Of a stretch of DNA of 64,000 nt, positions 1 to 64,000 are shown piece after piece (position 1 is the first letter of the stretch; each line of letters opens with the position of its first letter). Source of the DNA: Candidatus Eiseniibacteriota bacterium. GTDB taxonomy: Bacteria > Eisenbacteria > RBG-16-71-46 > DASYSL01. The notes under the pieces were generated by a model, which searched no databases, was not told where the DNA came from, and worked only from the letters and a program-made list of their open reading frames with translations. The DNA lies in NCBI GenBank assembly GCA_031431875.1, contig JANPEF010000024.1, forward strand, positions 1-64,000, written 5' to 3'. A program made the position numbers and the translations under genes.

Positions 1-282
1 GATCCCGAGGAGAGAGGTTGCGCCGCCAGAGACGAAGCCCGATGACCCGTCGGAGGGCTGATGCGTCGCAGGGCCGCCTTGTTCGCCGTCGAACACGCCT
101 TTGAGGTCCGGGGCGTTGCCGAATCAAGCGAAGGCATTTAGTCAACGGATCGCTTCGCTGGAATGGCCCACGCGAGTGCCGCTTGCGTCGGGCGGATGGT
201 CTGTCCCTAAGTGCTCCCGCGAGCCTCCGTAGGCGGTTCGCCGTCCCGACTTTCCATTCCCCAGAACCGGGAGGAACCCGTC

Positions 283-894
283 ATGACCCGCCCGCAAACC
301 CTCGTCTACGTCACTCTCGTCATCGCCTCGCTCTCCGGGGGCGTTCTCGCCGTGTCCTGCAGCCAGACCGGAGGGGAGGCCGGAAAGGAGGCCACGCCCG
401 CCGCCGCCGCCGAGTGGACGCCCGAGCAGAAGATCGCCGAGGGTGAACACCTCGTGGCGATCACCGGCTGCAACGATTGCCATACGCCCGGCGGAGTGTT
501 CGGTGCCCCCGACATGACGCGGGTGCTCGCCGGCAGCGACGTCGGCTGGATCACGCCGGCCGGCACGGCCTACGCCTCGAACCTCACGCCCGACGTGGAG
601 ACGGGCATCGGCGGCTGGAGCGAGGCGCAGATCGCGAGCATCCTGCGCACGGGCCACCGTCCGGACGGGACACCGCTGTTGCCGCCGATGCCGTGGCCAG
701 GCACTGCGCAGATGACCGATCGTGAGATGAGCGCGCTCACCGCGTACCTCAAGAGCCTGCCGCCGGTGAAGCACAGGAGGCCCGCGAACCTGCCGCCGGG
801 AGTGACGCCGACCAGCGGTCCGACCGTCGTGTTCTCGGCGCCCGGGGCCTGGGATGCGCCCGCGGCCCCGGCACCCGCGCCGGCAACGCCTTAG
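283..894 (+). CDS. Exported monoheme c-type cytochrome (probable lipoprotein)
   Basis: GAGGA RBS before ATG 283; hydrophobic N-terminus ending LAVSC; CNDCH heme motif; ASNLTPDVETGIGGWS and PPMPW motifs typical of this cytochrome c family. Confidence 0.85.
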   Translation: MTRPQTLVYVTLVIASLSGGVLAVSCSQTGGEAGKEATPAAAAEWTPEQKIAEGEHLVAITGCNDCHTPGGVFGAPDMTRVLAGSDVGWITPAGTAYASNLTPDVETGIGGWSEAQIASILRTGHRPDGTPLLPPMPWPGTAQMTDREMSALTAYLKSLPPVKHRRPANLPPGVTPTSGPTVVFSAPGAWDAPAAPAPAPATP

Positions 895-931
895 TCACAG
901 CCCCGTAACATTGCCGTCAACCGGCGGCAAC
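894..931 (+). promoter_or_regulatory. Putative Pho box (PhoB-type direct repeats)
   Basis: GTCACA (894), GTAACA (905), GTCAAC (916) at 11-bp spacing, weaker GGCAAC (926), directly upstream of porin-pstS. Confidence 0.6.
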
Positions 932-1007
932 CGATCAACTCCAGGGTGGGGCCACGTCGTCCGGGGCGCCTGCGGGCGCCCCGCTCACCCCCGCCCTGGA
1001 GGAACGC

Positions 1008-2303
1008 GTGCTCCCACTGTTGCTCGCCGTCTGGATGCTCCTCGCGACCGCTGCGACCCCCGCGCTTGCCCAGGACGCGCCGGTGGACGCGGACTCGACT
1101 GCGGCCGGCGAGGTCGAGGATGCCGACCTGGTCGACGAAGCGGACGATGGCCTCGACCCCGCGGACGACGTCGACGTCGTCGGCATGAACGAGCAGCTGC
1201 AGGTTCTCCAGGGCGAAGTGGACCGCCTCAAGAAGGTGAAGTTCACCGGCTACCTCCAGGCCCGCTACGAGGTGGCCGAGGCCGATGCCGACACCGTGCG
1301 GGTCGCCGGCAGCCCCTCGACGTTCACCCCCGCCAATCTCGAGCGCTTCTACCTGCGCCGCGCGCGCTTCAAGCTCACCTACGATCATGCGCCGTGGAGC
1401 CAGCTCGTCATGACCATCGACGCCGGCGCCGAACGCCAGGTGCGCATGCTCGACGGCTACCTCGCGCTCACCGAGCCGCGCACGCCCGAGCCGCGTCATC
1501 AGTTGTGGATCGGCCAGTTCAACGTGCCGTTCGGCTACGAGATCGAGCGCTCCTCGTCGCTGCGCGAGCTGCCCGAGCGCTCGCGCATGGAGAACGTGCT
1601 GTTCCCGGGAGAGCGCGATCGCGGCATCAAGGCGCAGAGCCTGTGGGCATCGCGTTTCGAGACGGTCGTGGCGGTGATCAACGGCGGCGGGATCGGCAGC
1701 GTCGAGTTTCCGACGACCGATCCGACGCGCGGCAAGGATGTGCTCGGCCGTGTGCGCGCGCTGTTCGGCACGATCGACGTCGGTGTCTCGGCCTACGGCG
1801 GCAAGGCACTGGTGCCGCTCACCGGGCCCGATGTCGCGCTCGATCGCACGCGCTTCGGCGCCGAGGCGCAGGGCTACTATGCGTTGCCGAAGTTCGGCGG
1901 TGGTTCGCTGCGCGGCGAGTACTGGGCCGGACACAGCGTCAATGCCGACTCGGTGAACGCCAACGTGGTGCGGGCGACGGCGGCGAACCCGGTGTTGCTC
2001 CTGCGTCCGGGCGCGAACCCGAACAGCCTGGCGACCGACTTCGCCGGCTACTACGTGATGTGGGTGCAGAACGTGGGCGAGAAGTTCCAGGTGGCGGCGC
2101 GTTACGACCGCTACGACCCCAACGTCGACGTCGCACATGACCAGTACGCGCGCTGGAACGCCGCAGCGCACTGGTTCTACCAGGGACTCACCCGCTTCAC
2201 CGTCGCCTACGAGGTTCCCCACACCGATCGTGCCGACGGGTCCGGCGGCTACGTCGACCCGTCCGACAACCTGTGGACCTTCCAATTCCAGCAGTCGTTC
2301 TGA
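1008..2303 (+). CDS. Outer-membrane porin, OprO/OprP-like (probably phosphate-selective)
   Basis: GGAGG RBS; signal peptide ALA; FYLRRARFK, GQFNVPFGYE, ARYDRYDPN motifs; C-terminal Phe; adjacent to pstS. Confidence 0.8.
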   Translation: MLPLLLAVWMLLATAATPALAQDAPVDADSTAAGEVEDADLVDEADDGLDPADDVDVVGMNEQLQVLQGEVDRLKKVKFTGYLQARYEVAEADADTVRVAGSPSTFTPANLERFYLRRARFKLTYDHAPWSQLVMTIDAGAERQVRMLDGYLALTEPRTPEPRHQLWIGQFNVPFGYEIERSSSLRELPERSRMENVLFPGERDRGIKAQSLWASRFETVVAVINGGGIGSVEFPTTDPTRGKDVLGRVRALFGTIDVGVSAYGGKALVPLTGPDVALDRTRFGAEAQGYYALPKFGGGSLRGEYWAGHSVNADSVNANVVRATAANPVLLLRPGANPNSLATDFAGYYVMWVQNVGEKFQVAARYDRYDPNVDVAHDQYARWNAAAHWFYQGLTRFTVAYEVPHTDRADGSGGYVDPSDNLWTFQFQQSF

Positions 2304-2338
2304 CCGTGCTGCCCACCCGCCGCGAAGGAGTCCTGCCC

Positions 2339-3202
2339 ATGCCCCGAACTCTCCGTCCGCACCTCATTCGCACGATCCCCCTGGTCCTCGCGCTCGCCGG
2401 CGCCCTGTCCGCCTTCGGCGGTGATCACGCGCACGCGGCGCGCGGGATCACGGTCAAGGGCTCCGACACGATGGTCATCCTCGCCCAGCGCTGGGCCGAG
2501 ACGTACATGAAGTCGCACCGCGGGAAGATCATCCAGATCACCGGCGGCGGCTCGGGCACGGGCATCGCCGCGCTGATCAACGGCACGACCGACGTGTGCA
2601 TGGCTTCGCGCGAGATGAAGACCGCGGAGAAGACGAAGTTGCGCGACCGTTTCCAGACCATGGGTGTCGAGATCCCGGTGGCCAAGGACGGGCTCGCGGT
2701 CTACGTGCACGCGACGAACCCGGTGAAATCGATCGACCTCGACCAGCTGCGGCGCATCTACCGCGGCGAGATCACGAACTGGAAGGACGTCGGCGGCGCG
2801 GATGAATTGATCACCATCTACAGCCGCGAGAACAGCTCGGGCACGTACGTCTACTTCAAGGACAATGTGCTCAAGGGCAAGGACTTCTCGCCGCGCGCGC
2901 AGACGCTGCCGGGCACGGCCGCCGTGGTCAATGCCGTGGCCAAGGACCCGAACGGGATCGGCTACGGCGGCGCCGCCTACGCCAGGGGCGTGCGCGACCT
3001 CGCGCTGTCGTTCGGCACGGGCAAGCCGCCGGTGCTCCCGTCGGCGGCGACGGTGCGCGACGGATCGTATCCGCTGTCGCGCCATCTCTTCTTCTACGTG
3101 CGCAACGCTCCTTCCGGTGAACTCAAGGAGTTCACCGACTGGGTCCTGTCGGCCGAAGGCCAGGCCCTGGCGACGAAGGTGGGATACTTCCCTCTCAAGT
3201 AG
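2339..3202 (+). CDS. pstS: Phosphate ABC transporter substrate-binding protein
   Basis: GAAGGAG RBS; signal peptide; ITVKGSDT, GGGSGTGIAAL, SRENSSGTY, YPLSRHLFFY motifs. Confidence 0.92.
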   Translation: MPRTLRPHLIRTIPLVLALAGALSAFGGDHAHAARGITVKGSDTMVILAQRWAETYMKSHRGKIIQITGGGSGTGIAALINGTTDVCMASREMKTAEKTKLRDRFQTMGVEIPVAKDGLAVYVHATNPVKSIDLDQLRRIYRGEITNWKDVGGADELITIYSRENSSGTYVYFKDNVLKGKDFSPRAQTLPGTAAVVNAVAKDPNGIGYGGAAYARGVRDLALSFGTGKPPVLPSAATVRDGSYPLSRHLFFYVRNAPSGELKEFTDWVLSAEGQALATKVGYFPLK

Positions 3203-3218
3203 TGTAGCCTGCGCGGTC

Positions 3219-6200
3219 ATGCGCCGCTCCGCATCCGTCCTCGCCGCGTACTCCGAGTGCGCCCACCTCGCCTGGCTCGATCGTCGCGCCGCACTCGGCC
3301 TCGAGCCCCGTCCGGCCGCGCCCGATGCGGCTGCCGAGCTGCTGTTCGCGCACGGCCGGGAACACGAGCGTCGGCGTCTCGAGCAGTATCGCGCCGACGG
3401 CATCGAAGTCGTCACGATCGAGGACTCGTACCGGCAGCCCGAGGCGGCCGCCGCGGCGACTCTGGCGGCGATGCGCGGGGGCGCGCCGGTCCTCTACCAG
3501 GGTGTCCTGATCGACGAGGGGTGGTGGGGGATCCCCGACTTCCTCGAGCGCGTCGAACGCCCCTCGGCGCTCGGAGCGTGGAGCTACGAGGTCGTCGACG
3601 CCAAGCTGGCCAGGCGCTCGAAGACCACCTTCCTGCTGCAGCTCGGCCTGTACAGCGCGCTGCTCGCCGCCGCGCAGGGGGCGGAACCCGAGCGGCTGCA
3701 CGTCGAGCTCGGCACGGGCGAGCGCGAGAACTTTCGCGTCGCCGACTTCGCCGCGTACTTCCGCCGTCTGCGGGCCCGTGCACTCGTCGCCACCTCGGCG
3801 GACCACGAGCCGTGCTACCCGGGTCCGGTCGAGTTCTGCGGCGTCTGCGCGTGGAGCGCACGGTGCGAGAGCCGACGCGAGCACGACGATCACCTGTCGC
3901 GCGTCGCCAACATCCGCGGGACGCAGATCCGACGCCTCTCCGCCGCGGGGATCGACACCCTGGCGGCGCTCGCGGCGTTGCCCGAGGAAACGCGCGTGCC
4001 GCGCATGGCCCCGGCCACGCTCGGCGTCCTGCGCCGGCAGGCCCGCCTGCAGCGGGCGCAGGCGACGACCGGCACGCCCTCGTTCGAGTTCCTGCCGCCC
4101 GAGCCGGGGCGCGGCTTCGCACTGCTGCCGGCGCCCTCCCCGGGGGACGTGTTCTTCGACATGGAGGGCGATCCGTACGTCGAGGGCGGGCTCGAGTACC
4201 TATTCGGCGCCACCGCGGCCGACGACGACGGCGTGCCGCGCTATCACGCCTGGTGGGGGCACGATCGCGGGGACGAGCGCCGCGCATTCGAGGACTTCAT
4301 CGACTTCGTCGTGGCGCGGCGCGCGCTCGACCCGGCGATGCGCGTCTATCACTACGCGCCGTACGAGCCCACCGCGCTCAAGCGGCTGGCCGGCTTCCAC
4401 GGGACGCGCGAGGCCGAGCTCGACGACCTCCTGCGCGGCGGCGTGCTCGTGGACCTCTATCGCGTCGTGCGCCAGGGCCTGTGCATCTCGCAGCCGAGCT
4501 ACTCGATCAAGAGGCTCGAGGTGTTCTACGCCGGGAAGCGCGAAGGTGGCGTGACCGATGCCGGCCAGTCGATCGTCGCCTACGAACGCTGGATGGACGA
4601 CCACGACCAGTCGATCCTCGACGCGATCGAGCGCTACAATGAGGACGACTGCGACTCGACGCTCAAGTTGCGCGACTGGTTGCTGGCGCGGCGGGCCGAG
4701 GCGCCGGTGGTCGAGGCACGCGCGACTACGGGCGGGCGGTCCGCGGACGTCGACGCCGAGCCGGCGGTCGAATCGCCGCGGGCCGTTTCTACGCGATTGC
4801 GCAACGAAGAGAAGCAGCGCGGCGGCGAGGAAGCCGTGGCGATCGCGGCCCGGTTGCTCGAGGGGCTCGATCCCGATCCGGCGGCGCTCGGGCACGTGGA
4901 GCGCGCCCAGCGCCTGCTCGCGTTCCTGCTCGAGTACCACGCCCGCGAGGCGCGTCCCGGATGGTGGGCGTACTTCGCGCGTCGCGACATGACCGACGAG
5001 GAACTGGTCGAGGATCCCGAGTCGATCGGCGGAATGACGGCGGATCCGGACCACCCGCCGCGGCCCGAGAAGCAGAGCACCGTGTTCACCTTCCGCTTTC
5101 CATCGCAGGAGTCGAAACTCTCGACCGGTGAGTGCATCGATCCGGCGACCGGGCGCTCCGCAGGCACGGTGCTCGCAGTCGAGACCGCCGAGCGTCGCCT
5201 GCGCCTCAAGCGCGGGAAATCGCTGGCTGCCGTGCCGTTGCCGCGCGCGATCGGGCCGACGACGCCGATCGATGACGAGGAGAAGCGCGAGGCCGTGCGG
5301 CGATTCGCCCGCGACGTCGAGGCCCGCGGCATCGCGGCTGCGGGCCGCTACCGGGCGCTGCGCGAGCTCCTGTTGCGGACCGCGCCGCGCGTCGCGGGCG
5401 TGGCGCCGGGTGCGCCGCTGGTCGCGGGCGAGGTGACCGAGGTCCCGGCCGCGGCCGTGGTCGCCGGGCTCGACGAAAGCACACTGTTCGTCCAGGGGCC
5501 GCCGGGCTCGGGCAAGACGTGGCTGGGCGCGCGACTGATCGTCGGCCTCCTCGCGGCGGGAAAGCGAGTCGGCGTCGCCGCGCACTCGCACCGCGCGATC
5601 CACAACCTCCTGGCCGCCGTCGAGGCTGTGGCCGAGGAGCGCGGCGTTTCGTTCGTCGGCGTGAAGAAGAGCTCCGGGGGCAACGAGGAGTCGCTCTTCA
5701 AGTCGGCGCTGGCGACCCCGCGCATCACCAGTCGCGACGTCGAGAAGGGCGATTCGCTCGATGGCTGCGGCCTGATCGCCGGCACGGGCTGGTTCTTCTC
5801 ACGGCCCGAGCTCGACTCCACGCTCGACGTCCTGTTCGTCGACGAAGCCGGCCAGGTCGCGTTGGCCGACGCGATCGCGGTGGGCACGGCGGCGCGCAAC
5901 CTCGTGTTCCTCGGCGACCCGCACCAGCTCGCCCAGGTGGCGCAGGGCACGCACCCCGATGGCGCGGGCGTCTCCGTGCTCCAGCACCTGCTGGGCGACG
6001 ACGCGACCGTGCCGCCCGATCGCGGCCTGTTCCTCGGCACGTCCTGGCGCATGCACCCCGAGGTCTGCGGGTTCATCTCCGAGTCGTTCTACGATTCACG
6101 CCTGCACGCCGCGCCCCACCGCGAGCGCCAGCGCATCGACGCACCCGGCGTGCTCGCCGGCGCGGGCGTGCGCTTCGTTCCGGTCGAGCACGCGGGAAAC

Positions 6201-6644
6201 GCCCAGCGCGCGCCCGAGGAAGCCGAGCGGATCGCCACGCTGGTCGCCGAGCTGTTGCAGGGATCGTGGACGGACGTGGACGGTGCGACCCATCCGATGA
6301 CGCCCGCCGACATCAAGGTGGTGACGCCGTACAACGCACAGGCCCAGGAGCTGCGCGAGCGGCTGCCGGCTGGCGTCGCCGTGGGCACGGTGGACAAGTT
6401 CCAGGGGCAGGAGGCACCGGTGGTCTTCTTCTCGATGGCCACGTCAAGCGGGGAGGACCTGCCGCGCAACCTCGAGTTCCTGTTCAGCCGCAATCGCCTG
6501 AACGTGGCGATCTCACGCGCCCGCGCGCTCGCCGTGCTGGTGGCGAGCCCCCGCCTGCTCGACGTTGCGTGCCGCACCGTCGAGCAGATGCGGCTGGTGA
6601 ACGCGCTGTGCCGGTTCGTCGAGCGCGCCCCCGCGGCTCAGTGA
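3219..6644 (+). CDS. TM0106-family RecB-like nuclease fused to RNase H-like and SF1 helicase domains
   Basis: PD-(D/E)XK (GIPDFL..VVDAKLA), FFDMEG, SYSIKRLE, YNEDDC, Walker A QGPPGSGKT, VDEAGQ, GTVDKFQGQEA, NRLNVAISRAR. Confidence 0.9.
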   Translation: MRRSASVLAAYSECAHLAWLDRRAALGLEPRPAAPDAAAELLFAHGREHERRRLEQYRADGIEVVTIEDSYRQPEAAAAATLAAMRGGAPVLYQGVLIDEGWWGIPDFLERVERPSALGAWSYEVVDAKLARRSKTTFLLQLGLYSALLAAAQGAEPERLHVELGTGERENFRVADFAAYFRRLRARALVATSADHEPCYPGPVEFCGVCAWSARCESRREHDDHLSRVANIRGTQIRRLSAAGIDTLAALAALPEETRVPRMAPATLGVLRRQARLQRAQATTGTPSFEFLPPEPGRGFALLPAPSPGDVFFDMEGDPYVEGGLEYLFGATAADDDGVPRYHAWWGHDRGDERRAFEDFIDFVVARRALDPAMRVYHYAPYEPTALKRLAGFHGTREAELDDLLRGGVLVDLYRVVRQGLCISQPSYSIKRLEVFYAGKREGGVTDAGQSIVAYERWMDDHDQSILDAIERYNEDDCDSTLKLRDWLLARRAEAPVVEARATTGGRSADVDAEPAVESPRAVSTRLRNEEKQRGGEEAVAIAARLLEGLDPDPAALGHVERAQRLLAFLLEYHAREARPGWWAYFARRDMTDEELVEDPESIGGMTADPDHPPRPEKQSTVFTFRFPSQESKLSTGECIDPATGRSAGTVLAVETAERRLRLKRGKSLAAVPLPRAIGPTTPIDDEEKREAVRRFARDVEARGIAAAGRYRALRELLLRTAPRVAGVAPGAPLVAGEVTEVPAAAVVAGLDESTLFVQGPPGSGKTWLGARLIVGLLAAGKRVGVAAHSHRAIHNLLAAVEAVAEERGVSFVGVKKSSGGNEESLFKSALATPRITSRDVEKGDSLDGCGLIAGTGWFFSRPELDSTLDVLFVDEAGQVALADAIAVGTAARNLVFLGDPHQLAQVAQGTHPDGAGVSVLQHLLGDDATVPPDRGLFLGTSWRMHPEVCGFISESFYDSRLHAAPHRERQRIDAPGVLAGAGVRFVPVEHAGNAQRAPEEAERIATLVAELLQGSWTDVDGATHPMTPADIKVVTPYNAQAQELRERLPAGVAVGTVDKFQGQEAPVVFFSMATSSGEDLPRNLEFLFSRNRLNVAISRARALAVLVASPRLLDVACRTVEQMRLVNALCRFVERAPAAQ

Positions 6645-6645
6645 C

Positions 6646-7167
6646 TCAGCCGTCGCCGACGATGATCTTCGGGTCGCACTTGAACTCGTAGGTCTGCCCG
6701 TTCACCGTGATCCGCAGCTCGATCGTGACCTCGAACGGTCCGGTGTTCCTGAACGTGTAGGTGCCGAACTCGAATGCATTGCCGGCGACCGAGTTCCCGC
6801 CGATGCCGCAGCCACAGCTCTGCGTGTTGCCCACCGTCGTGAGCACCTTGCCCTCGAGCATCTCGTCGAAATCGCTCTGGTTGAACGGCGAGTCGTTGGG
6901 CGAGCGCGACGTGTCGGACGAGTCGGGCCGCCAGGAGATGGTGACGAAGTCGATCTGCGTCACGGTTCCGGACAGGTCGAAGAGGTTGATCACGAAGTCC
7001 GTGTTCTTGGTGACCGACTCGCTGAACCCGTTGACCTTGGACCACGTCGACGACGTATCGGCTCGCTGGATGAGGCCGAAGCCGAGCGTGTAGTGCCCTT
7101 CCGGATCCTGTGCTCCGAGGCTGTTGGGGTTGAAGCAGAGATCCATGCCGGAGAGAAGGTTGCCCAT
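6646..7167 (-). CDS. Hypothetical beta-rich protein (173 aa) ending in DP motif (CDPKIIV), downstream of kinase
   Basis: GAGGAG RBS before ATG 7167; genome-typical codon usage; 40 bp downstream of kinase on same strand. Confidence 0.75.
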   Translation of the reverse strand: MGNLLSGMDLCFNPNSLGAQDPEGHYTLGFGLIQRADTSSTWSKVNGFSESVTKNTDFVINLFDLSGTVTQIDFVTISWRPDSSDTSRSPNDSPFNQSDFDEMLEGKVLTTVGNTQSCGCGIGGNSVAGNAFEFGTYTFRNTGPFEVTIELRITVNGQTYEFKCDPKIIVGDG

Positions 7168-7207
7168 CGCGTGTCTCCTCGTGTCGAAGGTGGTCGGTGT
7201 CGCGGGG

Positions 7208-9418
7208 TCAGGGAGCCCCGGATGCGGCGAGCAGGTCATGATACGCGCGGTCCTTGCGCAGGGCCACCAGTTCGGGATCGCGCTTGATCTCGTCGATCGG
7301 GTGGCCAGCGGCGATCGCGGCCGCGAGCGCCGCGATCGCTGCCGGCCGGTCACCGCGCGCCTCGTGCACCAGCACGAGCGTGTAGGACACCTCGGGGCGG
7401 GCGAGCGCCGCCGTGGGGATCGCCGCCGCGGTCGTGCGGGCGGCCTCGAACGCGCCGGAGCGCGCCTGGCACAGCGCCATCTCGGCGGCGAGTACGGGAT
7501 CGCCGGGTTCGCGCACGAGCTGGTCGCGCAGGAGCTGCTCGGAACGGCGATAGGCGTCGATCGCCTTCCTCTCGTCGCCCGGTGTCTGGCGATGCGCGTC
7601 GCCGAGATTGCGCCAGATGGTCGGGTCGTTGGGTCCCAGCGCGACGGCCTTCTCGAGCGCGCCGACGGCCTGCGGATAGAGCCCCTGGAAGTAGTAGATC
7701 GTTCCCAGGTTGCTGTAGACGGCGGCGTCGGGCCGGATCTCGAGCGACCTCTGGAAGCTGGCCGCCGCTTCGCTGTAGCGCCCGAGCATGTGCTGCGCGC
7801 CGCCGACGTTGCGCAGCGCGATCGGATTGTCGGGCGAGAGCCGGACGCTCGTCTCGAAGTCCGCGAGCGCCTCGTCGAAGCGTCCGGTCTGGAAGTAGAG
7901 CACCGCCCGATGGGTCCGGAGATCCCAGTCGGCGGGGGCCAGTTCGACCGCCTTCGTGTATGCGGACTCGGCTGCGGCCACGTCGCCCTGCTTCATGGCG
8001 ACCGCGCCCAGCCCGCGCCACGCCTGCGCGTTCGCCGGATCGAGCTTGAGCGCCAGCGTGAACTCCGCCTTCGCCTCGTCCGGGGCGCCCATCTCGATCC
8101 GCGTCAGGCCGCGCACGACCCGCGCCCGGACCAGCTGGGAGTCGAGGGAGAGGGCGTGATCGGCGTAGTCGAGCGCGCGCTGCAGCAGCGCCTCGTCGCG
8201 GTTCCCCTTGTACTTGCGCCAGTGGGCCTCAGCCAGCCCGATGTACCCGGGCGCGTAGGCGGCGTCGACGGCGATGGCGCGCTGGAACGCCTCGATGGCG
8301 CGATCGATTCGTCCCGGCTCGAAGTACCGCTCGAGCTCGGAGTTCCCCACCTTGTAGAGCGCGAACGGCGTCGTCGCCGCACCACGCTCCACACGCGCCA
8401 TCCCGCCGTGCATCAGCGAGCGCCCCGTCGGAGAGAGTCCGATCGCGAGCGCCGCGGCGAGGATCGTCGTGATCGTGACCGCCATCAGGAGCTTCCGGCG
8501 TGGGGCGCCCCGCGAGGCGGTGGGGGTGGCTGCGGCGGAAGCGGTCTCCGGATCGTTCTGGCCCGTGACCAGGACATCGAGCGCGGCGCGCGCCTCGCCG
8601 CCGCCCGCGAAACGCTCGGCCGGGCTCTTGCGCAGGCAGCGCTCGACGAAGCGCACGATCGCCGCCGGGCAGTCCGGACGCAGCGAGGGGAGCGGCCGTG
8701 GATCGCGCGCCATGATCGCGTGCACTGTCGCCGCGTAGCTGGACTCCTGGAACGGGCGCTGCGCGGTGAGCATCTCGTAGAGCAGGACGCCGAGCGCGTA
8801 GACGTCGCTGCGCGCGTCGGCGACCTTGCCCTCGATCTGCTCGGGCGCCATGTAGGCCGGCGTGCCCAGTACCGTGCCGGGCAGCGTGAGCCCTGCGGCG
8901 ATCGTCTGCGCTTCGGCGTTCACGTCGGCTCCGACCAGGCGCGCCAGCCCGAAGTCGAGCACCTTGGCGCGCCCGTCGGCGGTGACCATCACGTTGGCGG
9001 GCTTGAGATCGCGGTGCACGATGCCCGCGGCATGTGCGGCGGCGAGCGCGCCGGCGATCTGGTGCGCCAGGTCGACCGCGTCGCGAAACGCCAGCGGCCC
9101 CTCGGCGATGCGCGAGGCAAGCGTGCGCCCCGCGATGTACTCGAGCACGAGGAAGGTCGTGTCGCCGTCCTGCCCCAGGTCGTACAGCGTGACGATGTGC
9201 GGGTGCTGCAGCGCGGAGGCGGCGCGGGCTTCGATGAGGAAGCGCCGTGCGCGTTCCTCGTTCTCGGCGGCGTCGCCCGAGGCGGGGGGGAGCAGCTTGA
9301 GCGCGACGACGCGGCCCAGCCGCAGGTCGGTGGCGCGATACACCACGCCCATCCCGCCCTGGCCGATGGCCGCGTCGAGTCGGTACGAGCCGAGTGTGGT
9401 GCCGATCATCCCCGTCAT
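7208..9418 (-). CDS. Hanks-type Ser/Thr protein kinase with TM segment and C-terminal TPR array
   Basis: GQGGMGVVY, VALKLL, HRDLKPAN, DFGLA, GTPAYMAPE; hydrophobic segment; multiple TPRs. Confidence 0.95.
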   Translation of the reverse strand: MTGMIGTTLGSYRLDAAIGQGGMGVVYRATDLRLGRVVALKLLPPASGDAAENEERARRFLIEARAASALQHPHIVTLYDLGQDGDTTFLVLEYIAGRTLASRIAEGPLAFRDAVDLAHQIAGALAAAHAAGIVHRDLKPANVMVTADGRAKVLDFGLARLVGADVNAEAQTIAAGLTLPGTVLGTPAYMAPEQIEGKVADARSDVYALGVLLYEMLTAQRPFQESSYAATVHAIMARDPRPLPSLRPDCPAAIVRFVERCLRKSPAERFAGGGEARAALDVLVTGQNDPETASAAATPTASRGAPRRKLLMAVTITTILAAALAIGLSPTGRSLMHGGMARVERGAATTPFALYKVGNSELERYFEPGRIDRAIEAFQRAIAVDAAYAPGYIGLAEAHWRKYKGNRDEALLQRALDYADHALSLDSQLVRARVVRGLTRIEMGAPDEAKAEFTLALKLDPANAQAWRGLGAVAMKQGDVAAAESAYTKAVELAPADWDLRTHRAVLYFQTGRFDEALADFETSVRLSPDNPIALRNVGGAQHMLGRYSEAAASFQRSLEIRPDAAVYSNLGTIYYFQGLYPQAVGALEKAVALGPNDPTIWRNLGDAHRQTPGDERKAIDAYRRSEQLLRDQLVREPGDPVLAAEMALCQARSGAFEAARTTAAAIPTAALARPEVSYTLVLVHEARGDRPAAIAALAAAIAAGHPIDEIKRDPELVALRKDRAYHDLLAASGAP

Positions 9419-9556
9419 CCCCCCCGATGGACGGTCCTGCGCAGGTCAGCGGAGACTACCACTTCTTGACTTGCCTGCGCGCTCGCGCGCGCGCAACATC
9501 CCCCCGCACCGGGCGTGCATCCCACCACCGAACCGTCCCCCGCCAAGGAGTCGACC

Positions 9557-10714
9557 GTGGTTCGTTTCATCCATCGTGCGTCGTTCGCGGCCGTCGTCGT
9601 CCTCGCGCTGTTCGGCACCGCCGCGGGCGCGGACGCGCAGGCCCTCTCGCAGCCGCCGAGCGGCGACAACCAGCAGAGCTCCGTGTCGCAGGACATCGGT
9701 CTCGTCAACGTGCGCATCGACTACTCGAGTCCCGACGTCCACGGTCCGGACGGCGCGGATCGAAAGGGGCACATCTGGGGCGAGCTCGTCCCCTACGGCA
9801 TGCACGACCTCGGCTTCAACAACTGCACCTCGTGCCCGTGGCGCGCCGGCGCGAACGAGAACACGGTGTTCACCGTGTCGCACGACGTGATGATCGAGGG
9901 CCAGCCGCTGCCGGCCGGTTCCTACGGCCTGCACATGCTCGCCGACCCGGGCGAGTGGACGATCATCTTCTCGAGGAACCACACCTCGTGGGGCAGCTTC
10001 TGGTACAAGCCCGAGGAGGACCAGCTGCGCGTCAAGGTGACCGCGATTCCGGGCGCCTACCACGAGTGGCTGACCTACGACTTCACCGATCGTCATCCGG
10101 ACAAGGCCACCGTTGCGCTGCAGTGGGAAGATCTCCAGGTCCCCATCCGCATCGCCGTGCCGAACACCACCGACCTGTACGTGGCGCAGATGCGGAACGA
10201 GCTGCGCAACTCGCAGAGCTTCACCTGGACCAACTGGAATGCGGCCGCGCAGTACTGCCTGACGGCGAAGACGAACCTGCCCGAGGCCGAGACATGGGCG
10301 AAACACTCGATCGAGGATCCGTTCTCGGGCAACGTCAACCTGACCACGCTCGGCACGATGGCGCAGATCCAGCTGGCCAACGGCAAGAGTGCTGACGCGA
10401 CGAAGACCATCGACCGCGCGCTGGCGCTGCCGGCCGACAGCCCGATTCCGATCCACCAGTTCGGCCGCCAGCTGCAGCAGCAGGACCAGAACGCGCAGGC
10501 CATGCGCGTATTCCAGGCGAACGCGAAGCGCTTCCCGAACAAGTGGCCGACCACGCTCGGCCTGGCCCGCGGGTACTCCGGACTTGGCGACACGAAGAGC
10601 GCGCTGGCGCAGGCGAAGAAGGCCGTCGCGCAGGCGCCGGACGAGCCGAATCGCAAGAACGTCGAGCGCTTCGTCCAGCAGCTCGAGACGCAGCTCGCCG
10701 GGGGCGGCAAGTAG
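9557..10714 (+). CDS. Secreted DUF2911-domain protein with TPR-like C-terminus
   Basis: AAGGAG RBS, GTG start; signal peptide; IDYSSP, IWGELVPYG, WRAGANENT motifs. Confidence 0.85.
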   Translation: MVRFIHRASFAAVVVLALFGTAAGADAQALSQPPSGDNQQSSVSQDIGLVNVRIDYSSPDVHGPDGADRKGHIWGELVPYGMHDLGFNNCTSCPWRAGANENTVFTVSHDVMIEGQPLPAGSYGLHMLADPGEWTIIFSRNHTSWGSFWYKPEEDQLRVKVTAIPGAYHEWLTYDFTDRHPDKATVALQWEDLQVPIRIAVPNTTDLYVAQMRNELRNSQSFTWTNWNAAAQYCLTAKTNLPEAETWAKHSIEDPFSGNVNLTTLGTMAQIQLANGKSADATKTIDRALALPADSPIPIHQFGRQLQQQDQNAQAMRVFQANAKRFPNKWPTTLGLARGYSGLGDTKSALAQAKKAVAQAPDEPNRKNVERFVQQLETQLAGGGK

Positions 10715-11253
10715 TGTTGCGCGGCTTCGTGCTCGGCGCGGCGGCGTTGCTCGCCGTGGCGTCGGGCGGCGACGCGATCGCCGCGGTGGGGCGGGACACG
10801 ACCGCGACGGTCGTGATCCTCGTCCGCCACGCCGAGAAGAACGGGCACAAGCCGGGCGGCGACGGCGGCCTCGACCCCAAGGGGATCGTCCGCGCGCAGG
10901 AGCTCAAGCGCGCACTGACCGACGCGGGCGTGGAGGCGCTGTACGCCAGCCAGTTTCCGCGTGCGCGGCTCACGGCCGAGCCGCTGGCCCAGGCGCAGGG
11001 CGACTCGGTCCGCACCTACGACGCGAACCGCAACGACCTGCTCGCCGAGCGGATCCGCAGCGACCATCGCGGGCAGACCATCCTGGTCGTCGGGCACACC
11101 GACAGCATGGGCGAGTTCTTCGAGGCGTTGACCGGGACGAAGCTCAACGAGGGCTCGGCGATCGCCTACGACCGGATGTACGTGATCACCCTGCTGGCCG
11201 ACGGTCGCCACACGATCACGCGCCTCCGCTATGGGTCGCATTCAGGGAATTAG
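10714..11253 (+). CDS. Exported histidine phosphatase (SixA/phosphoglycerate mutase superfamily)
   Basis: VILVRHAEK, RARLTAEPLA, ILVVGH motifs; GTG overlaps upstream stop. Confidence 0.85.
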   Translation: MLRGFVLGAAALLAVASGGDAIAAVGRDTTATVVILVRHAEKNGHKPGGDGGLDPKGIVRAQELKRALTDAGVEALYASQFPRARLTAEPLAQAQGDSVRTYDANRNDLLAERIRSDHRGQTILVVGHTDSMGEFFEALTGTKLNEGSAIAYDRMYVITLLADGRHTITRLRYGSHSGN

Positions 11254-11379
11254 CTGGCACAGCCTGTCGGCGCGAGCCATCAGTCGGTTACCTCCGCTGT
11301 CCTGGTGGAGTCGTTCTGTGGGTGCGGGGGTTTCCGGACGACGATTGATGGCCACTCCGGCTACGAGAAGGGGGTCGCG

Positions 11380-11670
11380 ATGCTGAGCGCAGCTCTGAAC
11401 GTTCTGGGAGTGGTCGCTGCAGGGTCATTCGGAGAATCCTTGGCGGTGGCTGGGACGATCCTCCTTGTGCTTGTTGGGATTGCTCTAGTCATTGCACTCT
11501 GGGCGAATGGAGGATGTGCAGGTATCGCCTTCGGCTTCTGGGGGTTAGTTGTCCTAGGGCTTGCCGTGGTGCTCCTCCCGCAAGGCGGCGTCGCCGGCGG
11601 CGTAGGTATCGTCCTTCTCATCGGACTGATCATTGGGGCAGTGATTCTCTGGAAGTCTCGCCACTCATAG
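11380..11670 (+). CDS. Small hypothetical membrane protein (3-4 hydrophobic segments), atypical codon usage
   Basis: AAGGGGG before ATG; almost wholly hydrophobic; many A/T-ending codons unlike flanking genes. Confidence 0.55.
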   Translation: MLSAALNVLGVVAAGSFGESLAVAGTILLVLVGIALVIALWANGGCAGIAFGFWGLVVLGLAVVLLPQGGVAGGVGIVLLIGLIIGAVILWKSRHS

Positions 11671-12080
11671 TCCTCTTCTCACTTCATACCTCGTTGCTGT
11701 CGGTAGGTTGCTGAAGGGCGGTCGCCCATGCCTGGGTTCCGACCGGAGGGAGCTCGCGCGAGCGTTCACGGCCGGCCGCGTTCGGTTGCGGCCCAAAGGA
11801 CTCAATGAGAGCGATAGCGAGTCAGGCGGGGAGATGATGCGTCACCAGAAGAGGCACGGGGGCTGATGGGACGAGTGTCGCCCATCCTGTCACTCGCCCA
11901 GAAGGATGATCGCGAAGAAGGTGTTGCGGGGTAAGGAGAAGCGGCTCGGGTTGCCGCTTTAGCCACGCAACCCCTAAAACCGCCACCCAAGCGCCCGGGT
12001 TCAGCCTGCCGTCCCGCCTGCCGATACCTCCGGGGACGAACGCCGGGCCCCGGGCCCGGCCGAACCCACGGAGGGCGGCG

Positions 12081-13481
12081 ATGAACACGACCAAGGCTCG
12101 GACTTTCCCGCGACTGACGACGCGCGACAACGGCGTGCTCGCGATGTACGCCGCGCTTCTCCTCGCCGTGGTGCTCGCGGCCGGCTGCGCGAGTTCGGGC
12201 AAGCTGGCGCAGAAGAGCGGGCAGCAACTCGCCGAGGGCGACGTCCGCAAGGCCTGGGCCACGGCGCTCAAGGCCGTCGAGAAGGATCCCTACAACACGC
12301 AGGCGGTCGGGGCGCTGTCGGCCGCCGGTCAGGCGCTGCTCAACCACGAGGCCCGGCGCTTCCGCGGGCTCGCTCCGATGGACACGCTCGCCGCGGCCGA
12401 CGTGTCGCTGGGCATGGACGACCTGCGCCGCCAGGTGGCGGATCACGGCGCCCTGCTGGTCAGCGACGCCGCGCTCGTGGCCGACGAGAAGCGCGTGCGC
12501 TCCCGCGTGTGCGCGTGGAACGCGACCGAGGCCGAGGCGCAACTCAAGGCCGGCCAGCCCAAGGACGCCTACTACTCGTTCGAGCGCGCGCGGCACTACG
12601 ACGACTCGAACCCGAAGCTTGCCGTGCGCATGCAGAAGGCCCACGACGCCGCGACCGATCGCATGCTCGTGATGCCCTATGCGATCGACACGCGGGCGCG
12701 CATCGACGACACCGGCCTGTCCGGCGACATGCTCGCCGCGATCCGCAAGTACGCCGCCGACGACCTGACGTTCACCACGCTGGCCGAGCCCGCCGCCACG
12801 ACGAGCCGCTCGGCGCGCAACGCGCGCAACGCGCGCAGCGACGGGTCGATCGAGGCCGCCTACGCCGCGGCCGAGGATCGTTCCGCGACGCGCGTGGCGT
12901 GGTCACGCATCCACGGCGACCGGATCGAGTCGCACACCGAGACGTACGTCGACGTCGTCTACCATCGCCTCACCCGCCGCCAGCCCGACGGCTCGACGAG
13001 CGAGACCTGGATCGAGGTGCCGGTGCTCGTGCGCATCGAGGACCGCTGGGTCTCGGTCGAGGTCGAGTGTGAAGTCCACGACCTCGCCGACGAACGCCTG
13101 GTCGCCCGCCGCGCCACGGATCACGGGGCGGGGCTGCGCATCGTCCACACGCTCACGCCGTTCCCCGGCGCCGCGGCCGACTACGCGCTGTACTCGCCCG
13201 CGATGTGGGCCGCCGACCGCGACGGCTGTCGCCGCCGGACGAGCGCCTGGCAGGAGCGCTTTGGCACGCTCACCGTCGAGGGGCTCGCCGGATACGCTCG
13301 GAAGAGCTCGAAGCTGTCCGTCAGCAAGACCAGCCCGCGCCACGGCCACGCCGTCCGGACCGGTCGCAACTTCGGCGTCAGCTATGGCATCCTTCCCGGG
13401 GAGGCGACGCTGCTGGAGGCCGCGCTCGCCGATGCGTGGAAGGAGATCGCCGCCGCGCTCGAGGAGGCGGACAAGAGCTGA
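12081..13481 (+). CDS. Hypothetical lipoprotein with TPR-like helical N-terminus
   Basis: GGAGG RBS; lipobox LAAGC; long ORF with typical codon bias; start uncertain. Confidence 0.75.
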   Translation: MNTTKARTFPRLTTRDNGVLAMYAALLLAVVLAAGCASSGKLAQKSGQQLAEGDVRKAWATALKAVEKDPYNTQAVGALSAAGQALLNHEARRFRGLAPMDTLAAADVSLGMDDLRRQVADHGALLVSDAALVADEKRVRSRVCAWNATEAEAQLKAGQPKDAYYSFERARHYDDSNPKLAVRMQKAHDAATDRMLVMPYAIDTRARIDDTGLSGDMLAAIRKYAADDLTFTTLAEPAATTSRSARNARNARSDGSIEAAYAAAEDRSATRVAWSRIHGDRIESHTETYVDVVYHRLTRRQPDGSTSETWIEVPVLVRIEDRWVSVEVECEVHDLADERLVARRATDHGAGLRIVHTLTPFPGAAADYALYSPAMWAADRDGCRRRTSAWQERFGTLTVEGLAGYARKSSKLSVSKTSPRHGHAVRTGRNFGVSYGILPGEATLLEAALADAWKEIAAALEEADKS

Positions 13482-13501
13482 ACCGGGGCAGAGGCGTGAA
13501 C

Positions 13502-14965
13502 ATGCGCGAGCGCAGCCTTCCCCGAATCGTCGTTCTGATGCTCGTGTCCGCCCACGCGGGCGCGAGCATCGCGCTCCCGGCCGCCGCAGACGCGCTGCTC
13601 GTGCCGCAGTTCGGTGGAGTGGAAAGCGCGCGTGTCGGGCCTGCCGGCCCGTGTCTGGACGACGCACAGCGCACAGCCATCCGTGCCCGGATCGAGGTGA
13701 GCCGCGGGAAGCTCGGGCTCCGTCCCGGGCCGCTCACGACGCTCGCACCGACGGCGGTCTCTTTCGGCTGGCCGCTGCGCCTGCGCCCGGTGTTCGACGA
13801 CCCGGGCTACCACGGCATCAGCAACTTCGTGGATCACGACTTCGACTCTCCCAATCTCCTGCTCGACTACCAGTGCGGCACGCGCACCTACGACCTGAGC
13901 GGCTACAACCACTCCGGTACCGACATCTTCACCTGGCCATTCGGCTGGAGGAAGATGGACGGCGACGAGGTCGAGATCGTCGCCGCCGCCCCGGGCGTGA
14001 TCCTGTTCAAGGACGACGGAAACTTCGATCGCAACTGCGGCTTCGGCGGGGGCGACTGGAACGCCGTGTACGTGCAGCACGCCGACGGGTCGGTGGCCTG
14101 GTACGGGCACATGAAGTACGGCTCGACCATCGCCAAGGAGCCCGGTGCGCCGGTCGCGCAAGGCGAGGTGCTGGGCATCGTCGGCAGCTCGGGGAACTCG
14201 ACGGGGCCGCACCTGCACCTCGAGATCTACGACGCCGCGATGAACCTGATCGACCCGTGGAGCGGCCCGTGCAACGGGCTGAGCGCCACGTCGTGGTGGG
14301 CGGTGCAGCGTCCGTACTACGACTCGGCGCTCAACGCGCTGCGCACGCACGACGCGCCGCCGGAGTTTCCGCCGTGTCCCGCCAGCGAGATCACGCACGA
14401 GCGCGACGCCTTCGCCGGGGGCGAGCGCATCTACTTCGCGGCGTACTACCGCGACCAGCTCCAGGGCCAGCTCACGACCTACCGGGTCTACGATGCGGCG
14501 GGAACGCTCCGGGCCTCGTGGAGTGGATCGTCGGCGGTGGCGCACTACGCGGCCTCGTACTGGTACTGGTGGATCGACACGCCGCCGAACGTGCCCTCGC
14601 CGGGGTTCTGGCGCTTCGAGGCGACGTACCAGTCCACGACCGTCGTGCATCGCTTCTGGCATGGCTCGTTGACGGCGGTGCCCGGTGATCCGTCGGCGGG
14701 CGGGGCGCTCGCGCTCGCCGCGCGTGGGGCGAATCCGGCGCAGGGCGCGGTCGAACTGGATGCGACGCTGCCGGTCAGTGCAGCGGTTCGCTTGACGATC
14801 GTCGACGCGCGTGGCCGGCGCGAGGCACTGCTCGCCGACGGCTGGTACCCGGCGGGGACGCATCGCTTTCGCTGGGACGCGGCGGCGCCGGCGGGGATCT
14901 ATCTCGCGCGCCTCGAGTCGTCCTACGGCGCGGGCGTCACGCGGAAGGTCATCGTCCTCGACTGA
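13502..14965 (+). CDS. Secreted M23 metallopeptidase with C-terminal T9SS-A/FlgD-like domain
   Basis: HSGTD, YGHMK, GNSTGPHLHLE; C-terminal VRLTIVDARGR..AGIYLARL..TRKVIVLD. Confidence 0.88.
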   Translation: MRERSLPRIVVLMLVSAHAGASIALPAAADALLVPQFGGVESARVGPAGPCLDDAQRTAIRARIEVSRGKLGLRPGPLTTLAPTAVSFGWPLRLRPVFDDPGYHGISNFVDHDFDSPNLLLDYQCGTRTYDLSGYNHSGTDIFTWPFGWRKMDGDEVEIVAAAPGVILFKDDGNFDRNCGFGGGDWNAVYVQHADGSVAWYGHMKYGSTIAKEPGAPVAQGEVLGIVGSSGNSTGPHLHLEIYDAAMNLIDPWSGPCNGLSATSWWAVQRPYYDSALNALRTHDAPPEFPPCPASEITHERDAFAGGERIYFAAYYRDQLQGQLTTYRVYDAAGTLRASWSGSSAVAHYAASYWYWWIDTPPNVPSPGFWRFEATYQSTTVVHRFWHGSLTAVPGDPSAGGALALAARGANPAQGAVELDATLPVSAAVRLTIVDARGRREALLADGWYPAGTHRFRWDAAAPAGIYLARLESSYGAGVTRKVIVLD

Positions 14966-15908
14966 GCGCGTCGAGCACGAGCGCGCACATCACGCGCGCG
15001 CCGACGGCGATCGCACCCTCGTCGGCCACGAAGTCCGGTGCGTGCGGCTGGCCCGCCGTCCCACGTGCCGCATTCGACACCCCGAGCCAGAGCATGATCC
15101 CCGGTGCCACCGCCTGGAACGCACCATAGTCCTCGCTGAACCCGGGCGGGACCGTGCGCGAAACGACGAGCGCGCTGTCGCCCAGCGTCGCGCGGACGAC
15201 GACGCGGGCACGAGCCTCGAGTGCGGCATCGTTCGTGACGCCGGGGATGGCTCCGCGCGGCGCGAGCATCGTTCCCGGTTTCGTGCCGATCGTCCCGACC
15301 TCGAGCGGCGCGCAGTGGAAGGCGTAGATCGCGTGCGGCCTTCCGTCGGCGAACGCGCCGTCGGCGAGCATGGCGCGGGCGCCGTCGGCGCGCTCCTCGG
15401 CAGGCTGAAATACGAAGACGACCGTGCCCGTCAAGTCTGCGCGCAGTGGGGCGAGCGCCTCGGCCACGCCCAGCGCAACCGTCGTGTGCACTTCGTGGCC
15501 GCAGACGTGGCGCAGGCCCGGGGTGAGCGAGCGAAACGCGACGGGATCCGGCGCGTCGTCGGCGACCGCATCCATGTCGGCGCGGATCGCCACGCGCGGT
15601 CCGGGCCTCCCGCCGCGCAGCGTCGCGACGACGCCGTGGCCGCCCACGCCGGTGCGCACCTCGAGGCCGAGCGCGCGCAGGCGCGTCGCGACGACTCTCG
15701 CGGTGCGCCGCTCCGCACCCGAGACCTCGGGGTGGCGGTGAAGGTCGCGACGGATCTCGATCAGGGCAGGGGCGACGGTGCGGATCCGTTTCTCGGCGCG
15801 GGCGAGCAGGGGCGTCGGGGCGGGAGCGACGGCCACCGCGACCGGGGCCGTTGATGCCAGGGCAAGGATCGTTGCGAGAGGGGGCACGGCGAGACGGATC
15901 AGTCGCAT
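14949..15908 (-). CDS. Exported M20D amidohydrolase, apparently lacking the dimerisation domain
   Basis: RRDLHRHPEVSG, AIRADMDA, HVCGHE, FQPAEE, SEDY, PHAPDF; only 319 aa. Confidence 0.85.
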   Translation of the reverse strand: MRLIRLAVPPLATILALASTAPVAVAVAPAPTPLLARAEKRIRTVAPALIEIRRDLHRHPEVSGAERRTARVVATRLRALGLEVRTGVGGHGVVATLRGGRPGPRVAIRADMDAVADDAPDPVAFRSLTPGLRHVCGHEVHTTVALGVAEALAPLRADLTGTVVFVFQPAEERADGARAMLADGAFADGRPHAIYAFHCAPLEVGTIGTKPGTMLAPRGAIPGVTNDAALEARARVVVRATLGDSALVVSRTVPPGFSEDYGAFQAVAPGIMLWLGVSNAARGTAGQPHAPDFVADEGAIAVGARVMCALVLDALSRGR

Positions 15909-16006
15909 CGAACGAGCGTACGACGACGGCGCCCGCGGTGGCGAACGCGGGGGCGAGTGGCCGCCGGGCCGGGGTGAGCGGCCGGGGCCAGCGGCCGGGG
16001 CCGGCC

Positions 16007-16035
16007 TTGACGGGGCGCGCGGGCGGGTCTAGCCT
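16007..16035 (+). promoter_or_regulatory. Sigma70-type promoter of the cys leader
   Basis: TTGACG-N17-TAGCCT, 9 bp before leader ATG 16045. Confidence 0.7.
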
Positions 16036-16044
16036 TGAGGGGCC

Positions 16045-16128
16045 ATGAACGTGCTCCGACTCGACCACATCTGCCTCTGTCGTTGTCGCGCCCCCCGGGG
16101 GAGCGCGCGAGGCGGACGCTTGCGGTGA
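16045..16128 (+). CDS. Cys-rich leader peptide MNVLRLDHICLCRCRAPRGSARGGRLR (27 aa)
   Basis: Three Cys codons (TGC, TGT, TGT) in five codons; lies between promoter and terminator upstream of cysteine synthase. Confidence 0.8.
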   Translation: MNVLRLDHICLCRCRAPRGSARGGRLR

Positions 16129-16172
16129 GTTCGTAGCCCGGCCCAGACGCCGGACGGAATCACGAAGCCCCG

Positions 16173-16213
16173 AACGCCGCGGCTCCTCTCAACCAGGAGC
16201 TGCGGCGTTTTTT
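16173..16213 (+). terminator. Attenuator (intrinsic terminator) upstream of cysM
   Basis: 15-bp stem AACGCCGCGGCTCCT / AGGAGCTGCGGCGTT, 7-nt loop, T-run to 16213. Confidence 0.85.
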
Positions 16214-16244
16214 GTCCCAGTCGAAGACCACGAGGATCGCATCC

Positions 16245-17237
16245 ATGTCGAGTTCCCCAGCCGAGTCCTTCGTCCCCGGGCCCGAGCGTGTGCCTGCCGC
16301 GGGCCCGCGCCGCACCGGCGCCGATCTGCTCGCCCGCATCGGCGGTACGCCGTTGTTCCGCCTCGGGCGCGTCGCGCGACGCTTCGGCGGGCTGCCGGCG
16401 GGCGTCGAGGTGTGGGCGAAGGGCGAACACCTGAATCCGGGCGGCTCGGTCAAGGATCGCACCGCGCGGGCGATCATCCTCGACGCCGAGCGGCGGGGCG
16501 CGCTCGGCCCCGGACGCACGATCCTCGATGCGACGAGCGGTAACACCGGAATCGCCTATGCGATGATCGGCGCGGCGCTGGGCTACCCGGTCACCGTCTG
16601 CCTGCCGAAGAACGCGGGCCTGGAGCGACGCCGCCTGCTTGCGGCGTACGGCGCACGCATCGTCGAGACCGATCCGCTCATCGGCACCGACGGCGCACAG
16701 GAGAGCGCGCGCGCGATGGCGGCCGCGTCCCCCGCGCTGTACTTCCACGCGAACCAGTACGACAATCCGGCGAACGGGCAGGCGCACTTCGAGACCACCG
16801 GCCCCGAGATCTGGGAGCAGAGTGCGGGGCGCGTCACGCATTTCGTCGCCGGGCTGGGCACGGGGGGCACCTTCACGGGTACGGCGCGGCGCCTTCGCGT
16901 GTTTCGCGCCGAGGTGCACTGCACCGCGGTGCAGCCCGACGGTCCGCTACACGGACTCGAGGGGATGAAGCACATGCCGACCGCGCGCGTGCCCGCGAAC
17001 TGGGATCCGGCCGTGGCCAACGCGGTGCACACCGTCGCGACCGGCGACGCGCAGGCGATGACGCGCGCTCTGGCCCGCGATGAGGGCTTGCTCGTCGGCG
17101 TGAGTTCCGGCGCGAACGTGCATGCCGCACTCGAGCTGGCGCGGACGCTGCCCGCCGGCGCGGTCGTCGTGACGATCCTGTGCAACAGCGGCACGCGCTC
17201 GCTGTCCGAGCCGTTCTGGCAGGAGGCCGACGCGTGA
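16245..17237 (+). CDS. cysM: PLP-dependent cysteine synthase (CysM-like)
   Basis: NPGGSVKDR (PLP Lys), TSGNTG, NQYDN, GLGTGGT, GVSSGAN. Confidence 0.9.
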   Translation: MSSSPAESFVPGPERVPAAGPRRTGADLLARIGGTPLFRLGRVARRFGGLPAGVEVWAKGEHLNPGGSVKDRTARAIILDAERRGALGPGRTILDATSGNTGIAYAMIGAALGYPVTVCLPKNAGLERRRLLAAYGARIVETDPLIGTDGAQESARAMAAASPALYFHANQYDNPANGQAHFETTGPEIWEQSAGRVTHFVAGLGTGGTFTGTARRLRVFRAEVHCTAVQPDGPLHGLEGMKHMPTARVPANWDPAVANAVHTVATGDAQAMTRALARDEGLLVGVSSGANVHAALELARTLPAGAVVVTILCNSGTRSLSEPFWQEADA

Positions 17238-17662
17238 TCCACTTCGCCCAGGCCGCGTTCGCCGCGATACTCGCCCACGGCGAGGCCGACTTTCCGCACG
17301 AGGCGTGCGGCCTGCTCGTCGGCGTCGACGATCCCGACGGCGTGCGACGCATCGCGGTGGCGCGCGGGCTGGCCAACGTGCGCGAGCCCGCGGCGAAGCA
17401 TCACCGCTTCCTCATCGCGCCGGAGGACCTGTTGCGCGAGGAGAAACGCGTGCGTGGCGAGGGCCGCGAGATCGTCGGGTTCTACCACTCGCACCCGGAT
17501 CATCCCGCGGTGCCGTCGCGCTACGATCTGGAGCACGCCTGGCCGTTCTACTCGTATGTGGTGGTCGCCGTGCACGCGGGGAGGGCCGTCGAGGCGCTCG
17601 CGTGGCGGCTGAGTGACGATCGTTCACGCTTCGATCCCGAAGCGCTGGTGAAGGGAGACTGA
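17234..17662 (+). CDS. mec: JAB/MPN (M67) metallopeptidase, Mec-like
   Basis: PHEACGLL and GFYHSHPDHPAVPSRYD JAMM motif; GTGA overlap with cysM. Confidence 0.9.
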   Translation: MIHFAQAAFAAILAHGEADFPHEACGLLVGVDDPDGVRRIAVARGLANVREPAAKHHRFLIAPEDLLREEKRVRGEGREIVGFYHSHPDHPAVPSRYDLEHAWPFYSYVVVAVHAGRAVEALAWRLSDDRSRFDPEALVKGD

Positions 17663-17664
17663 GC

Positions 17665-19089
17665 ATGTCCGTGTCCATCCTGATCCCCGGTGCCCTGCGC
17701 GGCTTCATCGACGGGCGTGCCGAGGTGCGCGTCGAGGCGACGACCGCGGGCGAGGCGCTTGCCGCGTTGACCGCGGAGCATGCATCGCTGCGTCCGCACC
17801 TCTTTGACGATGCGGGTGTGTTGCGCAGCTTCGTCAACGTCTACGTCGGCGACGCCGACATCCGCACGCTCGCGGGAATGGCGACGCCCGTGCCCGCCGG
17901 CAGCGAAATGATGATCGTGCCGTCGATCGCGGGCGGATCGCCGCAGCCGGGGCTGACCCATGAGGAGATCGGGCGCTACAGTCGCCACCTGATCCTTCCC
18001 GAGGTCGGGATGGAGGGCCAGCAGAAGCTCAAGGACGCGCGCGTGCTGCTGGTCGGCACCGGCGGGCTGGGCGCGCCGCTCGGCATGTACCTGGCGGCGG
18101 CGGGGGTGGGGACGCTCGGGCTGGTCGACTTCGACCTGGTCGACGCGTCGAACCTGCAGCGCCAGATCATCCACGGGACGAGGGACGTCGGCCGCCCGAA
18201 GATCGCCTCGGCGCGCGATCGTCTCGCCGACATCAACCCGAACGTGAAGATCGAGACGTTCGAGACGCGACTGACAAGTGCCAATGCGATGGAGATCCTG
18301 CGCGACTTCGACATCGTCGTCGACGGCACCGACAACTTCCCCACGCGCTACCTGGTCAACGACGCGTGCGTGCTGCTGGGCAAGCCGAACGTGTACGGCT
18401 CGATCTTCCGCTTCGAGGGCCAGGCCAGCGTGTTCGGCATGCCCGACGGTCCCTGCTACCGCTGCCTCTATCCCGAGCCGCCGCCGCCGGGTCTCGTCCC
18501 GTCGTGCGCCGAAGGCGGCGTGCTCGGCGTGCTGCCCGGCATCGTCGGCACGATCCAGGCGACCGAGACGATCAAGTTGATCCTCGGCGGCGGATCGCCG
18601 CTGGTCGGGCGATTGCTCCTGTTCGACGCGTGGACGATGAAGTTCCGCGAACTCAAGCTGCAGAAGGACCCGGCATGCGCACTGTGCGGCCCGAACCGGA
18701 CCATCGACGGGCTGATCGACTACGAGGTGTTCTGCGGGATCGGTGCCGAGACGACGGCCGCCGCCGCGCCGGCGGCGATCACCGCCACCAAGCTCAAGCA
18801 GCGGATCGATGCCGGCCAGGCCGTGCAGCTGATCGACGTGCGCGAGCCGCACGAGGCCGCGATTGCGCGCATCCCGGGCGCGCGCCTCATCCCGCTCGGC
18901 GAGGTCGTCGCGCGGGCCGGCGAGCTCGACCCCTCGCGCGAGGCGGTCCTGCACTGCAAGGGCGGGACGCGGAGTTCCAAGGCGATCGCGGCCCTGCGTG
19001 ACAGCGGCTACACGGGCCCGCTGGTGAACCTGACGGGGGGGATCGGGGCGTGGTCGCGCGAGGTGGATTCAAGCGTGCCGACGTACTAG
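17665..19089 (+). CDS. moeB: Fusion of MoaD/ThiS/CysO ubiquitin-like sulfur carrier, MoeB/ThiF adenylyltransferase and rhodanese
   Basis: Ubl ending PSIAGG (GG at 17932-17937); RYSRHL, GTGGLG, SNLQRQ, CYRC, CALC; rhodanese IDVREPHE and HCKGGTRS. Confidence 0.92.
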   Translation: MSVSILIPGALRGFIDGRAEVRVEATTAGEALAALTAEHASLRPHLFDDAGVLRSFVNVYVGDADIRTLAGMATPVPAGSEMMIVPSIAGGSPQPGLTHEEIGRYSRHLILPEVGMEGQQKLKDARVLLVGTGGLGAPLGMYLAAAGVGTLGLVDFDLVDASNLQRQIIHGTRDVGRPKIASARDRLADINPNVKIETFETRLTSANAMEILRDFDIVVDGTDNFPTRYLVNDACVLLGKPNVYGSIFRFEGQASVFGMPDGPCYRCLYPEPPPPGLVPSCAEGGVLGVLPGIVGTIQATETIKLILGGGSPLVGRLLLFDAWTMKFRELKLQKDPACALCGPNRTIDGLIDYEVFCGIGAETTAAAAPAAITATKLKQRIDAGQAVQLIDVREPHEAAIARIPGARLIPLGEVVARAGELDPSREAVLHCKGGTRSSKAIAALRDSGYTGPLVNLTGGIGAWSREVDSSVPTY

Positions 19090-19123
19090 ACTGGAGCCCC
19101 GGTCCCGGCTAAGGAGTCCTTCC

Positions 19124-19609
19124 ATGTTCGCACGCCTTCTGCGCTCCGCCCGTCGTGTCGCCCTTGCGGCGCTCCTTGCGCTGGCTCTCGCGTCACCGGC
19201 GTCCGCCTGCAGTTGCCTTCCTCCGCCTTCGGTCGAAGCTTCGCGGGCGGCCAGCCACGCGGTCTTCACCGGCATTCCGATCTCCGTCGTGAGCGCGGCG
19301 CCCGAACATCCCGACGACGTGTGGGTCGCGTTCCAGGTGACGGCGATCTGGAAGGGCCCCGTCACCGCGCAGTACGCCGTGCTGACCGGCGCAACCGGGG
19401 GCCTGTGCGGCGTGGACTTCGAGCTCGGCACGGAGTGGCTGGTCTACGCGTTTCCGGTGGACGCGGACCCCGACCCCGAGGTGTTCACGCACATCTGCTC
19501 GCGGACGGCCCGGGCCGCGGGCAATCCCGACATCGAGGCGCTCGGCCCGCCCCTGTCGACGCCCGCGCTCGCCCGCAGCTGGGGCCTGGTCAAGGCCATC
19601 TACCGCTGA
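19124..19609 (+). CDS. Secreted TIMP/NTR-like protein with C-terminal SWGLVKAIYR tail
   Basis: AAGGAG RBS; signal peptide ASA then CSC; AVFTG, CGVDF, EWLVYA, CSRT motifs of bacterial NTR-like proteins. Confidence 0.75.
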   Translation: MFARLLRSARRVALAALLALALASPASACSCLPPPSVEASRAASHAVFTGIPISVVSAAPEHPDDVWVAFQVTAIWKGPVTAQYAVLTGATGGLCGVDFELGTEWLVYAFPVDADPDPEVFTHICSRTARAAGNPDIEALGPPLSTPALARSWGLVKAIYR

Positions 19610-19648
19610 TCCGTCACGATCTTGCGGGGTGCGATCATCTCCATCCGC

Positions 19649-19692
19649 TGGACACCGCCTTCCCCGGTATGCATACTAAGTATCTAACCGGG
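19649..19692 (+). promoter_or_regulatory. Promoter with imperfect inverted repeat (probable PadR operator)
   Basis: TGGACA-N17-CATACT; CCCGGT..ATACT-A-AGTAT..ACCGGG overlapping the -10. Confidence 0.55.
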
Positions 19693-19700
19693 AGAGTGTC

Positions 19701-20228
19701 ATGTCCGTCCGCCACAGCCTGCTCGCGCTCCTCGCCGAGGAGCCCACCCACGGGTACGGCCTCAAGTCGAGCTTCGAGAAGAGCACCGCCGGCGCCTGGC
19801 CGCTGAACGTGGGCCAGGTCTACACGACGCTCGCGCGCCTCGAGCGCGACGGCCTGGTCGAGAGCGACGCCGGGGGCGACGAGGAGCGGAGCACCTGGCG
19901 CCTGACGCGTGCGGGCCGCGGCGAGCTCGCCGCGTGGTACGCCGCCCCGGTCGACGACCACGCGGCGCGCGACGAGCTGGCGATCAAGGTGCTGGTGGCG
20001 CTTGCCGCCGGCTCGGTCGACGTCACGCGCATCCTCCAGGCCCAGCGCAAGGCCACGCTCGAGCGGCTGCAGGAGTGGACGAAGTCCAAGCGCCACGCCG
20101 ATCCCGAGGCGGATCTGGCGTGGCTCCTGCTGCTCGACGCGCTGATCCTCAAGGCCGAGGCCGAGGTGAAGTGGCTCGACCTGTGCGAAGAACGCCTGCG
20201 CCGTCGGCGCGGCCGGGCGCGGTCATGA
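19701..20228 (+). CDS. PadR-family transcriptional regulator (long, with C-terminal helical domain)
   Basis: LLALLAEEPTHGYGLK, GQVYTTLARLERDGLV, RDELAIK. Confidence 0.92.
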   Translation: MSVRHSLLALLAEEPTHGYGLKSSFEKSTAGAWPLNVGQVYTTLARLERDGLVESDAGGDEERSTWRLTRAGRGELAAWYAAPVDDHAARDELAIKVLVALAAGSVDVTRILQAQRKATLERLQEWTKSKRHADPEADLAWLLLLDALILKAEAEVKWLDLCEERLRRRRGRARS

Positions 20229-20935
20229 GTGCGGTCGCCGTGCGAACGCGCGACGCTCTGCGCTTCGCTGCCGTGACGAAGGTCCACGGCACGGGCGCCA
20301 CCGCAGTCCGTGCGCTCGGCCCCGTGAGCTTCGCCGTCGAGGCGGGGGAGTTCGTCGCCATCATGGGTCCGTCGGGTTCGGGCAAGTCGACGCTCCTGTC
20401 ACTGGCCGGCGCGCTCGACGTCCCGACCGGTGGAAGCGTGTCGATCGACGGGCGCGATCTCGCGGGCCTCGATGCCGGGGCGCTCTCGGCGCTGCGGCGG
20501 CGCACGATCGGCTACGTGTTCCAGGACCTGAACCTGCTGCCGGGGCTCACCGCCTGCGAGAACGTGGCGCTGCCGCTCGAACTCGACGGCGTGCCGCTGG
20601 CCAGGGCGCGCGCCGCGGCCGAGGCGGCGCTCGCGGCCGTCGAGCTGGCGGCACTCGCCGGGCGCTTTCCCGACGACCTCTCCGGCGGCGAGCGCCAGCG
20701 CGTGGCGATCGCGCGCGCGTTCGTCGGCCCGCGCAGCCTGACGCTGGCCGACGAGCCGACGGGCGCGCTCGACTCGGTCACCGGCGAGCGCGTGCTCCAG
20801 CTCCTGCGCGCCCAGTGCGAGCGCGGCCTCACCGCCGTGCTGGTCACCCACGACGCGTCGCATGCGGCATGGGCCGACCGCATCCTGTTCCTCCGCGACG
20901 GCGCGATCGTCGACGAGACGCGGCCGCGCGCGTGA
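20225..20935 (+). CDS. ABC transporter ATP-binding protein (LolD/MacB-type)
   Basis: GPSGSGKS, LSGGERQRVAIARA, LADEPTG, VTHD. Confidence 0.95.
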   Translation: MSAVAVRTRDALRFAAVTKVHGTGATAVRALGPVSFAVEAGEFVAIMGPSGSGKSTLLSLAGALDVPTGGSVSIDGRDLAGLDAGALSALRRRTIGYVFQDLNLLPGLTACENVALPLELDGVPLARARAAAEAALAAVELAALAGRFPDDLSGGERQRVAIARAFVGPRSLTLADEPTGALDSVTGERVLQLLRAQCERGLTAVLVTHDASHAAWADRILFLRDGAIVDETRPRA

Positions 20936-23900
20936 AGGCCGTCGCATTGCGCGCGCTCCTGCGCGTCGAGTTGCGGCAGCTCGCGCGTCACCCCGGCCGC
21001 GCCTGGCTCCTGGTCGCGCTCGTCGCGGTCCCGGTCGCCGCCGTCTCCGGCGGCGGGACGATCCTGCGCGGCATGGCCCCGACGGCCGAGGAGCGTCGGG
21101 CCGAGGCGATGGGGCGCGCCGACCTCGTCGTCGACGCGCCGCGCGGCTACGCCGACGTCGAGCGCGCGCTCGCGCTCCTGCCGCCCGGGTTCCGCACGGA
21201 ACGCGTGATCACCGGCATGGAGGAGGTGCGCGTGCCGGGTCGCGTGCTGCGAGCGAGCCTGGTCGCCGTCGACTCGGCGGGGCTGGGCGTGGACGGCCTG
21301 GCGCGGGGCTTCGTGGCGGTGACCGCCGGCCGTGCACCCGCCAATGCGGGCGAGGTCGCGCTGTCGCCCGTGCTGCTGGCGGGCCTGGGCCGCAGGGTCG
21401 GCGATACGGTGACGCTCGCATACGGAACGGCGCGCACCATCACCGGCGTGGTCGTCACGCCCGAGGCGCTCGACGCGCCGCTCGTCGTGCGCACCCCGGC
21501 GATCGTCGAGGCGCGCGGCGGCGAACGGCTGTTGGTGACTCCGGCGCCGGACTCGGGGACGGTCGCCGCGCTGCGCGCCACCGGACTGGCCGTGAGCTTG
21601 CGCGCCGAGGTGCAGGCCCCCGACGACGCGATCGCCGTCGCGGTGTTCCTGCTGGGCAGCATCGGCTTCCTCGAGGCGGCACTGGTGATCGCCGCGGCGT
21701 TCGCCGTGACGCTGCGTCGTCGGCAGCGCGACATCGGGCTCCTCGGCTCGGTCGGCGCCACGCGCGGGGGAATTGCGCTTGCGCTGATCCTCGCAGCCGC
21801 CGGGATCGGCGGGGCGGGCGCCGGGCTCGGGCTCGTCCTCGGTAACGGGATTGCGCTCGCGCTCCAGCCCTTCCTCGACGGCTGGACGGCACGCGCCAAC
21901 GGACCGTTCGACCTCTCGCTCGTCCATGCCGCCGGCGGCGCGATCCTCGGCGTGCTGACGGCCGCGGGCGCCGCCGCGTTGCCGGCGCTGCGCGCGGCCT
22001 CGTTGCCGGTGCGCGTCGCGCTGGGCGCCCGCCGTCCGGAGTCGACGCCCGCGCGGCACTGGCTCTTCGCGGGGCTCGCGCTCACGGCCGTTGCCGTCGC
22101 GCTCATGTTCCTGCCGCGCTCGGCGCCGCTTGCCGCGACCGGCGTGCCCGCCATCGGCGGGGCCGTGCTGGCCATCCTCGGCTTCGGGGCGATCAGTCCG
22201 TGGTTGCTCGACGCGTTGGCGCGCCGCGCCTCGGGTCTGCCGCTGCCGTGGCGCCTCGCGGTGCGCGACGCAGGTCGCGCCCGCACGCGCAACGGCCCGG
22301 TGGTCACGGCGATCCTCGCGGGAATGGCGATGTCGGTGACGCTGGCCGCGATCATCTCGAGCGTCGAATCGGCCCTGTCGGCGTACCCGGCGCAGTATCG
22401 TGCGGACCAGGTCCTCCTCGAGGGCGCCGGCGCCGAGATCGTCGCCCGCGCGCTCGTCGCCGACCCCGCCGTGCCGCGCGCGATCGCGGCGGCGCCCCTG
22501 CGCGTGGCGTACGCCAACGGGATGCCGATCGTGGCCCGCCTCGCGGGTGTGGGAAAGAGCGTGGGGCAGCGCGAGCCGTGGATCGCCGTCGGCGACACGA
22601 CGTTCCTGCGCGCGGTGGGGGCCGAGTCGGGGGTCGACGCGCTGGCGGCCGGACGCGTGCTCGCGCTCGATGCGCCGCCGCCGGTCGCAGGCGTCGGTGC
22701 CGTGCTGCTCCTGACCGTCGGGCGCGATGGCACGTCGCTCGACCCGCCGGCCCTCGAGCGGGTCCCCACGGGCCGCCGCGTGGTCGGGCCGGCCTTCGTG
22801 CTCTCCCCGGCTGCAGCGGAGCGCGCCGGATTCGAGACGGCCCCGCCGCCGCGTCGCGGGCTTGCCCCATGGCTCGTGCGCTACGCCGCGCCGGTGGACG
22901 CTGCCGTGCTGACGCGCGCGCGCCTCGCCGCGGAGCGCGTGCCCGGGACGACCGTCGATGCCGCACTTGTGCAACGCGCGCCGTCGCGCGGGATCTATCG
23001 CGCCGTGCTGCTGCTGTGCCTGCTGACCGGCCTGGTCGTCGTGCTCGTCGCCTCGGCGCTGTCGGCCGCCGAGTCCGACGGCGACGTGCGTGCGCTCCAC
23101 ACGGTGGGCGCCGCGCCCGGGGTGTTGCGCGCCTATCGTGCCGCGCGTGCGGGCTACCTCGCGCTCGTCGGCTGCGTGCTCGCCGTGCCGGCGGGGCTCG
23201 TGCCGGCGCTGCGCATCCTGTCGAACGCGAACGTGGACCTCGCGTTCGTCATGCCCTGGCGAGACGTGCTGCTCGCCGTGCTGGCCCTGCCGACGATCGC
23301 ATACGCGGTGGCGTGGACGTTCGGGCGCGGCGGGCGCGTCCGGCAGCGTGCGGGTGCGGTGTTGCTGCTGGTGCTGGCGTGCGCACCCGCCGCGCGGGCA
23401 GCCGGGGCCCCGACGCCGCGTTGGGAGACGTACGTGGGTCGTGCCGTCGACGGCCGGCCGCTCGCCGGGGAGCTGGGTCGCATCCGCGTTCCCGAGAGCC
23501 ACGCTCGCGCCGACGGGCGCACGATCGAGGTCGCGTTCGTGCGCTACCGCACGACCCATCCGCATCCGGGTCCGCCGATCGTGTTCCTCGAGGGCGGGCC
23601 CGGCGTGTCGGGCGTCGCGGGTGCGGCGCACCCGGCGACCCATCCGTTCGTGCGCCTGCTCGAGCATGCCGACGTGATCGGGATCGACCAGCGCGGCACG
23701 GGGCTCAGTCGCCCGGATCTCGCGACGCCCGACTTCGCCTGGACGCTGCCGCGGAATCGCGCGCCCCGCCGCGACGACGAACTCGCCGCGTTTCGCGGCG
23801 CAGCGACGCGCGCCGTGGCGCACTGGCGGGCCCGCGGCGCCGACCCGGCGGCTTACGACACGAACGAGAGCGCCGACGACGTCGACCTCGTGCGCGCCGC

Positions 23901-24807
23901 GATCGGCGCGGACACCATCGTTCTCTACGGATCGAGCTATGGCTCGCACCTGGCGCTCGCCTACCTGCGCCGACACCCGGAGCGCGTGGCCCGCGCCGCG
24001 CTGGCGAAGATCGAGGGACCGGATCACACGTGGAAGCTGCCCGCGACCACGCAGCGCCTGCTCGCTGCCGCACATGAGCGCGCCGCCGCCGACCCGCGGG
24101 TGCACGCCATGCTTCCCGATCTCCTCGGCAGCGTGCGGGCATTGCTGGCGCGGCTCGAGCGCGCGCCGGTCACCGCGCTCGCGTACCCGGGCCCGCCGGA
24201 CGAGGCGTGCGTCACCGTGGGCGCCCACGACCTGCGCGTCGCGCTGGCACAGGCGCTGGCCACGACGCGTGGCACCGCGGGAATCCCGCGCCTGCTCGTG
24301 GCCCTCGAGCATGGCGATTTCGCTCCGCTCGCGGCGCTCGCGCTCGAGCGAAGGCGCGGCAGCATCGGCTCGGCGATGGCGCTGTTCATGGATTGCGCGT
24401 CGGGCGCGAGCCCGGAACGGCGCGCCCGCATCGCCCGCGAGTCCGCCGACCCGGCGAACCTGCGGGGCGATGGGCTGGCCGCGCCGTTCTATCCCGAGGC
24501 CTGTGCCGCGTGCGGCGGGCGAGGGCTCGACCTGGGCGAGGCGTTTCGCGCACCGGTTGCCGCCGCGGCGCCCGTGCTCCTGGTCAGCGGCGCACTCGAC
24601 GCGCGAACGCCGCCATCGAATGCGGAGGAGGTTCGCGTCGGCCTTCCGCACGCCACGCACGTCGTGGTGACGGCGACCGGGCACGACGGGCGCGAGCTGC
24701 TGGCGCCCGAGTTCCGCGACCTGCTGCAGGCGTTCCTGCGCGGCGAGCCGGTGGCCGACGCCACGATCGACCTGCCGTTCCGGTTCGACGCGATCCGCCG
24801 CGAGTGA
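20932..24807 (+). CDS. FtsX/MacB-type ABC permease fused to a TAP-like alpha/beta hydrolase
   Basis: Two FtsX-type halves ([21 protein letters not shown]) then LEGGPG, DQRGTG, GSSYG, D(ARTP), GH in one uninterrupted frame. Confidence 0.85.
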
Positions 24808-24838
24808 CGGCTCCGCCGCCGGGTGCTAGGCTCCGCCC

Positions 24839-25507
24839 GTGGCCCAGCCCTCCGAAGGTGTCATCAAGTTCCAGCGCACGCACGACCCGCGACCGCTCGA
24901 GGAGCGGACGTACGGCGACGTCGCACGCCAGCTCGCTGGCTGGCGCGCCGTGTTGCGCCGCCTGGGCGGCATTGGCCAGGACCCGGCGCGTTACGACGGC
25001 GCGGGCTACGGCAACCTGAGCCTGCGCGTTCCGCCGTACGGCGCCGAGGGCATGGGGCGCCGGCGCTTTCTCGTCACGGGGACGCAGACCGGTGGCAAGC
25101 GCGCGATCGCCCTCGTCGACTGCTGTCTCGTCGAGAGCTACGACCTGTCGCGCAACCATGTGACCAGTCGCGGTGTGGCCGAGCCGTCGTCCGAGTCGCT
25201 GACGCACGGCGCGATCTACGATGCCGCGCCGTCGACGCGCGCGGTCTTCCACGTACATGCGCCCGAACTGTGGCGAGGCGCGCGCGCGCTGGGACTGCCG
25301 ACCGCGCGGCCCGAGGTGCCGTATGGCACGCCCGAGATGGCCCACGAGGTCGAGCGCCTGTTCCGCAGCGCCGCGCTCGGCGAGCACGGCATCCTCGCCA
25401 TGCTCGGCCACGAGGACGGCGTGATCGCATTCGGCGCCAGCGCCGAGGCCGCCGGCGCGATCCTCACGCGCCACTACGCGCGCGCGCTGGCGACGCCCCC
25501 GCAGTGA
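24839..25507 (+). CDS. Class II aldolase/adducin-family protein (MtnB-like candidate)
   Basis: EGVIKF, GYGNLS, PSSESLTH, HVH, GHEDG; overlaps mtnA. Confidence 0.85.
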   Translation: MAQPSEGVIKFQRTHDPRPLEERTYGDVARQLAGWRAVLRRLGGIGQDPARYDGAGYGNLSLRVPPYGAEGMGRRRFLVTGTQTGGKRAIALVDCCLVESYDLSRNHVTSRGVAEPSSESLTHGAIYDAAPSTRAVFHVHAPELWRGARALGLPTARPEVPYGTPEMAHEVERLFRSAALGEHGILAMLGHEDGVIAFGASAEAAGAILTRHYARALATPPQ

Positions 25508-26544
25508 GGGTGCGCGGCCGCGACCTCCGCGCGGTGTGGCCCGAGGCCGACGGCGTCGCCTACATCGACCAGCGCCGGCTGCCGCATGCGCTGGAGTTCG
25601 GCCGGGCCCGCACGATCGAGGAGGCCGCGCACTCGATCGCCGACATGGGCGTGCGCGGCGCGCCCGCCATCGGAGTGTTCGCCGCGTACGCACTGGCACA
25701 TGCCGCGGGCCGCGATGCGACGCCGGCCGCGCTCGAGGCCGCACATGCGGCGCTCCTCGCCACGCGCCCGACCGCGATCAACCTGCGCCACGGCCTCGAC
25801 GCCGTGCGCGCCGCAGCGCCCGACCCCGTCGCGATGCTCGCCGCCGCTCACGCCTACGACGAGGCCGAGGTGGCCGCCGCCGAGGCGATCGGAGCGCACG
25901 GCCTCGTGCTCCTGAAGCCCGGCGCGCGCGTGCTCACCCACTGCAACGCGGGGTGGCTTGCCGTTCAGGACTGGGGCTCCGCACTGGCGCCGGTGTACAA
26001 GGCGGCGCGCGCGGGGCTCGATCCGTTCGTGTGGGTGAGCGAAACGCGGCCGCGCCTGCAGGGCGCGCGCCTCACGGCCTGGGAGCTGGCGGAGGAAGGC
26101 GTGCGCCATGCCATCGTCGCCGATGGGGCGTGCGCGGACCTGATGCGTCGCGGTGAGGTCGACGTGATTCTCACGGGCGCCGATCGCATCGCCGCCAACG
26201 GCGACGTGGCGAACAAGATCGGAACCTACGACAAGGCGTGCGCCGCACGTGTCCACGGCGTGCCACTGTACGTCGCGGCACCGCGGACGACGATCGACCG
26301 TTCGACGCCGAACGGAGAGGCGATCGCGATCGAGCAGCGCGATCCCGACGAGGTCCTGTGGATCGAGGGGACGACCGCGGCGGGGGAGACCGTCCGCGTG
26401 CGCGTGGCACCCGAGGGGGCGGCCGCCCGCAATCCGGCGTTCGATGTCACGCCGGCGGAGTTCATCGCGGGGATCATCACCGAGACCGGGATCGTGCCGG
26501 CCTCATCCGCGGGAATCGCGGAAGCGTTCCGGCAAAACTCTTGA
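25504..26544 (+). CDS. mtnA: S-methyl-5-thioribose-1-phosphate isomerase
   Basis: DQRRLP, VRGAPAIG, TRPTAINL, THCNAG, ETRPRLQGARLT, GADRIAANGDVANKIGTY, NPAFDVTP. Confidence 0.93.
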   Translation: MRVRGRDLRAVWPEADGVAYIDQRRLPHALEFGRARTIEEAAHSIADMGVRGAPAIGVFAAYALAHAAGRDATPAALEAAHAALLATRPTAINLRHGLDAVRAAAPDPVAMLAAAHAYDEAEVAAAEAIGAHGLVLLKPGARVLTHCNAGWLAVQDWGSALAPVYKAARAGLDPFVWVSETRPRLQGARLTAWELAEEGVRHAIVADGACADLMRRGEVDVILTGADRIAANGDVANKIGTYDKACAARVHGVPLYVAAPRTTIDRSTPNGEAIAIEQRDPDEVLWIEGTTAAGETVRVRVAPEGAAARNPAFDVTPAEFIAGIITETGIVPASSAGIAEAFRQNS

Positions 26545-26666
26545 CGCCCGCACCCACGGCGACGATGCGAGGGCTTTGCCCGCCGCCCTCCGTGGGCTAG
26601 CATCGGGCCACCCAATCCGACGAGTCGGAACACGGTGTTCGGTTCCCCACACGAGGAGGATTCGAG

Positions 26667-27350
26667 ATGTCCACGCAGACGGGTTACGTGCCCCTGGTGA
26701 TTGGCAGCATCGCGCCCGATTTCACGGCGGAGACGACCGAGGGTCCCATCCACTTCCACGACTGGATCGGCGACGGCTGGGCCATCCTCTTCTCGCATCC
26801 GAAGGACTTCACGCCGGTGTGCACCACCGAGCTCGGCTACATGGCGCGGCTCAAGCCCGAGTTCGACAAGCGCAACGTGAAGGTCGTCGGGCTGAGCGTC
26901 GACCCCGTCGCCAACCATGCGAAGTGGGCCGACGACATCAAGGAGACGCAGGGCTTCGCGGTCAACTTCCCGATGATCGGCGACACCGATCTCGCGGTGG
27001 CGAAGCTCTATGGCATGCTGCCGGCCGACCTCGAAGGCTCGTGCGACGGCCGGACCGCCGCAGACAACCTGACCGTGCGCACGGTCTACGTGGTCGGACC
27101 CGACAAGAAGGTCAAGCTCATGATCTCCTACCCGATGACGACCGGTCGCAACTTCGACGAGGTGCTGCGGGTGATCGACTCGCTGCAGCTGACGGCCAAG
27201 CATCGCGTCGCCACGCCGGTGAACTGGAAGCAGGGCGAGGACGTCATCATCGCCGGTTCGGTGTCCGACGACGAGGCGAAGACGATCTACCCCGACGGCT
27301 GGAAGGCCCCACGTCCCTACCTGCGCATCGTGCCGCAGCCGAAGTCGTAG
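26667..27350 (+). CDS. 1-Cys peroxiredoxin (Prx6)
   Basis: FSHPKDFTPVCTTE, YPMTTGRNFDE, ATPVNW; GAGGAGG RBS; TTGCCC-N16-TAGCAT upstream. Confidence 0.95.
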   Translation: MSTQTGYVPLVIGSIAPDFTAETTEGPIHFHDWIGDGWAILFSHPKDFTPVCTTELGYMARLKPEFDKRNVKVVGLSVDPVANHAKWADDIKETQGFAVNFPMIGDTDLAVAKLYGMLPADLEGSCDGRTAADNLTVRTVYVVGPDKKVKLMISYPMTTGRNFDEVLRVIDSLQLTAKHRVATPVNWKQGEDVIIAGSVSDDEAKTIYPDGWKAPRPYLRIVPQPKS

Positions 27351-27473
27351 CGCGGCCTGCCGGGATCGAGGCGACTTCGATTGCCCGACCCACGATCCCT
27401 CGTTGCGGATGTACAGTCGTGGTTGGGGAAGCACCCCTCGCAGACGGGATGCACGACGAAGTGGAGGTACCCA

Positions 27474-27983
27474 GTGGACAGGACCATTCGATGGGCGGCG
27501 CTGGCGGCGATCGTTCTCGCCAGCCCCGCCACCGCACAGGGTTCCGGGAGCGATCTCTCGGCAGGGATCCTGCAGGCGATCCGCCTTCCCGGGGCCGCCC
27601 GGGATGCGCGCGCGCTCGGCGTTCCGGACCAGGACGTGAGGAACACTCTCCGGATGGCGCGCGACCGGAGCGTCCGTGCCGGTGACATCACCGCTTTGCT
27701 GAATGTGGAGAACGACGCCATCCGGCAGCACGGGCCGATCGACAACTTCGGCGCGTTCGTGCAGCAGAAACTCGACTCGGGTCTTCGCGGGAAGGATCTC
27801 GCCGCCGCGATCCATGCCGAGCACGGCGCCCGCGGCAAGGGAATGGGCTCCTCGATGGGTGGGGGCAAGTCGGGCGACATGCACGGGAAGTCCGTGAGCC
27901 CCGGGAAGTCCGGCGACGCCGGCAAGCCGGACACGAGCCCCGGGAAGTCCGGCGAGGCGGGCAAGAAGGGAGGATCCAGATGA
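27474..27983 (+). CDS. Secreted hypothetical protein with G/K/S-rich repeated tail
   Basis: GGAGG RBS, GTG start, signal peptide ATA; NFGAFVQQKLDSGLRGKDLAAAIHAEH core. Confidence 0.75.
   Translation: MDRTIRWAALAAIVLASPATAQGSGSDLSAGILQAIRLPGAARDARALGVPDQDVRNTLRMARDRSVRAGDITALLNVENDAIRQHGPIDNFGAFVQQKLDSGLRGKDLAAAIHAEHGARGKGMGSSMGGGKSGDMHGKSVSPGKSGDAGKPDTSPGKSGEAGKKGGSR
27896..27955 (+). repeat. 21-bp direct repeat x2 (GAGCCCCGGGAAGTCCGGCGA), coding SPGKSG
   Basis: Copies at 27896 and 27935, period 39 bp. Confidence 0.85.
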
Positions 27984-28306
27984 CGTCACGTCGCTTGGAC
28001 ACCTCCCTGCGATCCGCCCTCGCGGCCGGGCTCATCCTCTTCGCGTTCGGCTGCGCGCCGAAGGCTCCCGAGCAGACGGCGGCCGCCCCGGCGCCCGTCG
28101 CGACGACGCAGGCAGACTCGGGGCCGACGGTCGAGCGGGCCCGCGAGGTCGCTGCGATCTCGGTAGAGATTGAAAACGAGCCGGGACGGACGACTGCGAT
28201 TCTCGAGGCGCACGGGATGAGCGATGATCAGTTCGAGGATGCGCTCGTCGACATCGCGGCGGACGCCGAACTGACCGAGGCCTACGAGGCGGCGCGAGCG
28301 AAGTAG
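27980..28306 (+). CDS. Hypothetical lipoprotein
   Basis: ATGA overlap with upstream gene; lipobox FAFGC. Confidence 0.75.
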   Translation: MTSRRLDTSLRSALAAGLILFAFGCAPKAPEQTAAAPAPVATTQADSGPTVERAREVAAISVEIENEPGRTTAILEAHGMSDDQFEDALVDIAADAELTEAYEAARAK

Positions 28307-28330
28307 GCCCGGATCCGCTGCAGCAGGCCA

Positions 28331-28356
28331 CGCCCCCGCGAGTCCTTGCGGGGGCG
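28331..28356. terminator. Hairpin between convergent genes
   Basis: CGCCCCCGCGA-GTCC-TTGCGGGGGCG. Confidence 0.7.
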
Positions 28357-28372
28357 TTCGTATTCGCTTCGG

Positions 28373-30658
28373 CTAGCGTTGCCACGCGTAGGAGACCTTG
28401 GCGAACGCGGAGTTGCTCGCCGGTTCGAGGTCCTGCGACACCGGGTCGTGCACGCGCTGGTCCCCGTAGCCGAGGAAGAACACCGTCTGCCAGTTCAGCT
28501 TGTAGGCGAACAGTCCCGAGAAGCCCAGGCTAGCCGACTCCGACGTCACGGGATCGCCATAGTCGGTGTGCACGTACTGGCCGATCAGGCGCAGGAACGA
28601 GCGCGCGTCGAACTGCCACGTGGCGCGCAGACGCTCGACCCCCGCGGTGAACAACCGTGCGTCGCCCGCGCCGGCCACGGGAACGTCGAGCCAGCGGCGG
28701 CTCAGGTCGGTGCGCAGATCGAGGTGGTCGTTCGGCCGGAGCGAGAACCCGGTCGAGATCGTCGCGCCGCTGCCCTCCCGCGCGCCGGCGAAGTCGATCT
28801 CGTCGCCGGCGTAGATGTCGAGGAAGAAGTTGCTGAACAGGCGGGTCGGGCTCGACTCGATGCGCAGCCGGGGGCGGAAGCGCGAGAGCAGCTGGTCCTG
28901 GACGCGAAACTCGTCCTGGTTCAGCTCAACGCGCGCGAAGCTGTTGAGCTTGCCGTTCATCCCGCTGCCGATCGACACCCGCCGCGCCAGCACGTCGCCG
29001 TCGTGCTCGGCGTCGATGAAGTCGTCGGTGAAGATGCGGATGCGGTTGAAGAAGGACTTGGTCGGGCGAAACGTGTAGCCCGCGCTCAGGTACGCCTCCT
29101 GGAACCCGACCTGCGGGATGAAGCCGTTGTCGTCGCGGAAGTCGGAGCCGATGTCCTGCCCGGCGATGTACCAGTCCTCGTGGCGCGTCGTGTGCGACCA
29201 GTCGACGCGGAACGCGCGGTCGCTGAGCTGGCGGCCGTCCCATTCGGTCGCCAGGTCGGGCCGCTCGGGGGTGCGCGTGTCGGCGTAGAGGAACTGGCCG
29301 GTGATCGCATCGGTCGCCCTGGGGCGCCACTGGAAGTCGGGGCCGAAGACGCGGTTGTAGCCCGGCCCGTCGAGCTCGCGCCTGGTGCCGAGCAGGCTCA
29401 CGAACGACGTGCCGAGGTCGCGGCGCAGGCGCACTACGGCGACGTCCGACTCGAAGTCCTGGTCGGCGAAGCTCGACCCGTCCGGCCCGGGAATGATCAC
29501 GCTGCCGCCGCCCTCGTCGTGGGTGAAGAGCGCGGTGTACGCCGTGGTGCCGAAGCGTCCCGTCGCACGCGCGCCGGCCCTGGGCGCGGTGATCGTGCGC
29601 GTGTAGGTCGCCGCGAAAGGCGTGGCGAACAGGTCGACGCCTTCGAGGAAGAACGGCCGCTTCTCCGGGAAGAACAGCGCGAAGCGTTCGTTCGCAGCGA
29701 TCTGCGCGACGTCGGTCTCGATCTGCGAGAAGTCGGGGTTCACCGTGAGGTCGATCGTCGCGCTCGGACCGGGACTCCACTTCACGTCGACGCCGGCGTC
29801 GGGGTCGATGTCCTCGGCCTCGAGCGGGCTGCCGAGCCCGGCCGAAGGCACCGACTGGCGCGTCGCGGTGACGAACGGCGCGACCACCAGGTGCGATCCG
29901 CTCGGCAGGTTCGTCAGCCCCGTGAGCGGCGTCGAGTTGCAGACGAAGCAGTTCGAGTCGCGCGGCAGGCGGGCGCTGAAGAACTGGTAGCGGCGGTCGC
30001 GCGGGTAATTGCGGTAGAGCAGGATGCGCCACGTCGCCAGCTCGGCCGGCTTGTAGCGCAGTGTCGAGAACGGCACCCGGATCTCGAGGTCCCACCCGGT
30101 CGCTGTGCGCTTGCCCATGGCGTCCCAGTAATAGTCGGGCGCGTTGTCCTCGCCCGAGGCGTCGCTGGTGAGCGCGTCGTAGAGCAGGCCGCGGGCGTTG
30201 GGGAGGAACAGCTGGGCGGTCTTCCCGTCGTTGTTGCCGTCGATGATCACGCCCGCGTAGTCGGTTGCCCCCGAGAGCTGGTCGCGATCGCCGAGCGGCG
30301 CTCTGACCCCCGCGGGGTTCGGGTCCTCGAAGCGGAACCCGGCGTAGAAGTACGCTTCGTCGTAGGCGAGGAAGGCGAGGTTCCCGACCTGGGGCGCGAC
30401 GTTGTCGCCGACGTTCGTCTCGAACCAGCGGGTGACCGCGGGCACGCCCTGCCAGCCGGCGTCGGACAGGTCGCCGTCGACGATGATCGGACTGGTGATC
30501 TTCGTCGCCACAAGCGGCGTCGCCCTGGCACCGATCGAATCGGCCCGGGCGAGGGAGTCGGTCGCCTGCGCCGAGCAGTCGGCAGCCGGGACCAAGCCGA
30601 GCAGCGGGAGGAGCAGGAGCCATGACCACGACGGCGCACACCGACGGGCGCGAAGCAT
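28373..30658 (-). CDS. CBM9/DOMON-like plus DUF5916 outer-membrane protein
   Basis: IIVDGDLSDAGW, WDLEIRVPFSTLRY, TVNPDFSQIE, FFPEKRPFFLEG, C-terminal FAKVSYAW. Confidence 0.88.
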   Translation of the reverse strand: MLRARRCAPSWSWLLLLPLLGLVPAADCSAQATDSLARADSIGARATPLVATKITSPIIVDGDLSDAGWQGVPAVTRWFETNVGDNVAPQVGNLAFLAYDEAYFYAGFRFEDPNPAGVRAPLGDRDQLSGATDYAGVIIDGNNDGKTAQLFLPNARGLLYDALTSDASGEDNAPDYYWDAMGKRTATGWDLEIRVPFSTLRYKPAELATWRILLYRNYPRDRRYQFFSARLPRDSNCFVCNSTPLTGLTNLPSGSHLVVAPFVTATRQSVPSAGLGSPLEAEDIDPDAGVDVKWSPGPSATIDLTVNPDFSQIETDVAQIAANERFALFFPEKRPFFLEGVDLFATPFAATYTRTITAPRAGARATGRFGTTAYTALFTHDEGGGSVIIPGPDGSSFADQDFESDVAVVRLRRDLGTSFVSLLGTRRELDGPGYNRVFGPDFQWRPRATDAITGQFLYADTRTPERPDLATEWDGRQLSDRAFRVDWSHTTRHEDWYIAGQDIGSDFRDDNGFIPQVGFQEAYLSAGYTFRPTKSFFNRIRIFTDDFIDAEHDGDVLARRVSIGSGMNGKLNSFARVELNQDEFRVQDQLLSRFRPRLRIESSPTRLFSNFFLDIYAGDEIDFAGAREGSGATISTGFSLRPNDHLDLRTDLSRRWLDVPVAGAGDARLFTAGVERLRATWQFDARSFLRLIGQYVHTDYGDPVTSESASLGFSGLFAYKLNWQTVFFLGYGDQRVHDPVSQDLEPASNSAFAKVSYAWQR

Positions 30659-30796
30659 GAGGACCTCCGAAGAAGGATCCGGTCCGGGCGGACCGATCGA
30701 TGGGTTCGGTGGCCGACACTACTTCACGAGGTGCGCGGCGCTTCGCCAAGACGGAGTGAAGTCTAGCGGACCCGCGGATGCCCGGCGAACGGACTT

Positions 30797-31453
30797 CTAA
30801 CCCGCGTAGCGCGCGACGGCGATGTAATGGCAGGCGTTGCCGACGAGCACGCAAAGATGCCAGACAAGGTGGCCGTAGCGGATCCGGTCAGCCGCGAAGA
30901 ACACGAGTCCGCCCGTGTACGCCAGGCCGCCAGCGCCCAGCCAGAACAGACCCCACGGACCCACGTGTTCCCAGAGCGGTCTCACTGCGAGGAGGATCAT
31001 CCAGCCCATCGCGAGGACGATCAGCGTGAAGGCCGTCGGGTAGCGTACGCGGCTCACGGCGGTGAAGATCACGCCGCCCAGCGCCAGCGTCCAGACCAGC
31101 GCGAGAATCGTCCAGCCCAGAGGTCCGCGCAGGACGCCGAGCGTGAACGGCGTGTACGTCCCGGCGATGAGGAGCAGGATCGCGCTGTGATCGAGGATCT
31201 TGAACACGCGCTTGGCGCGCCGTGCTCGCAGCGCGTGATACAGCGTCGACGTGACGTAGAGGAACACCATGGCGCCGCCGAAGATCGACGCGCCCACGAG
31301 CCCGGGGACATCGTCACGGCCGGCCGCGATCCGGATCAGCGCCGCCGCGGCGACCGCGGCGATGACCGCGCCGACGGCGTGGCTCACGCTGTTGGCGATC
31401 TCCTCGCCGGGGGACTGCTCGCGCTCGCGAAGACGGATGCGGATCGGTCTCAT
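30797..31453 (-). CDS. Hemolysin III / PAQR-family membrane protein
   Basis: EEIANSVSH, STLYH, LDHSAILLLIAGTYTPF, HLVWHL. Confidence 0.92.
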   Translation of the reverse strand: MRPIRIRLREREQSPGEEIANSVSHAVGAVIAAVAAAALIRIAAGRDDVPGLVGASIFGGAMVFLYVTSTLYHALRARRAKRVFKILDHSAILLLIAGTYTPFTLGVLRGPLGWTILALVWTLALGGVIFTAVSRVRYPTAFTLIVLAMGWMILLAVRPLWEHVGPWGLFWLGAGGLAYTGGLVFFAADRIRYGHLVWHLCVLVGNACHYIAVARYAG

Positions 31454-31493
31454 GCCTCGATCGTGACACCGGAGCACCTGGCACGCAAGCGAA

Positions 31494-31522
31494 CGGGGAC
31501 CCGGCATCGCGCCGGGTCCCCG
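31494..31522 (-). terminator. GC-rich hairpin downstream of glutaminase fragment
   Basis: CGGGGACCCGGC-ATCGC-GCCGGGTCCCCG perfect 12-bp stem. Confidence 0.6.
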
Positions 31523-31547
31523 CGTCGCCTCCTGCCGTGTGCTGCGG

Positions 31548-32171
31548 CTACCTCTTCTTCGCCGCCGCCGCGACCGACGCGTACGGATTGCCGCCCAGGG
31601 CGACCGAGATGTCGGTGATCGCCTTCTGCGCGCGCACGCTGTTGCCGGCCGCATCCAGTGGCGGCGAGATGACCGCGATGCCGAACTTTCCGGGCGAGAC
31701 GGCGATGACCCCGCCGCCGACGCCGCTCTTCGCCGGCAGGCCGGTCGCGTACAGCCACTTTCCCGAGTCGTCGTACATGCCGGCCGTCGCCATCACGGCG
31801 AGCACCTCCGGCACGTACTCGGTCTTCAGGCACTGCTTCTGCGTCACCGGGTTCCTGCCGCCGTTGGCCAGCGAGGCGGCCATCATCGCGATGTCCTTCG
31901 CGTTGACGCTGATCGCGCACTGTTCGGTGTAGATGTCGCACGCCTGCGCCGGGTTGTCCTCGCTGTGGCCGTAGGCGTACATGAGCTGGGCGATCGCCTG
32001 ATTGCGCTGGTTGGTCTCGGCCTCGGACTTGAAGACCTCCTGGTTCACCGACAGCGGGCGGCCGGCGAGGTCGCTGTGCGTGTCGAGGATCTTCTTCCAC
32101 ACCGCCTCGCGCGACGCGCCCTCGACCATGCTCGTCGTCGCGATCGCACCCGGGTTGACCAGTGGGTTCAT
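31548..32171 (-). pseudogene. glsA: 5'-truncated glutaminase A (C-terminal 207 aa only)
   Basis: Starts at the internal NPLVNPGAI motif; has YTEQC, GMYDDSG, PAKSGVGGG, GNSVRA; no SxxK catalytic motif and upstream in-frame codons are unrelated. Confidence 0.8.
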
Positions 32172-32276
32172 CCATCCTGCTCTAGCCTGCCGCCGGAAGC
32201 ACAGACGGGCCGGGACCCACGCGGCCCCGGCCCGCTGCTTTCACGGCGCGAAGCAAGCCGCCGAAACGGAGGACTT

Positions 32277-32292
32277 TGCACGTCCCGTGCCA
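32277..32292 (-). promoter_or_regulatory. Sigma54 -24/-12 promoter
   Basis: TGGCACGGGACGTGCA (GG-N10-GC) on minus strand, divergent from activator gene. Confidence 0.7.
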
Positions 32293-32548
32293 TCGAGGAT
32301 GGTGCGAAACCTGCTGGCCCTGCCCGCGTTGCGGCCCGCCCGGGAGTCCGGTTCGGGATCCCTATGTAACTCCTGCCTCCCAATTCTACAATCGGACCAC
32401 CCATTCTTCCTCGTCTTGTGGGCGAAACTTGCACTGGGCCCCGGCCTGCGGGTGTAGCGTGAACGTGTCCGCGACGTGCGCCGAGGCCGAATCCGACCGG
32501 CGGAAGACTCTGCGCCCTTCCCCGCACGTCCGACCCGAGGAGCACCGA

Positions 32549-33892
32549 ATGCTGCACGCCCTCCTCATCGACGACGACGAAGACTTCCTCGGCGGACTGG
32601 CCGAGATCGCCCGCCAGGAAGGCTTCGAGATCTCGACCGCAGGCTCGCTGAAGGAAGCCCGGGCACGCCTGGCCCGCGAACCGATCGACATCGCACTGGT
32701 CGATCTCGCGCTCCCCGACGGCCAGGGAATCGATCTCCTGAACGACCTGAAGGATGTTCCCGGCATCGACGTGATCATCCTCTCCGGCGAAGCCACGGTC
32801 GATTCGGCGATCGAGGCCCTGCGGCGCGGGGCGCTCGACTACCTGACCAAGCCGATCGACACCAACCGCCTGCGCACCGTGCTGGCCGGCTGTGCGCGCG
32901 TTCGCTCCCTCAAGCAGCAGGTCGGTGCGCTGCGCGGCGAGTTGCGCAAGTTCGGTCGCTTCGGGGGCATGATCGGCGTCTCGCCCGCGATGCAGAAGGT
33001 CTACGACCTGATCTCCAAGGTCGCTCCCACCGACGCCACCGTGCTCATCACCGGCGAGAGCGGAACGGGGAAGGAGTGCGTCGCCCAGGCGATCTTCGAG
33101 CTGAGCCCGCGGCGACTGCGGCCGTTCGTCCCGCTCGATTGCGGATCGGTCGCGCCCACGCTGATCGAGAGCGAGCTGTTCGGCCACGAGCGAGGGAGCT
33201 TCACCGGCGCGACCCAGATGCGTCGGGGGCTGTTCGAGCGGGCGTCGGGCGGCACGCTGTTCCTCGACGAGCTCACCGAGATGCCGATCGACCTCCAGGT
33301 CAAGCTGCTGCGGGTGCTCGAGACGGGCTTGCTCACGCGCGTCGGTGGCGAGGCCAGCTTTCCGGTGAACGTCCGCCTGATCGCCGCGTGCAACCGGCCG
33401 CCGCTGGACGCCATCCAGGCCGGCAAGCTGCGCGAGGACCTGTACTACCGCCTCAACGTGTTTCCGATCGTGTTGCCGCCGCTGCGCGAGCGCGGCGACG
33501 ACTGCCTGCTGCTGGCCGACTCGTTCCTCGAGGACGTCAACCGGACCGAGGGCACCGGGAAGGCGCTGAGTGCGCAGGCGCGCGTCCGGATCCGCGCCTA
33601 CTCCTGGCCCGGGAACGTGCGCGAACTGAAGAACGAGATGCGTCGGGCCTTTATCCTGGCTGACGACGTGATCGAGTTCGAGGGCCTGGCGAACAATGCG
33701 GTGGCCCGGTTCCCGGGGCGAGTCGAAGCCCCGACCGCGCCCACGGTGGGCGGTTCGCTCGAGGGGGCGGAGCGGGAACTCATCCTGGCGACCCTCGATC
33801 AATGCGGCGGGGACAAGAAGCGTGCGGTCGAGATCCTCGGCATCAGCCTCAAGACCCTCTACAACCGCCTCCATCTGTACGCGCGGACCTGA
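32549..33892 (+). CDS. NtrC/AtoC-family sigma54-dependent response regulator
   Basis: REC (IDDD, DLALPDG), GESGTGKE, ESELFGHERGSFTGA, LFLDE, REDLYYRL, WPGNVREL, Fis HTH LGISLKTLYNRL. Confidence 0.95.
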   Translation: MLHALLIDDDEDFLGGLAEIARQEGFEISTAGSLKEARARLAREPIDIALVDLALPDGQGIDLLNDLKDVPGIDVIILSGEATVDSAIEALRRGALDYLTKPIDTNRLRTVLAGCARVRSLKQQVGALRGELRKFGRFGGMIGVSPAMQKVYDLISKVAPTDATVLITGESGTGKECVAQAIFELSPRRLRPFVPLDCGSVAPTLIESELFGHERGSFTGATQMRRGLFERASGGTLFLDELTEMPIDLQVKLLRVLETGLLTRVGGEASFPVNVRLIAACNRPPLDAIQAGKLREDLYYRLNVFPIVLPPLRERGDDCLLLADSFLEDVNRTEGTGKALSAQARVRIRAYSWPGNVRELKNEMRRAFILADDVIEFEGLANNAVARFPGRVEAPTAPTVGGSLEGAERELILATLDQCGGDKKRAVEILGISLKTLYNRLHLYART

Positions 33893-33907
33893 CGCCCGCA
33901 CCCCGAC

Positions 33908-33923
33908 TGGCACGATTTTCGCA
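33908..33923 (+). promoter_or_regulatory. Sigma54 -24/-12 promoter of hybrid kinase
   Basis: TGGCACGATTTTCGCA (GG-N10-GC). Confidence 0.7.
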
Positions 33924-34027
33924 ACGCTCGCATCGCGAGCGGGAAGGGAGCGCGCAACCGCGTGGGCGAGTCCGGCCCGCGGGAGGCGCTCGAAGCGCAT
34001 TGCCGTCGTCCCAGTCAGGAAGGTTCC

Positions 34028-35944
34028 ATGGCCCGGTGGTCGTATCATCTGACGCTGAATGCCGGGTTGATCGTGATCGGCCTGCTGGCGATCCTGAGCA
34101 GTGGGGCGGCGCTCCTCGCCTCGACATCCCTCGTCCAGGAGATGGCGACCCTCGCCGAGAATGACGTTCGTGACCTCGCCGCAAGCCAGGCCACGCGGCT
34201 GGTGGGACTCCGCGAGGTCGCCGATGCGACCGCCCACGTGCTCACCGGCGACGAATCGTATGCCGCTGCTGCACGGGAGGGCGCCACCGCCATGCGCAAC
34301 CGGCTCGAACGGATGGAAGCGCAGCTTCGCGATCCAGCGGGGCGGAATCTCGTCGGCGAGGTCCGCCGTGCCGAGCGCGAGTTCGTCGTCCAGTTCGAGC
34401 GCGCGGCAGCCGCGCCGGCCGGTCGTGCGAGAGTCGTCGCCGCCACGGACATGGACGTGCGCGGACGCGCCTTCGAGCAGTCGATGGATCTCCTCGTCGC
34501 GCACATGGAGCCCGCGTCGCTTGGCGGGCTCGCCGCAACGCGGGCGTCGGTCGAGCGCACGCAGACGATGTTCAACTGGATCACGGCGATCTCGATCGGC
34601 CTCACGCTGATCCTGTGCATCCTCCTGCTCGTGATCGTCGATCGGTCGTCGCGTCGACAGTCCTCGGCGCGTCTCATCGCGGAGGAAGGCCAGACCCGGA
34701 CCTCGGCGGCGCTGGTCGAGGCGAAGGCGGCAAGCCAGTTGAAGGACGAGTTCCTGGCGACCGTCTCGCACGAGTTGCGCAATCCGCTGGCGCCGATCCT
34801 CACCTGGACCCAGTTGCTCCGCAGCGGCACGCTCGACCGCGAGAAATCCGAGCGCGGCCTCGAGGTCATCGAGCGCAATGTCGTCTCGCTGTCGCAGCTG
34901 ATCGATGACCTGGTCGACGTTTCCCGCGTGGTTGCCGGCAAATTCCGGCTGGATGTGCGGGCGATCGACCTGCTCCCGATCATCCGCGCCGCGGTCGAAT
35001 CGCAGCGACCCGCCAGCGAGGCGCGGCAGATCCGGCTCCAGGTCGTCCTCGACGAACGCACGGGCATGATCTCAGGCGACTCGGAACGGCTGCAGCAGGT
35101 GATGTCGAACCTGCTCTCCAACGCGATCAAGTTCACGCCCAAGGGCCGCACGGTGCAGGTTCGCCTGAACCGTGCGGACTCCCACGTCGAGGTCACGGTC
35201 GCCGACACCGGGATCGGAATCGAGCGCTCGTTCCTGCCCCACATCTTCGAGCCGTTCCAGCAGGCGACCGATGGAACGATGCGGCGGCACGGCGGTCTTG
35301 GTCTGGGCCTGTCCATCGTCCGCCACATCGTCGAGCTGCATGGCGGCGAGATCGGCGTCGTGAGCGAGGGACTCGACAAGGGCTCCACGTTCACGGTCAA
35401 GCTGCCGATGCTCGGCACCCGCGAGTCGAGTCGCACTTCGCGACCGCGACACCCCATGGCCGCCGACGGCATCGCCAACGTCCTGTTCCGGCGCCTCGAC
35501 CACATCCGCGTCCTCATCGTGGACGACGAGCCGACGGCGAACGAGGCCCTGCAGGCGTTGCTCGAATCGTGCGGGGCCCACGTGCGGGCCGCGGGCTCGG
35601 CCGCCCAGGCGCTGGAGATACTCGATGTCTGGATTCCCGACGTCCTGATCTCGGACATCGCCATGCCCGAGGAGGACGGGTACGGGCTGATCGAGAAGGT
35701 CCGCGGGCGCGGAGCAGGGCGGGGCGGTGATGTCCCGGCGGCGGCGCTGACGGCGTACGCGAAGATCGAAGATCGCGTCCGGATCCTCGCGGCCGGCTTC
35801 CAGATGAATCTCTCCAAGCCGGCCGATCCGAACGAGCTGATCGCGGTGGTGGCCAGCCTGGCGCGGCGTCGTCTGCTTCCGGGCCCCGATGCCGAGGGCG
35901 ATCCGACGCCCCCGGAGTTTGTACTTCCTACAGGCAAAGTGTAA
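34028..35944 (+). CDS. Membrane hybrid sensor histidine kinase with C-terminal REC
   Basis: 2 TM; FLATVSHELRNPL, NLLSNAIKFT, DTGIGI, GLGLGL; VDDE and SDIAMP. Confidence 0.93.
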   Translation: MARWSYHLTLNAGLIVIGLLAILSSGAALLASTSLVQEMATLAENDVRDLAASQATRLVGLREVADATAHVLTGDESYAAAAREGATAMRNRLERMEAQLRDPAGRNLVGEVRRAEREFVVQFERAAAAPAGRARVVAATDMDVRGRAFEQSMDLLVAHMEPASLGGLAATRASVERTQTMFNWITAISIGLTLILCILLLVIVDRSSRRQSSARLIAEEGQTRTSAALVEAKAASQLKDEFLATVSHELRNPLAPILTWTQLLRSGTLDREKSERGLEVIERNVVSLSQLIDDLVDVSRVVAGKFRLDVRAIDLLPIIRAAVESQRPASEARQIRLQVVLDERTGMISGDSERLQQVMSNLLSNAIKFTPKGRTVQVRLNRADSHVEVTVADTGIGIERSFLPHIFEPFQQATDGTMRRHGGLGLGLSIVRHIVELHGGEIGVVSEGLDKGSTFTVKLPMLGTRESSRTSRPRHPMAADGIANVLFRRLDHIRVLIVDDEPTANEALQALLESCGAHVRAAGSAAQALEILDVWIPDVLISDIAMPEEDGYGLIEKVRGRGAGRGGDVPAAALTAYAKIEDRVRILAAGFQMNLSKPADPNELIAVVASLARRRLLPGPDAEGDPTPPEFVLPTGKV

Positions 35945-36053
35945 TCACCGCCCCTGAGCGCGAGCGCGACCGCCCGGTCGCCGCTCGCCCCGGGCCGGCT
36001 TATCCCCAAGCGACAACAGCAGATCCACCTCCATGCGCCGCGCCACGGCCCCG

Positions 36054-36069
36054 TGGCACGCTCCGTGCG
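36054..36069 (+). promoter_or_regulatory. Sigma54 -24/-12 promoter of the OmpA-family operon
   Basis: TGGCACGCTCCGTGCG (GG-N10-GC). Confidence 0.7.
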
Positions 36070-36127
36070 TTTCACCCCTCCGTACGCTCCCGTCGAACGG
36101 CTACACCTCGCAACGAAAGGGTGAACG

Positions 36128-37642
36128 ATGAGACTCATGCGCACGGCTGCGCTCGCGTTGACGAGCCTTCTCCTCCTCGGCTCCCTCACGCCTCGCCCCG
36201 CCCACTCCGAGCCGGGTGGGTTGCACCTCAACATCACTCCCTACGTCGGCTGGAGGGTGTGGGCGAAGGACGTGAACCTGGCGAACAAGCCCGTCCTCGG
36301 CGCGCGCGTGGGTCTCGGGCTCGGTAGCCGCCTGGGGATCGAGGGCTACTACAGCTGGATGTCGACGAAGACCGAGTACGGCACCGGCGACTCGCTGCTG
36401 TATTACGGCACGGCCCTGACCCCGCCGTCCGACCAGAACGTCCAGGGTTACGGTTTCGACCTCACGTTCAACATCGCCCCATCGATGGGCGTGAATCCGT
36501 ACCTCCTCGCCGGATGGCATGAGGAGAAGATCGAGGCCGACGCATCGGACGTTCGCACGTTCATGAACGGACTCGAGTTCGGCGGCGGCGTGAAGCTGGG
36601 CCTCAGCCAGAGGGCGGCGCTCCGCCTCGAGGCTCGCGACCAGCTCTGGCAATTCGACTCCCCGCCCAATCCGGATCCGCCGGGCGACAAGAAGATCAAC
36701 AACTTCGTGTACAGCGCCGGCTTGCAGCTCTCCCTCGGTGGCTCCCCCCGCGATGGCGACCTCGACGGCGACGGCATCAAGGACAGCGCGGACACGTGCC
36801 CGGGCACGCCCGTCGGCGCGATGGTCGACGCCAACGGCTGTCCGATCGACTCCGACGGCGACAATGTCGCCGACGGCATCGACCAGTGCCCGAATACTCC
36901 CGCCGGCGCCACCGTCGACGTGCGCGGATGCCCGACCGACACGGATGGCGACGGCGTCTGGGACGGGATCGACCAGTGCGCGTCGACTCCGGCCGGCACC
37001 AAGGTCGATGCGCGCGGCTGTGCCGTCGACAGCGATGGCGACGGCGTCTCCGACGACCTCGACCAGTGCCCGAACACCCCGGCCGGCATGCGGGTGGATG
37101 CGAAGGGATGCCCGACCGACTCGGATGCCGACGGCGTGACCGACGACAAGGACCTGTGCCCGAACACTCCGGCCGGCGTCCGCGTCGACGTCGACGGCTG
37201 CCCGATCACGCTCTCCGAGCGCGAGATCGAGCTTCTCGACAAGGGAAGAATCACGACGCGGGACATCCACTTCGAAACCGCGAAGTGGGACATCCTGCCC
37301 GAGTCGCGTCCCGTGCTCGACGAGATCGGCAAAGCCCTGATCCAGTGGCCGCGTCTGCGGATCGAAGTCGGCGGTCACTGCGACTCCCGTGGCTCGGCCG
37401 CCTACAATCAGGACCTGTCGCAGAAACGCGCCGGGTCGGTGCTCGAGTACCTGACGACGAACTTCCCGCAGATCAAGCGTGAGCAGTACACCGCGAAGGG
37501 CTACGGGGAAGGCACGCCGGTGGCGACCAACAAGACGGCCGCGGGCATGGCGCAGAACCGTCGTGTCGAGTTCAAGGTGCTCAACGTCGAAGAGCTGACG
37601 AAGGAACGCGAGCGTCGGCGACTGTTGCAGAAGGGGGAATAG
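36128..37642 (+). CDS. OmpA-family protein: beta-barrel, thrombospondin type-3 repeats, OmpA C-terminal domain
   Basis: Signal peptide; five DxDGDGVxDxxDxCPxTP units; HCDSRGS, LSQKRA, NRRVEF. Confidence 0.93.
   Translation: MRLMRTAALALTSLLLLGSLTPRPAHSEPGGLHLNITPYVGWRVWAKDVNLANKPVLGARVGLGLGSRLGIEGYYSWMSTKTEYGTGDSLLYYGTALTPPSDQNVQGYGFDLTFNIAPSMGVNPYLLAGWHEEKIEADASDVRTFMNGLEFGGGVKLGLSQRAALRLEARDQLWQFDSPPNPDPPGDKKINNFVYSAGLQLSLGGSPRDGDLDGDGIKDSADTCPGTPVGAMVDANGCPIDSDGDNVADGIDQCPNTPAGATVDVRGCPTDTDGDGVWDGIDQCASTPAGTKVDARGCAVDSDGDGVSDDLDQCPNTPAGMRVDAKGCPTDSDADGVTDDKDLCPNTPAGVRVDVDGCPITLSEREIELLDKGRITTRDIHFETAKWDILPESRPVLDEIGKALIQWPRLRIEVGGHCDSRGSAAYNQDLSQKRAGSVLEYLTTNFPQIKREQYTAKGYGEGTPVATNKTAAGMAQNRRVEFKVLNVEELTKERERRRLLQKGE
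36757..37205 (+). repeat. Five approx. 90-bp coding repeats (TSP3-like Ca-binding)
   Basis: Recurrent GACCAGTGCCCGAACAC(T/C)CC(G/C)GCCGGC-like units. Confidence 0.85.
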
Positions 37643-37668
37643 CTGCGTCAGGCGGCTGATCCCAAGGG

Positions 37669-37700
37669 CGGGAGGGGGACCCTCGCGGGTCTCCTTCCCG
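37669..37700 (+). terminator. Intergenic hairpin after OmpA-family gene
   Basis: CGGGAGGGGGACCC / GGGTCTCCTTCCCG with G-U pairs; no long T-tract. Confidence 0.5.
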
Positions 37701-37738
37701 ATCCGAATCCGGCGAACGACACTCGAATGGAGAACCCG

Positions 37739-38137
37739 ATGAAGACCAACCAGAACAGGCTCGTGGCAGTGTTCGTGGCGGCACTCCTCACCTCCGGCAC
37801 CACGGCGCCGGTGCGGGCGGCCGGGACGCGGACGGACGTCGTCGGCGAGACCGACATCCAGGGCAAGATCGACCAGCGCGTCGACCGCGAAGCGGCCGAC
37901 CGCCAGGTCATCGCAGACCTCCTGCGCCGTCCCGACGTGCGCCGGATCGCCGGCAACGCCGGGATCGACATCGAGCGGGCGACCACGGCGTCGGCACTCC
38001 TGTCCGGAGCCGAGCTCACGGCCATCGCGGCCCGGGCGAACGAGGTCAATACTCAGGCCGGCGGTACCGAACGCGTGACGCTCGCGGTGACGACGATCAT
38101 CATCATCCTGCTGTTGATCATCATTCTCGCGGGTTGA
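37739..38137 (+). CDS. PA2779-like small exported protein with C-terminal hydrophobic tail
   Basis: GGAG RBS; signal peptide; LSGAEL..AGG then TTIIIILLLIIIL; precedes C39-like peptidase. Confidence 0.7.
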   Translation: MKTNQNRLVAVFVAALLTSGTTAPVRAAGTRTDVVGETDIQGKIDQRVDREAADRQVIADLLRRPDVRRIAGNAGIDIERATTASALLSGAELTAIAARANEVNTQAGGTERVTLAVTTIIIILLLIIILAG

Positions 38138-38141
38138 CCCG

Positions 38142-40232
38142 ATGTACGGCCGGCGTACGTGGCGGGCGGCCTTCGTCTGTTTGACGTTGGCCGCCGCCGG
38201 TCCGTGCCCGGTGCTGGCGGCCGACGCGGTGTCCCGACTCTCGCGAACCGGGCCCGAGTCGGTTCGCCTGCTCGACGTGCCGTACGTACCACAAACCGGG
38301 GCGCTCTGTGGAGGCGCCGCGGTCTCCATGGTCCTGCGCTACTGGGGCGACACTGCCGTGGTGGCGGAGGACTTTTCTTCGTTGCTCGAACCCGGCGGCG
38401 CCGGCATCCGGACCGCAGCCCTCGTTGCCGCCGTGCGATCGCGCGGCTGGCAAGCCTTCCCGGTGACGGGAACGCCGGCCGCGATCCAGTCCCACCTCGC
38501 CGCCGGTCGCCCTGTCCTCGCGCTGATCGCCGAGGGCGATGCCTTCCATTACGTGGTGCTCCTCGCATGGGCGAACGGCGGCGTGATCCTGCACGATCCC
38601 GCCGTCGCGCCGTTTCGAACCCGGAGCGAGGCATCCTTCGACGCGGGCTGGGCCGCGAGCGGACGCTGGGCGCTCGTCGTGCTTCCTGCCGCCGCGCCGG
38701 ATCCTGCGAGCCCGTCGCCGACGCCCGCTCCGACTCTCGCCCGCGCGAGCCCGCGCGCCGACTCCACCGAGTGCGACTCGCTCGTGGTCGACGCCGTCCG
38801 GCTTGCGCGCAACGGAAATTCCGCCGAGGCCGAGCAGGTCCTCCTCGTCGCCGAGGCGCGCTGTCCCGACTCGGCCGCGCCGCTCCGCGGTCGGGCGGGC
38901 CTGCGATTCGCGGCCGAGGACTGGGCCGGCGCCGCCTCTCTCGCCGAGCGGGCGCTGGCACTCGATCGCGACGATCCCTACACCTGGCGGCTCCTCGCGG
39001 GCAGCCGCTTCCTGCTCGACGACGACGTGGGTGCGTTGCGCGCGTGGAACGAGATCGCCGAGCCGCGCGCCGATCTCGCGCGGGTCGACGGCCTCGAGCG
39101 CATCCGCTACCGCACCGTCGCCGCCCAGCTCGACCTGCCCACCGGCTCGCTCCTGACCGCAGGCTCGTTCGTTCGCGCTCGTCGGCGCCTCGACGCGATT
39201 CCCGCGCAGTCGCAGGGGAAGCTCCGCCTGCGCCCGTTGCCGGCGGGAAGCGCCGGGGTCGACGCGGTGCTGCTCGAGCGACCGCTGCTGTTCTCCGGCC
39301 CGCTCGATGCTCTTGCCACGGGATTGCGCGGGCTGGTCGATCGCGAGGCCGTGCTGCGTCTCGCCGGTTCGCTGGGACACGGGGAGCTGTGGACCGCGGG
39401 CTATCGCTGGCCGCGGGAGCGGCCGCGCGCCTCGCTCGTCCTGGCGATTCCGTCGCCGGGCGATCGCCCCGGGATCTGGCGCGTGGAGGGCTCGTGGGAG
39501 CGCCAGGCGTACGCGACCAACGCGCTGGTCGGCCTCGACGGTGCGGTGACCCCCGTGCTGTTGCGCGAGGAACGCCGTCGCAGCGCACTATCCTGGGCTG
39601 ACTGGATCGCCGCGGACCTCCACCTCGAACTCGGCGCCGCGATGGATCGCTGGGACGATCGCGGAGCGCATCTCTCGCTCGCGGGCGGAATCGACGCGCG
39701 CTTCGCCGACGATCGCGGAGCGCTCACGGCCCAGCTTGCGCAGTGGACGAGTCTCGATCACGGTCCGCCGTTTCGCAGCGGGGGAGCCGAGTTGCGCTGG
39801 CACACGCGGCGGATCGAAAACGGGGGATGGCGCGCGCGACTCGGCGCGGCGACGGCGACGGAGGATGCGCCGCTGTCGCTGTGGTCCGGCGCGGGGACCG
39901 GCCAGGGGCGCTCACCGCTCCTGCGCGCCCATCCGTTGCTCGACCACGGCGTGGTGACCGGCCGCACGTTCGGACGCAGCCTGGTCTTCTCAGGCATCGA
40001 GCGGCAGGGGTGGGTATGGAGCGCGCATGCGATGCGCGTGGGCTGGAGCGTGTTCGTCGACGGGGCCCGGGCCTGGGATCCGTTGGACGCGGAGCCGGAG
40101 CCACTGCAGGTGGATGCGGGGGCCAGCCTCCGCCTCGCAGCCCCCGGAACGGGCGGCGAGTTCCAGATCGCTCTGGCACACGGACTGGAGGACGGACGCA
40201 CGGCGCTGTCGATCGCCTGGGGCGCGTTGTGA
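38142..40232 (+). CDS. Secreted C39-like cysteine peptidase with TPR and probable C-terminal beta-barrel region
   Basis: LDVPYVPQ..LCGGAAVSMV (Cys), HYVVL (His), LHDP (Asp); TPR-like helix pair; alternating beta-strand pattern ending IAWGAL. Confidence 0.75.
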   Translation: MYGRRTWRAAFVCLTLAAAGPCPVLAADAVSRLSRTGPESVRLLDVPYVPQTGALCGGAAVSMVLRYWGDTAVVAEDFSSLLEPGGAGIRTAALVAAVRSRGWQAFPVTGTPAAIQSHLAAGRPVLALIAEGDAFHYVVLLAWANGGVILHDPAVAPFRTRSEASFDAGWAASGRWALVVLPAAAPDPASPSPTPAPTLARASPRADSTECDSLVVDAVRLARNGNSAEAEQVLLVAEARCPDSAAPLRGRAGLRFAAEDWAGAASLAERALALDRDDPYTWRLLAGSRFLLDDDVGALRAWNEIAEPRADLARVDGLERIRYRTVAAQLDLPTGSLLTAGSFVRARRRLDAIPAQSQGKLRLRPLPAGSAGVDAVLLERPLLFSGPLDALATGLRGLVDREAVLRLAGSLGHGELWTAGYRWPRERPRASLVLAIPSPGDRPGIWRVEGSWERQAYATNALVGLDGAVTPVLLREERRRSALSWADWIAADLHLELGAAMDRWDDRGAHLSLAGGIDARFADDRGALTAQLAQWTSLDHGPPFRSGGAELRWHTRRIENGGWRARLGAATATEDAPLSLWSGAGTGQGRSPLLRAHPLLDHGVVTGRTFGRSLVFSGIERQGWVWSAHAMRVGWSVFVDGARAWDPLDAEPEPLQVDAGASLRLAAPGTGGEFQIALAHGLEDGRTALSIAWGAL

Positions 40233-40290
40233 GACGGAAACGACACAACCGCGAAGAGTTGCACGACCGTACACGGATGGAGGTGAACCG

Positions 40291-41499
40291 ATGAGTCTCA
40301 GAGGCCTGGCTCCAAGTCTGCTGTTTCTGGTCGTTGCGGTTTCGCTGTTCCAGTATCGCAACTCGCAGGCGGTGCCCGCGTTCGCCCGGCGTGAGGGGGC
40401 TCAGTGCCAGATGTGTCACTATCGATTGCCCGAGCTCAACGAGGATGGGCATGCCTACATCCGTCGGGGGCTGCGCGAGGAACGGGGTGCAATGGCGGCG
40501 CACGGGAGCATGGACATGGGAGAGGGGGCGGGGGCGAAGCAGCCCGTCGCCGCCACCGTCCGGCCGCTGGGGGAGCCCCTTCCCCTCGCCTGGCAGGACT
40601 ACATGACGCTGATGGGACACCACACGTACGAAGCGCGCGACGGTGAGAAGGCCGGCTTCCATCCGGGCGAAATCGCCGCGTGGATCGCCGGCCCGCTCGA
40701 TGCGCACTGGTCTGGCGTCGCGGAACTCGAGTTCGACATCGAAGCCGGTGGCGTCGCGGTGGAGCAAGCGTACGCGCAGTACAACACCTCGTGGAGCCCG
40801 CGCTTCGCGTCCGTGCGCTTCGGCCAGGTCATGCCCCTGGCGATCCTGTTCAACGGCGGGGGCGCCGAAATGCCCCTCACGCGGCCCGTGGTGCTGCGGA
40901 CCGCTTCGCGGGCCGAGAATCCCTGGACCGCGACGAAGCGCCTGCGCGGGGTCGAGCTCGGGTACGTCAACCTGGGGAGTTGGAATGCGTACGTGGGAGT
41001 GGGCGAGCCCCAGCTCGACGACCTCGCCGGGGGGAACCACACCGACGTCTATGCCAGCGCGGAATACGTGATCGGCGATAAGGGGCACGCCGTCAGCGGA
41101 TACGGCTACATGGGGAAGATCGCCGCCTCACCCGGGCAACCATCGGTCGACTACGAACGACTCGCCTTGTTCGCCAACGTGTATGCGCCGCGGACCAAGG
41201 CCGTGCTCGGAGTTCTCTGGGGATCGGACAAGCCGGACGGGCAATCGTCCCTCGACACCGCCGGTGGATTCCTCCTCGCGGAGGTCCTGCTGGCGGAACG
41301 ATGGGCGGGTTACGCCCGCTACGACTACGCGCGCCGCGATGTCCCGGTCGGGGATGCCGAAATCACGGACGGGCCGACTCTTGGCGTGTCCTGCTGGGTG
41401 CAGACCCAGGTGCGACTCACGCTTGAATCGCGGTTCTTGCAGTCGACGGGGCAGTCCCGCGACGACGGCGTGATCGCCGAACTCATGTGGGCCTTCTGA
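40291..41499 (+). CDS. Heme c motif-containing outer-membrane beta-barrel protein (cytochrome-porin type)
   Basis: GGAGG RBS; signal peptide; VPAFARREGAQCQMCH; amphipathic strands, C-terminal MWAF. Confidence 0.75.
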   Translation: MSLRGLAPSLLFLVVAVSLFQYRNSQAVPAFARREGAQCQMCHYRLPELNEDGHAYIRRGLREERGAMAAHGSMDMGEGAGAKQPVAATVRPLGEPLPLAWQDYMTLMGHHTYEARDGEKAGFHPGEIAAWIAGPLDAHWSGVAELEFDIEAGGVAVEQAYAQYNTSWSPRFASVRFGQVMPLAILFNGGGAEMPLTRPVVLRTASRAENPWTATKRLRGVELGYVNLGSWNAYVGVGEPQLDDLAGGNHTDVYASAEYVIGDKGHAVSGYGYMGKIAASPGQPSVDYERLALFANVYAPRTKAVLGVLWGSDKPDGQSSLDTAGGFLLAEVLLAERWAGYARYDYARRDVPVGDAEITDGPTLGVSCWVQTQVRLTLESRFLQSTGQSRDDGVIAELMWAF

Positions 41500-41517
41500 G
41501 CCACGGGAGGAGGATGC

Positions 41518-41637
41518 ATGAATGACTGGGGAAACATGGGTGGCTACGGGCACGGCGGATGGATGGTCGGATGGTGGGTCCTCGGCCTGGCGATGCTGAT
41601 CGTGCTGGTCTGGGCTCTCGCGCGACGCCGTTTCTGA
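41518..41637 (+). CDS. 39-aa Met/Gly/Trp-rich single-TM peptide MNDWGNMGGYGHGGWMVGWWVLGLAMLIVLVWALARRRF
   Basis: GGAGGAGG RBS; TM followed by RRR; below ORF-track cutoff. Confidence 0.65.
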   Translation: MNDWGNMGGYGHGGWMVGWWVLGLAMLIVLVWALARRRF

Positions 41638-41655
41638 TCTGGAATCCGGCATTGA

Positions 41656-43236
41656 TCAGGCGGGCGCGGACGCCGTTTCCGGCGTCGCGCCCGGGATCGG
41701 TGCATGAGTCTGCGGCTGATCCTTGAGATACGCGTGTGGGTCGTGGGACAGCGCCCCGGCGGGCAGGTGTTCCCACAGCGAGCCCAGGTCCTTCTTCACC
41801 CGCTCGACGTAGAACGGCGGGAGCTCGTCGGTCTCCTGCTCGAAGTAGCGACGGAAGCCGCGATCCTCGTCGAGCAGCCGGCGGATCTCGCGGTAGTAGC
41901 GCATTCGCCCGAAGCCCTCCGACGAGACCGCGCGCACGACGTTCATCAGTCGCGGCAGCCCGCCGCGCCCCGCCTTGAAGCGCTTGAGGATCGCATCCCA
42001 CGAGAACGTGTGGCTGGTGACGGCGATCACGCCGTCGTAGAACTCGGGCCAGCTGTAGTTGGCCGGGCGCACGTTCATCGCGTGGTGGTTGTTGAGGAAG
42101 TGGAACGGGAAACCCAGGACGCGCCCGGCCTTCTGGTACTCCAGGTTGAGCGGCGCGGCCTGCCCGAACGCCGACAGCAACGAATATCCGGGGAACGTGC
42201 CGGGCGTGCGGTCGACAAATTCGCGGGTCAGCTCGAACGGTGTCGTGCCGTGATCCGAGTCGAGTCCCATGACGAAGTTCGTCTGCACGTACGGGATGTG
42301 GCGCTGCACCATGTTCACGTGTTCCGAGACCTGGCGCACCTTGTCCTGGCCGACGTTGCTGCCGGTCTTCGACTTGTTGCCGAGGTCGAACCATGACTCG
42401 ATGCCCGGCAGCATCGCCAGGAAGGAGTTCTTCTGCAGCCGCTTCAGGTGCGGCTCGGACAGCAGTGACAGGCTGCTCTCGGCCATGAAGTCGATGCTGC
42501 CCACGGGCACGGCTTCCTCGATCGCGTTCATGTAGTCGTCGAAGCGGACGCCGAAGTTGGGATCGTGCCAGGCCACGATCGGCCGCTTGAACTTGGTGCG
42601 CAGGAACTTGAGGTCGTCCTTCAACTGCCCGAAGTCGAGCGGCTGGTAGGGCACCGTCGAGTCGATGCAGAACGCGCAGGTGTAGGGGCAGCCCAGGCTG
42701 CCCAGCATCGGCACCATCTTGAACAGCGGCGCGCCCTGCAGGATCTTGTCGATGAACTTCCAGCGCTGCTGGACGCCCGGCAGCTCCCGCGGCTGACCGG
42801 CCGCCGTGATGTACTGGCCGAGCGGCCGCGAGGGCTGAGGGTCGTCGAGCACGCGCTGGACGATCGCCTTGTCGGTGAAGCCGAGCACGTAGTCGAAGTA
42901 CTTGCGCGAATCCTGCGGGTAGCAGCGCGCGTGCGGCCCGCCGAGGACCGTGACCACACCGCGCTGGCGGAAGACGTTGCTGACCGCGTAGGCGAGCTGG
43001 GCGGACTGGGTGAACGCGCCGATGAACACCACGTCGACATCCTTCGGCAGGACGCTCGTCAGGTCCTCGAACCCGGTGTAACAGACGAGCTCGACCTCGT
43101 GGCCCAGCTCCTCGGCCCAGACGCCGAGCACCTGCGGCATGATGCTGGCCAGGTTCGCATGCATGACACGCGCATAGAGGGCGCGCGTCTGCCCGCGCGA
43201 GACGACGTCGATGATGCCGATACGGAGTTTGCGCAT
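41656..43236 (-). CDS. B12-binding-like domain radical SAM protein
   Basis: VTVLGGPHA, GCPYTCAFC, HDPNFG, PGIESW, NFVMGLD. Confidence 0.9.
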   Translation of the reverse strand: MRKLRIGIIDVVSRGQTRALYARVMHANLASIMPQVLGVWAEELGHEVELVCYTGFEDLTSVLPKDVDVVFIGAFTQSAQLAYAVSNVFRQRGVVTVLGGPHARCYPQDSRKYFDYVLGFTDKAIVQRVLDDPQPSRPLGQYITAAGQPRELPGVQQRWKFIDKILQGAPLFKMVPMLGSLGCPYTCAFCIDSTVPYQPLDFGQLKDDLKFLRTKFKRPIVAWHDPNFGVRFDDYMNAIEEAVPVGSIDFMAESSLSLLSEPHLKRLQKNSFLAMLPGIESWFDLGNKSKTGSNVGQDKVRQVSEHVNMVQRHIPYVQTNFVMGLDSDHGTTPFELTREFVDRTPGTFPGYSLLSAFGQAAPLNLEYQKAGRVLGFPFHFLNNHHAMNVRPANYSWPEFYDGVIAVTSHTFSWDAILKRFKAGRGGLPRLMNVVRAVSSEGFGRMRYYREIRRLLDEDRGFRRYFEQETDELPPFYVERVKKDLGSLWEHLPAGALSHDPHAYLKDQPQTHAPIPGATPETASAPA

Positions 43237-43426
43237 GAGGTACCTGCGGGACCCGGTGGGAAGGGGCCGAATCGATCGAGCAGGCATGCCCCGAAGGTCC
43301 GGAGTGGACGCCCGGCGATCCTACGCCTCCGGAGGCGGTGCGGGGAATCCGTTCGCGGCGCTTCCCGCAGCTGGCATAGGATGCCCGGGCCCGGCAGACC
43401 CCAGTCGACCCGATCCGGAGATCCCG

Positions 43427-46165
43427 ATGGCCGTCCGTTCCCGCGCCTCCCTCGCCGCCGTGTTCGCGCTGTCCCTTCTCGTCTCCTCTGGCCGGGCGGA
43501 TGCGGCCGTCCCGCAGGGTGGGACGAGCGTCGCGCTTCCCGATATGGGTGCCTTCGCGCCCGTCGCCGCGCAGCTCGCCGATCGCGAGGCGCGACTCGCC
43601 CGCACGACGAAGGCGGGGGCCGAGCGCGTCGGCCTGCTGCTCGCAACCGGTCGAGTCGACGAGGCCGCGCGGGAGGCGGCGAAGCTGCGCGGCGGGGACG
43701 CGAAGACGCGGCTCGCGCAGGCGCGCGCGGCGCTCGCCGTGCAGGACTTCGCGACCGCAGGCCCGCTGGTCACAGGGCTCGGTGACGTGCCCGACCCGGC
43801 GTTCCGCAGCGTGCAATACCAGTGGGAGTTCGCGCGGGACAACACCGCCGCCATCGACACGCTCACGCGCCGGCGCCTCGTCGCCGACGCGACCGCCGCG
43901 GACTGGCTCGCCGCGGGCAAGCTCGCCTTTGCCCTGCTCGACAACGCGCGCGCCGACTCGATGTTCTCCGGCGCGCTCGACATGGTGAGCGCCTCCGAGG
44001 AGGCGGCACGCTGGCAGTCGGCCGCACACGTCGGACGGGCGCTCGTCCTGCAGAAGCGGCAGAAGTGGGACGAGTCGCTCGCCGAGGTGAAGCTCGCGCT
44101 CGCACGGTACGTCACGCCCGACGCGCTCGAGGCGCTGTCGAACACGCTCGTCCGGCTGGGCCGCACGGGCGAGGCGATCTCGGCCGCCGAATGGGGCGTA
44201 CGGCTGAACCCGTACCACGACCCGTCGCACTACACGCTCGGGAACGGCTACGCGCGGAAGAACTACACCCAGCTCTTCGCCGCGTACCCCGCGTCGTTCG
44301 CGAGCGGCGACGGCGCGCGCGACCTCGCCGCCGCCGACGCCGCGTTCGCCGCCGGACGACGGGCCGAAGCGCGGGCCGGCTACGCGGGCCTGGTCGCCGC
44401 GCACCCGGCGTGGGTCGATGCGCGCGTGCGCCTCGCGTCGATGGACTGGGAGGAGGGCCGCTTCGCCGAATCCCGCGACGGCTGCTTCGCCGCCCTCGGG
44501 GCGTGCCCGGAGTACGGTCGGGCGCACGGCGTGCTCGCGAAGGCGCTGCAGTCGCAGCGATTCGCCGTCGACGTGCACCGTGCCGACTACGAACGCCGGT
44601 TCGACGCGATGTCGCTGCCCGACGTGCCGGGGATCGAACGCTTCGTCGTCAACTGGAAGGCGCTGACCCCGCGGCACCAGAAGCGTGTCGCCGTGTCGGT
44701 CGCCCCGTGGAAGGAGTTCGTGCCGGTGCTCATCGAGGGTGGCGCCACGTACTTCATCAAGCCGCTGTCGATGCTCCTGGGCGAGTGTCCGAACCTCGAG
44801 ACGCTGCGCGACCAGCGCATCGACTACGACTCGCGCCTGTGGGACGACGTCCGCGGCTGCGGCGGGTACCACACGGTGACCGGCATCGAGGACGTCGAGA
44901 GCACGATCTTCAACCGCTACGACACCGTGATCCACGAGCTGACCCACCAGGTCCACGGCATCCTTCCGGCCGACGACTCCCGCGACATCCAGGAGCTGTA
45001 CCGGAAGGCGAAGCAGCGCGACGACGTGACCCACGACAGCTTCCTGTCGCGCTACGCGGGGGGAAGCGTGTACGAGTACTTCGCCGAGGGCGCCAATGCG
45101 CTCGTCTCCCCGAAGCGCGACGCCTACGACCCGCGCGAGGTCGTCCGCGAGCGGCTCACGACGATGGATCCGGATCTCGAGGCCCGGGTGAAGGCGTACT
45201 TCGCGCGCACCGACGTGCGCGGCTCGTATCCCGTCGCGTACGCCGCCGGCGGCGACGATCGTGTGTACCGCGGAAAGGTCGACGCGGCGCTGCCGTTCTA
45301 CGAGAAGGCGCTCGCCGTCGCGCCCTCCGAGGAGACGGCGCTCGTGTCGTACGCGAACGCCCTCGTGCTCGGCAATCGCGCGGCGGCCGCCGAGACGATC
45401 GCCACGCGTGCCATCGCGGCGCATCCGACAAGCGGACCCGCGCGCCTGGCGCTCGCCGCCGCGCGCTGGCATGCCACCGGGGATGCGGCCCGGGCACGCC
45501 GGGAGTTGGCCGCCGCCCGTGCGCAGGTGACCGCGGCGGACCGCTACCAGGTCGATGCGGCGCTCGGCGGATTCGATTGGATGCGTGGCGACGCGCCCGC
45601 GGCGCTCGCCGCCTACGACTCGGTGATCGCCTACCAGTCGGACAATCCCGACGGCCTGCGTGGTCGCGCCACCGCGCTGGCGCTGGCCGGCCGGCACGAC
45701 GAGGCGTTCGCGCTCTACGACACGGCGGTCCGCGAGCGCACGGGCGTGGTCGAGTTGCGCAACGACTTCGCGCGCGATCTGCTGCTGGCCGGCCGCGGTG
45801 CGGACGCCGTGCGGCAGCTCGACGAGGCGCGCCTGATCGACGAGGAGAATCCCACTGCCGAGGCGCTTCGAGCTTGGGTCGCGCTCGAGTCGGGCAATGC
45901 CGCCGGCGCGCGCGAGCACGTCGCGCAGGCCCTGGCGTGGGGCCCGTGGTGCGACCTCGCGCTCATCATCGAGGGCAGCCTCTTGCTGCGGGCGGGGGAT
46001 CGTGCGGCCGCCGAGCGCGCGTGGGCCCCGGTGCGGGCGCGGATCGCGGCCGGATCGCCGCCGGAGTATGTTTATCGCCCGAAGATCGCGACGTGGGAAG
46101 AGGTGCACACGTTGCCGGCGGTCGAGCGGCGCCTGCTGGAGCGATTCGGAGGCGGGACACCGTAG
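43427..46165 (+). CDS. Secreted TPR protein with central zinc metallopeptidase domain
   Basis: GGAG RBS; signal peptide ADA; TPRs flanking WDDVRGCGG..HELTH..YAGGSVYEYFAE. Confidence 0.85.
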   Translation: MAVRSRASLAAVFALSLLVSSGRADAAVPQGGTSVALPDMGAFAPVAAQLADREARLARTTKAGAERVGLLLATGRVDEAAREAAKLRGGDAKTRLAQARAALAVQDFATAGPLVTGLGDVPDPAFRSVQYQWEFARDNTAAIDTLTRRRLVADATAADWLAAGKLAFALLDNARADSMFSGALDMVSASEEAARWQSAAHVGRALVLQKRQKWDESLAEVKLALARYVTPDALEALSNTLVRLGRTGEAISAAEWGVRLNPYHDPSHYTLGNGYARKNYTQLFAAYPASFASGDGARDLAAADAAFAAGRRAEARAGYAGLVAAHPAWVDARVRLASMDWEEGRFAESRDGCFAALGACPEYGRAHGVLAKALQSQRFAVDVHRADYERRFDAMSLPDVPGIERFVVNWKALTPRHQKRVAVSVAPWKEFVPVLIEGGATYFIKPLSMLLGECPNLETLRDQRIDYDSRLWDDVRGCGGYHTVTGIEDVESTIFNRYDTVIHELTHQVHGILPADDSRDIQELYRKAKQRDDVTHDSFLSRYAGGSVYEYFAEGANALVSPKRDAYDPREVVRERLTTMDPDLEARVKAYFARTDVRGSYPVAYAAGGDDRVYRGKVDAALPFYEKALAVAPSEETALVSYANALVLGNRAAAAETIATRAIAAHPTSGPARLALAAARWHATGDAARARRELAAARAQVTAADRYQVDAALGGFDWMRGDAPAALAAYDSVIAYQSDNPDGLRGRATALALAGRHDEAFALYDTAVRERTGVVELRNDFARDLLLAGRGADAVRQLDEARLIDEENPTAEALRAWVALESGNAAGAREHVAQALAWGPWCDLALIIEGSLLLRAGDRAAAERAWAPVRARIAAGSPPEYVYRPKIATWEEVHTLPAVERRLLERFGGGTP

Positions 46166-46177
46166 CTTCGACCGGAC

Positions 46178-46206
46178 TTGCCATCCCGCGCAAAGCGCCC
46201 TAGCAT
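46178..46206 (+). promoter_or_regulatory. Sigma70-type promoter, near-leaderless uORF
   Basis: TTGCCA-N17-TAGCAT, 7 bp before ATG 46214. Confidence 0.7.
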
Positions 46207-46213
46207 CCCTTCC

Positions 46214-46486
46214 ATGAAGTCGCCGCGCTGGTTGAACTGGGTCGCGAGTGCCCTGCTGCTCGTCACGATCTTCTTGACGGGGGCACACGCGCACCATGAC
46301 GAGGGCGGCGAGGATCGCCACTGCGTCACCTGCACCCTGGCGCACGCCCCGGCGATCACCGCGGACCGGGCGCCCACGCTCTTACCGCCCGCGCCAACGC
46401 GCCACTGCATCACCGAGCCTGCGCTGCTCGCGGTCGCCGCGCCGCTGTGCGCCATCCCCGCCTCGCGAGCCCCGCCCGTCGGCTGA
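46214..46486 (+). CDS. DUF2946/CruR-like uORF (TM, HAHH, HCxxC, C-terminal RAPP)
   Basis: N-terminal hydrophobic segment, AHAHHD, HCVTC, Pro-rich linker, SRAPPVG-stop. Confidence 0.8.
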   Translation: MKSPRWLNWVASALLLVTIFLTGAHAHHDEGGEDRHCVTCTLAHAPAITADRAPTLLPPAPTRHCITEPALLAVAAPLCAIPASRAPPVG

Positions 46487-46615
46487 TCGCCTCACCCCAC
46501 ACGACAATCCAGCTCTGACGTCCGGAGGGAGTCCCGCCTTCGCCGGCGACGCATTGCATGCGCGCCGACGAACGCGTGACGTCCCGCGTGTCCGCGCATT
46601 CGTGGGAGGTCGATC

Positions 46616-47734
46616 ATGCTCCGTGCATTCCGCGCGACGGTGCTGCTGCTCGCGTCGTCCGCGCTCCTTCTCTTCCTCGCGCCCGCAGCCCGGGCGGGGG
46701 CGGTGAATCCCGACATCTCGGTCATCGGCCAGCCGTTCCTGCGCTGGACCGACGACCCCGCCGACGTCTCGCGCAAGCGCATGACGCTCGCGCCCGGCGA
46801 GGTGGAGTTCGTGTTCGACGCCGCCCTCAACCCGTACGCCCGAGGGATGGTGATCGGCGCGCTGGGCGACGAGGGGCTGGAACTCGAGGAAGGCTACTTC
46901 ACGCTCGTCCGCGGCCTGCCCGCGGGCCTTCAATTGAAGGGCGGCAAGTACCGCGTGGGCTTCGGCAAGATGAACGTCATGCATCCGCACGCGATCCCGT
47001 TCGCCGAGCGACCGCGCGTGCTCGCGAGCTACCTGCCCGGCGACGAGTCTTTCAACGAGGTCGGGTTGTCATTGTCGGGTCGCGTTCCCCTGCCGGGTAC
47101 GTTCTCTCTGACCGCGGCGGGGGACTGGCTGCAGGGGGACACCTTCCGGAGTGATGCCGACCCGCTCGACGAGCGCGCCGAAGAGTCGCGTCCGGCGTTC
47201 AACGCGCACCTGAGTGGCTTTGGAATGCTCGGCGAGCGCTCGGGCTATGAACTCTCCCTCTCGGGCGCGGGTGGCACGAACAACGTTTCCGCCTCGACCG
47301 AGACGCGGATCTACGACGCCGCAGCGAAACTCAAGTTGTGGACCGCGGCAAACTCCTACCTGCTGATCCAGGGCGAGTTCCTCAAGCTCGACCGTGAGGA
47401 CGCGACCTGGGACTCGACCGCGGCCGGCTACGTCGTGACGCGCGTCCGGCCAACCGGCGGCTACGTCTATGCCGACTACAACTTCAGCCGCCGCTTCGAC
47501 GCGGGTCTTTCCTACGAGCGCTACGGGCAGCCGGCCGATCCCTCGGTCGACGACCAGGCCGTCGGCGCGTTCGTCGGTTACTCGCTCATGGAGGAGACGA
47601 CCTCCTTCCGCCTCGACTGGAACCACTTCCTGCCGGGCACTCCGTCCGGTGACCCCTTGGATCCGCCCGCCGTGAACACGCTCAGGCTGCGCGTCGTCTT
47701 CTCGATGGGCCCGCACAAGGCCCACCAGTTCTAG
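46616..47734 (+). CDS. Outer-membrane beta-barrel protein of metal-uptake operon
   Basis: Signal peptide; NPDISVIG, LEEGY, FGKMNVMHPH, C-terminal GPHKAHQF. Confidence 0.8.
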   Translation: MLRAFRATVLLLASSALLLFLAPAARAGAVNPDISVIGQPFLRWTDDPADVSRKRMTLAPGEVEFVFDAALNPYARGMVIGALGDEGLELEEGYFTLVRGLPAGLQLKGGKYRVGFGKMNVMHPHAIPFAERPRVLASYLPGDESFNEVGLSLSGRVPLPGTFSLTAAGDWLQGDTFRSDADPLDERAEESRPAFNAHLSGFGMLGERSGYELSLSGAGGTNNVSASTETRIYDAAAKLKLWTAANSYLLIQGEFLKLDREDATWDSTAAGYVVTRVRPTGGYVYADYNFSRRFDAGLSYERYGQPADPSVDDQAVGAFVGYSLMEETTSFRLDWNHFLPGTPSGDPLDPPAVNTLRLRVVFSMGPHKAHQF

Positions 47735-47743
47735 GGAGCCCGA

Positions 47744-48652
47744 ATGAATTCCTTCCGCATGAGCACGCTGCTGCTCTTGATCGTTGCCGGGATCCTGCTC
47801 CCCTCCGGGGTAGCGCACGCGAAGCTCAAGGTCGGCGCGTCGACGACCGACCTCGCCTCGATCGCCGCCAGCGTCGGCGGCGACCAGGTCGAGGTCTTCA
47901 CCATCGCGCGCTCGACCAACGACGTGCACCGCGTCGAGGTCCTGCCCTCGTACATGGTCCAGGTCTCGCGCGCGAACCTGTACCTCAAGGTCGGGCTTGG
48001 CCTCGACCGGTGGGCCGACGGCATCATCGACGGCTCGCGCAACTCGAAGCTCCAGGTGCTCGATTGCAGCCGCGGCGTCCCCGTCCTCGACAAGCCGGCG
48101 TCCGTGAGCGCCGCGATGGGCGACGTGCATCCGTACGGCAATCCGCACTACTGGCTCGATCCGCGCAACGGCGCGATCGTGGCGGGCACCATCGGCGAGC
48201 AACTGGCGAAGATGGATCCGCCGCACGCGGCCGACTACCGAGCGCGCGCACAGGCGTTCGCGAAGCAGGTCGACGAGACGTTCGCCCGGGACAGGGCGAT
48301 CGCCGCAGCGCTGCCCAACCGCACGATTCTCACGTACCACGCGTCGTGGGTGTACCTCGCGCACGCGTTCGACCTCGACATCGCGGCGACGGCCGAGCCG
48401 GTGCCGGGCATTCCGCCGACGGGCAAGCACCTGCAGGAGCTGGTGGCGATCGCGAAAGGGCGGAAGATCCAGGTGTTCCTGCAGGAGCCGTACTTTTCGG
48501 AGGAGGCGGGCAAGTTCCTCACGCGCCAGGCCGGGGTGCGCGTGGTGAAGGCGTCGCCGTCGTGCGACAGCGCGGTCGCGGGCAGCTACCTCGCGCACTT
48601 CGACACGATCCTCGGCCAGATCGCCGGAGCGCGGGCGGGAGGGAAACCATGA
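47744..48652 (+). CDS. Zn/Mn ABC transporter substrate-binding protein (ZnuA/TroA family)
   Basis: DVHRVE, DVHPYGNPHYWLDP, TYHASW, EPVPGIPP. Confidence 0.92.
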   Translation: MNSFRMSTLLLLIVAGILLPSGVAHAKLKVGASTTDLASIAASVGGDQVEVFTIARSTNDVHRVEVLPSYMVQVSRANLYLKVGLGLDRWADGIIDGSRNSKLQVLDCSRGVPVLDKPASVSAAMGDVHPYGNPHYWLDPRNGAIVAGTIGEQLAKMDPPHAADYRARAQAFAKQVDETFARDRAIAAALPNRTILTYHASWVYLAHAFDLDIAATAEPVPGIPPTGKHLQELVAIAKGRKIQVFLQEPYFSEEAGKFLTRQAGVRVVKASPSCDSAVAGSYLAHFDTILGQIAGARAGGKP

Positions 48653-49497
48653 ACGCCGCGCTCGCCCTGCCGTTCTTCTGGACCGCGCTGCTGGCGAGCC
48701 TGGTCCTCGCCGGGATCCACGCCTACCTGGGTTTCCACATCGTGCGTCGCGGCGTCCTGTTCGTCGACCTGGCGCTGGCGCAAATGGCCTCGCTCGGCGT
48801 CGCGCTGTCGCTGGTGATCAGCGCCCACGAGGACGAGCGGCTGACGTACTTTCTCGCGCTCGGCATGACGTTTGTCGGCGCGGCGGTGTTCGCCTGGCTG
48901 CGCGGGCAGGAGCGGCGCAACGTTCCGCTTGAAGCGTTCATCGGCATCGTGTTCGCCACCGCGCAGGCCGCGGTATTCCTCGTGCTCGAGAAGTCGCCCT
49001 CCGGCCCCGAGCACCTGAAGGAGGCGCTGGTCGGCAGCCTGTACACCGTCGACCCGCGGCACGTGCTGAACACCGCGATCCTGTACGCGGTGATCGGCGT
49101 CGCCCACTTCCTGCTGCGCAAGCCCTTCTTCGAGATCACGAACGACCCGCACGGCGCCGCGTTGCGCGGCCGCCGGCTGTTCTGGTGGGACCTGGCCTTC
49201 TACGCGATGTTCGGTTTCGTCGTCACTTCGAGCGTGCAGATCGCGGGCGTCCTGCTGGTCTTCGGCTTCCTCGTCATTCCGGCGGTGGCCGGGCTGATGG
49301 CGAGTGCGAAGACAGGGCCCGCGCTCGCGATCGGCTGGGCGTTCGGCGTCGCGGGCAGTCTCGTCGGGTTGCTGCTGGCGATCCAGTACGACCTGCCGGC
49401 GGCGCCGAGCATTCTCGTGTCGCTGACAGGGCTCCTGATCCTGCTCGGGATGGGACTCGGCGCGGCGCAGGCCATGCGCAGGCCTGTGCCGGGATAG
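48649..49497 (+). CDS. Zn/Mn ABC transporter permease (ZnuB-like)
   Basis: LGFHIVRRGVLFVDLALAQ, EAFIGIVF, GVLLVFGFLVIPA. Confidence 0.9.
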   Translation: MNAALALPFFWTALLASLVLAGIHAYLGFHIVRRGVLFVDLALAQMASLGVALSLVISAHEDERLTYFLALGMTFVGAAVFAWLRGQERRNVPLEAFIGIVFATAQAAVFLVLEKSPSGPEHLKEALVGSLYTVDPRHVLNTAILYAVIGVAHFLLRKPFFEITNDPHGAALRGRRLFWWDLAFYAMFGFVVTSSVQIAGVLLVFGFLVIPAVAGLMASAKTGPALAIGWAFGVAGSLVGLLLAIQYDLPAAPSILVSLTGLLILLGMGLGAAQAMRRPVPG

Positions 49498-49711
49498 GCG
49501 TGCGGCTGCCCCGCACCCGGAGAATGGCCGGAGACTCGCCATCGGTGGACAACTGCCGCGCGCTTGCGCCGGGCGCCTGCTTCGCGCACCTGCAGGCGGT
49601 GACGGGAGCGGGGACGGTGTACGATCGCACCGTGCGGGTGACCCTCGTGCGCTGAAGCAGCCTGGGGGCACTTCGCGATGTGGGGAGTCGAAGCGCAAGG
49701 AGGCACACAGA

Positions 49712-50146
49712 ATGAAGTGGGTGACGCGAGAGAACGTCCATGTCGACCGGGTGGCCTGTCCGTGGTTGATCCGACGCTTTGTCGACTCGGAGGCCGAGTT
49801 CCTGTTCGTCCCGGCCGACCAGGTGATGGCGGTCGCGGAGCGCGAGGGGGCGACACCCTACGACGTCAAGGGTGTCGAGCTGGGCCACCACGGCAAGGAG
49901 TGCTCGTTCGACGCAATCGTCAAGAAGTACGATCTCGGGAAGCAGCCGGGGATGGAGCTCCTCGCGCGCATCGTCAACGGAGCCGACACCGACAACTCCC
50001 TGTGGAACCAGCCCGAGGCCGCGGGGCTCCGGGCGATCGCCGAAGGATTCCGGCATCTCGGCTATGCGAACGATCACGAGGTGAACGCCGCGCAGTGGGT
50101 CGTGTATGACGCGCTGCTGGCCTATTGCCGCACGAGGGTGGGCTGA
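49712..50146 (+). CDS. Chromate-resistance ChrB C-terminal-domain protein
   Basis: MKWVTRE..VDRVACPWLIRRFVD, HHGKECSFDAI, YDAL. Confidence 0.88.
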   Translation: MKWVTRENVHVDRVACPWLIRRFVDSEAEFLFVPADQVMAVAEREGATPYDVKGVELGHHGKECSFDAIVKKYDLGKQPGMELLARIVNGADTDNSLWNQPEAAGLRAIAEGFRHLGYANDHEVNAAQWVVYDALLAYCRTRVG

Positions 50147-50183
50147 TCGTGCAGCGGTGTGATGGCCTTGCGGAGAGCGCGCC

Positions 50184-50363
50184 ATGTGCCAACGGGTGAA
50201 CTGTGCGCGGTGCGGGCGGCCCTCGTACGTGGGCTGCGGGCGGCACGTGGAACAGGTGTTGGGCGCGGTTCCCGTCGCCGAGCGGTGTCGTTGCCGCGAG
50301 GATGCGGCGAAGGATCCTGCCCGAGCACGTCGCTCGTGGTTCCGCGAGCTCTTCGGGAAGTGA
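50184..50363 (+). CDS. 59-aa Cys-rich probable metal-binding protein (MCQRVNCARCGRPSYVGCGRHVEQVLGAVPVAERCRC...)
   Basis: GGAGAG RBS; six Cys plus His in C-x4-CxxC-x7-CGxH-x13-CxC; below ORF-track cutoff. Confidence 0.75.
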   Translation: MCQRVNCARCGRPSYVGCGRHVEQVLGAVPVAERCRCREDAAKDPARARRSWFRELFGK

Positions 50364-50367
50364 GGGC

Positions 50368-50421
50368 CTGATCACGCTGCTGTGCGACACGGGCCTCAAG
50401 TACCTGAGCACGGACCTGCTC
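50368..50421 (+). pseudogene. Remnant resembling the C-terminus of a cysteine synthase
   Basis: Reads LITLLCDTGLKYLSTDLL, matching the conserved (V/I)TxxxDxGxKYLST tail; no upstream body. Confidence 0.55.
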
Positions 50422-50934
50422 CTACCGGGCCGAGCGCAACCACCCGATCGCCAGCAACATCGCAAGCGTCCCGCCGACGATCATGGCCTGCGCCTTCCAC
50501 GGCTGGCCCTTCATGAGCCAGAACGGCATGGAGAGCGTCAACGCGGCCGGGAACGCCATCGCAAGCAGGCTCTCCACCATCGTGGGCGGGAGCCACCCCC
50601 CGCGCTTCGCCGCGCCGCCCAGGACGGAAAACAGGAGCGACGTCCCGATCATCACGGCCGCACCGATCAATCCGTCGCGCTTGGTCGCCCGCATCGAGTT
50701 CTTCTCACCGGCCAGCAGGGATTGGAGCATCGTCGATCCTCCTTGGGTTGCGCCGACTCCGACCGCGTGCTGCACGTCGGAGGACAGCCGTGCATCGATC
50801 GCACCCGAGACCACGTCGATCAGCTGCTGCACCGTGAGATCGTCGTCTCCCAGGATGGCGAGGAACTCCTCGCCGTAGCGGGCACGCCACGCGCGGGGAT
50901 ACAGGCGGATCATCGTTGCGGCGCGCAGTCTCAT
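50422..50934 (-). CDS. PadR-associated membrane protein
   Basis: LYPRAWRARYGEEF N-terminal motif, three TM segments; ATGA overlap with PadR. Confidence 0.8.
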   Translation of the reverse strand: MRLRAATMIRLYPRAWRARYGEEFLAILGDDDLTVQQLIDVVSGAIDARLSSDVQHAVGVGATQGGSTMLQSLLAGEKNSMRATKRDGLIGAAVMIGTSLLFSVLGGAAKRGGWLPPTMVESLLAMAFPAALTLSMPFWLMKGQPWKAQAMIVGGTLAMLLAIGWLRSAR

Positions 50935-51257
50935 CGGCCCGCCAGCCGTACCTGGCCGACGCGGGCGACCGTGCGCAGGCTCTCGAGCCGGGCGTGGAGC
51001 ACGCGCTTGCCCACCGCGGTGATCTTGTACGGCCGGCGCCGCTCCTCGGCCGGCAGCGCTTCGATCCACTTGCGTGCCTCGAGCCGCGCAATCGCTCCAT
51101 AGAGCGTGCCCGGGCCGAGGGCCTGGCCCGAGACCGCCGCGATGTCCTGCGTCATCGCGTAGCCGTGCTTGGGGCCCTCGGCGAGCGAGATCAGGATGTA
51201 GAGGGCGGGCTCGGAGAAGCGGCCCAGGCCCTCGATGCGTTCGTCGTGGTTCGTCAT
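50931..51257 (-). CDS. PadR-family transcriptional regulator (short)
   Basis: ILISLAEGPKHGY, GPGTLYGAIARL, RRPYKIT. Confidence 0.92.
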   Translation of the reverse strand: MTNHDERIEGLGRFSEPALYILISLAEGPKHGYAMTQDIAAVSGQALGPGTLYGAIARLEARKWIEALPAEERRRPYKITAVGKRVLHARLESLRTVARVGQVRLAGR

Positions 51258-51263
51258 GGGCAG

Positions 51264-51294
51264 GACACTACTACGCGGGACGTAGTAGTGTCAA
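51264..51294 (-). promoter_or_regulatory. Promoter overlapped by perfect 12-bp inverted repeat (probable PadR operator)
   Basis: GACACTACTACG-N5-CGTAGTAGTGTC; minus strand reads TTGACA-N18-TAGTGT 7 bp before ATG. Confidence 0.75.
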
Positions 51295-51371
51295 GATGTG
51301 CAAGACGACTGGCCCCGGGGCCAGTTGATTTGCCCGTCCACCGACTGCGAAGAATCGCTAGGATGCCCGCC

Positions 51372-53039
51372 ATGCGTGCCCTCGCTCCGTGGATCCGCGG
51401 CTATCGACCCGAATGGCTGGGTCCCGACGTGCTGGCGGGCGTCTCGGTGGCGGCAGTCGCCATCCCGATCGCCATCGCCTACTCGAAGCTGGCGGGTGTG
51501 CCGCCGGTGTACGGCCTCTATGCGAGCCTCCTGCCGCCGATCGCCTACGCGCTCCTGGGCACGTCGCGCCAGCTGATCCTCGCTCCCGACAGCGCGACGT
51601 GCGCGATCGTCGCGGCCGTCGTGCTGCCGCTGGCGGGCGGCGACCTGGGTCGCACTGTCACGCTCACCGCGGCGCTCGCCATGATCACCGGCGTCTTCTG
51701 CATTGTGGCCGGCCTCGCGCGCCTGGGTTTCCTCACCAACTTTCTCGCGCGGCCGATCCTCGTCGGCTACCTCAACGGCATCGCGTTGAGCATCATCGTG
51801 GGTCAACTCGGCTCGCTGTGCGGGTTCGCGCTGGCACGGGGCGGAATCTTCCGCCAGCTCTGGCAGTTCGGGTCGTCGCTCGGGATGTCACACGGGCCGA
51901 CGGTCGGCCTCGGGCTCACGACGCTCGCATTGCTCTTCCTGCTCGGGCGCATCGCGCCGAAGGCGCCCGGCCCGCTGGTCGCCGTGACGCTCGGCATCGT
52001 CGCCTCGCAGGTCTTCGGCTTCGCCGGGTACGGCATCGCGCTGGTCGGCGCCATTCCCGCAGGGCTCCCGACGCCGTGGATCCCGCCGATCACGGCGGCG
52101 GACTGGTCCCCGCTGGCGATGGGGGCACTCGGGCTCGCGCTCATCAGTTACAACAGCGCGATGGTCACCGCCCGTGGCTTCGCGGTGAAGAACCACTACG
52201 ACCTCGACTCGAACCGCGAGTTCATCGCGCTCGGTGTGGCCAACATCGGGGCCGGTCTGCTCCGGGGCTACGCCGTCAGCGGGGCGGACTCGCGCACCGC
52301 CGTGAACGACGCGATGGGCGGGAAGACGCAGCTCACGGGGCTGGTGGCGGCCGGCGTCATCGCGCTCACGCTCCTGTTCCTCACGGGTGCGCTCGAGACC
52401 CTGCCGGTCGTCGTGCTCGCGGCGGTGCTGATCAAGGCGGCGGCGGGGCTGATCGACGTGAAGAGCCTGAAGGCGCTACGCCGTGTCAGCCTGCCCGAGT
52501 TCCGCGTCAGCCTGCTGACGCTGCTCGGCGTCGTCACGCTCGGCGTCCTGCCCGGGGTCGTGATCGCGATCGGCTGCGCGATGCTGCTGCTGCTGTACCG
52601 CACGGCCAGTCCGCACGACGCCGTCCTCGGGCGGGTCGCCGACTCTGGCGAGTTCCACGACGTCGCGCGCACGGCCGGGGCCCAGCCGCTCCCGGGGCTG
52701 CTCCTCTACCGGCTCGATGCGCCGCTTCTCTTCATCAACGCAGATCACTTCAAGGCGCGGGTGCGCGCGGTGATCGCCGAGGCACCGACGCTGCCGCGCT
52801 TCTTCGTGCTCGTGGCGGAGTCGATGCCGTTGGTCGACACGACCGGTGCCGCCACGCTTGCCGAGACCTGCGATGAACTTGCGGCAGCCGGCGTGACGCT
52901 GGCCGTGGCCGGCGCACACGCCCCGGTTCGTGCGATCCTCGATCGCACGGGGTTCACGGAGCGCATCGGGGCCGATCGCATCTATCCGACGCTCGCGCAG
53001 GCGGTCGCGACGCTGTCGGTGGAGTCGGAACGGTCCTGA
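51372..53039 (+). CDS. SulP-family anion transporter with STAS domain
   Basis: DVLAGVSV..IPIAIAY, PPVYGLYA, SGADSRT, APLLFINA, DTTGA. Confidence 0.93.
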   Translation: MRALAPWIRGYRPEWLGPDVLAGVSVAAVAIPIAIAYSKLAGVPPVYGLYASLLPPIAYALLGTSRQLILAPDSATCAIVAAVVLPLAGGDLGRTVTLTAALAMITGVFCIVAGLARLGFLTNFLARPILVGYLNGIALSIIVGQLGSLCGFALARGGIFRQLWQFGSSLGMSHGPTVGLGLTTLALLFLLGRIAPKAPGPLVAVTLGIVASQVFGFAGYGIALVGAIPAGLPTPWIPPITAADWSPLAMGALGLALISYNSAMVTARGFAVKNHYDLDSNREFIALGVANIGAGLLRGYAVSGADSRTAVNDAMGGKTQLTGLVAAGVIALTLLFLTGALETLPVVVLAAVLIKAAAGLIDVKSLKALRRVSLPEFRVSLLTLLGVVTLGVLPGVVIAIGCAMLLLLYRTASPHDAVLGRVADSGEFHDVARTAGAQPLPGLLLYRLDAPLLFINADHFKARVRAVIAEAPTLPRFFVLVAESMPLVDTTGAATLAETCDELAAAGVTLAVAGAHAPVRAILDRTGFTERIGADRIYPTLAQAVATLSVESERS

Positions 53040-53052
53040 GGAAGGAGATCCA

Positions 53053-53967
53053 ATGAAGTCCTGGAACGAAGGTGCAGCGAAGCAGTCCATCCTCGATTTC
53101 GTGAAGCGCGTGACCACGGCCGGCGGCCCGGACTTCGTGTCGGCCCCCGAGCGCATCGCGGTGTTCGACAACGACGGAACCCTGTGGGCCGAGTCCCCGT
53201 TCTACTTCCAGGGATTGTTTATCATCGACCGTGTGCGCGCACTGGCCGCCGGGCACCCGGAGTGGAAGACCACGCAGCCTTACCAGGCCGTGCTCGAGAA
53301 CGACACGGCGACGCTGGCCCAGGGCGGCGAGGCGGCGCTCGTGGAGCTGGCCATGGCCACGCACGCCGGGGTCACGACCGAGGAGTTCGCGACCATCGTC
53401 ACCGACTGGCTCGCGACGGCCCGGCACCCCCGTTTCAAGCGGCCCTACACCGAAGTCGTCTACCAGCCGATGCTCGAGCTGCTGGACTACCTGCGCGCGA
53501 ACGGCTTCAAGACCTTCATCGTCTCCGGCGGCGGCATCGAGTTCATCCGCACGTTCAGCGAGCGCGTGTACGGGATTCCGGCGGAGCAGGTCCTCGGCAG
53601 CACGATCGAGACGAAGTACGTGGTGAAGGAAGGAAGGCCGGTCCTGGTGCGCGAGGCGAAGGTCGACTTCATCGACGACAAGGAAGGCAAGCCCGTCGGC
53701 ATCAACCGCTTCATCGGCCGCCGCCCGATTGCCGCGTTCGGGAACTCCGACGGCGACTTCGCGATGCTCGAGTGGGCGATGGCCGGTCCGGGACCGCGCC
53801 TCGCTGTGATCGTTCATCACGACGACGCCGAGCGGGAGTACGCGTACGACCGCGGCTCCATGGTCGGCAAGCTCGAACGCGGGCTCGACGAAGCGGAGGG
53901 CCGCGGCTGGACCGTGGTCGGGATGAAGCAGGACTGGAAGCGCGTGTTTCCGTTCGATCAGGAGTAG
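53053..53967 (+). CDS. HAD-superfamily hydrolase
   Basis: FDNDGTLW, IVSGG, K, FGNSDGD, HDDAEREYAYD. Confidence 0.92.
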   Translation: MKSWNEGAAKQSILDFVKRVTTAGGPDFVSAPERIAVFDNDGTLWAESPFYFQGLFIIDRVRALAAGHPEWKTTQPYQAVLENDTATLAQGGEAALVELAMATHAGVTTEEFATIVTDWLATARHPRFKRPYTEVVYQPMLELLDYLRANGFKTFIVSGGGIEFIRTFSERVYGIPAEQVLGSTIETKYVVKEGRPVLVREAKVDFIDDKEGKPVGINRFIGRRPIAAFGNSDGDFAMLEWAMAGPGPRLAVIVHHDDAEREYAYDRGSMVGKLERGLDEAEGRGWTVVGMKQDWKRVFPFDQE

Positions 53968-54061
53968 CGGACCGGCGCAGGGTGCCATCGGTCGCAGCGG
54001 CCGGGGGTCGCCCGGCCTTTTCGCTGGACCGGACGCGGCAAGAGCCTATGATTCCCGGGCC

Positions 54062-55069
54062 ATGAAAACCCTGCGCTATCCCTCGGCCCTCGTCCTCCTG
54101 TTCTCCGTCGCCGCCCTCGAAGCTCGCGCCGGTGAACTAACTGTCAGCCCCACGCTCGTCGACTTCGGGCAGGTGGCGATCTTCGGTCCGCCCGCCTCGA
54201 CCGTCATCACCCTCACGAACACGGGTACGGACACCTTCGTGAGCGGGCTGCTCTCGGGCGGGTGCAATTCGATCGGGACGTTCGCACCATTTCCGGCGCT
54301 CCTCGGAAACGGCCAATCCATGCAGATCCAGGTTTCGTTCGACCCGATCCTGCGGGGCCCCACAGGCTGCTTCTTCACGGTCCAGGACAACGACCCGAAT
54401 GTGGACTCGTTCCAGGTCACCGGCGTCGGCACGGCGCCGGCGGTGGACATCCTCTTCCCGCCGTTTCCGCAGGCTCTCCTCTTCGCCGACCAGCCGTGGG
54501 ACGGTGGCACGGCGCAGATGCTCGCGGTCCAGTTCGAGAACGTGGGGAACCAGCCCATCCAGCAGGCGGACTTCTTCGCCGACCTGGACTTCGGCGACGA
54601 CTTCTCGGTCGAGCTTCCGGACTTTCCGATCCCGGCCGGCGCATCCGCCGCAGTTCTCGTCACGTTCGATCCCGCGAGCGAGGGACTGAAGCTCGACCAG
54701 CTCCACCTCGGCTTGCACAACGGCATCCCGAACGAGATCCCGGCCACCGTGACCGTCCAGGGGTTCGGATCGAACACGACCGGCGTGGAGCCGCTCGCCG
54801 GTCCGATCGGCCTGCAGCTCCTGGGCCGCAATCCCGTCAATGAGACGACGCGTCTCGCCTACGCGATTCCCGGCGCGGGTCGCGTGAAGCTCGGCGTGTT
54901 CGACATGGCCGGCCGCCTCGTGCGTCTGCTCGTCGATCGCACCGAGGACGCGGGACGGCACGAGGTGGCGTGGTCGCGCGGATCGGCGTTGCCGTCGGGC
55001 GTCTACGCGGTGCGGTTCTCGTTCGAGGGCCGCGTGCTGGGCGTGAAGCGGGTGGTCGTGCTGAAGTAG
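54062..55069 (+). CDS. Secreted protein with two ASH/choice-of-anchor-D-like Ig domains and T9SS-A/FlgD-like C-terminus
   Basis: VDFGQV..ITLTNTG..VSFDP repeated; C-terminal VFDMAGRLVR..PSGVYAVR..KRVVVLK. Confidence 0.8.
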   Translation: MKTLRYPSALVLLFSVAALEARAGELTVSPTLVDFGQVAIFGPPASTVITLTNTGTDTFVSGLLSGGCNSIGTFAPFPALLGNGQSMQIQVSFDPILRGPTGCFFTVQDNDPNVDSFQVTGVGTAPAVDILFPPFPQALLFADQPWDGGTAQMLAVQFENVGNQPIQQADFFADLDFGDDFSVELPDFPIPAGASAAVLVTFDPASEGLKLDQLHLGLHNGIPNEIPATVTVQGFGSNTTGVEPLAGPIGLQLLGRNPVNETTRLAYAIPGAGRVKLGVFDMAGRLVRLLVDRTEDAGRHEVAWSRGSALPSGVYAVRFSFEGRVLGVKRVVVLK

Positions 55070-55101
55070 GTCGCGCGCGCCAGTTGATCCCGGAGGCTGC
55101 C

Positions 55102-55869
55102 ATGACCCGTCCCTGGCGAATCGCCCTTCTCCTCGGCCTGTTCCTTCCGCCGCATGCGGAGGCGACGACGATCGGACCCGTGACCAATCCCGCCAACGGT
55201 CATGCCTACTATGTCACCCACGACCTGCTGACCTGGGCGGCCGGCGAGGCCTGGGCCACCGGCCTCGGCGGCCACCTGGTCACCATCAACGACGCCGCGG
55301 AGAACGCCTGGATCCTCGGCAACTTCGCGCTCGAGAACGATTGGTACTGGACCGGGGGAAGCGACGCCGCAGTCGAAGAGACGTTCGCGTGGGTCTCGGG
55401 AGACCCGTGGGCCTACAGCAACTGGACTCCGGGCGAGCCCGACGACGACGCGGGGATCGGCGGGGGTGGCGACTTCGTTGTGATCTTCCGAAAGACGGGC
55501 CAGTGGCTCGACACCCGGGGCGAGATTCCGCTCGCGGGCGCGATCGCCGAAGTCCCGACGCCGACCGGCGTGGACCGGCGTGCAGTCGACGAAAGCGCAG
55601 GCGCACTGGAGCTGAGCGCCGTCGCGTTGCAGGCCGAGGTACGCGTGCGTCTCGGCCTGCCCCGGGAGACGCGCGTGCAACTGGTCGTGTTCGATGTCCG
55701 CGGCCGCCCGGTCCGGACGTTGCACGACGGAGTGCTGGGCGCAGGAAATCACGACTTCCGCTGGGACGAAACCGATCAGGCGGGGCATCGGGTCGGCAGC
55801 GGGCTCTACTTCGTCTCCGTCCGCGCCGAGGGGATTCGGCGCACGGCCCGCGTGGCGGTCGCGCGCTAG
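55102..55869 (+). CDS. Secreted C-type lectin-like protein with FlgD-like C-terminus
   Basis: NGHAYY, GGHLVTINDAAEN, YSNWTPGEPD, QWLD; VFDVRGRPVRTL..WD..GSGLYFV. Confidence 0.85.
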   Translation: MTRPWRIALLLGLFLPPHAEATTIGPVTNPANGHAYYVTHDLLTWAAGEAWATGLGGHLVTINDAAENAWILGNFALENDWYWTGGSDAAVEETFAWVSGDPWAYSNWTPGEPDDDAGIGGGGDFVVIFRKTGQWLDTRGEIPLAGAIAEVPTPTGVDRRAVDESAGALELSAVALQAEVRVRLGLPRETRVQLVVFDVRGRPVRTLHDGVLGAGNHDFRWDETDQAGHRVGSGLYFVSVRAEGIRRTARVAVAR

Positions 55870-55924
55870 TTCGCGCGTCGCATGGGGCGCGGCGACTTGC
55901 GCCGGCACAGGTTGCATGAGTCTC

Positions 55925-58240
55925 CTACGGCGGAGCGCCTGCGACGACCTCGATCCCCTTCTCGAGCACTTCGTCTCGCCCCGCGCGGATCCCAGCCACG
56001 GTGACGCTCGCCGGCACGGTCGGTCGGATGCCGACGCCGTGGTGCACCGAGCCGTCGTGCTTGAGCACCTTCATTCCCGTGAACGAGATCGAGTAGCCGC
56101 CCGGGAGCGCGATCACGTTCACGTTTCCGTTCGTGCCGGCGGTGGGCTCGCCGACGATCGCGCCCAGCCGGTAGTGCTCGACGATGCCCAAGCAGGTCTC
56201 GGCGTACGAGATCGCACTTCCATTCGTCAGGAATGCCACGCGCCGCGTGAAGCGGGGCTGCTCAGTCGGGACGGACCAGTTCGAGAACCGGAACGTGAGG
56301 TCGCGCCCGTCCGGATAACGCACGATCGGGACGTGCCAGCGCGCGCTCGTCATCGTCGAGTCGGCGAGGTGGGTGAGGAACGAGAGGCGCATCTGCCCCG
56401 GGTAGCCACGCATGTCGTACACGAGGCCCCGGGCCGTCGCCAGCGAGTCGACGTACGCCTGGAATTGTTCCTCGCGGCAGCGGGTGAGGTCGACGTACCA
56501 GATGCCCGGGCGGACCTGGGAAATCGTGTCGGGCCGCGCGGGCACGGCCCGGTCCGGGCCGCCGACGGGCGGGCGCACGACACGCGCCTCTCCGTCGGCG
56601 CCGAGGAGCGTCAGCGCAAGCGAGTCGCCGTTGGCGGGCGCGGCCAGGTCGCCCAGCATCCGGTAGCGGATCCAGCCCTCGCTCGCGCCGCTGATGCGCG
56701 CGGCCGAGGCGCGCGCGGCCTCCGCGATCGGAACGCCGTCGATCGCGGTCACCTCGTCGCCGACGTTCACTCCGGGCGTAAACGCGTCGCTCGCCGCGTC
56801 GATCACGAGCCGGCCCTCGGCCCACGTCCACGAGAGCGGCACGCGCACGATGTTCATCGTGGGAGTGGTGGCCCGTGCATGGCCGTCCTCGAGTTTCGCG
56901 GTCATGCGCTGAAGCGTCGCCGTGAACGTCTCGTCGTCGCGGTCCGTCGCCGCCGCCGTCAGCGCCTCCTCCAGCGCGGCGCTCCAGTCCGATCGCACGA
57001 CGTCCCAGTAGGGGTAGAAGTGCCGCAACACGTTCCACGCCAGCGCCACGATCGCCAGGCGGCTCGAGCGTTCGCCGGCGCTGCTGCGCCAGTACTTCGC
57101 GCGCGGCGAGGGCGTCGAGCCCCGTGCGCGAGGCAGCGTGCCGAGGCCGTCCGCGAACACGGTGAGCGGGACGCGGCACCACACGCCGCCGCCGAGCTCG
57201 ACTGCGACGTACGCTCCGGGCGGCGGAAGCGTGGTGTCCGGCACAGCGCCCGTGATCGGGCGTCCGATCCGATCGCTCGAATAGACCGAGCGCAGGCGCC
57301 CGGCGCCCCATCCGAGATGCCGCCACGCGACCACCGAGTCCGCGCCCGCCGGTGGCGGCATTGGATCGAAGCGCGACGGAAGGGAGCCGGCCGCGATCGT
57401 GACCGTCGGCGCGATCGGCAGGAAGCGCTCGCGGAGAACGCGTGCGAGCTCGTTCGCGTTCGCCGCGGACTCGACGGCCCCGACGCCATCGACGGCGAAC
57501 AGCGGCCAGTCGGTCGCCACCGCCTGCTCGCTGGGATGGAAGTGCTGCACGTAGCCGAGCAGGCGGACGAACGCGGTGAGGTTCGCCAGGGCGCGCGCGC
57601 TCAGTGGCCGCGGCGCTTCGCCGGACGACGTCGCATCCGGAAGGATCTGCAGTGCGATCGAGTCGGCCTCAGCGCGGCCGGGTCCGCGCAGCAGGAAGCC
57701 GAGCGCGAGTTTGTCGGCATCCGCGGCGACCTCGCCGACGATCAGGCCCTCGGTCCACTCCGGGCTCGTGACCGCTCGATCCTGCATGTTGTCGAAGAAT
57801 CCGGTCCGGCCGCCCTTGCGATCGACGCGCAGCCAGAGGCGGGCGCCGCCGCCCTTCGGCACACGATCGCCGGCGTAGCGCAACTGCCCGCTCAGCGCGA
57901 TGCGCCGGCCGCGGTACGGCTTCGCGTCGATGAACTGCGAGATCGTCGCGAAGTTCGGCTCGCCGGCGCCCGCGTAGACGATCGAGGCGAATCGCCGGCC
58001 GGAGTGGGGTACGGAATCCCGCACCGAGGGCACGAATCCCTCGGCGCGCGAGACGGGCGAGAAGAACCACCCGCGCGGCACGCCGAGGGAGTCCGACTCC
58101 TCGAAGTCGAGGTTCTGCTGCGCCGGTTGCATTCCCACCGATTTGCCCGGGGCCTGGGCCCGCGCGGACAGGGCGAGACCTGCGACGATCGCGAGAGCCG
58201 TGAGGGTGGCCGGGGAAACGGCCGAGGCTCGAGGCATCAT
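55925..58240 (-). CDS. Secreted S41-family peptidase with N-terminal beta-sandwich and PDZ
   Basis: HFYPYW, LEDGH, GDEVTAIDG, DMRGYP, SAISYAE, GEPTAGTNGN, HGVGIRP, GRDEVLE; GGAGGAG RBS. Confidence 0.9.
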   Translation of the reverse strand: MMPRASAVSPATLTALAIVAGLALSARAQAPGKSVGMQPAQQNLDFEESDSLGVPRGWFFSPVSRAEGFVPSVRDSVPHSGRRFASIVYAGAGEPNFATISQFIDAKPYRGRRIALSGQLRYAGDRVPKGGGARLWLRVDRKGGRTGFFDNMQDRAVTSPEWTEGLIVGEVAADADKLALGFLLRGPGRAEADSIALQILPDATSSGEAPRPLSARALANLTAFVRLLGYVQHFHPSEQAVATDWPLFAVDGVGAVESAANANELARVLRERFLPIAPTVTIAAGSLPSRFDPMPPPAGADSVVAWRHLGWGAGRLRSVYSSDRIGRPITGAVPDTTLPPPGAYVAVELGGGVWCRVPLTVFADGLGTLPRARGSTPSPRAKYWRSSAGERSSRLAIVALAWNVLRHFYPYWDVVRSDWSAALEEALTAAATDRDDETFTATLQRMTAKLEDGHARATTPTMNIVRVPLSWTWAEGRLVIDAASDAFTPGVNVGDEVTAIDGVPIAEAARASAARISGASEGWIRYRMLGDLAAPANGDSLALTLLGADGEARVVRPPVGGPDRAVPARPDTISQVRPGIWYVDLTRCREEQFQAYVDSLATARGLVYDMRGYPGQMRLSFLTHLADSTMTSARWHVPIVRYPDGRDLTFRFSNWSVPTEQPRFTRRVAFLTNGSAISYAETCLGIVEHYRLGAIVGEPTAGTNGNVNVIALPGGYSISFTGMKVLKHDGSVHHGVGIRPTVPASVTVAGIRAGRDEVLEKGIEVVAGAPP

Positions 58241-58529
58241 CCACTCCTCCACGGGCGACGGATTGGAACACCACGGGAGGGATCCTGCCTTCCCGCAGGC
58301 GCTCGATCCTAGGCCCGGCCCGTGGGTCGATCAACCCGGAATCGTCGGCGAGGGCGTGCATGCTGGGGCTCGCAGCGGGCGATGCGATCGCGGTCGAGTC
58401 GGTGAAGCGCGTGGGGTGAGCGGCGCACTCCTGGAAACACGAAGCCCCCGGGCCGTGGAGGCCCGAGGGATCGTGAACCGAGGATCGCGGCGGGGGACCG
58501 CACCCTCGAACATCCAGGAGTGTGGACAG

Positions 58530-59573
58530 CTACGGCGTCGGGAAGACGATCGCGTTGGTGGCCAGCGTGACCGCACCGATGCGCGCCAGCGCCCGGCCGT
58601 TCAGCGACGCACCGGTATTCAGGGTGATCGACTGGTTCGCCATGACGGTGCCCTTGAAGACGGAGGTCGTTCCGAACGTGGCCGAGCTGCCGACCTGCCA
58701 GTAGACGTTTGCAGCCTTGGCGCTTCCGGCAAGCGTCACCGAGCGACCGGACGAGGTCGTCAGCGTCGAGGCGATCTGGAAGATGAAGACCGCATTGGCG
58801 TCGCCGCCCGCATCCAGCGTCAAGTTTCCCGAGGAGATCGCGAGCGACGAGGTCGACTTGTAGAGACCCGGCGGCAGCGTGAGACCGCCGAGGTTTCCGG
58901 CCACCGTGACCGGCGCCAGCGTCCGTCCGGCCGCGTCGTTGTACGCCACGGTCAGGTCGGCCATGGCCGCTGCCGAGGTGACATCGCCGGCGTGTCCGGC
59001 TCCCGAGTAGACCCCCGGGGGAAAACCGGTCACGGCGGTTCCCGGGCTCACGCCCAGGTCACCGACCAGCGCGCTCGGACCCGTGTTGGTGACCGTCGAG
59101 CCTGCCAGAACCACGAAGCTGGACGCCGACGCGAGAACCGGCGCAAGCTGCGCGCCAGCCGATGCGGACGTCGTGAAGGTCCACACCTTGTTGCTCGCCA
59201 GGGCATTGCCCGCGGCATCCTTGCTGCCCACGCCGATCGTCGCCGTGTAGACCGTTCCCAGCGCGAGGGCGCTGTTGGGCGTGAAGCGTGCAATATACGT
59301 CGATGAATTGTAGGTGACGGTACCGGCCACGGCCGCACCGCCGGGTCCGCTTACCGAGAAGTTCGTCGCCGTGATCGTCGCGGCGGTCATGGGCTCATTG
59401 AACGTCGCGGTGATGACCGCCACACCCGTCCCGCCGTTGATGGGATTGGTGGAAGTCACGGTCGGAGCGGTCGTGTCGCCGATCGGTGAAATCGGATCGT
59501 CGCTGCATCCTGTCGACGCGGCAAGGCACAGCGTCATTGCGAGGAGCGCGAGCAGGTTCGTGGTTCGCTGCAT
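58530..59573 (-). CDS. Lipoprotein with Ig-like (Big_5) and DUF3494 ice-binding-like domain
   Basis: Lipobox STGC; DTTAPTVTSTNP..TFNEPM; FVVLAGSTVTNTG, PGLYK, FIFQI, WQVGSSAT, LNGRALA. Confidence 0.9.
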   Translation of the reverse strand: MQRTTNLLALLAMTLCLAASTGCSDDPISPIGDTTAPTVTSTNPINGGTGVAVITATFNEPMTAATITATNFSVSGPGGAAVAGTVTYNSSTYIARFTPNSALALGTVYTATIGVGSKDAAGNALASNKVWTFTTSASAGAQLAPVLASASSFVVLAGSTVTNTGPSALVGDLGVSPGTAVTGFPPGVYSGAGHAGDVTSAAAMADLTVAYNDAAGRTLAPVTVAGNLGGLTLPPGLYKSTSSLAISSGNLTLDAGGDANAVFIFQIASTLTTSSGRSVTLAGSAKAANVYWQVGSSATFGTTSVFKGTVMANQSITLNTGASLNGRALARIGAVTLATNAIVFPTP

Positions 59574-59641
59574 TGGGGATCCTTCCATTGGGGGCAGATG
59601 AGTCGTCGCTGCAGTCGAGACGCAGCCTGACCCTCCAGGAG

Positions 59642-59657
59642 TGCACGATTGGTGCCA
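59642..59657 (-). promoter_or_regulatory. Sigma54 -24/-12 promoter of DUF3494 gene
   Basis: TGGCACCAATCGTGCA (GG-N10-GC), 68 bp upstream of ATG. Confidence 0.7.
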
Positions 59658-59931
59658 TGCGTTCGTGAGTTCACTCTTCCCCCCGCAATGCGTTGCCCTG
59701 ACCGGCACTAGCTTCACGCGAGAGAGTCGCTGCTCGCCGCGTCCTGCCCGCGATCGCTCGTGGGGATCGGTCAGATCTTACAAAGAGAGTCGGTTTCTTC
59801 AATCAGGGCCGGAGGGAGCTGCTCTCTGTCGCCGGTGGAAGTCGTGCCCGACGATCCCGTGCGGGTTGCGGGTTGGCCCAACGAGTTGCTAGGCTTCAAT
59901 CCCTCCCGCGACGGAGTGGGAGGTTGCCCGC

Positions 59932-60003
59932 ATGAGAGCGTTCGACTCCTCGGTTCCCGCGACACCCACGACGTGGGGGCGACTGAAGGCGGAGCGTCGT
60001 TGA
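59932..60003 (+). other. 23-codon ORF or gene remnant MRAFDSSVPATPTTWGRLKAERR
   Basis: GGGAGG 8 nt upstream of ATG; matches the C-terminal tail motif of the 19124-19609 protein. Confidence 0.55.
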
Positions 60004-60047
60004 TTCCAGTTCGCTTGCCAGGACCGCACCCGGTGACGGAGAATCGC

Positions 60048-60572
60048 ATGTCCACCACGCACGATCCGCTCCTGCTCGACGCCCTGCTCGACTCCTGGGA
60101 TCGCAACAACACCATCCTCGTCAACCTGCTGCGCCTCGTGCCGGAAGGTGGGCTCACGGCCCGGGCGACGGAGGGCAGTCCCACCGTCGCGCAGCTGTTC
60201 ACGCACGTGCACTACGTTCGGCTCGTGTTTCTCGAGGAGGATGCTCCCGAGTTCGCGCGCGAGGTTCCCCCCGAAGCGTGGGCCGACGCGACCGATCCCG
60301 AGCGCATCGCGCAGGCGCTGAACGAGAGCGCGCACGCCGTGCGCGATGCGGTCCGCGGACTCGTGGAATCGCGCCAGCCGACGAAGCTCCACTACGACCA
60401 TCCCATCCTCCTCCTGCAGCACATGATCTGGCACGAGGGCTACCACCACGGCCAGATCAAGCTGGCGCTCAAGCTCGCGGGCCACCCGATCCCGGACCCG
60501 CAAGCCGGGCCGGGCACGTGGGGCGTGTGGATGCGGAAGACGCCCGGCGGGGCGCGCCCGGCGGGGGAATGA
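60048..60572 (+). CDS. DinB-family protein
   Basis: FTHVHYVR and HMIWHEGYHHGQ metal-binding His pattern. Confidence 0.88.
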   Translation: MSTTHDPLLLDALLDSWDRNNTILVNLLRLVPEGGLTARATEGSPTVAQLFTHVHYVRLVFLEEDAPEFAREVPPEAWADATDPERIAQALNESAHAVRDAVRGLVESRQPTKLHYDHPILLLQHMIWHEGYHHGQIKLALKLAGHPIPDPQAGPGTWGVWMRKTPGGARPAGE

Positions 60573-61861
60573 CGCGGCCTGCGTTCTCGCGCCGCGCGGT
60601 GGCGGCGCTGTTCCTCGAGCGCCAGTGGCTCGATCGGCCCCGCGGCCGAAGGCTCACCGCGCGCACGCTGGGCGACTTCGCGAGCGCCACCTGTGGCGTG
60701 CAGATCGACTCCGTCAACGTGATCGACCGCGCGCACCACCTGACGCTGTGGAGCCGCTTCGGCGAGTACGATCGCGCCACGCTCGAGCGGCTCATCTACC
60801 GTCGCCGCGTGCTGTTCGAATACCTCTCGCACGTCGCCTGCTTCGTCGCCACGGCGGACCTGCCGATCTGGCGCGCATTCATGGCCGAGATCCCCGGGAG
60901 CTTCCGCCAGCGCCACCGCTATCCCGGCCGGGAGCAGCCGCTCGTCGACGCGGTCGAGCAGGCGATCGCCGAGCGCGGGCCGCTCGGCAACGCGGACTTC
61001 GAGCGGCCCGGGCACATGGGCAAGGGCGGCGGTTGGTGGACGTGGAAGCCCGCGACGCACGCCCTCGATTACCTGTGGAAAGCCGGGCGCATCGGCGTGC
61101 ACTCGCGCCGCCACTTCCACAAGCGCTTCGCGCCGATCGGCAAGGTGCTCCCGCAGGCCGGCACGATCGCGCCGCTGTCGATCGAGGAGGCGCGAAGGCA
61201 GCGCCTGCTGCGCTCGCTCACGGCGATGGGTGCGGCAGGGCAGGACGACCTGCACGCGTACTGGACGTGGCCGCGCTGGCCCGCCGCGGACATGCGCAAG
61301 GCGCTCGCCGGACTCGTGCGCGAGGGCTTCGTCAGCGAAGTTGCGGTCGAAGGCCAGCGTTCGCCGTGGTTCGCGCGCAGCGAGGACCTGCCCGCGCTCG
61401 AGCGCGCGCACCGGCGCCGCGCCCCGTCGCGTGGCACCACGCTGCTCGCGCCGTTCGATTCGTTCCTCTGGCACCGCGAGCGCACGCTGCGGCTGTGGGA
61501 CTACTTCTATCGGATCGAGATCTACGTGCCCGGACACCAGCGCACGCACGGCTACTACAGCCTGCCGGTGCTGCACGAGGGCCAGCTGGTCGGCCGCGTC
61601 GACACGAAGACGCACCGCGCGGCGGGTGTGCTCGAGGCGAGGCACGTGCACCTCGAGCCCTGGCTCGCCAAGGGCGATGCGCCACCACGTCCGCACTGGG
61701 GCGGCGTGGATCGCGACGCCGCACTCGCAGGGATCGCCGACGCGCTGCGCTCGCTGGCGGCGCACGTCGGCTGCGCGGAGGTGAAGCTGGGGCGGGTGAC
61801 GCCGGTCAAGCTCAAGCCGGCGATGGCGCGGGCCTTGCGCGAGGCGGGATACCAGGATTGA
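60569..61861 (+). CDS. YcaQ/AlkZ-family (HTH_42) crosslink-repair DNA glycosylase
   Basis: VQIDSVNV (QxD), LWSR, LLAPFDS, YRIEIYVP..GYYSLPVL..GRVD. Confidence 0.92.
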   Translation: MTRPAFSRRAVAALFLERQWLDRPRGRRLTARTLGDFASATCGVQIDSVNVIDRAHHLTLWSRFGEYDRATLERLIYRRRVLFEYLSHVACFVATADLPIWRAFMAEIPGSFRQRHRYPGREQPLVDAVEQAIAERGPLGNADFERPGHMGKGGGWWTWKPATHALDYLWKAGRIGVHSRRHFHKRFAPIGKVLPQAGTIAPLSIEEARRQRLLRSLTAMGAAGQDDLHAYWTWPRWPAADMRKALAGLVREGFVSEVAVEGQRSPWFARSEDLPALERAHRRRAPSRGTTLLAPFDSFLWHRERTLRLWDYFYRIEIYVPGHQRTHGYYSLPVLHEGQLVGRVDTKTHRAAGVLEARHVHLEPWLAKGDAPPRPHWGGVDRDAALAGIADALRSLAAHVGCAEVKLGRVTPVKLKPAMARALREAGYQD

Positions 61862-61887
61862 AGCCGGGCGGTCGGGTCGCCGCGACC

Positions 61888-62010
61888 AGCCGCCGCGTGC
61901 GATCGCTGCTGGCAACACGGTCGGCGGCGGGATCCCACAGGGTCGCATGGGACGGGGAGGATGACCCCGGGGCGAAGGTCTGTTCAAGGCTCCACTTCGT
62001 GCTCCTGAGG
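61888..62010 (+). pseudogene. Degenerate remnant of a FlgD/T9SS-like C-terminal domain
   Basis: Reads SRRVRSLL..AGSHRVAWDGEDDPGAKVCSRLHFVLL, paralleling GRPVRTL..AGNHDFRWDETDQAGHRVGSGLYFV of 55102-55869. Confidence 0.6.
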
Positions 62011-62335
62011 ACCCGCGGGGAGTCTCCCTGCGGGTCGTCCCCCGAGACTTCGCCTCCAACCTGCACTATACTCGTCGTCCACCTCCGTGCTGCGTCCGTC
62101 ACGCTCGAAACCTCCGGCGTCCGAAGCGGCGGCCGCCCGAAAGGCTTGCCATGTTTCGGTTCGTCTTCACTGTGCTCTCGATCGCCACGTGCTCGGGTCG
62201 GGGTGCACGGCGTCTCGGGCCGGCTCGTGCGACGGTTGGCCGATGACGCTCGCCTCGAGGGAGACGTCGACCTCCGACGGGTGGACGACGACGATCCCCG
62301 TGGACCGCTTGCCGTAGTCGGGGAGGGGCTCGATC

Positions 62336-62902
62336 ATGGCGACGAAAAACGAGGCAACTGAGCTGTTGTTGTCGCTCAGCAAGGGCAATCGGGAAGCCCT
62401 GAACGAACTCATGCCGCTGGTGTACGACGAGCTGCGAGTGATCGCCCGCCGCCGGCTGCGCCTCGAGCGCCCCGGTCACACCCTCGACACCGTGGGCCTG
62501 GTGAACGAGGCCTACCTGAAGCTCTTCCAACTGGATCGCATTCAATGGAACTCGCGGGCCCACTTCCTCGCGATCGCAGCGCAGGCAATGCGCCACATCC
62601 TGGTGAACCACGCCCTGAGGCGGAAACGGATCAAACGGGGCGGCGGCGCGCCGCACGTGCCGCTCGACGAGGCCGCCGATCTGCCCACCAAGGAAGCCGA
62701 CCGCATCCTCGCGCTCGATGAAGCCCTTGAGCGGCTCGCGGCCCTCAACCCGCGCCACGCGAAGGTCGTCGAGTTCCGCTTTTTCGGGGGCATGACCATC
62801 GAGGAGACCGCGACGGCGCTCGGCATCTCGCCGGCGACCGCCAAGCGCGACTGGATTCTGCTTCGCCTGTGGCTCGGTCGCGAGCTCGCGGACAGCGCAT
62901 GA
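62336..62902 (+). CDS. ECF sigma factor, kinase-associated (TIGR02999-like)
   Basis: LMPLVYDELRVIA, HTL..LVNEAYLKL, AMRHILVNHA, KRGGG, RFFGGMT..TAKRDW. Confidence 0.93.
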   Translation: MATKNEATELLLSLSKGNREALNELMPLVYDELRVIARRRLRLERPGHTLDTVGLVNEAYLKLFQLDRIQWNSRAHFLAIAAQAMRHILVNHALRRKRIKRGGGAPHVPLDEAADLPTKEADRILALDEALERLAALNPRHAKVVEFRFFGGMTIEETATALGISPATAKRDWILLRLWLGRELADSA

Positions 62903-64000
62903 ACGGTGCGCGCTGGGAGCGCGTCCAGCATCTGGTCGAAGGCGCCCTGGAACTCCCACCGCACGAACGGCAGGCGTTCGTCGACGAGAGCTGCGCGGGT
63001 GACGCAGCGCTTCGCGCTGAAGTTCTCTCGCTGCTGGCGGCGGACGTCGTCGACGGACTGCCGTCGCGGTGGCTCGGTGCGCTGGCGAGCCCCGAGGCCG
63101 ACCGATTTGCGCCCGGCGATCTTCTGGCCGGGCGCTATCGCATCGGGAGGCTGATCGGCCGCGGTGGCATGGGGGAAGTGTACGAAGCCGACGACGAGGA
63201 GCTGGGAATCGTCGTCGCGCTCAAGGTGCTGCGGGAGATGGGATCCCGCCACGCGTCCGTGGAGATGCTCAAGCTCGAGGGAATGCTGGCGCGTGCGGTA
63301 TGGCACCCCAACGTCTGCCGCGTGTACGAGCTGGGCCGGCATGGCGACGACAAGGCTCCGCTCTGGTTCCTCGCCATGGAGCTTCTGCACGGTCCGACCC
63401 TCGAGGAACGCCTGCGCGATGCTCGACGGTTGCCGCTCGAGAGCGCGCTCCGCATCGCCGAGGGGATCGGCGCGGGACTCGGCGCGGCGCATCGCGCCGG
63501 AGTCGTGCACCGAGACCTCAAGCCCGGGAACGTGATGCTGGTCTTCCGCGACGGTGCCGAGCATGCGGTCGTCACGGACTTCGGCACCGGCCAGGCGGCT
63601 CCGCAACGCGATCTCGCCGCACCCGTGCGCCGTCCCGGCACGGTCGTCGGCACGCCCACCTACATGGCTCCGGAGCAATTGCGCGGGGACGAGGTCGGTC
63701 CCGCGGCGGACATCTACGCATTCGGAGTCGTCCTCTACGCGATGGTGACGGGGTCGGTGCCCCTGGCGGAGCTGACGTCGGATGAGCGGATCCGGCGCAA
63801 GCTCGAGGAGGATCTCCCGTCGCCTCGCGAGGTGATGCCGGAGCTCGACCCACGATGGGACGCCGTGATCCGACGCTGCCTCGAGCGCGATCCGCGGCGG
63901 CGGTTCGCACGCGCCGAGGACGTCGCCGAAGCGCTCGCCGGTCGGGCGCCGGTGGAACCCGGAAGCGACATCGAACGGGCTGCGACCCAACGTCCCACCA
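62899..64000 (+). CDS. Ser/Thr protein kinase, partial (runs off window; not in ORF track)
   Basis: ATGA overlap with ECF; MNGARWERVQHL..CAGDAALRAEVLSLL; GRGGMGEVY, VALKVL, HRDLKPGN, DFG, GTPTYMAPE. Confidence 0.93.
   Translation, partial: MNGARWERVQHLVEGALELPPHERQAFVDESCAGDAALRAEVLSLLAADVVDGLPSRWLGALASPEADRFAPGDLLAGRYRIGRLIGRGGMGEVYEADDEELGIVVALKVLREMGSRHASVEMLKLEGMLARAVWHPNVCRVYELGRHGDDKAPLWFLAMELLHGPTLEERLRDARRLPLESALRIAEGIGAGLGAAHRAGVVHRDLKPGNVMLVFRDGAEHAVVTDFGTGQAAPQRDLAAPVRRPGTVVGTPTYMAPEQLRGDEVGPAADIYAFGVVLYAMVTGSVPLAELTSDERIRRKLEEDLPSPREVMPELDPRWDAVIRRCLERDPRRRFARAEDVAEALAGRAPVEPGSDIERAATQRPT

Follow-up and report, generated by a model that had tools for sequence, protein, structure and literature searches.

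The stretch of DNA at 16007–16245 of the window (the whole 64,000-nt sequence analysed here), which lies ahead of a cysM-like gene, raises the question of whether transcription of a cysteine operon is controlled there by a ribosome that reads Cys codons, in the manner of the classical enterobacterial leader-peptide attenuators trpL, hisL, pheL, leuL, thrL and ilvL. Excess cysteine is toxic, and the amino acid is expensive to synthesise; little is known of how it is sensed by bacteria outside the model phyla. An earlier note had proposed a cysteine-sensing transcription attenuator at this locus, and had set it beside the poly-Cys leaders of actinobacteria. The latter frame does not apply, as the host is a Candidatus Eisenbacteria MAG (G000), and not an actinobacterium.

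On the + strand, a promoter, a 27-codon ORF with Cys codons, a strong hairpin with a U6 run, the cysM Shine–Dalgarno sequence (SD) and the cysM ATG follow one another in this order, the first three being located 5' of cysM (Table 1). The gene upstream of the element is divergent, and hence the hairpin is not the terminator of that gene. The product of cysM matches NCBIfam cysKM (1.6e-92) and cysM (1.9e-90), both under the curated cut-offs. As read from the sequence, the GTG start of mec overlaps the cysM stop (GTGA). The third gene encodes a fusion protein with matches to Pfam ThiF (1.2e-83), Rhodanese (1.5e-15) and ThiS (2.2e-4), as well as to NCBIfam MoeZ (7.2e-155) and SAMP1 (5.2e-12), and with an internal ...AGG at residues 89–91. 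These assignments (an enzyme resembling a cysteine synthase, a peptidase of the JAMM type, and a sulfur carrier fused to its activating enzyme) give the operon a function that agrees with the clustering of Cys codons in the leader.

Table 1. Features of the leader region and of the operon downstream (window coordinates).
Feature	Position	Strand	Basis and remarks
−35 box, TTGACG	16007..16012	+	Read directly; invariant in 3 orthologous loci
−10 box, TAGCCT (TANNNT type)	16030..16035	+	17 nt after −35; 9 nt before leader ATG
Putative leader ORF, 27 codons, MNVLRLDHICLCRCRAPRGSARGGRLR	16045..16128	+	ATG 16045; stop TGA 16126–16128
Segment 1, 5' strand of the anti-antiterminator helix, holds the Cys codons	16059..16094	+	Ribosome-free nascent MFE structure; pairs with 16099–16130
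Candidate regulatory Cys codons TGC, TGT, TGT (codons 10, 12, 14)	16072..16086	+	C-L-C-R-C
Segment 2, pairs with segment 1 or, via 16109–16133, with the terminator 5' arm	16099..16133	+	Folding
Small hairpin CCGGC/GCCGG in the antiterminator loop	16138..16153	+	Folding
Segment 3, terminator 5' arm (16172–16187), also 3' strand of the antiterminator	16171..16190	+	Folding
Segment 4, terminator 3' arm (16195–16210) and T6 run (16208–16213)	16195..16213	+	Folding
cysM SD, GAGGA	16232..16236	+	8 nt before ATG; conserved in G001 and G002
cysM-like PLP-dependent cysteine synthase, 330 aa	16245..17237	+	Pfam PALP 2e-65
mec-like JAMM/JAB peptidase, 142 aa	17234..17662	+	Pfam Prok-JAB 2e-24
cysO-moeZ fusion (ThiS-like, ThiF, rhodanese), 474 aa	17665..19089	+	Pfam, NCBIfam

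For comparison, orthologous loci were available from two congeneric genomes, G001 and G002, whose CysM proteins are 87% and 89% identical to that of G000. The promoter TTGACG-N17-TAGCCT of the earlier note is present at its coordinates, and the −35 box, the spacing and a TANNNT-type −10 box are kept in both orthologous loci, which read TAGAAT and TAGCTT at the −10 position, while the sequence upstream of the −35 box is diverged and gapped among the three. A consensus promoter scanner made no call at TTGACG-17-TAGCCT, because TAGCCT fits TATAAT at 3 of 6 positions only. Across the genome, long ORFs show an enrichment of TANNNT at 6–9 nt ahead of their start codons (counts of 56, 24, 14 and 31, where the background is about 7). 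Taken with the spacing of 9 nt in the leader, this enrichment suggests a leaderless or near-leaderless mRNA, from which the leader ORF is probably read; transcription would then start at the leader ATG or about 3 nt upstream of it.

The leader ORF is predicted to be translated. The 27-aa frame with C-L-C-R-C was found where the earlier note had placed it, and the search for a conserved Cys-codon uORF 5' of the orthologous operons was positive in both G001 and G002, where the start, frame, length and stop are the same, and all three Cys codons are unchanged. These codons are also unchanged wherever the strain-variant contigs X5 and X7 cover them, and one strain variant with 15 mismatches over 126 nt still keeps those that it covers. 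The residues at codons 9, 11 and 13 vary between orthologues or variants (I/T/P, L/A and R/C/Y, respectively). In G001, the change of codon 13 from R to C gives four Cys with a C-C-C run; the pattern in G000 and G002 is C-x-C-x-C, in which no two Cys are neighbours. The Cys codons alternate rather than being consecutive, and they sit inside segment 1. Because of the latter location, RNA pairing could contribute to their conservation.

Between this ORF and cysM, the terminator with a T-run described by the earlier note is present: its arms enclose a loop at 16188–16194, and the hairpin has a predicted energy of −30.3 kcal/mol, against a mean of −14.4 for shuffled sequences (z −6.31; 0 of 200 shuffles fold as well). 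A pattern scanner made no call at this terminator, and our guess is that the stem, which extends into the T-run, accounts for the miss. On both strands of the G000 genome, 78 strict terminator-like sites were found, only 2 of which lie just after a short ORF with at least 3 Cys in 5 residues. The other such site (C116:31619–31823) is antisense inside a 185-aa ORF and was rejected. Both orthologues retain the terminator stem, in which G-C takes the place of G-U, and their U-tracts (TTTTGGCTTG and TCTTCGCTTG) are weaker: the U6 of G000 is perfect, the tract of G002 is weak (UUUUGG), and that of G001 is nearly absent (UCUUCG). Given these poor U-tracts, intrinsic termination in G001 and G002 may be inefficient or may need a factor; in G000, the model places termination at the hairpin.

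The poor U-tracts of G001 and G002 would also suit translational attenuation of the mycobacterial type, in which a Cys-rich leaderless ORF opens a structure that hides the cysM ribosome-binding site, and the hairpin is structural rather than a terminator. The architecture, with a poly-Cys short ORF that is probably leaderless, is like that described by Canestrari et al. (10.1101/834739), and at seven other cysM loci a Cys-rich short ORF abuts the gene with no strict terminator. However, the cysM SD is located 22 nt past the hairpin and, in the predicted folds, outside both the terminator and the antiterminator helices, where only a weak local 4-bp hairpin (GGAU/AUCC) overlaps it; in addition, a perfect U6 follows the hairpin in G000. 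Translational control of this kind is considered improbable here.

For transcription attenuation, three alternative helices are required to compete, and all three are thermodynamically feasible, with comparable energies (1:2, −35.4; 2:3, −36.1; 3:4, −30.3 kcal/mol). The 1:2 helix is strong, and it is predicted to bury the Cys codons of ribosome-free transcripts. The pairing of 16122–16133 with 16171–16180, which the earlier note had offered as the antiterminator, is predicted as well, but it is no more than the bottom portion of a longer helix, with interruptions, between 16109–16133 and 16171–16190, and the lowest 5 bp of that helix (GUUCG:CGAAC) are absent from both orthologues. G001 and G002 are predicted to use a shifted antiterminator register, CUUG:CAAG. 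In G002, the small hairpin has a longer stem of 8 bp, owing to changes in each of its two strands. In the covariation analysis of the three sequences, 329 of 500 shuffles reached the observed score for the terminator and the 1:2 helix, and 345 of 500 for the antiterminator, most pairs of the tested helices never varying across these sequences. For the 1:2 helix, 96–97% of the cells in the three-sequence alignment are paired, without informative covariation, and the values of 92–97% across the tested structures are biased upward, since the structures were derived from G000 itself.

The earlier note had further proposed that the antiterminator is freed when the ribosome stalls at the Cys codons and masked when it reaches the stop codon. 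To follow this switch, a ribosome footprint of 30 nt was imposed on folds of the nascent transcript that ended at the terminator loop, and the mean probability that the nucleotides of the terminator 5' arm pair with segment 2 was taken as the readout. In G000, this sequestration of the arm was 0.05 without a ribosome, 0.93–0.95 with a ribosome at the Cys codons and 0.04 with a ribosome at the stop, in agreement with the proposal. G002 behaved in the same direction (0.02, 0.55–0.58 and 0.00, respectively), and G001 followed weakly (0.60, 0.57–0.71 and 0.14); as the arm of G001 is already sequestered at 0.60 without a ribosome, the switch contrast there is poor. When full-length transcripts were folded at equilibrium with ribosome masks, the terminator formed in every ribosome state, without discrimination. 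The terminator is thus favoured at equilibrium, and the model depends on presumed co-transcriptional kinetics.

The conservation of the Cys codons, the invariant block described below, the strength of the terminator and the footprint folds support the reading of the locus as a Cys-codon transcription attenuator, and we consider it likely that the element is a trp-type ribosome-mediated attenuator sensing charged tRNA-Cys. According to this model, a ribosome would load on the leaderless 5' end and translate the 27-codon leader while RNA polymerase transcribes ahead. With plentiful Cys-tRNA, the ribosome would reach the TGA at 16126–16128, its footprint lying over segment 2 (16109–16133), and after ribosome release segment 1 (16059–16094) would recapture segment 2. 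In either situation, covered or recaptured, segment 2 would leave the arms 16172–16187 and 16195–16210 free to pair, and, with the U6, transcription would end before cysM. With scarce Cys-tRNA, the ribosome would stall at codon 10, 12 or 14 and cover segment 1, so that segment 2 could pair with 16171–16190 before the 3' arm is made, and the antiterminated polymerase would continue into cysM, mec and cysO-moeZ. The model thus predicts that the element responds to cysteine.

A 49-nt block of the leader, which covers segment 2 as well as the end of segment 1, shows no change among the three genomes, and the part formed by segment 2 includes the leader stop codon. Over the 993 nt of cysM in the same genomes, the longest invariant run is 28 nt and 63% of the third codon positions are invariant; the leader frame, the Cys codons, the promoter and the hairpin are conserved above this level. 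The block serves coding, 1:2 pairing and 2:3 pairing at once, and this overlap explains its invariance.

That the block exceeds what coding constraint alone explains could also be accommodated by a ligand- or protein-binding switch, or by a Rho- or NusG-dependent attenuator, in which the short ORF and its Cys codons would be incidental to the RNA structure; the location of these codons within a helix would fit such a switch, and the degenerate U-tracts of the orthologues could indicate factor-dependent termination. Yet R at codon 13 is exchanged for C or Y, with Cys unchanged at codons 10, 12 and 14, and the unrelated cysM leaders of other phyla have only the Cys run in common, suggesting that the codons are the functional element. 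There is also no match to an Rfam family: cmscan of 15000–21000 with E up to 10 gave five matches, all far below gathering, of which the sole match over the leader was BcKCsr2 (15.9 bits against a gathering threshold of 40; E 3.8). An RNA switch with incidental codons therefore appears to be an unlikely explanation of the locus.

When the 175-nt leader was compared by blastn with 102 genomes of the order, a full-length match was found only in G000, G001 and G002. The matches in 24 other genomes were fragments of about 21–53 nt (E 2.5e-4 to 0.0097), and were rejected as chance. A CysM search of genome contigs gave, among 80 loci, L047 (G002) and L048 (G001) as the only orthologous ones, and in metagenome contigs the best identity among 80 loci was 66%, with no orthologous leader. 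Likewise, inspection of L049, L062 and L128, the loci of Vicinamibacterales that are nearest in CysM (66–68% identity), revealed no homologous leader. The confinement of the element to three closely related genomes (3 of 102 of the order), together with the many spurious ORFs that GC-rich DNA yields, might be taken to mean that there is no regulatory role at all, i.e., that a short ORF present by chance in GC-rich intergenic DNA lies by a constitutive partial terminator or an RNA-stabilising hairpin. This explanation is regarded as very improbable, given the conservation of the frame, Cys codons, promoter and hairpin above that of cysM, and the rarity by chance of a Cys-run ORF followed by a terminator (1 of 144 and 1 of 432 control sequences; 2 of 78 terminator sites genome-wide).

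The favoured transcription attenuator shares with the classical ones a small leader ORF in which codons for the pathway's final product are clustered, four segments that form 1:2, 2:3 and 3:4 helices, of which 3:4 is an intrinsic terminator, and a stop codon positioned so that a terminating ribosome masks segment 2. Unlike the classical attenuators, it would sense cysteine, belongs to a cysM-mec-cysO/moeZ operon of a Candidatus Eisenbacteria host, probably lies on a leaderless mRNA, has alternating codons (C-x-C-x-C) instead of a run, and is predicted from sequence and folding. The classical attenuators further include those of actinobacterial trp and ilvB (Seliverstov et al. 2005, PMC1262725) and of M. 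tuberculosis ilvB1 (PMC13236596).

According to Canestrari et al. 2020 (10.1101/834739), mycobacteria have polycysteine leaderless short ORFs (Ms5788A, Rv2334A and others), which are defined by at least two consecutive Cys codons. At the locus studied there, control is translational, an RNA duplex sequestering the downstream SD, and the mechanism at the other poly-Cys loci was left undetermined by the authors. As in that account, the ORF described here is an unannotated first cistron of a cysteine-metabolism operon, with Cys codons and a start that is probably leaderless, and the proposed signal is Cys-tRNA, sensed by ribosome pausing. It differs from the mycobacterial ORFs in the terminator and U6 between the short ORF and cysM, in an SD outside the switching helices, in phylum, and in having no sequence similarity to them; consecutive Cys codons occur in G001 only.

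A predicted ribosome-mediated attenuator 5' of cysS in Rhodobacterales, uORFC-8-2 (Brewer et al. 2021, PMC8632094), resembles the element in its conserved Cys codons within the first stem and in its terminal stem with a U run. It would control cysteinyl-tRNA synthetase in alphaproteobacteria through tandem Cys codons 14–15, compared with codons 10, 12 and 14 before a cysM-like gene here; this distinction is one of gene context and published description. Short ORFs with Cys runs before cysteine-biosynthesis genes were also reported by comparative genomics in 2005 (PMC1262725), without conserved terminator hairpins and with a suggestion of Rho dependence; unlike those leaders, the present one has both a terminator and an antiterminator. 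In the literature, only the mycobacterial poly-Cys attenuators of the translational type and the predicted cysS uORF-terminator motif were found. The attenuator principle is textbook knowledge and Cys versions are published for other genes; for the cysM-mec-cysO/moeZ operon and for the lineage, none is known to have been described.

In order to see how far such leaders extend, 144 usable loci of cysM homologues from other phyla were analysed. An upstream short ORF with at least 3 Cys in 5 residues was found at 29 of them, compared with 7 of 144 reverse complements and 3 of 432 shuffled controls. Among the 29 are several close kin and no fewer than 5 duplicate records, and the set represents roughly 12 distinct leader types, as read off the list and not by computed clustering. 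A strict terminator follows the Cys run at 11 of the 29 loci (controls, 1 of 144 and 1 of 432). The Cys-run uORFs before cysM homologues of Acidobacteriota and Chloroflexota, several of them with terminators, are unrelated in sequence to the leader described here. The Cys-rich short ORF that abuts cysM with no strict terminator was seen at L069, L083, L084, L086, L092, L167 and L172. Footprint folding of L106, L059, L136, L055 and L061 gave mixed results with no clean switch contrast, and for this reason a shared architecture, rather than a mechanism, is claimed for the other phyla.

With about even odds in our judgement, Cys-codon leader ORFs, many of them followed by a terminator, arose independently many times before cysM(-mec-cysO-moeZ) genes of the CysO-thiocarboxylate type, making up an uncatalogued cysteine regulon, widely distributed and sensed by ribosomes, which carries the mycobacterial "Cys ribulon" well outside Actinobacteria, with a leaderless sensor mRNA in the lineage of G000. 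If this is true, the first ribosome of the leaderless sensor loads on the nascent 5' end and is obligatorily coupled to the polymerase that it controls. The locus itself suggests that an uncultured candidate phylum gates the CysO sulfur-carrier route via the simplest sensor, a ribosome reading three Cys codons, and, with a length of about 170 nt, it may serve as a compact and readily testable switch on which to study how leaderless translation is coupled to transcription. Together with the leaders of Acidobacteriota and Chloroflexota, it indicates an under-annotated class of regulatory short ORFs. Cys-run leaders could enter RNA and small-ORF annotation pipelines, and could mark cysteine-regulated genes in metagenomes.

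The sequencing runs considered numbered 16, two of them RNA (shares 0.07 and 0.05). Each of the two metatranscriptome runs gave one 36–37-nt match with 6–7 mismatches, in or beside cysM, which was not taken as coming from this organism. The probable habitat of the uncultured host is soil or sediment.

Our best-supported reading of the region 16007–16245, and a likely one, is that a trp-type transcription attenuator that senses Cys codons stands before the cysM-like gene. The promoter, the 27-aa Cys-containing ORF and the terminator described in an earlier note were all located in this region on the + strand. The mechanism proposed there, a Cys-sensing transcription attenuator, also stands as the best-supported one, as the Cys codons are conserved and imposed ribosome footprints switch the predicted partner of the terminator 5′ arm. 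From these features we infer that transcription starts at the promoter, that the leader is translated, that transcription stops at the hairpin and that the element responds to cysteine; in G001, one of two congeners with an orthologous leader and cysM (G001 and G002), termination is doubtful because of a poor U-tract.

Features of the leader, the downstream genes and the upstream neighbor
Feature	Position	Strand	Details
M20 amidohydrolase gene	14949–15908	−	divergent from the leader
−35 box TTGACG	16007–16012	+	sequence reading
−10 box TAGCCT	16030–16035	+	17-nt spacer after −35; 9 nt ahead of ATG
Leader ORF, 27 codons	ATG 16045 to TGA 16126–16128	+	ORF reading; product MNVLRLDHICLCRCRAPRGSARGGRLR
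Spacer, 43 nt	between leader ORF and terminator hairpin	+	with small hairpin
Terminator-like hairpin, 16 pairs	16172–16187 with 16195–16210	+	runs into T6
T6 run	16208–16213	+	
GAGGA (SD)	16232–16236	+	ahead of cysM ATG 16245
cysM-like gene, PLP-dependent cysteine-synthase-like protein, 330 aa	16245–17237	+	Pfam PALP 2e-65
mec-like gene, Prok-JAB/JAMM peptidase	17234–17662	+	GTG start overlaps cysM stop as GTGA
cysO-moeZ fusion, 474 aa	17665–19089	+	one ORF; ThiS/SAMP-like, ThiF/MoeZ adenylyltransferase and rhodanese domains
ORF, 161 aa	19124–19609	+	35 nt past cysO-moeZ; AAGGAG in front

The hairpin has a predicted free energy of −30.3 kcal/mol versus a mean of −14.4 for 200 dinucleotide shuffles (z −6.31), none of which was as stable, and it cannot be the terminator of the M20 amidohydrolase gene, since that gene is divergent and lies on the opposite strand. 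Neither of these two signals was picked up by a simple pattern scanner: the promoter was missed because TAGCCT agrees with TATAAT at only three of six positions, and our guess is that the terminator was overlooked since its stem reaches into the T-run. Rfam gave no family at the leader (best match 15.9 bits vs a gathering score of 40; E-value, 3.8). Among the 78 strict terminator-like sites found on both strands of the whole source genome (G000), just two have a short ORF with at least three Cys in five residues immediately upstream: the leader at 16045, and a site that lies antisense within a 185-aa ORF and was rejected.

Domain matches of the three ORFs at 16245–19089 agree with the CysM-Mec-CysO/MoeZ operon named in the earlier note. 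The CysM-like protein also matches the NCBIfam models cysKM (1.6e-92) and cysM (1.9e-90), both under the curated cut-offs. In the fusion protein, SIAGG (residues 89–91) closes the ThiS-like domain, and the linker SPQPGLT then leads into the ThiF/rhodanese part. As CysO is fused to MoeZ, the Gly-Gly end of the carrier is internal and needs cleavage for release, presumably by the adjoining JAMM peptidase Mec. The 161-aa product begins with a signal-peptide-like stretch, then reads C-S-C-L-P-P-P, and matches nothing in Pfam or NCBIfam; its ORF may belong to the same transcript as cysO-moeZ.

The sole SD-like string, GAGGGG, is too near the leader ATG to serve as SD. Across 5237 long ORFs of G000, a crude set in which the first start codon was taken and spurious ORFs are included, TANNNT occurs 56, 24, 14 and 31 times with the start codon 6, 7, 8 and 9 nt downstream, respectively, versus about 7 at other spacings, a strong enrichment that is the signature of leaderless mRNAs. 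Given this enrichment, the 9-nt distance from the −10 box to the ATG and the lack of a usable SD, a leaderless mRNA beginning with the leader ORF is plausible, as with the mycobacterial poly-Cys short ORFs.

The closest CysM loci in named public genomes (89% identity in G002 and 87% in G001) come from MAGs labelled Candidatus Eisenbacteria, so the actinobacterial frame of the earlier note does not apply. CysM-like matches at E ≤ 1e-60 were present in 16 of 41 relatives but orthologous only in G001 and G002, the remainder having at most 58% identity and no such leader. When the 175-nt leader was compared by blastn with 102 genomes of the order, it matched over its full length in G000, G001 and G002 alone; GC-rich pieces of about 21–53 nt in 24 other genomes (E-values, 2.5e-4 to 0.0097) were taken as chance. 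The unpublished genome G007 is among the genomes counted here and underlies no positive claim. In the other congeners, G003 (53% complete), G004 and G005 (81% complete), the CysM-like gene is only 54–58% identical and the leader has no match; no genome of the genus besides G000, G001 and G002 was found to carry the cysM-mec-cysO/moeZ operon together with its leader.

Alignment of these three genomes revealed conservation of the −35 box, of its 17-nt distance to the −10 box and of the TANNNT form of the latter (TAGCCT, TAGAAT, TAGCTT), in contrast to divergence farther upstream. The leader ORFs have start, length and stop in common, as well as all three Cys codons (10, 12 and 14), whereas variation occurs at codons 9 (I/T/P), 11 (L/A) and 13 (R, replaced by a fourth Cys in G001). 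Two further strain variants, of low depth, were recovered from DNA contigs of two other metagenome studies. One has 15 mismatches over 16006–16131, with changes in codons 3, 4, 9, 11 and 13 (R to Y) and a synonymous one in codon 19; neither variant has a listed change in the three Cys codons. A 49-nt stretch that spans the last Cys codon to the stop codon is identical in all three genomes, and in cysM (993 nt) the longest invariant run is 28 nt, with only 63% of third positions invariant. Such invariance would be expected if the same nucleotides both code and join two alternative helices.

In full-length equilibrium folds the terminator was present whatever the ribosome position; thus, any switch must be kinetic. 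Nascent RNA ending at the terminator loop was therefore folded under an imposed ribosome footprint of 30 nt. Without a ribosome, segment 1 (16059–16094, containing the Cys codons) pairs with 16099–16130 of segment 2 (16099–16133) in an anti-antiterminator (−35.4 kcal/mol in isolation), and the terminator 5′ arm (segment 3, 16171–16190) is free. A ribosome with its A-site at Cys codon 10 or 14 covers segment 1, and 16109–16133 then pairs with 16171–16190 through the antiterminator helices GAGG:UCUC, GGA:UCC, GCU:GGC, GCGGU:GCCGC and GUUCG:CGAAC (−36.1 kcal/mol with the inner hairpin). With the A-site at the stop codon, segment 2 lies under the footprint (16111–16140), which leaves the arm free once more. 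The probability of pairing with segment 2, averaged over the arm nucleotides (no ribosome, Cys codons, stop), was 0.05, 0.93–0.95 and 0.04 in G000, 0.02, 0.55–0.58 and 0.00 in G002, and 0.60, 0.57–0.71 and 0.14 in G001. This modelled pattern follows trp logic.

The pairing of 16122–16133 with 16171–16180 put forward in the earlier note is indeed predicted, but it constitutes only the lower part of the antiterminator, and its lowest 5 bp are lost in G001 and G002, where CGAAC is replaced by CAAGAC and the predicted pairing moves to CUUG:CAAG and GCGAG:CUCGC. Paired cells amounted to 96.6% and 91.9% versus 36–57% in slid controls, and the observed covariation was reached by 329 and 345 of 500 shuffles, both for three sequences and structures taken from G000 itself.

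According to the parts of the literature covered here, in M. smegmatis leaderless short ORFs of the poly-Cys type act as translational attenuators through a sequestered SD, the mechanism at the remaining poly-Cys loci being left open (Canestrari et al. 2020, 10.1101/834739), and a Cys-Cys uORF with an intrinsic terminator has been predicted before cysS in Rhodobacterales (Brewer et al. 2021, PMC8632094). Comparative genomics had earlier turned up short ORFs with Cys-codon runs ahead of cysteine-biosynthesis genes; conserved terminator hairpins were reported to be missing from those leaders, and a role of Rho was suggested (Seliverstov et al. 2005, PMC1262725). In the searched text of Naville and Gautheret 2010 (PMC2965389), cysteine occurs solely in a reference. 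This literature, mostly open-access text, contained neither a Cys-leader terminator/antiterminator before cysM-mec-cysO nor an attenuator in Eisenbacteria, although prior reports are possible. The Eisenbacteria leader has the sequence-level features of trp-type attenuators and, in the model, the same working logic. In contrast to the mycobacterial translational class, the G000 leader has no consecutive Cys codons and the cysM SD is not sequestered in the predicted folds, so the element is not a member of that class.

For comparison with other lineages, 160 CysM-homologue loci (47–89% identity) from public genome and metagenome contigs were collected, 144 of them with at least 200 nt upstream. 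A short ORF with at least three Cys in five residues was found in 29/144 forward sequences, 7/144 reverse complements and 3/432 mononucleotide shuffles, and the same ORF followed by a strict hairpin/T-run in 11/144, 1/144 and 1/432, respectively; among the first 78 usable loci, a prior run had detected Cys-run ORFs in 19 forward sequences, 5 reverse complements and 5/390 shuffles. The 29 loci are not independent (at least five are duplicates of records already in the list, and several others are closely related) and represent about 12 distinct leader types, as read by eye from the list with no computed clustering. About five to six of these types have a terminator: Eisenbacteria, an Acidobacteriota group (L055, L134, L136), three or four Chloroflexia/Chloroflexota groups (L059/L060/L142, L061, L106 and, by a looser rule, L108) and the metagenome contig L158, which passed the strict rule. 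The leader peptides share no sequence relation across lineages beyond the Cys run. If confirmed, this cross-phylum pattern would mean independently evolved Cys leaders before cysM, somewhat raising the importance of the element. Ribosome-mask folding of five Cys-leader loci from other phyla (L055, L059, L061, L106 and L136) gave no clean contrast; thus, the architecture is claimed there and the mechanism is not.

The nearest CysM relatives (66–68% identity) are from Vicinamibacterales (L049, L062 and L128, the last an untitled metagenome contig assigned by near-identity to L062) and have TTGACA-N17-TAGCGT near the gene. A Cys leader was absent from their inspected upstream regions, so the Eisenbacteria element looks lineage-specific, and regulation appears to differ even between close enzyme relatives.

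Duplicated arms are typical of attenuators with alternating anti-antiterminator, antiterminator and terminator helices. The leader ORFs of L106, L061 and L108 hold GGCTGGCC and, further on, GGTCAGCC, and both words recur as the downstream terminator stem. Seven other loci (L069, L083, L084, L086, L092, L167 and L172), five of them public-genome records titled Blastocatellales or 'Heliomicrobium' (probably mislabelled) and two metagenome contigs, have in common a very Cys-rich short ORF (CC(C)YAY.KRHC(C)CRCRR) ending 4–55 nt before the cysM match. No strict terminator was found after it, and these loci may sense Cys by a variant based on translational coupling.
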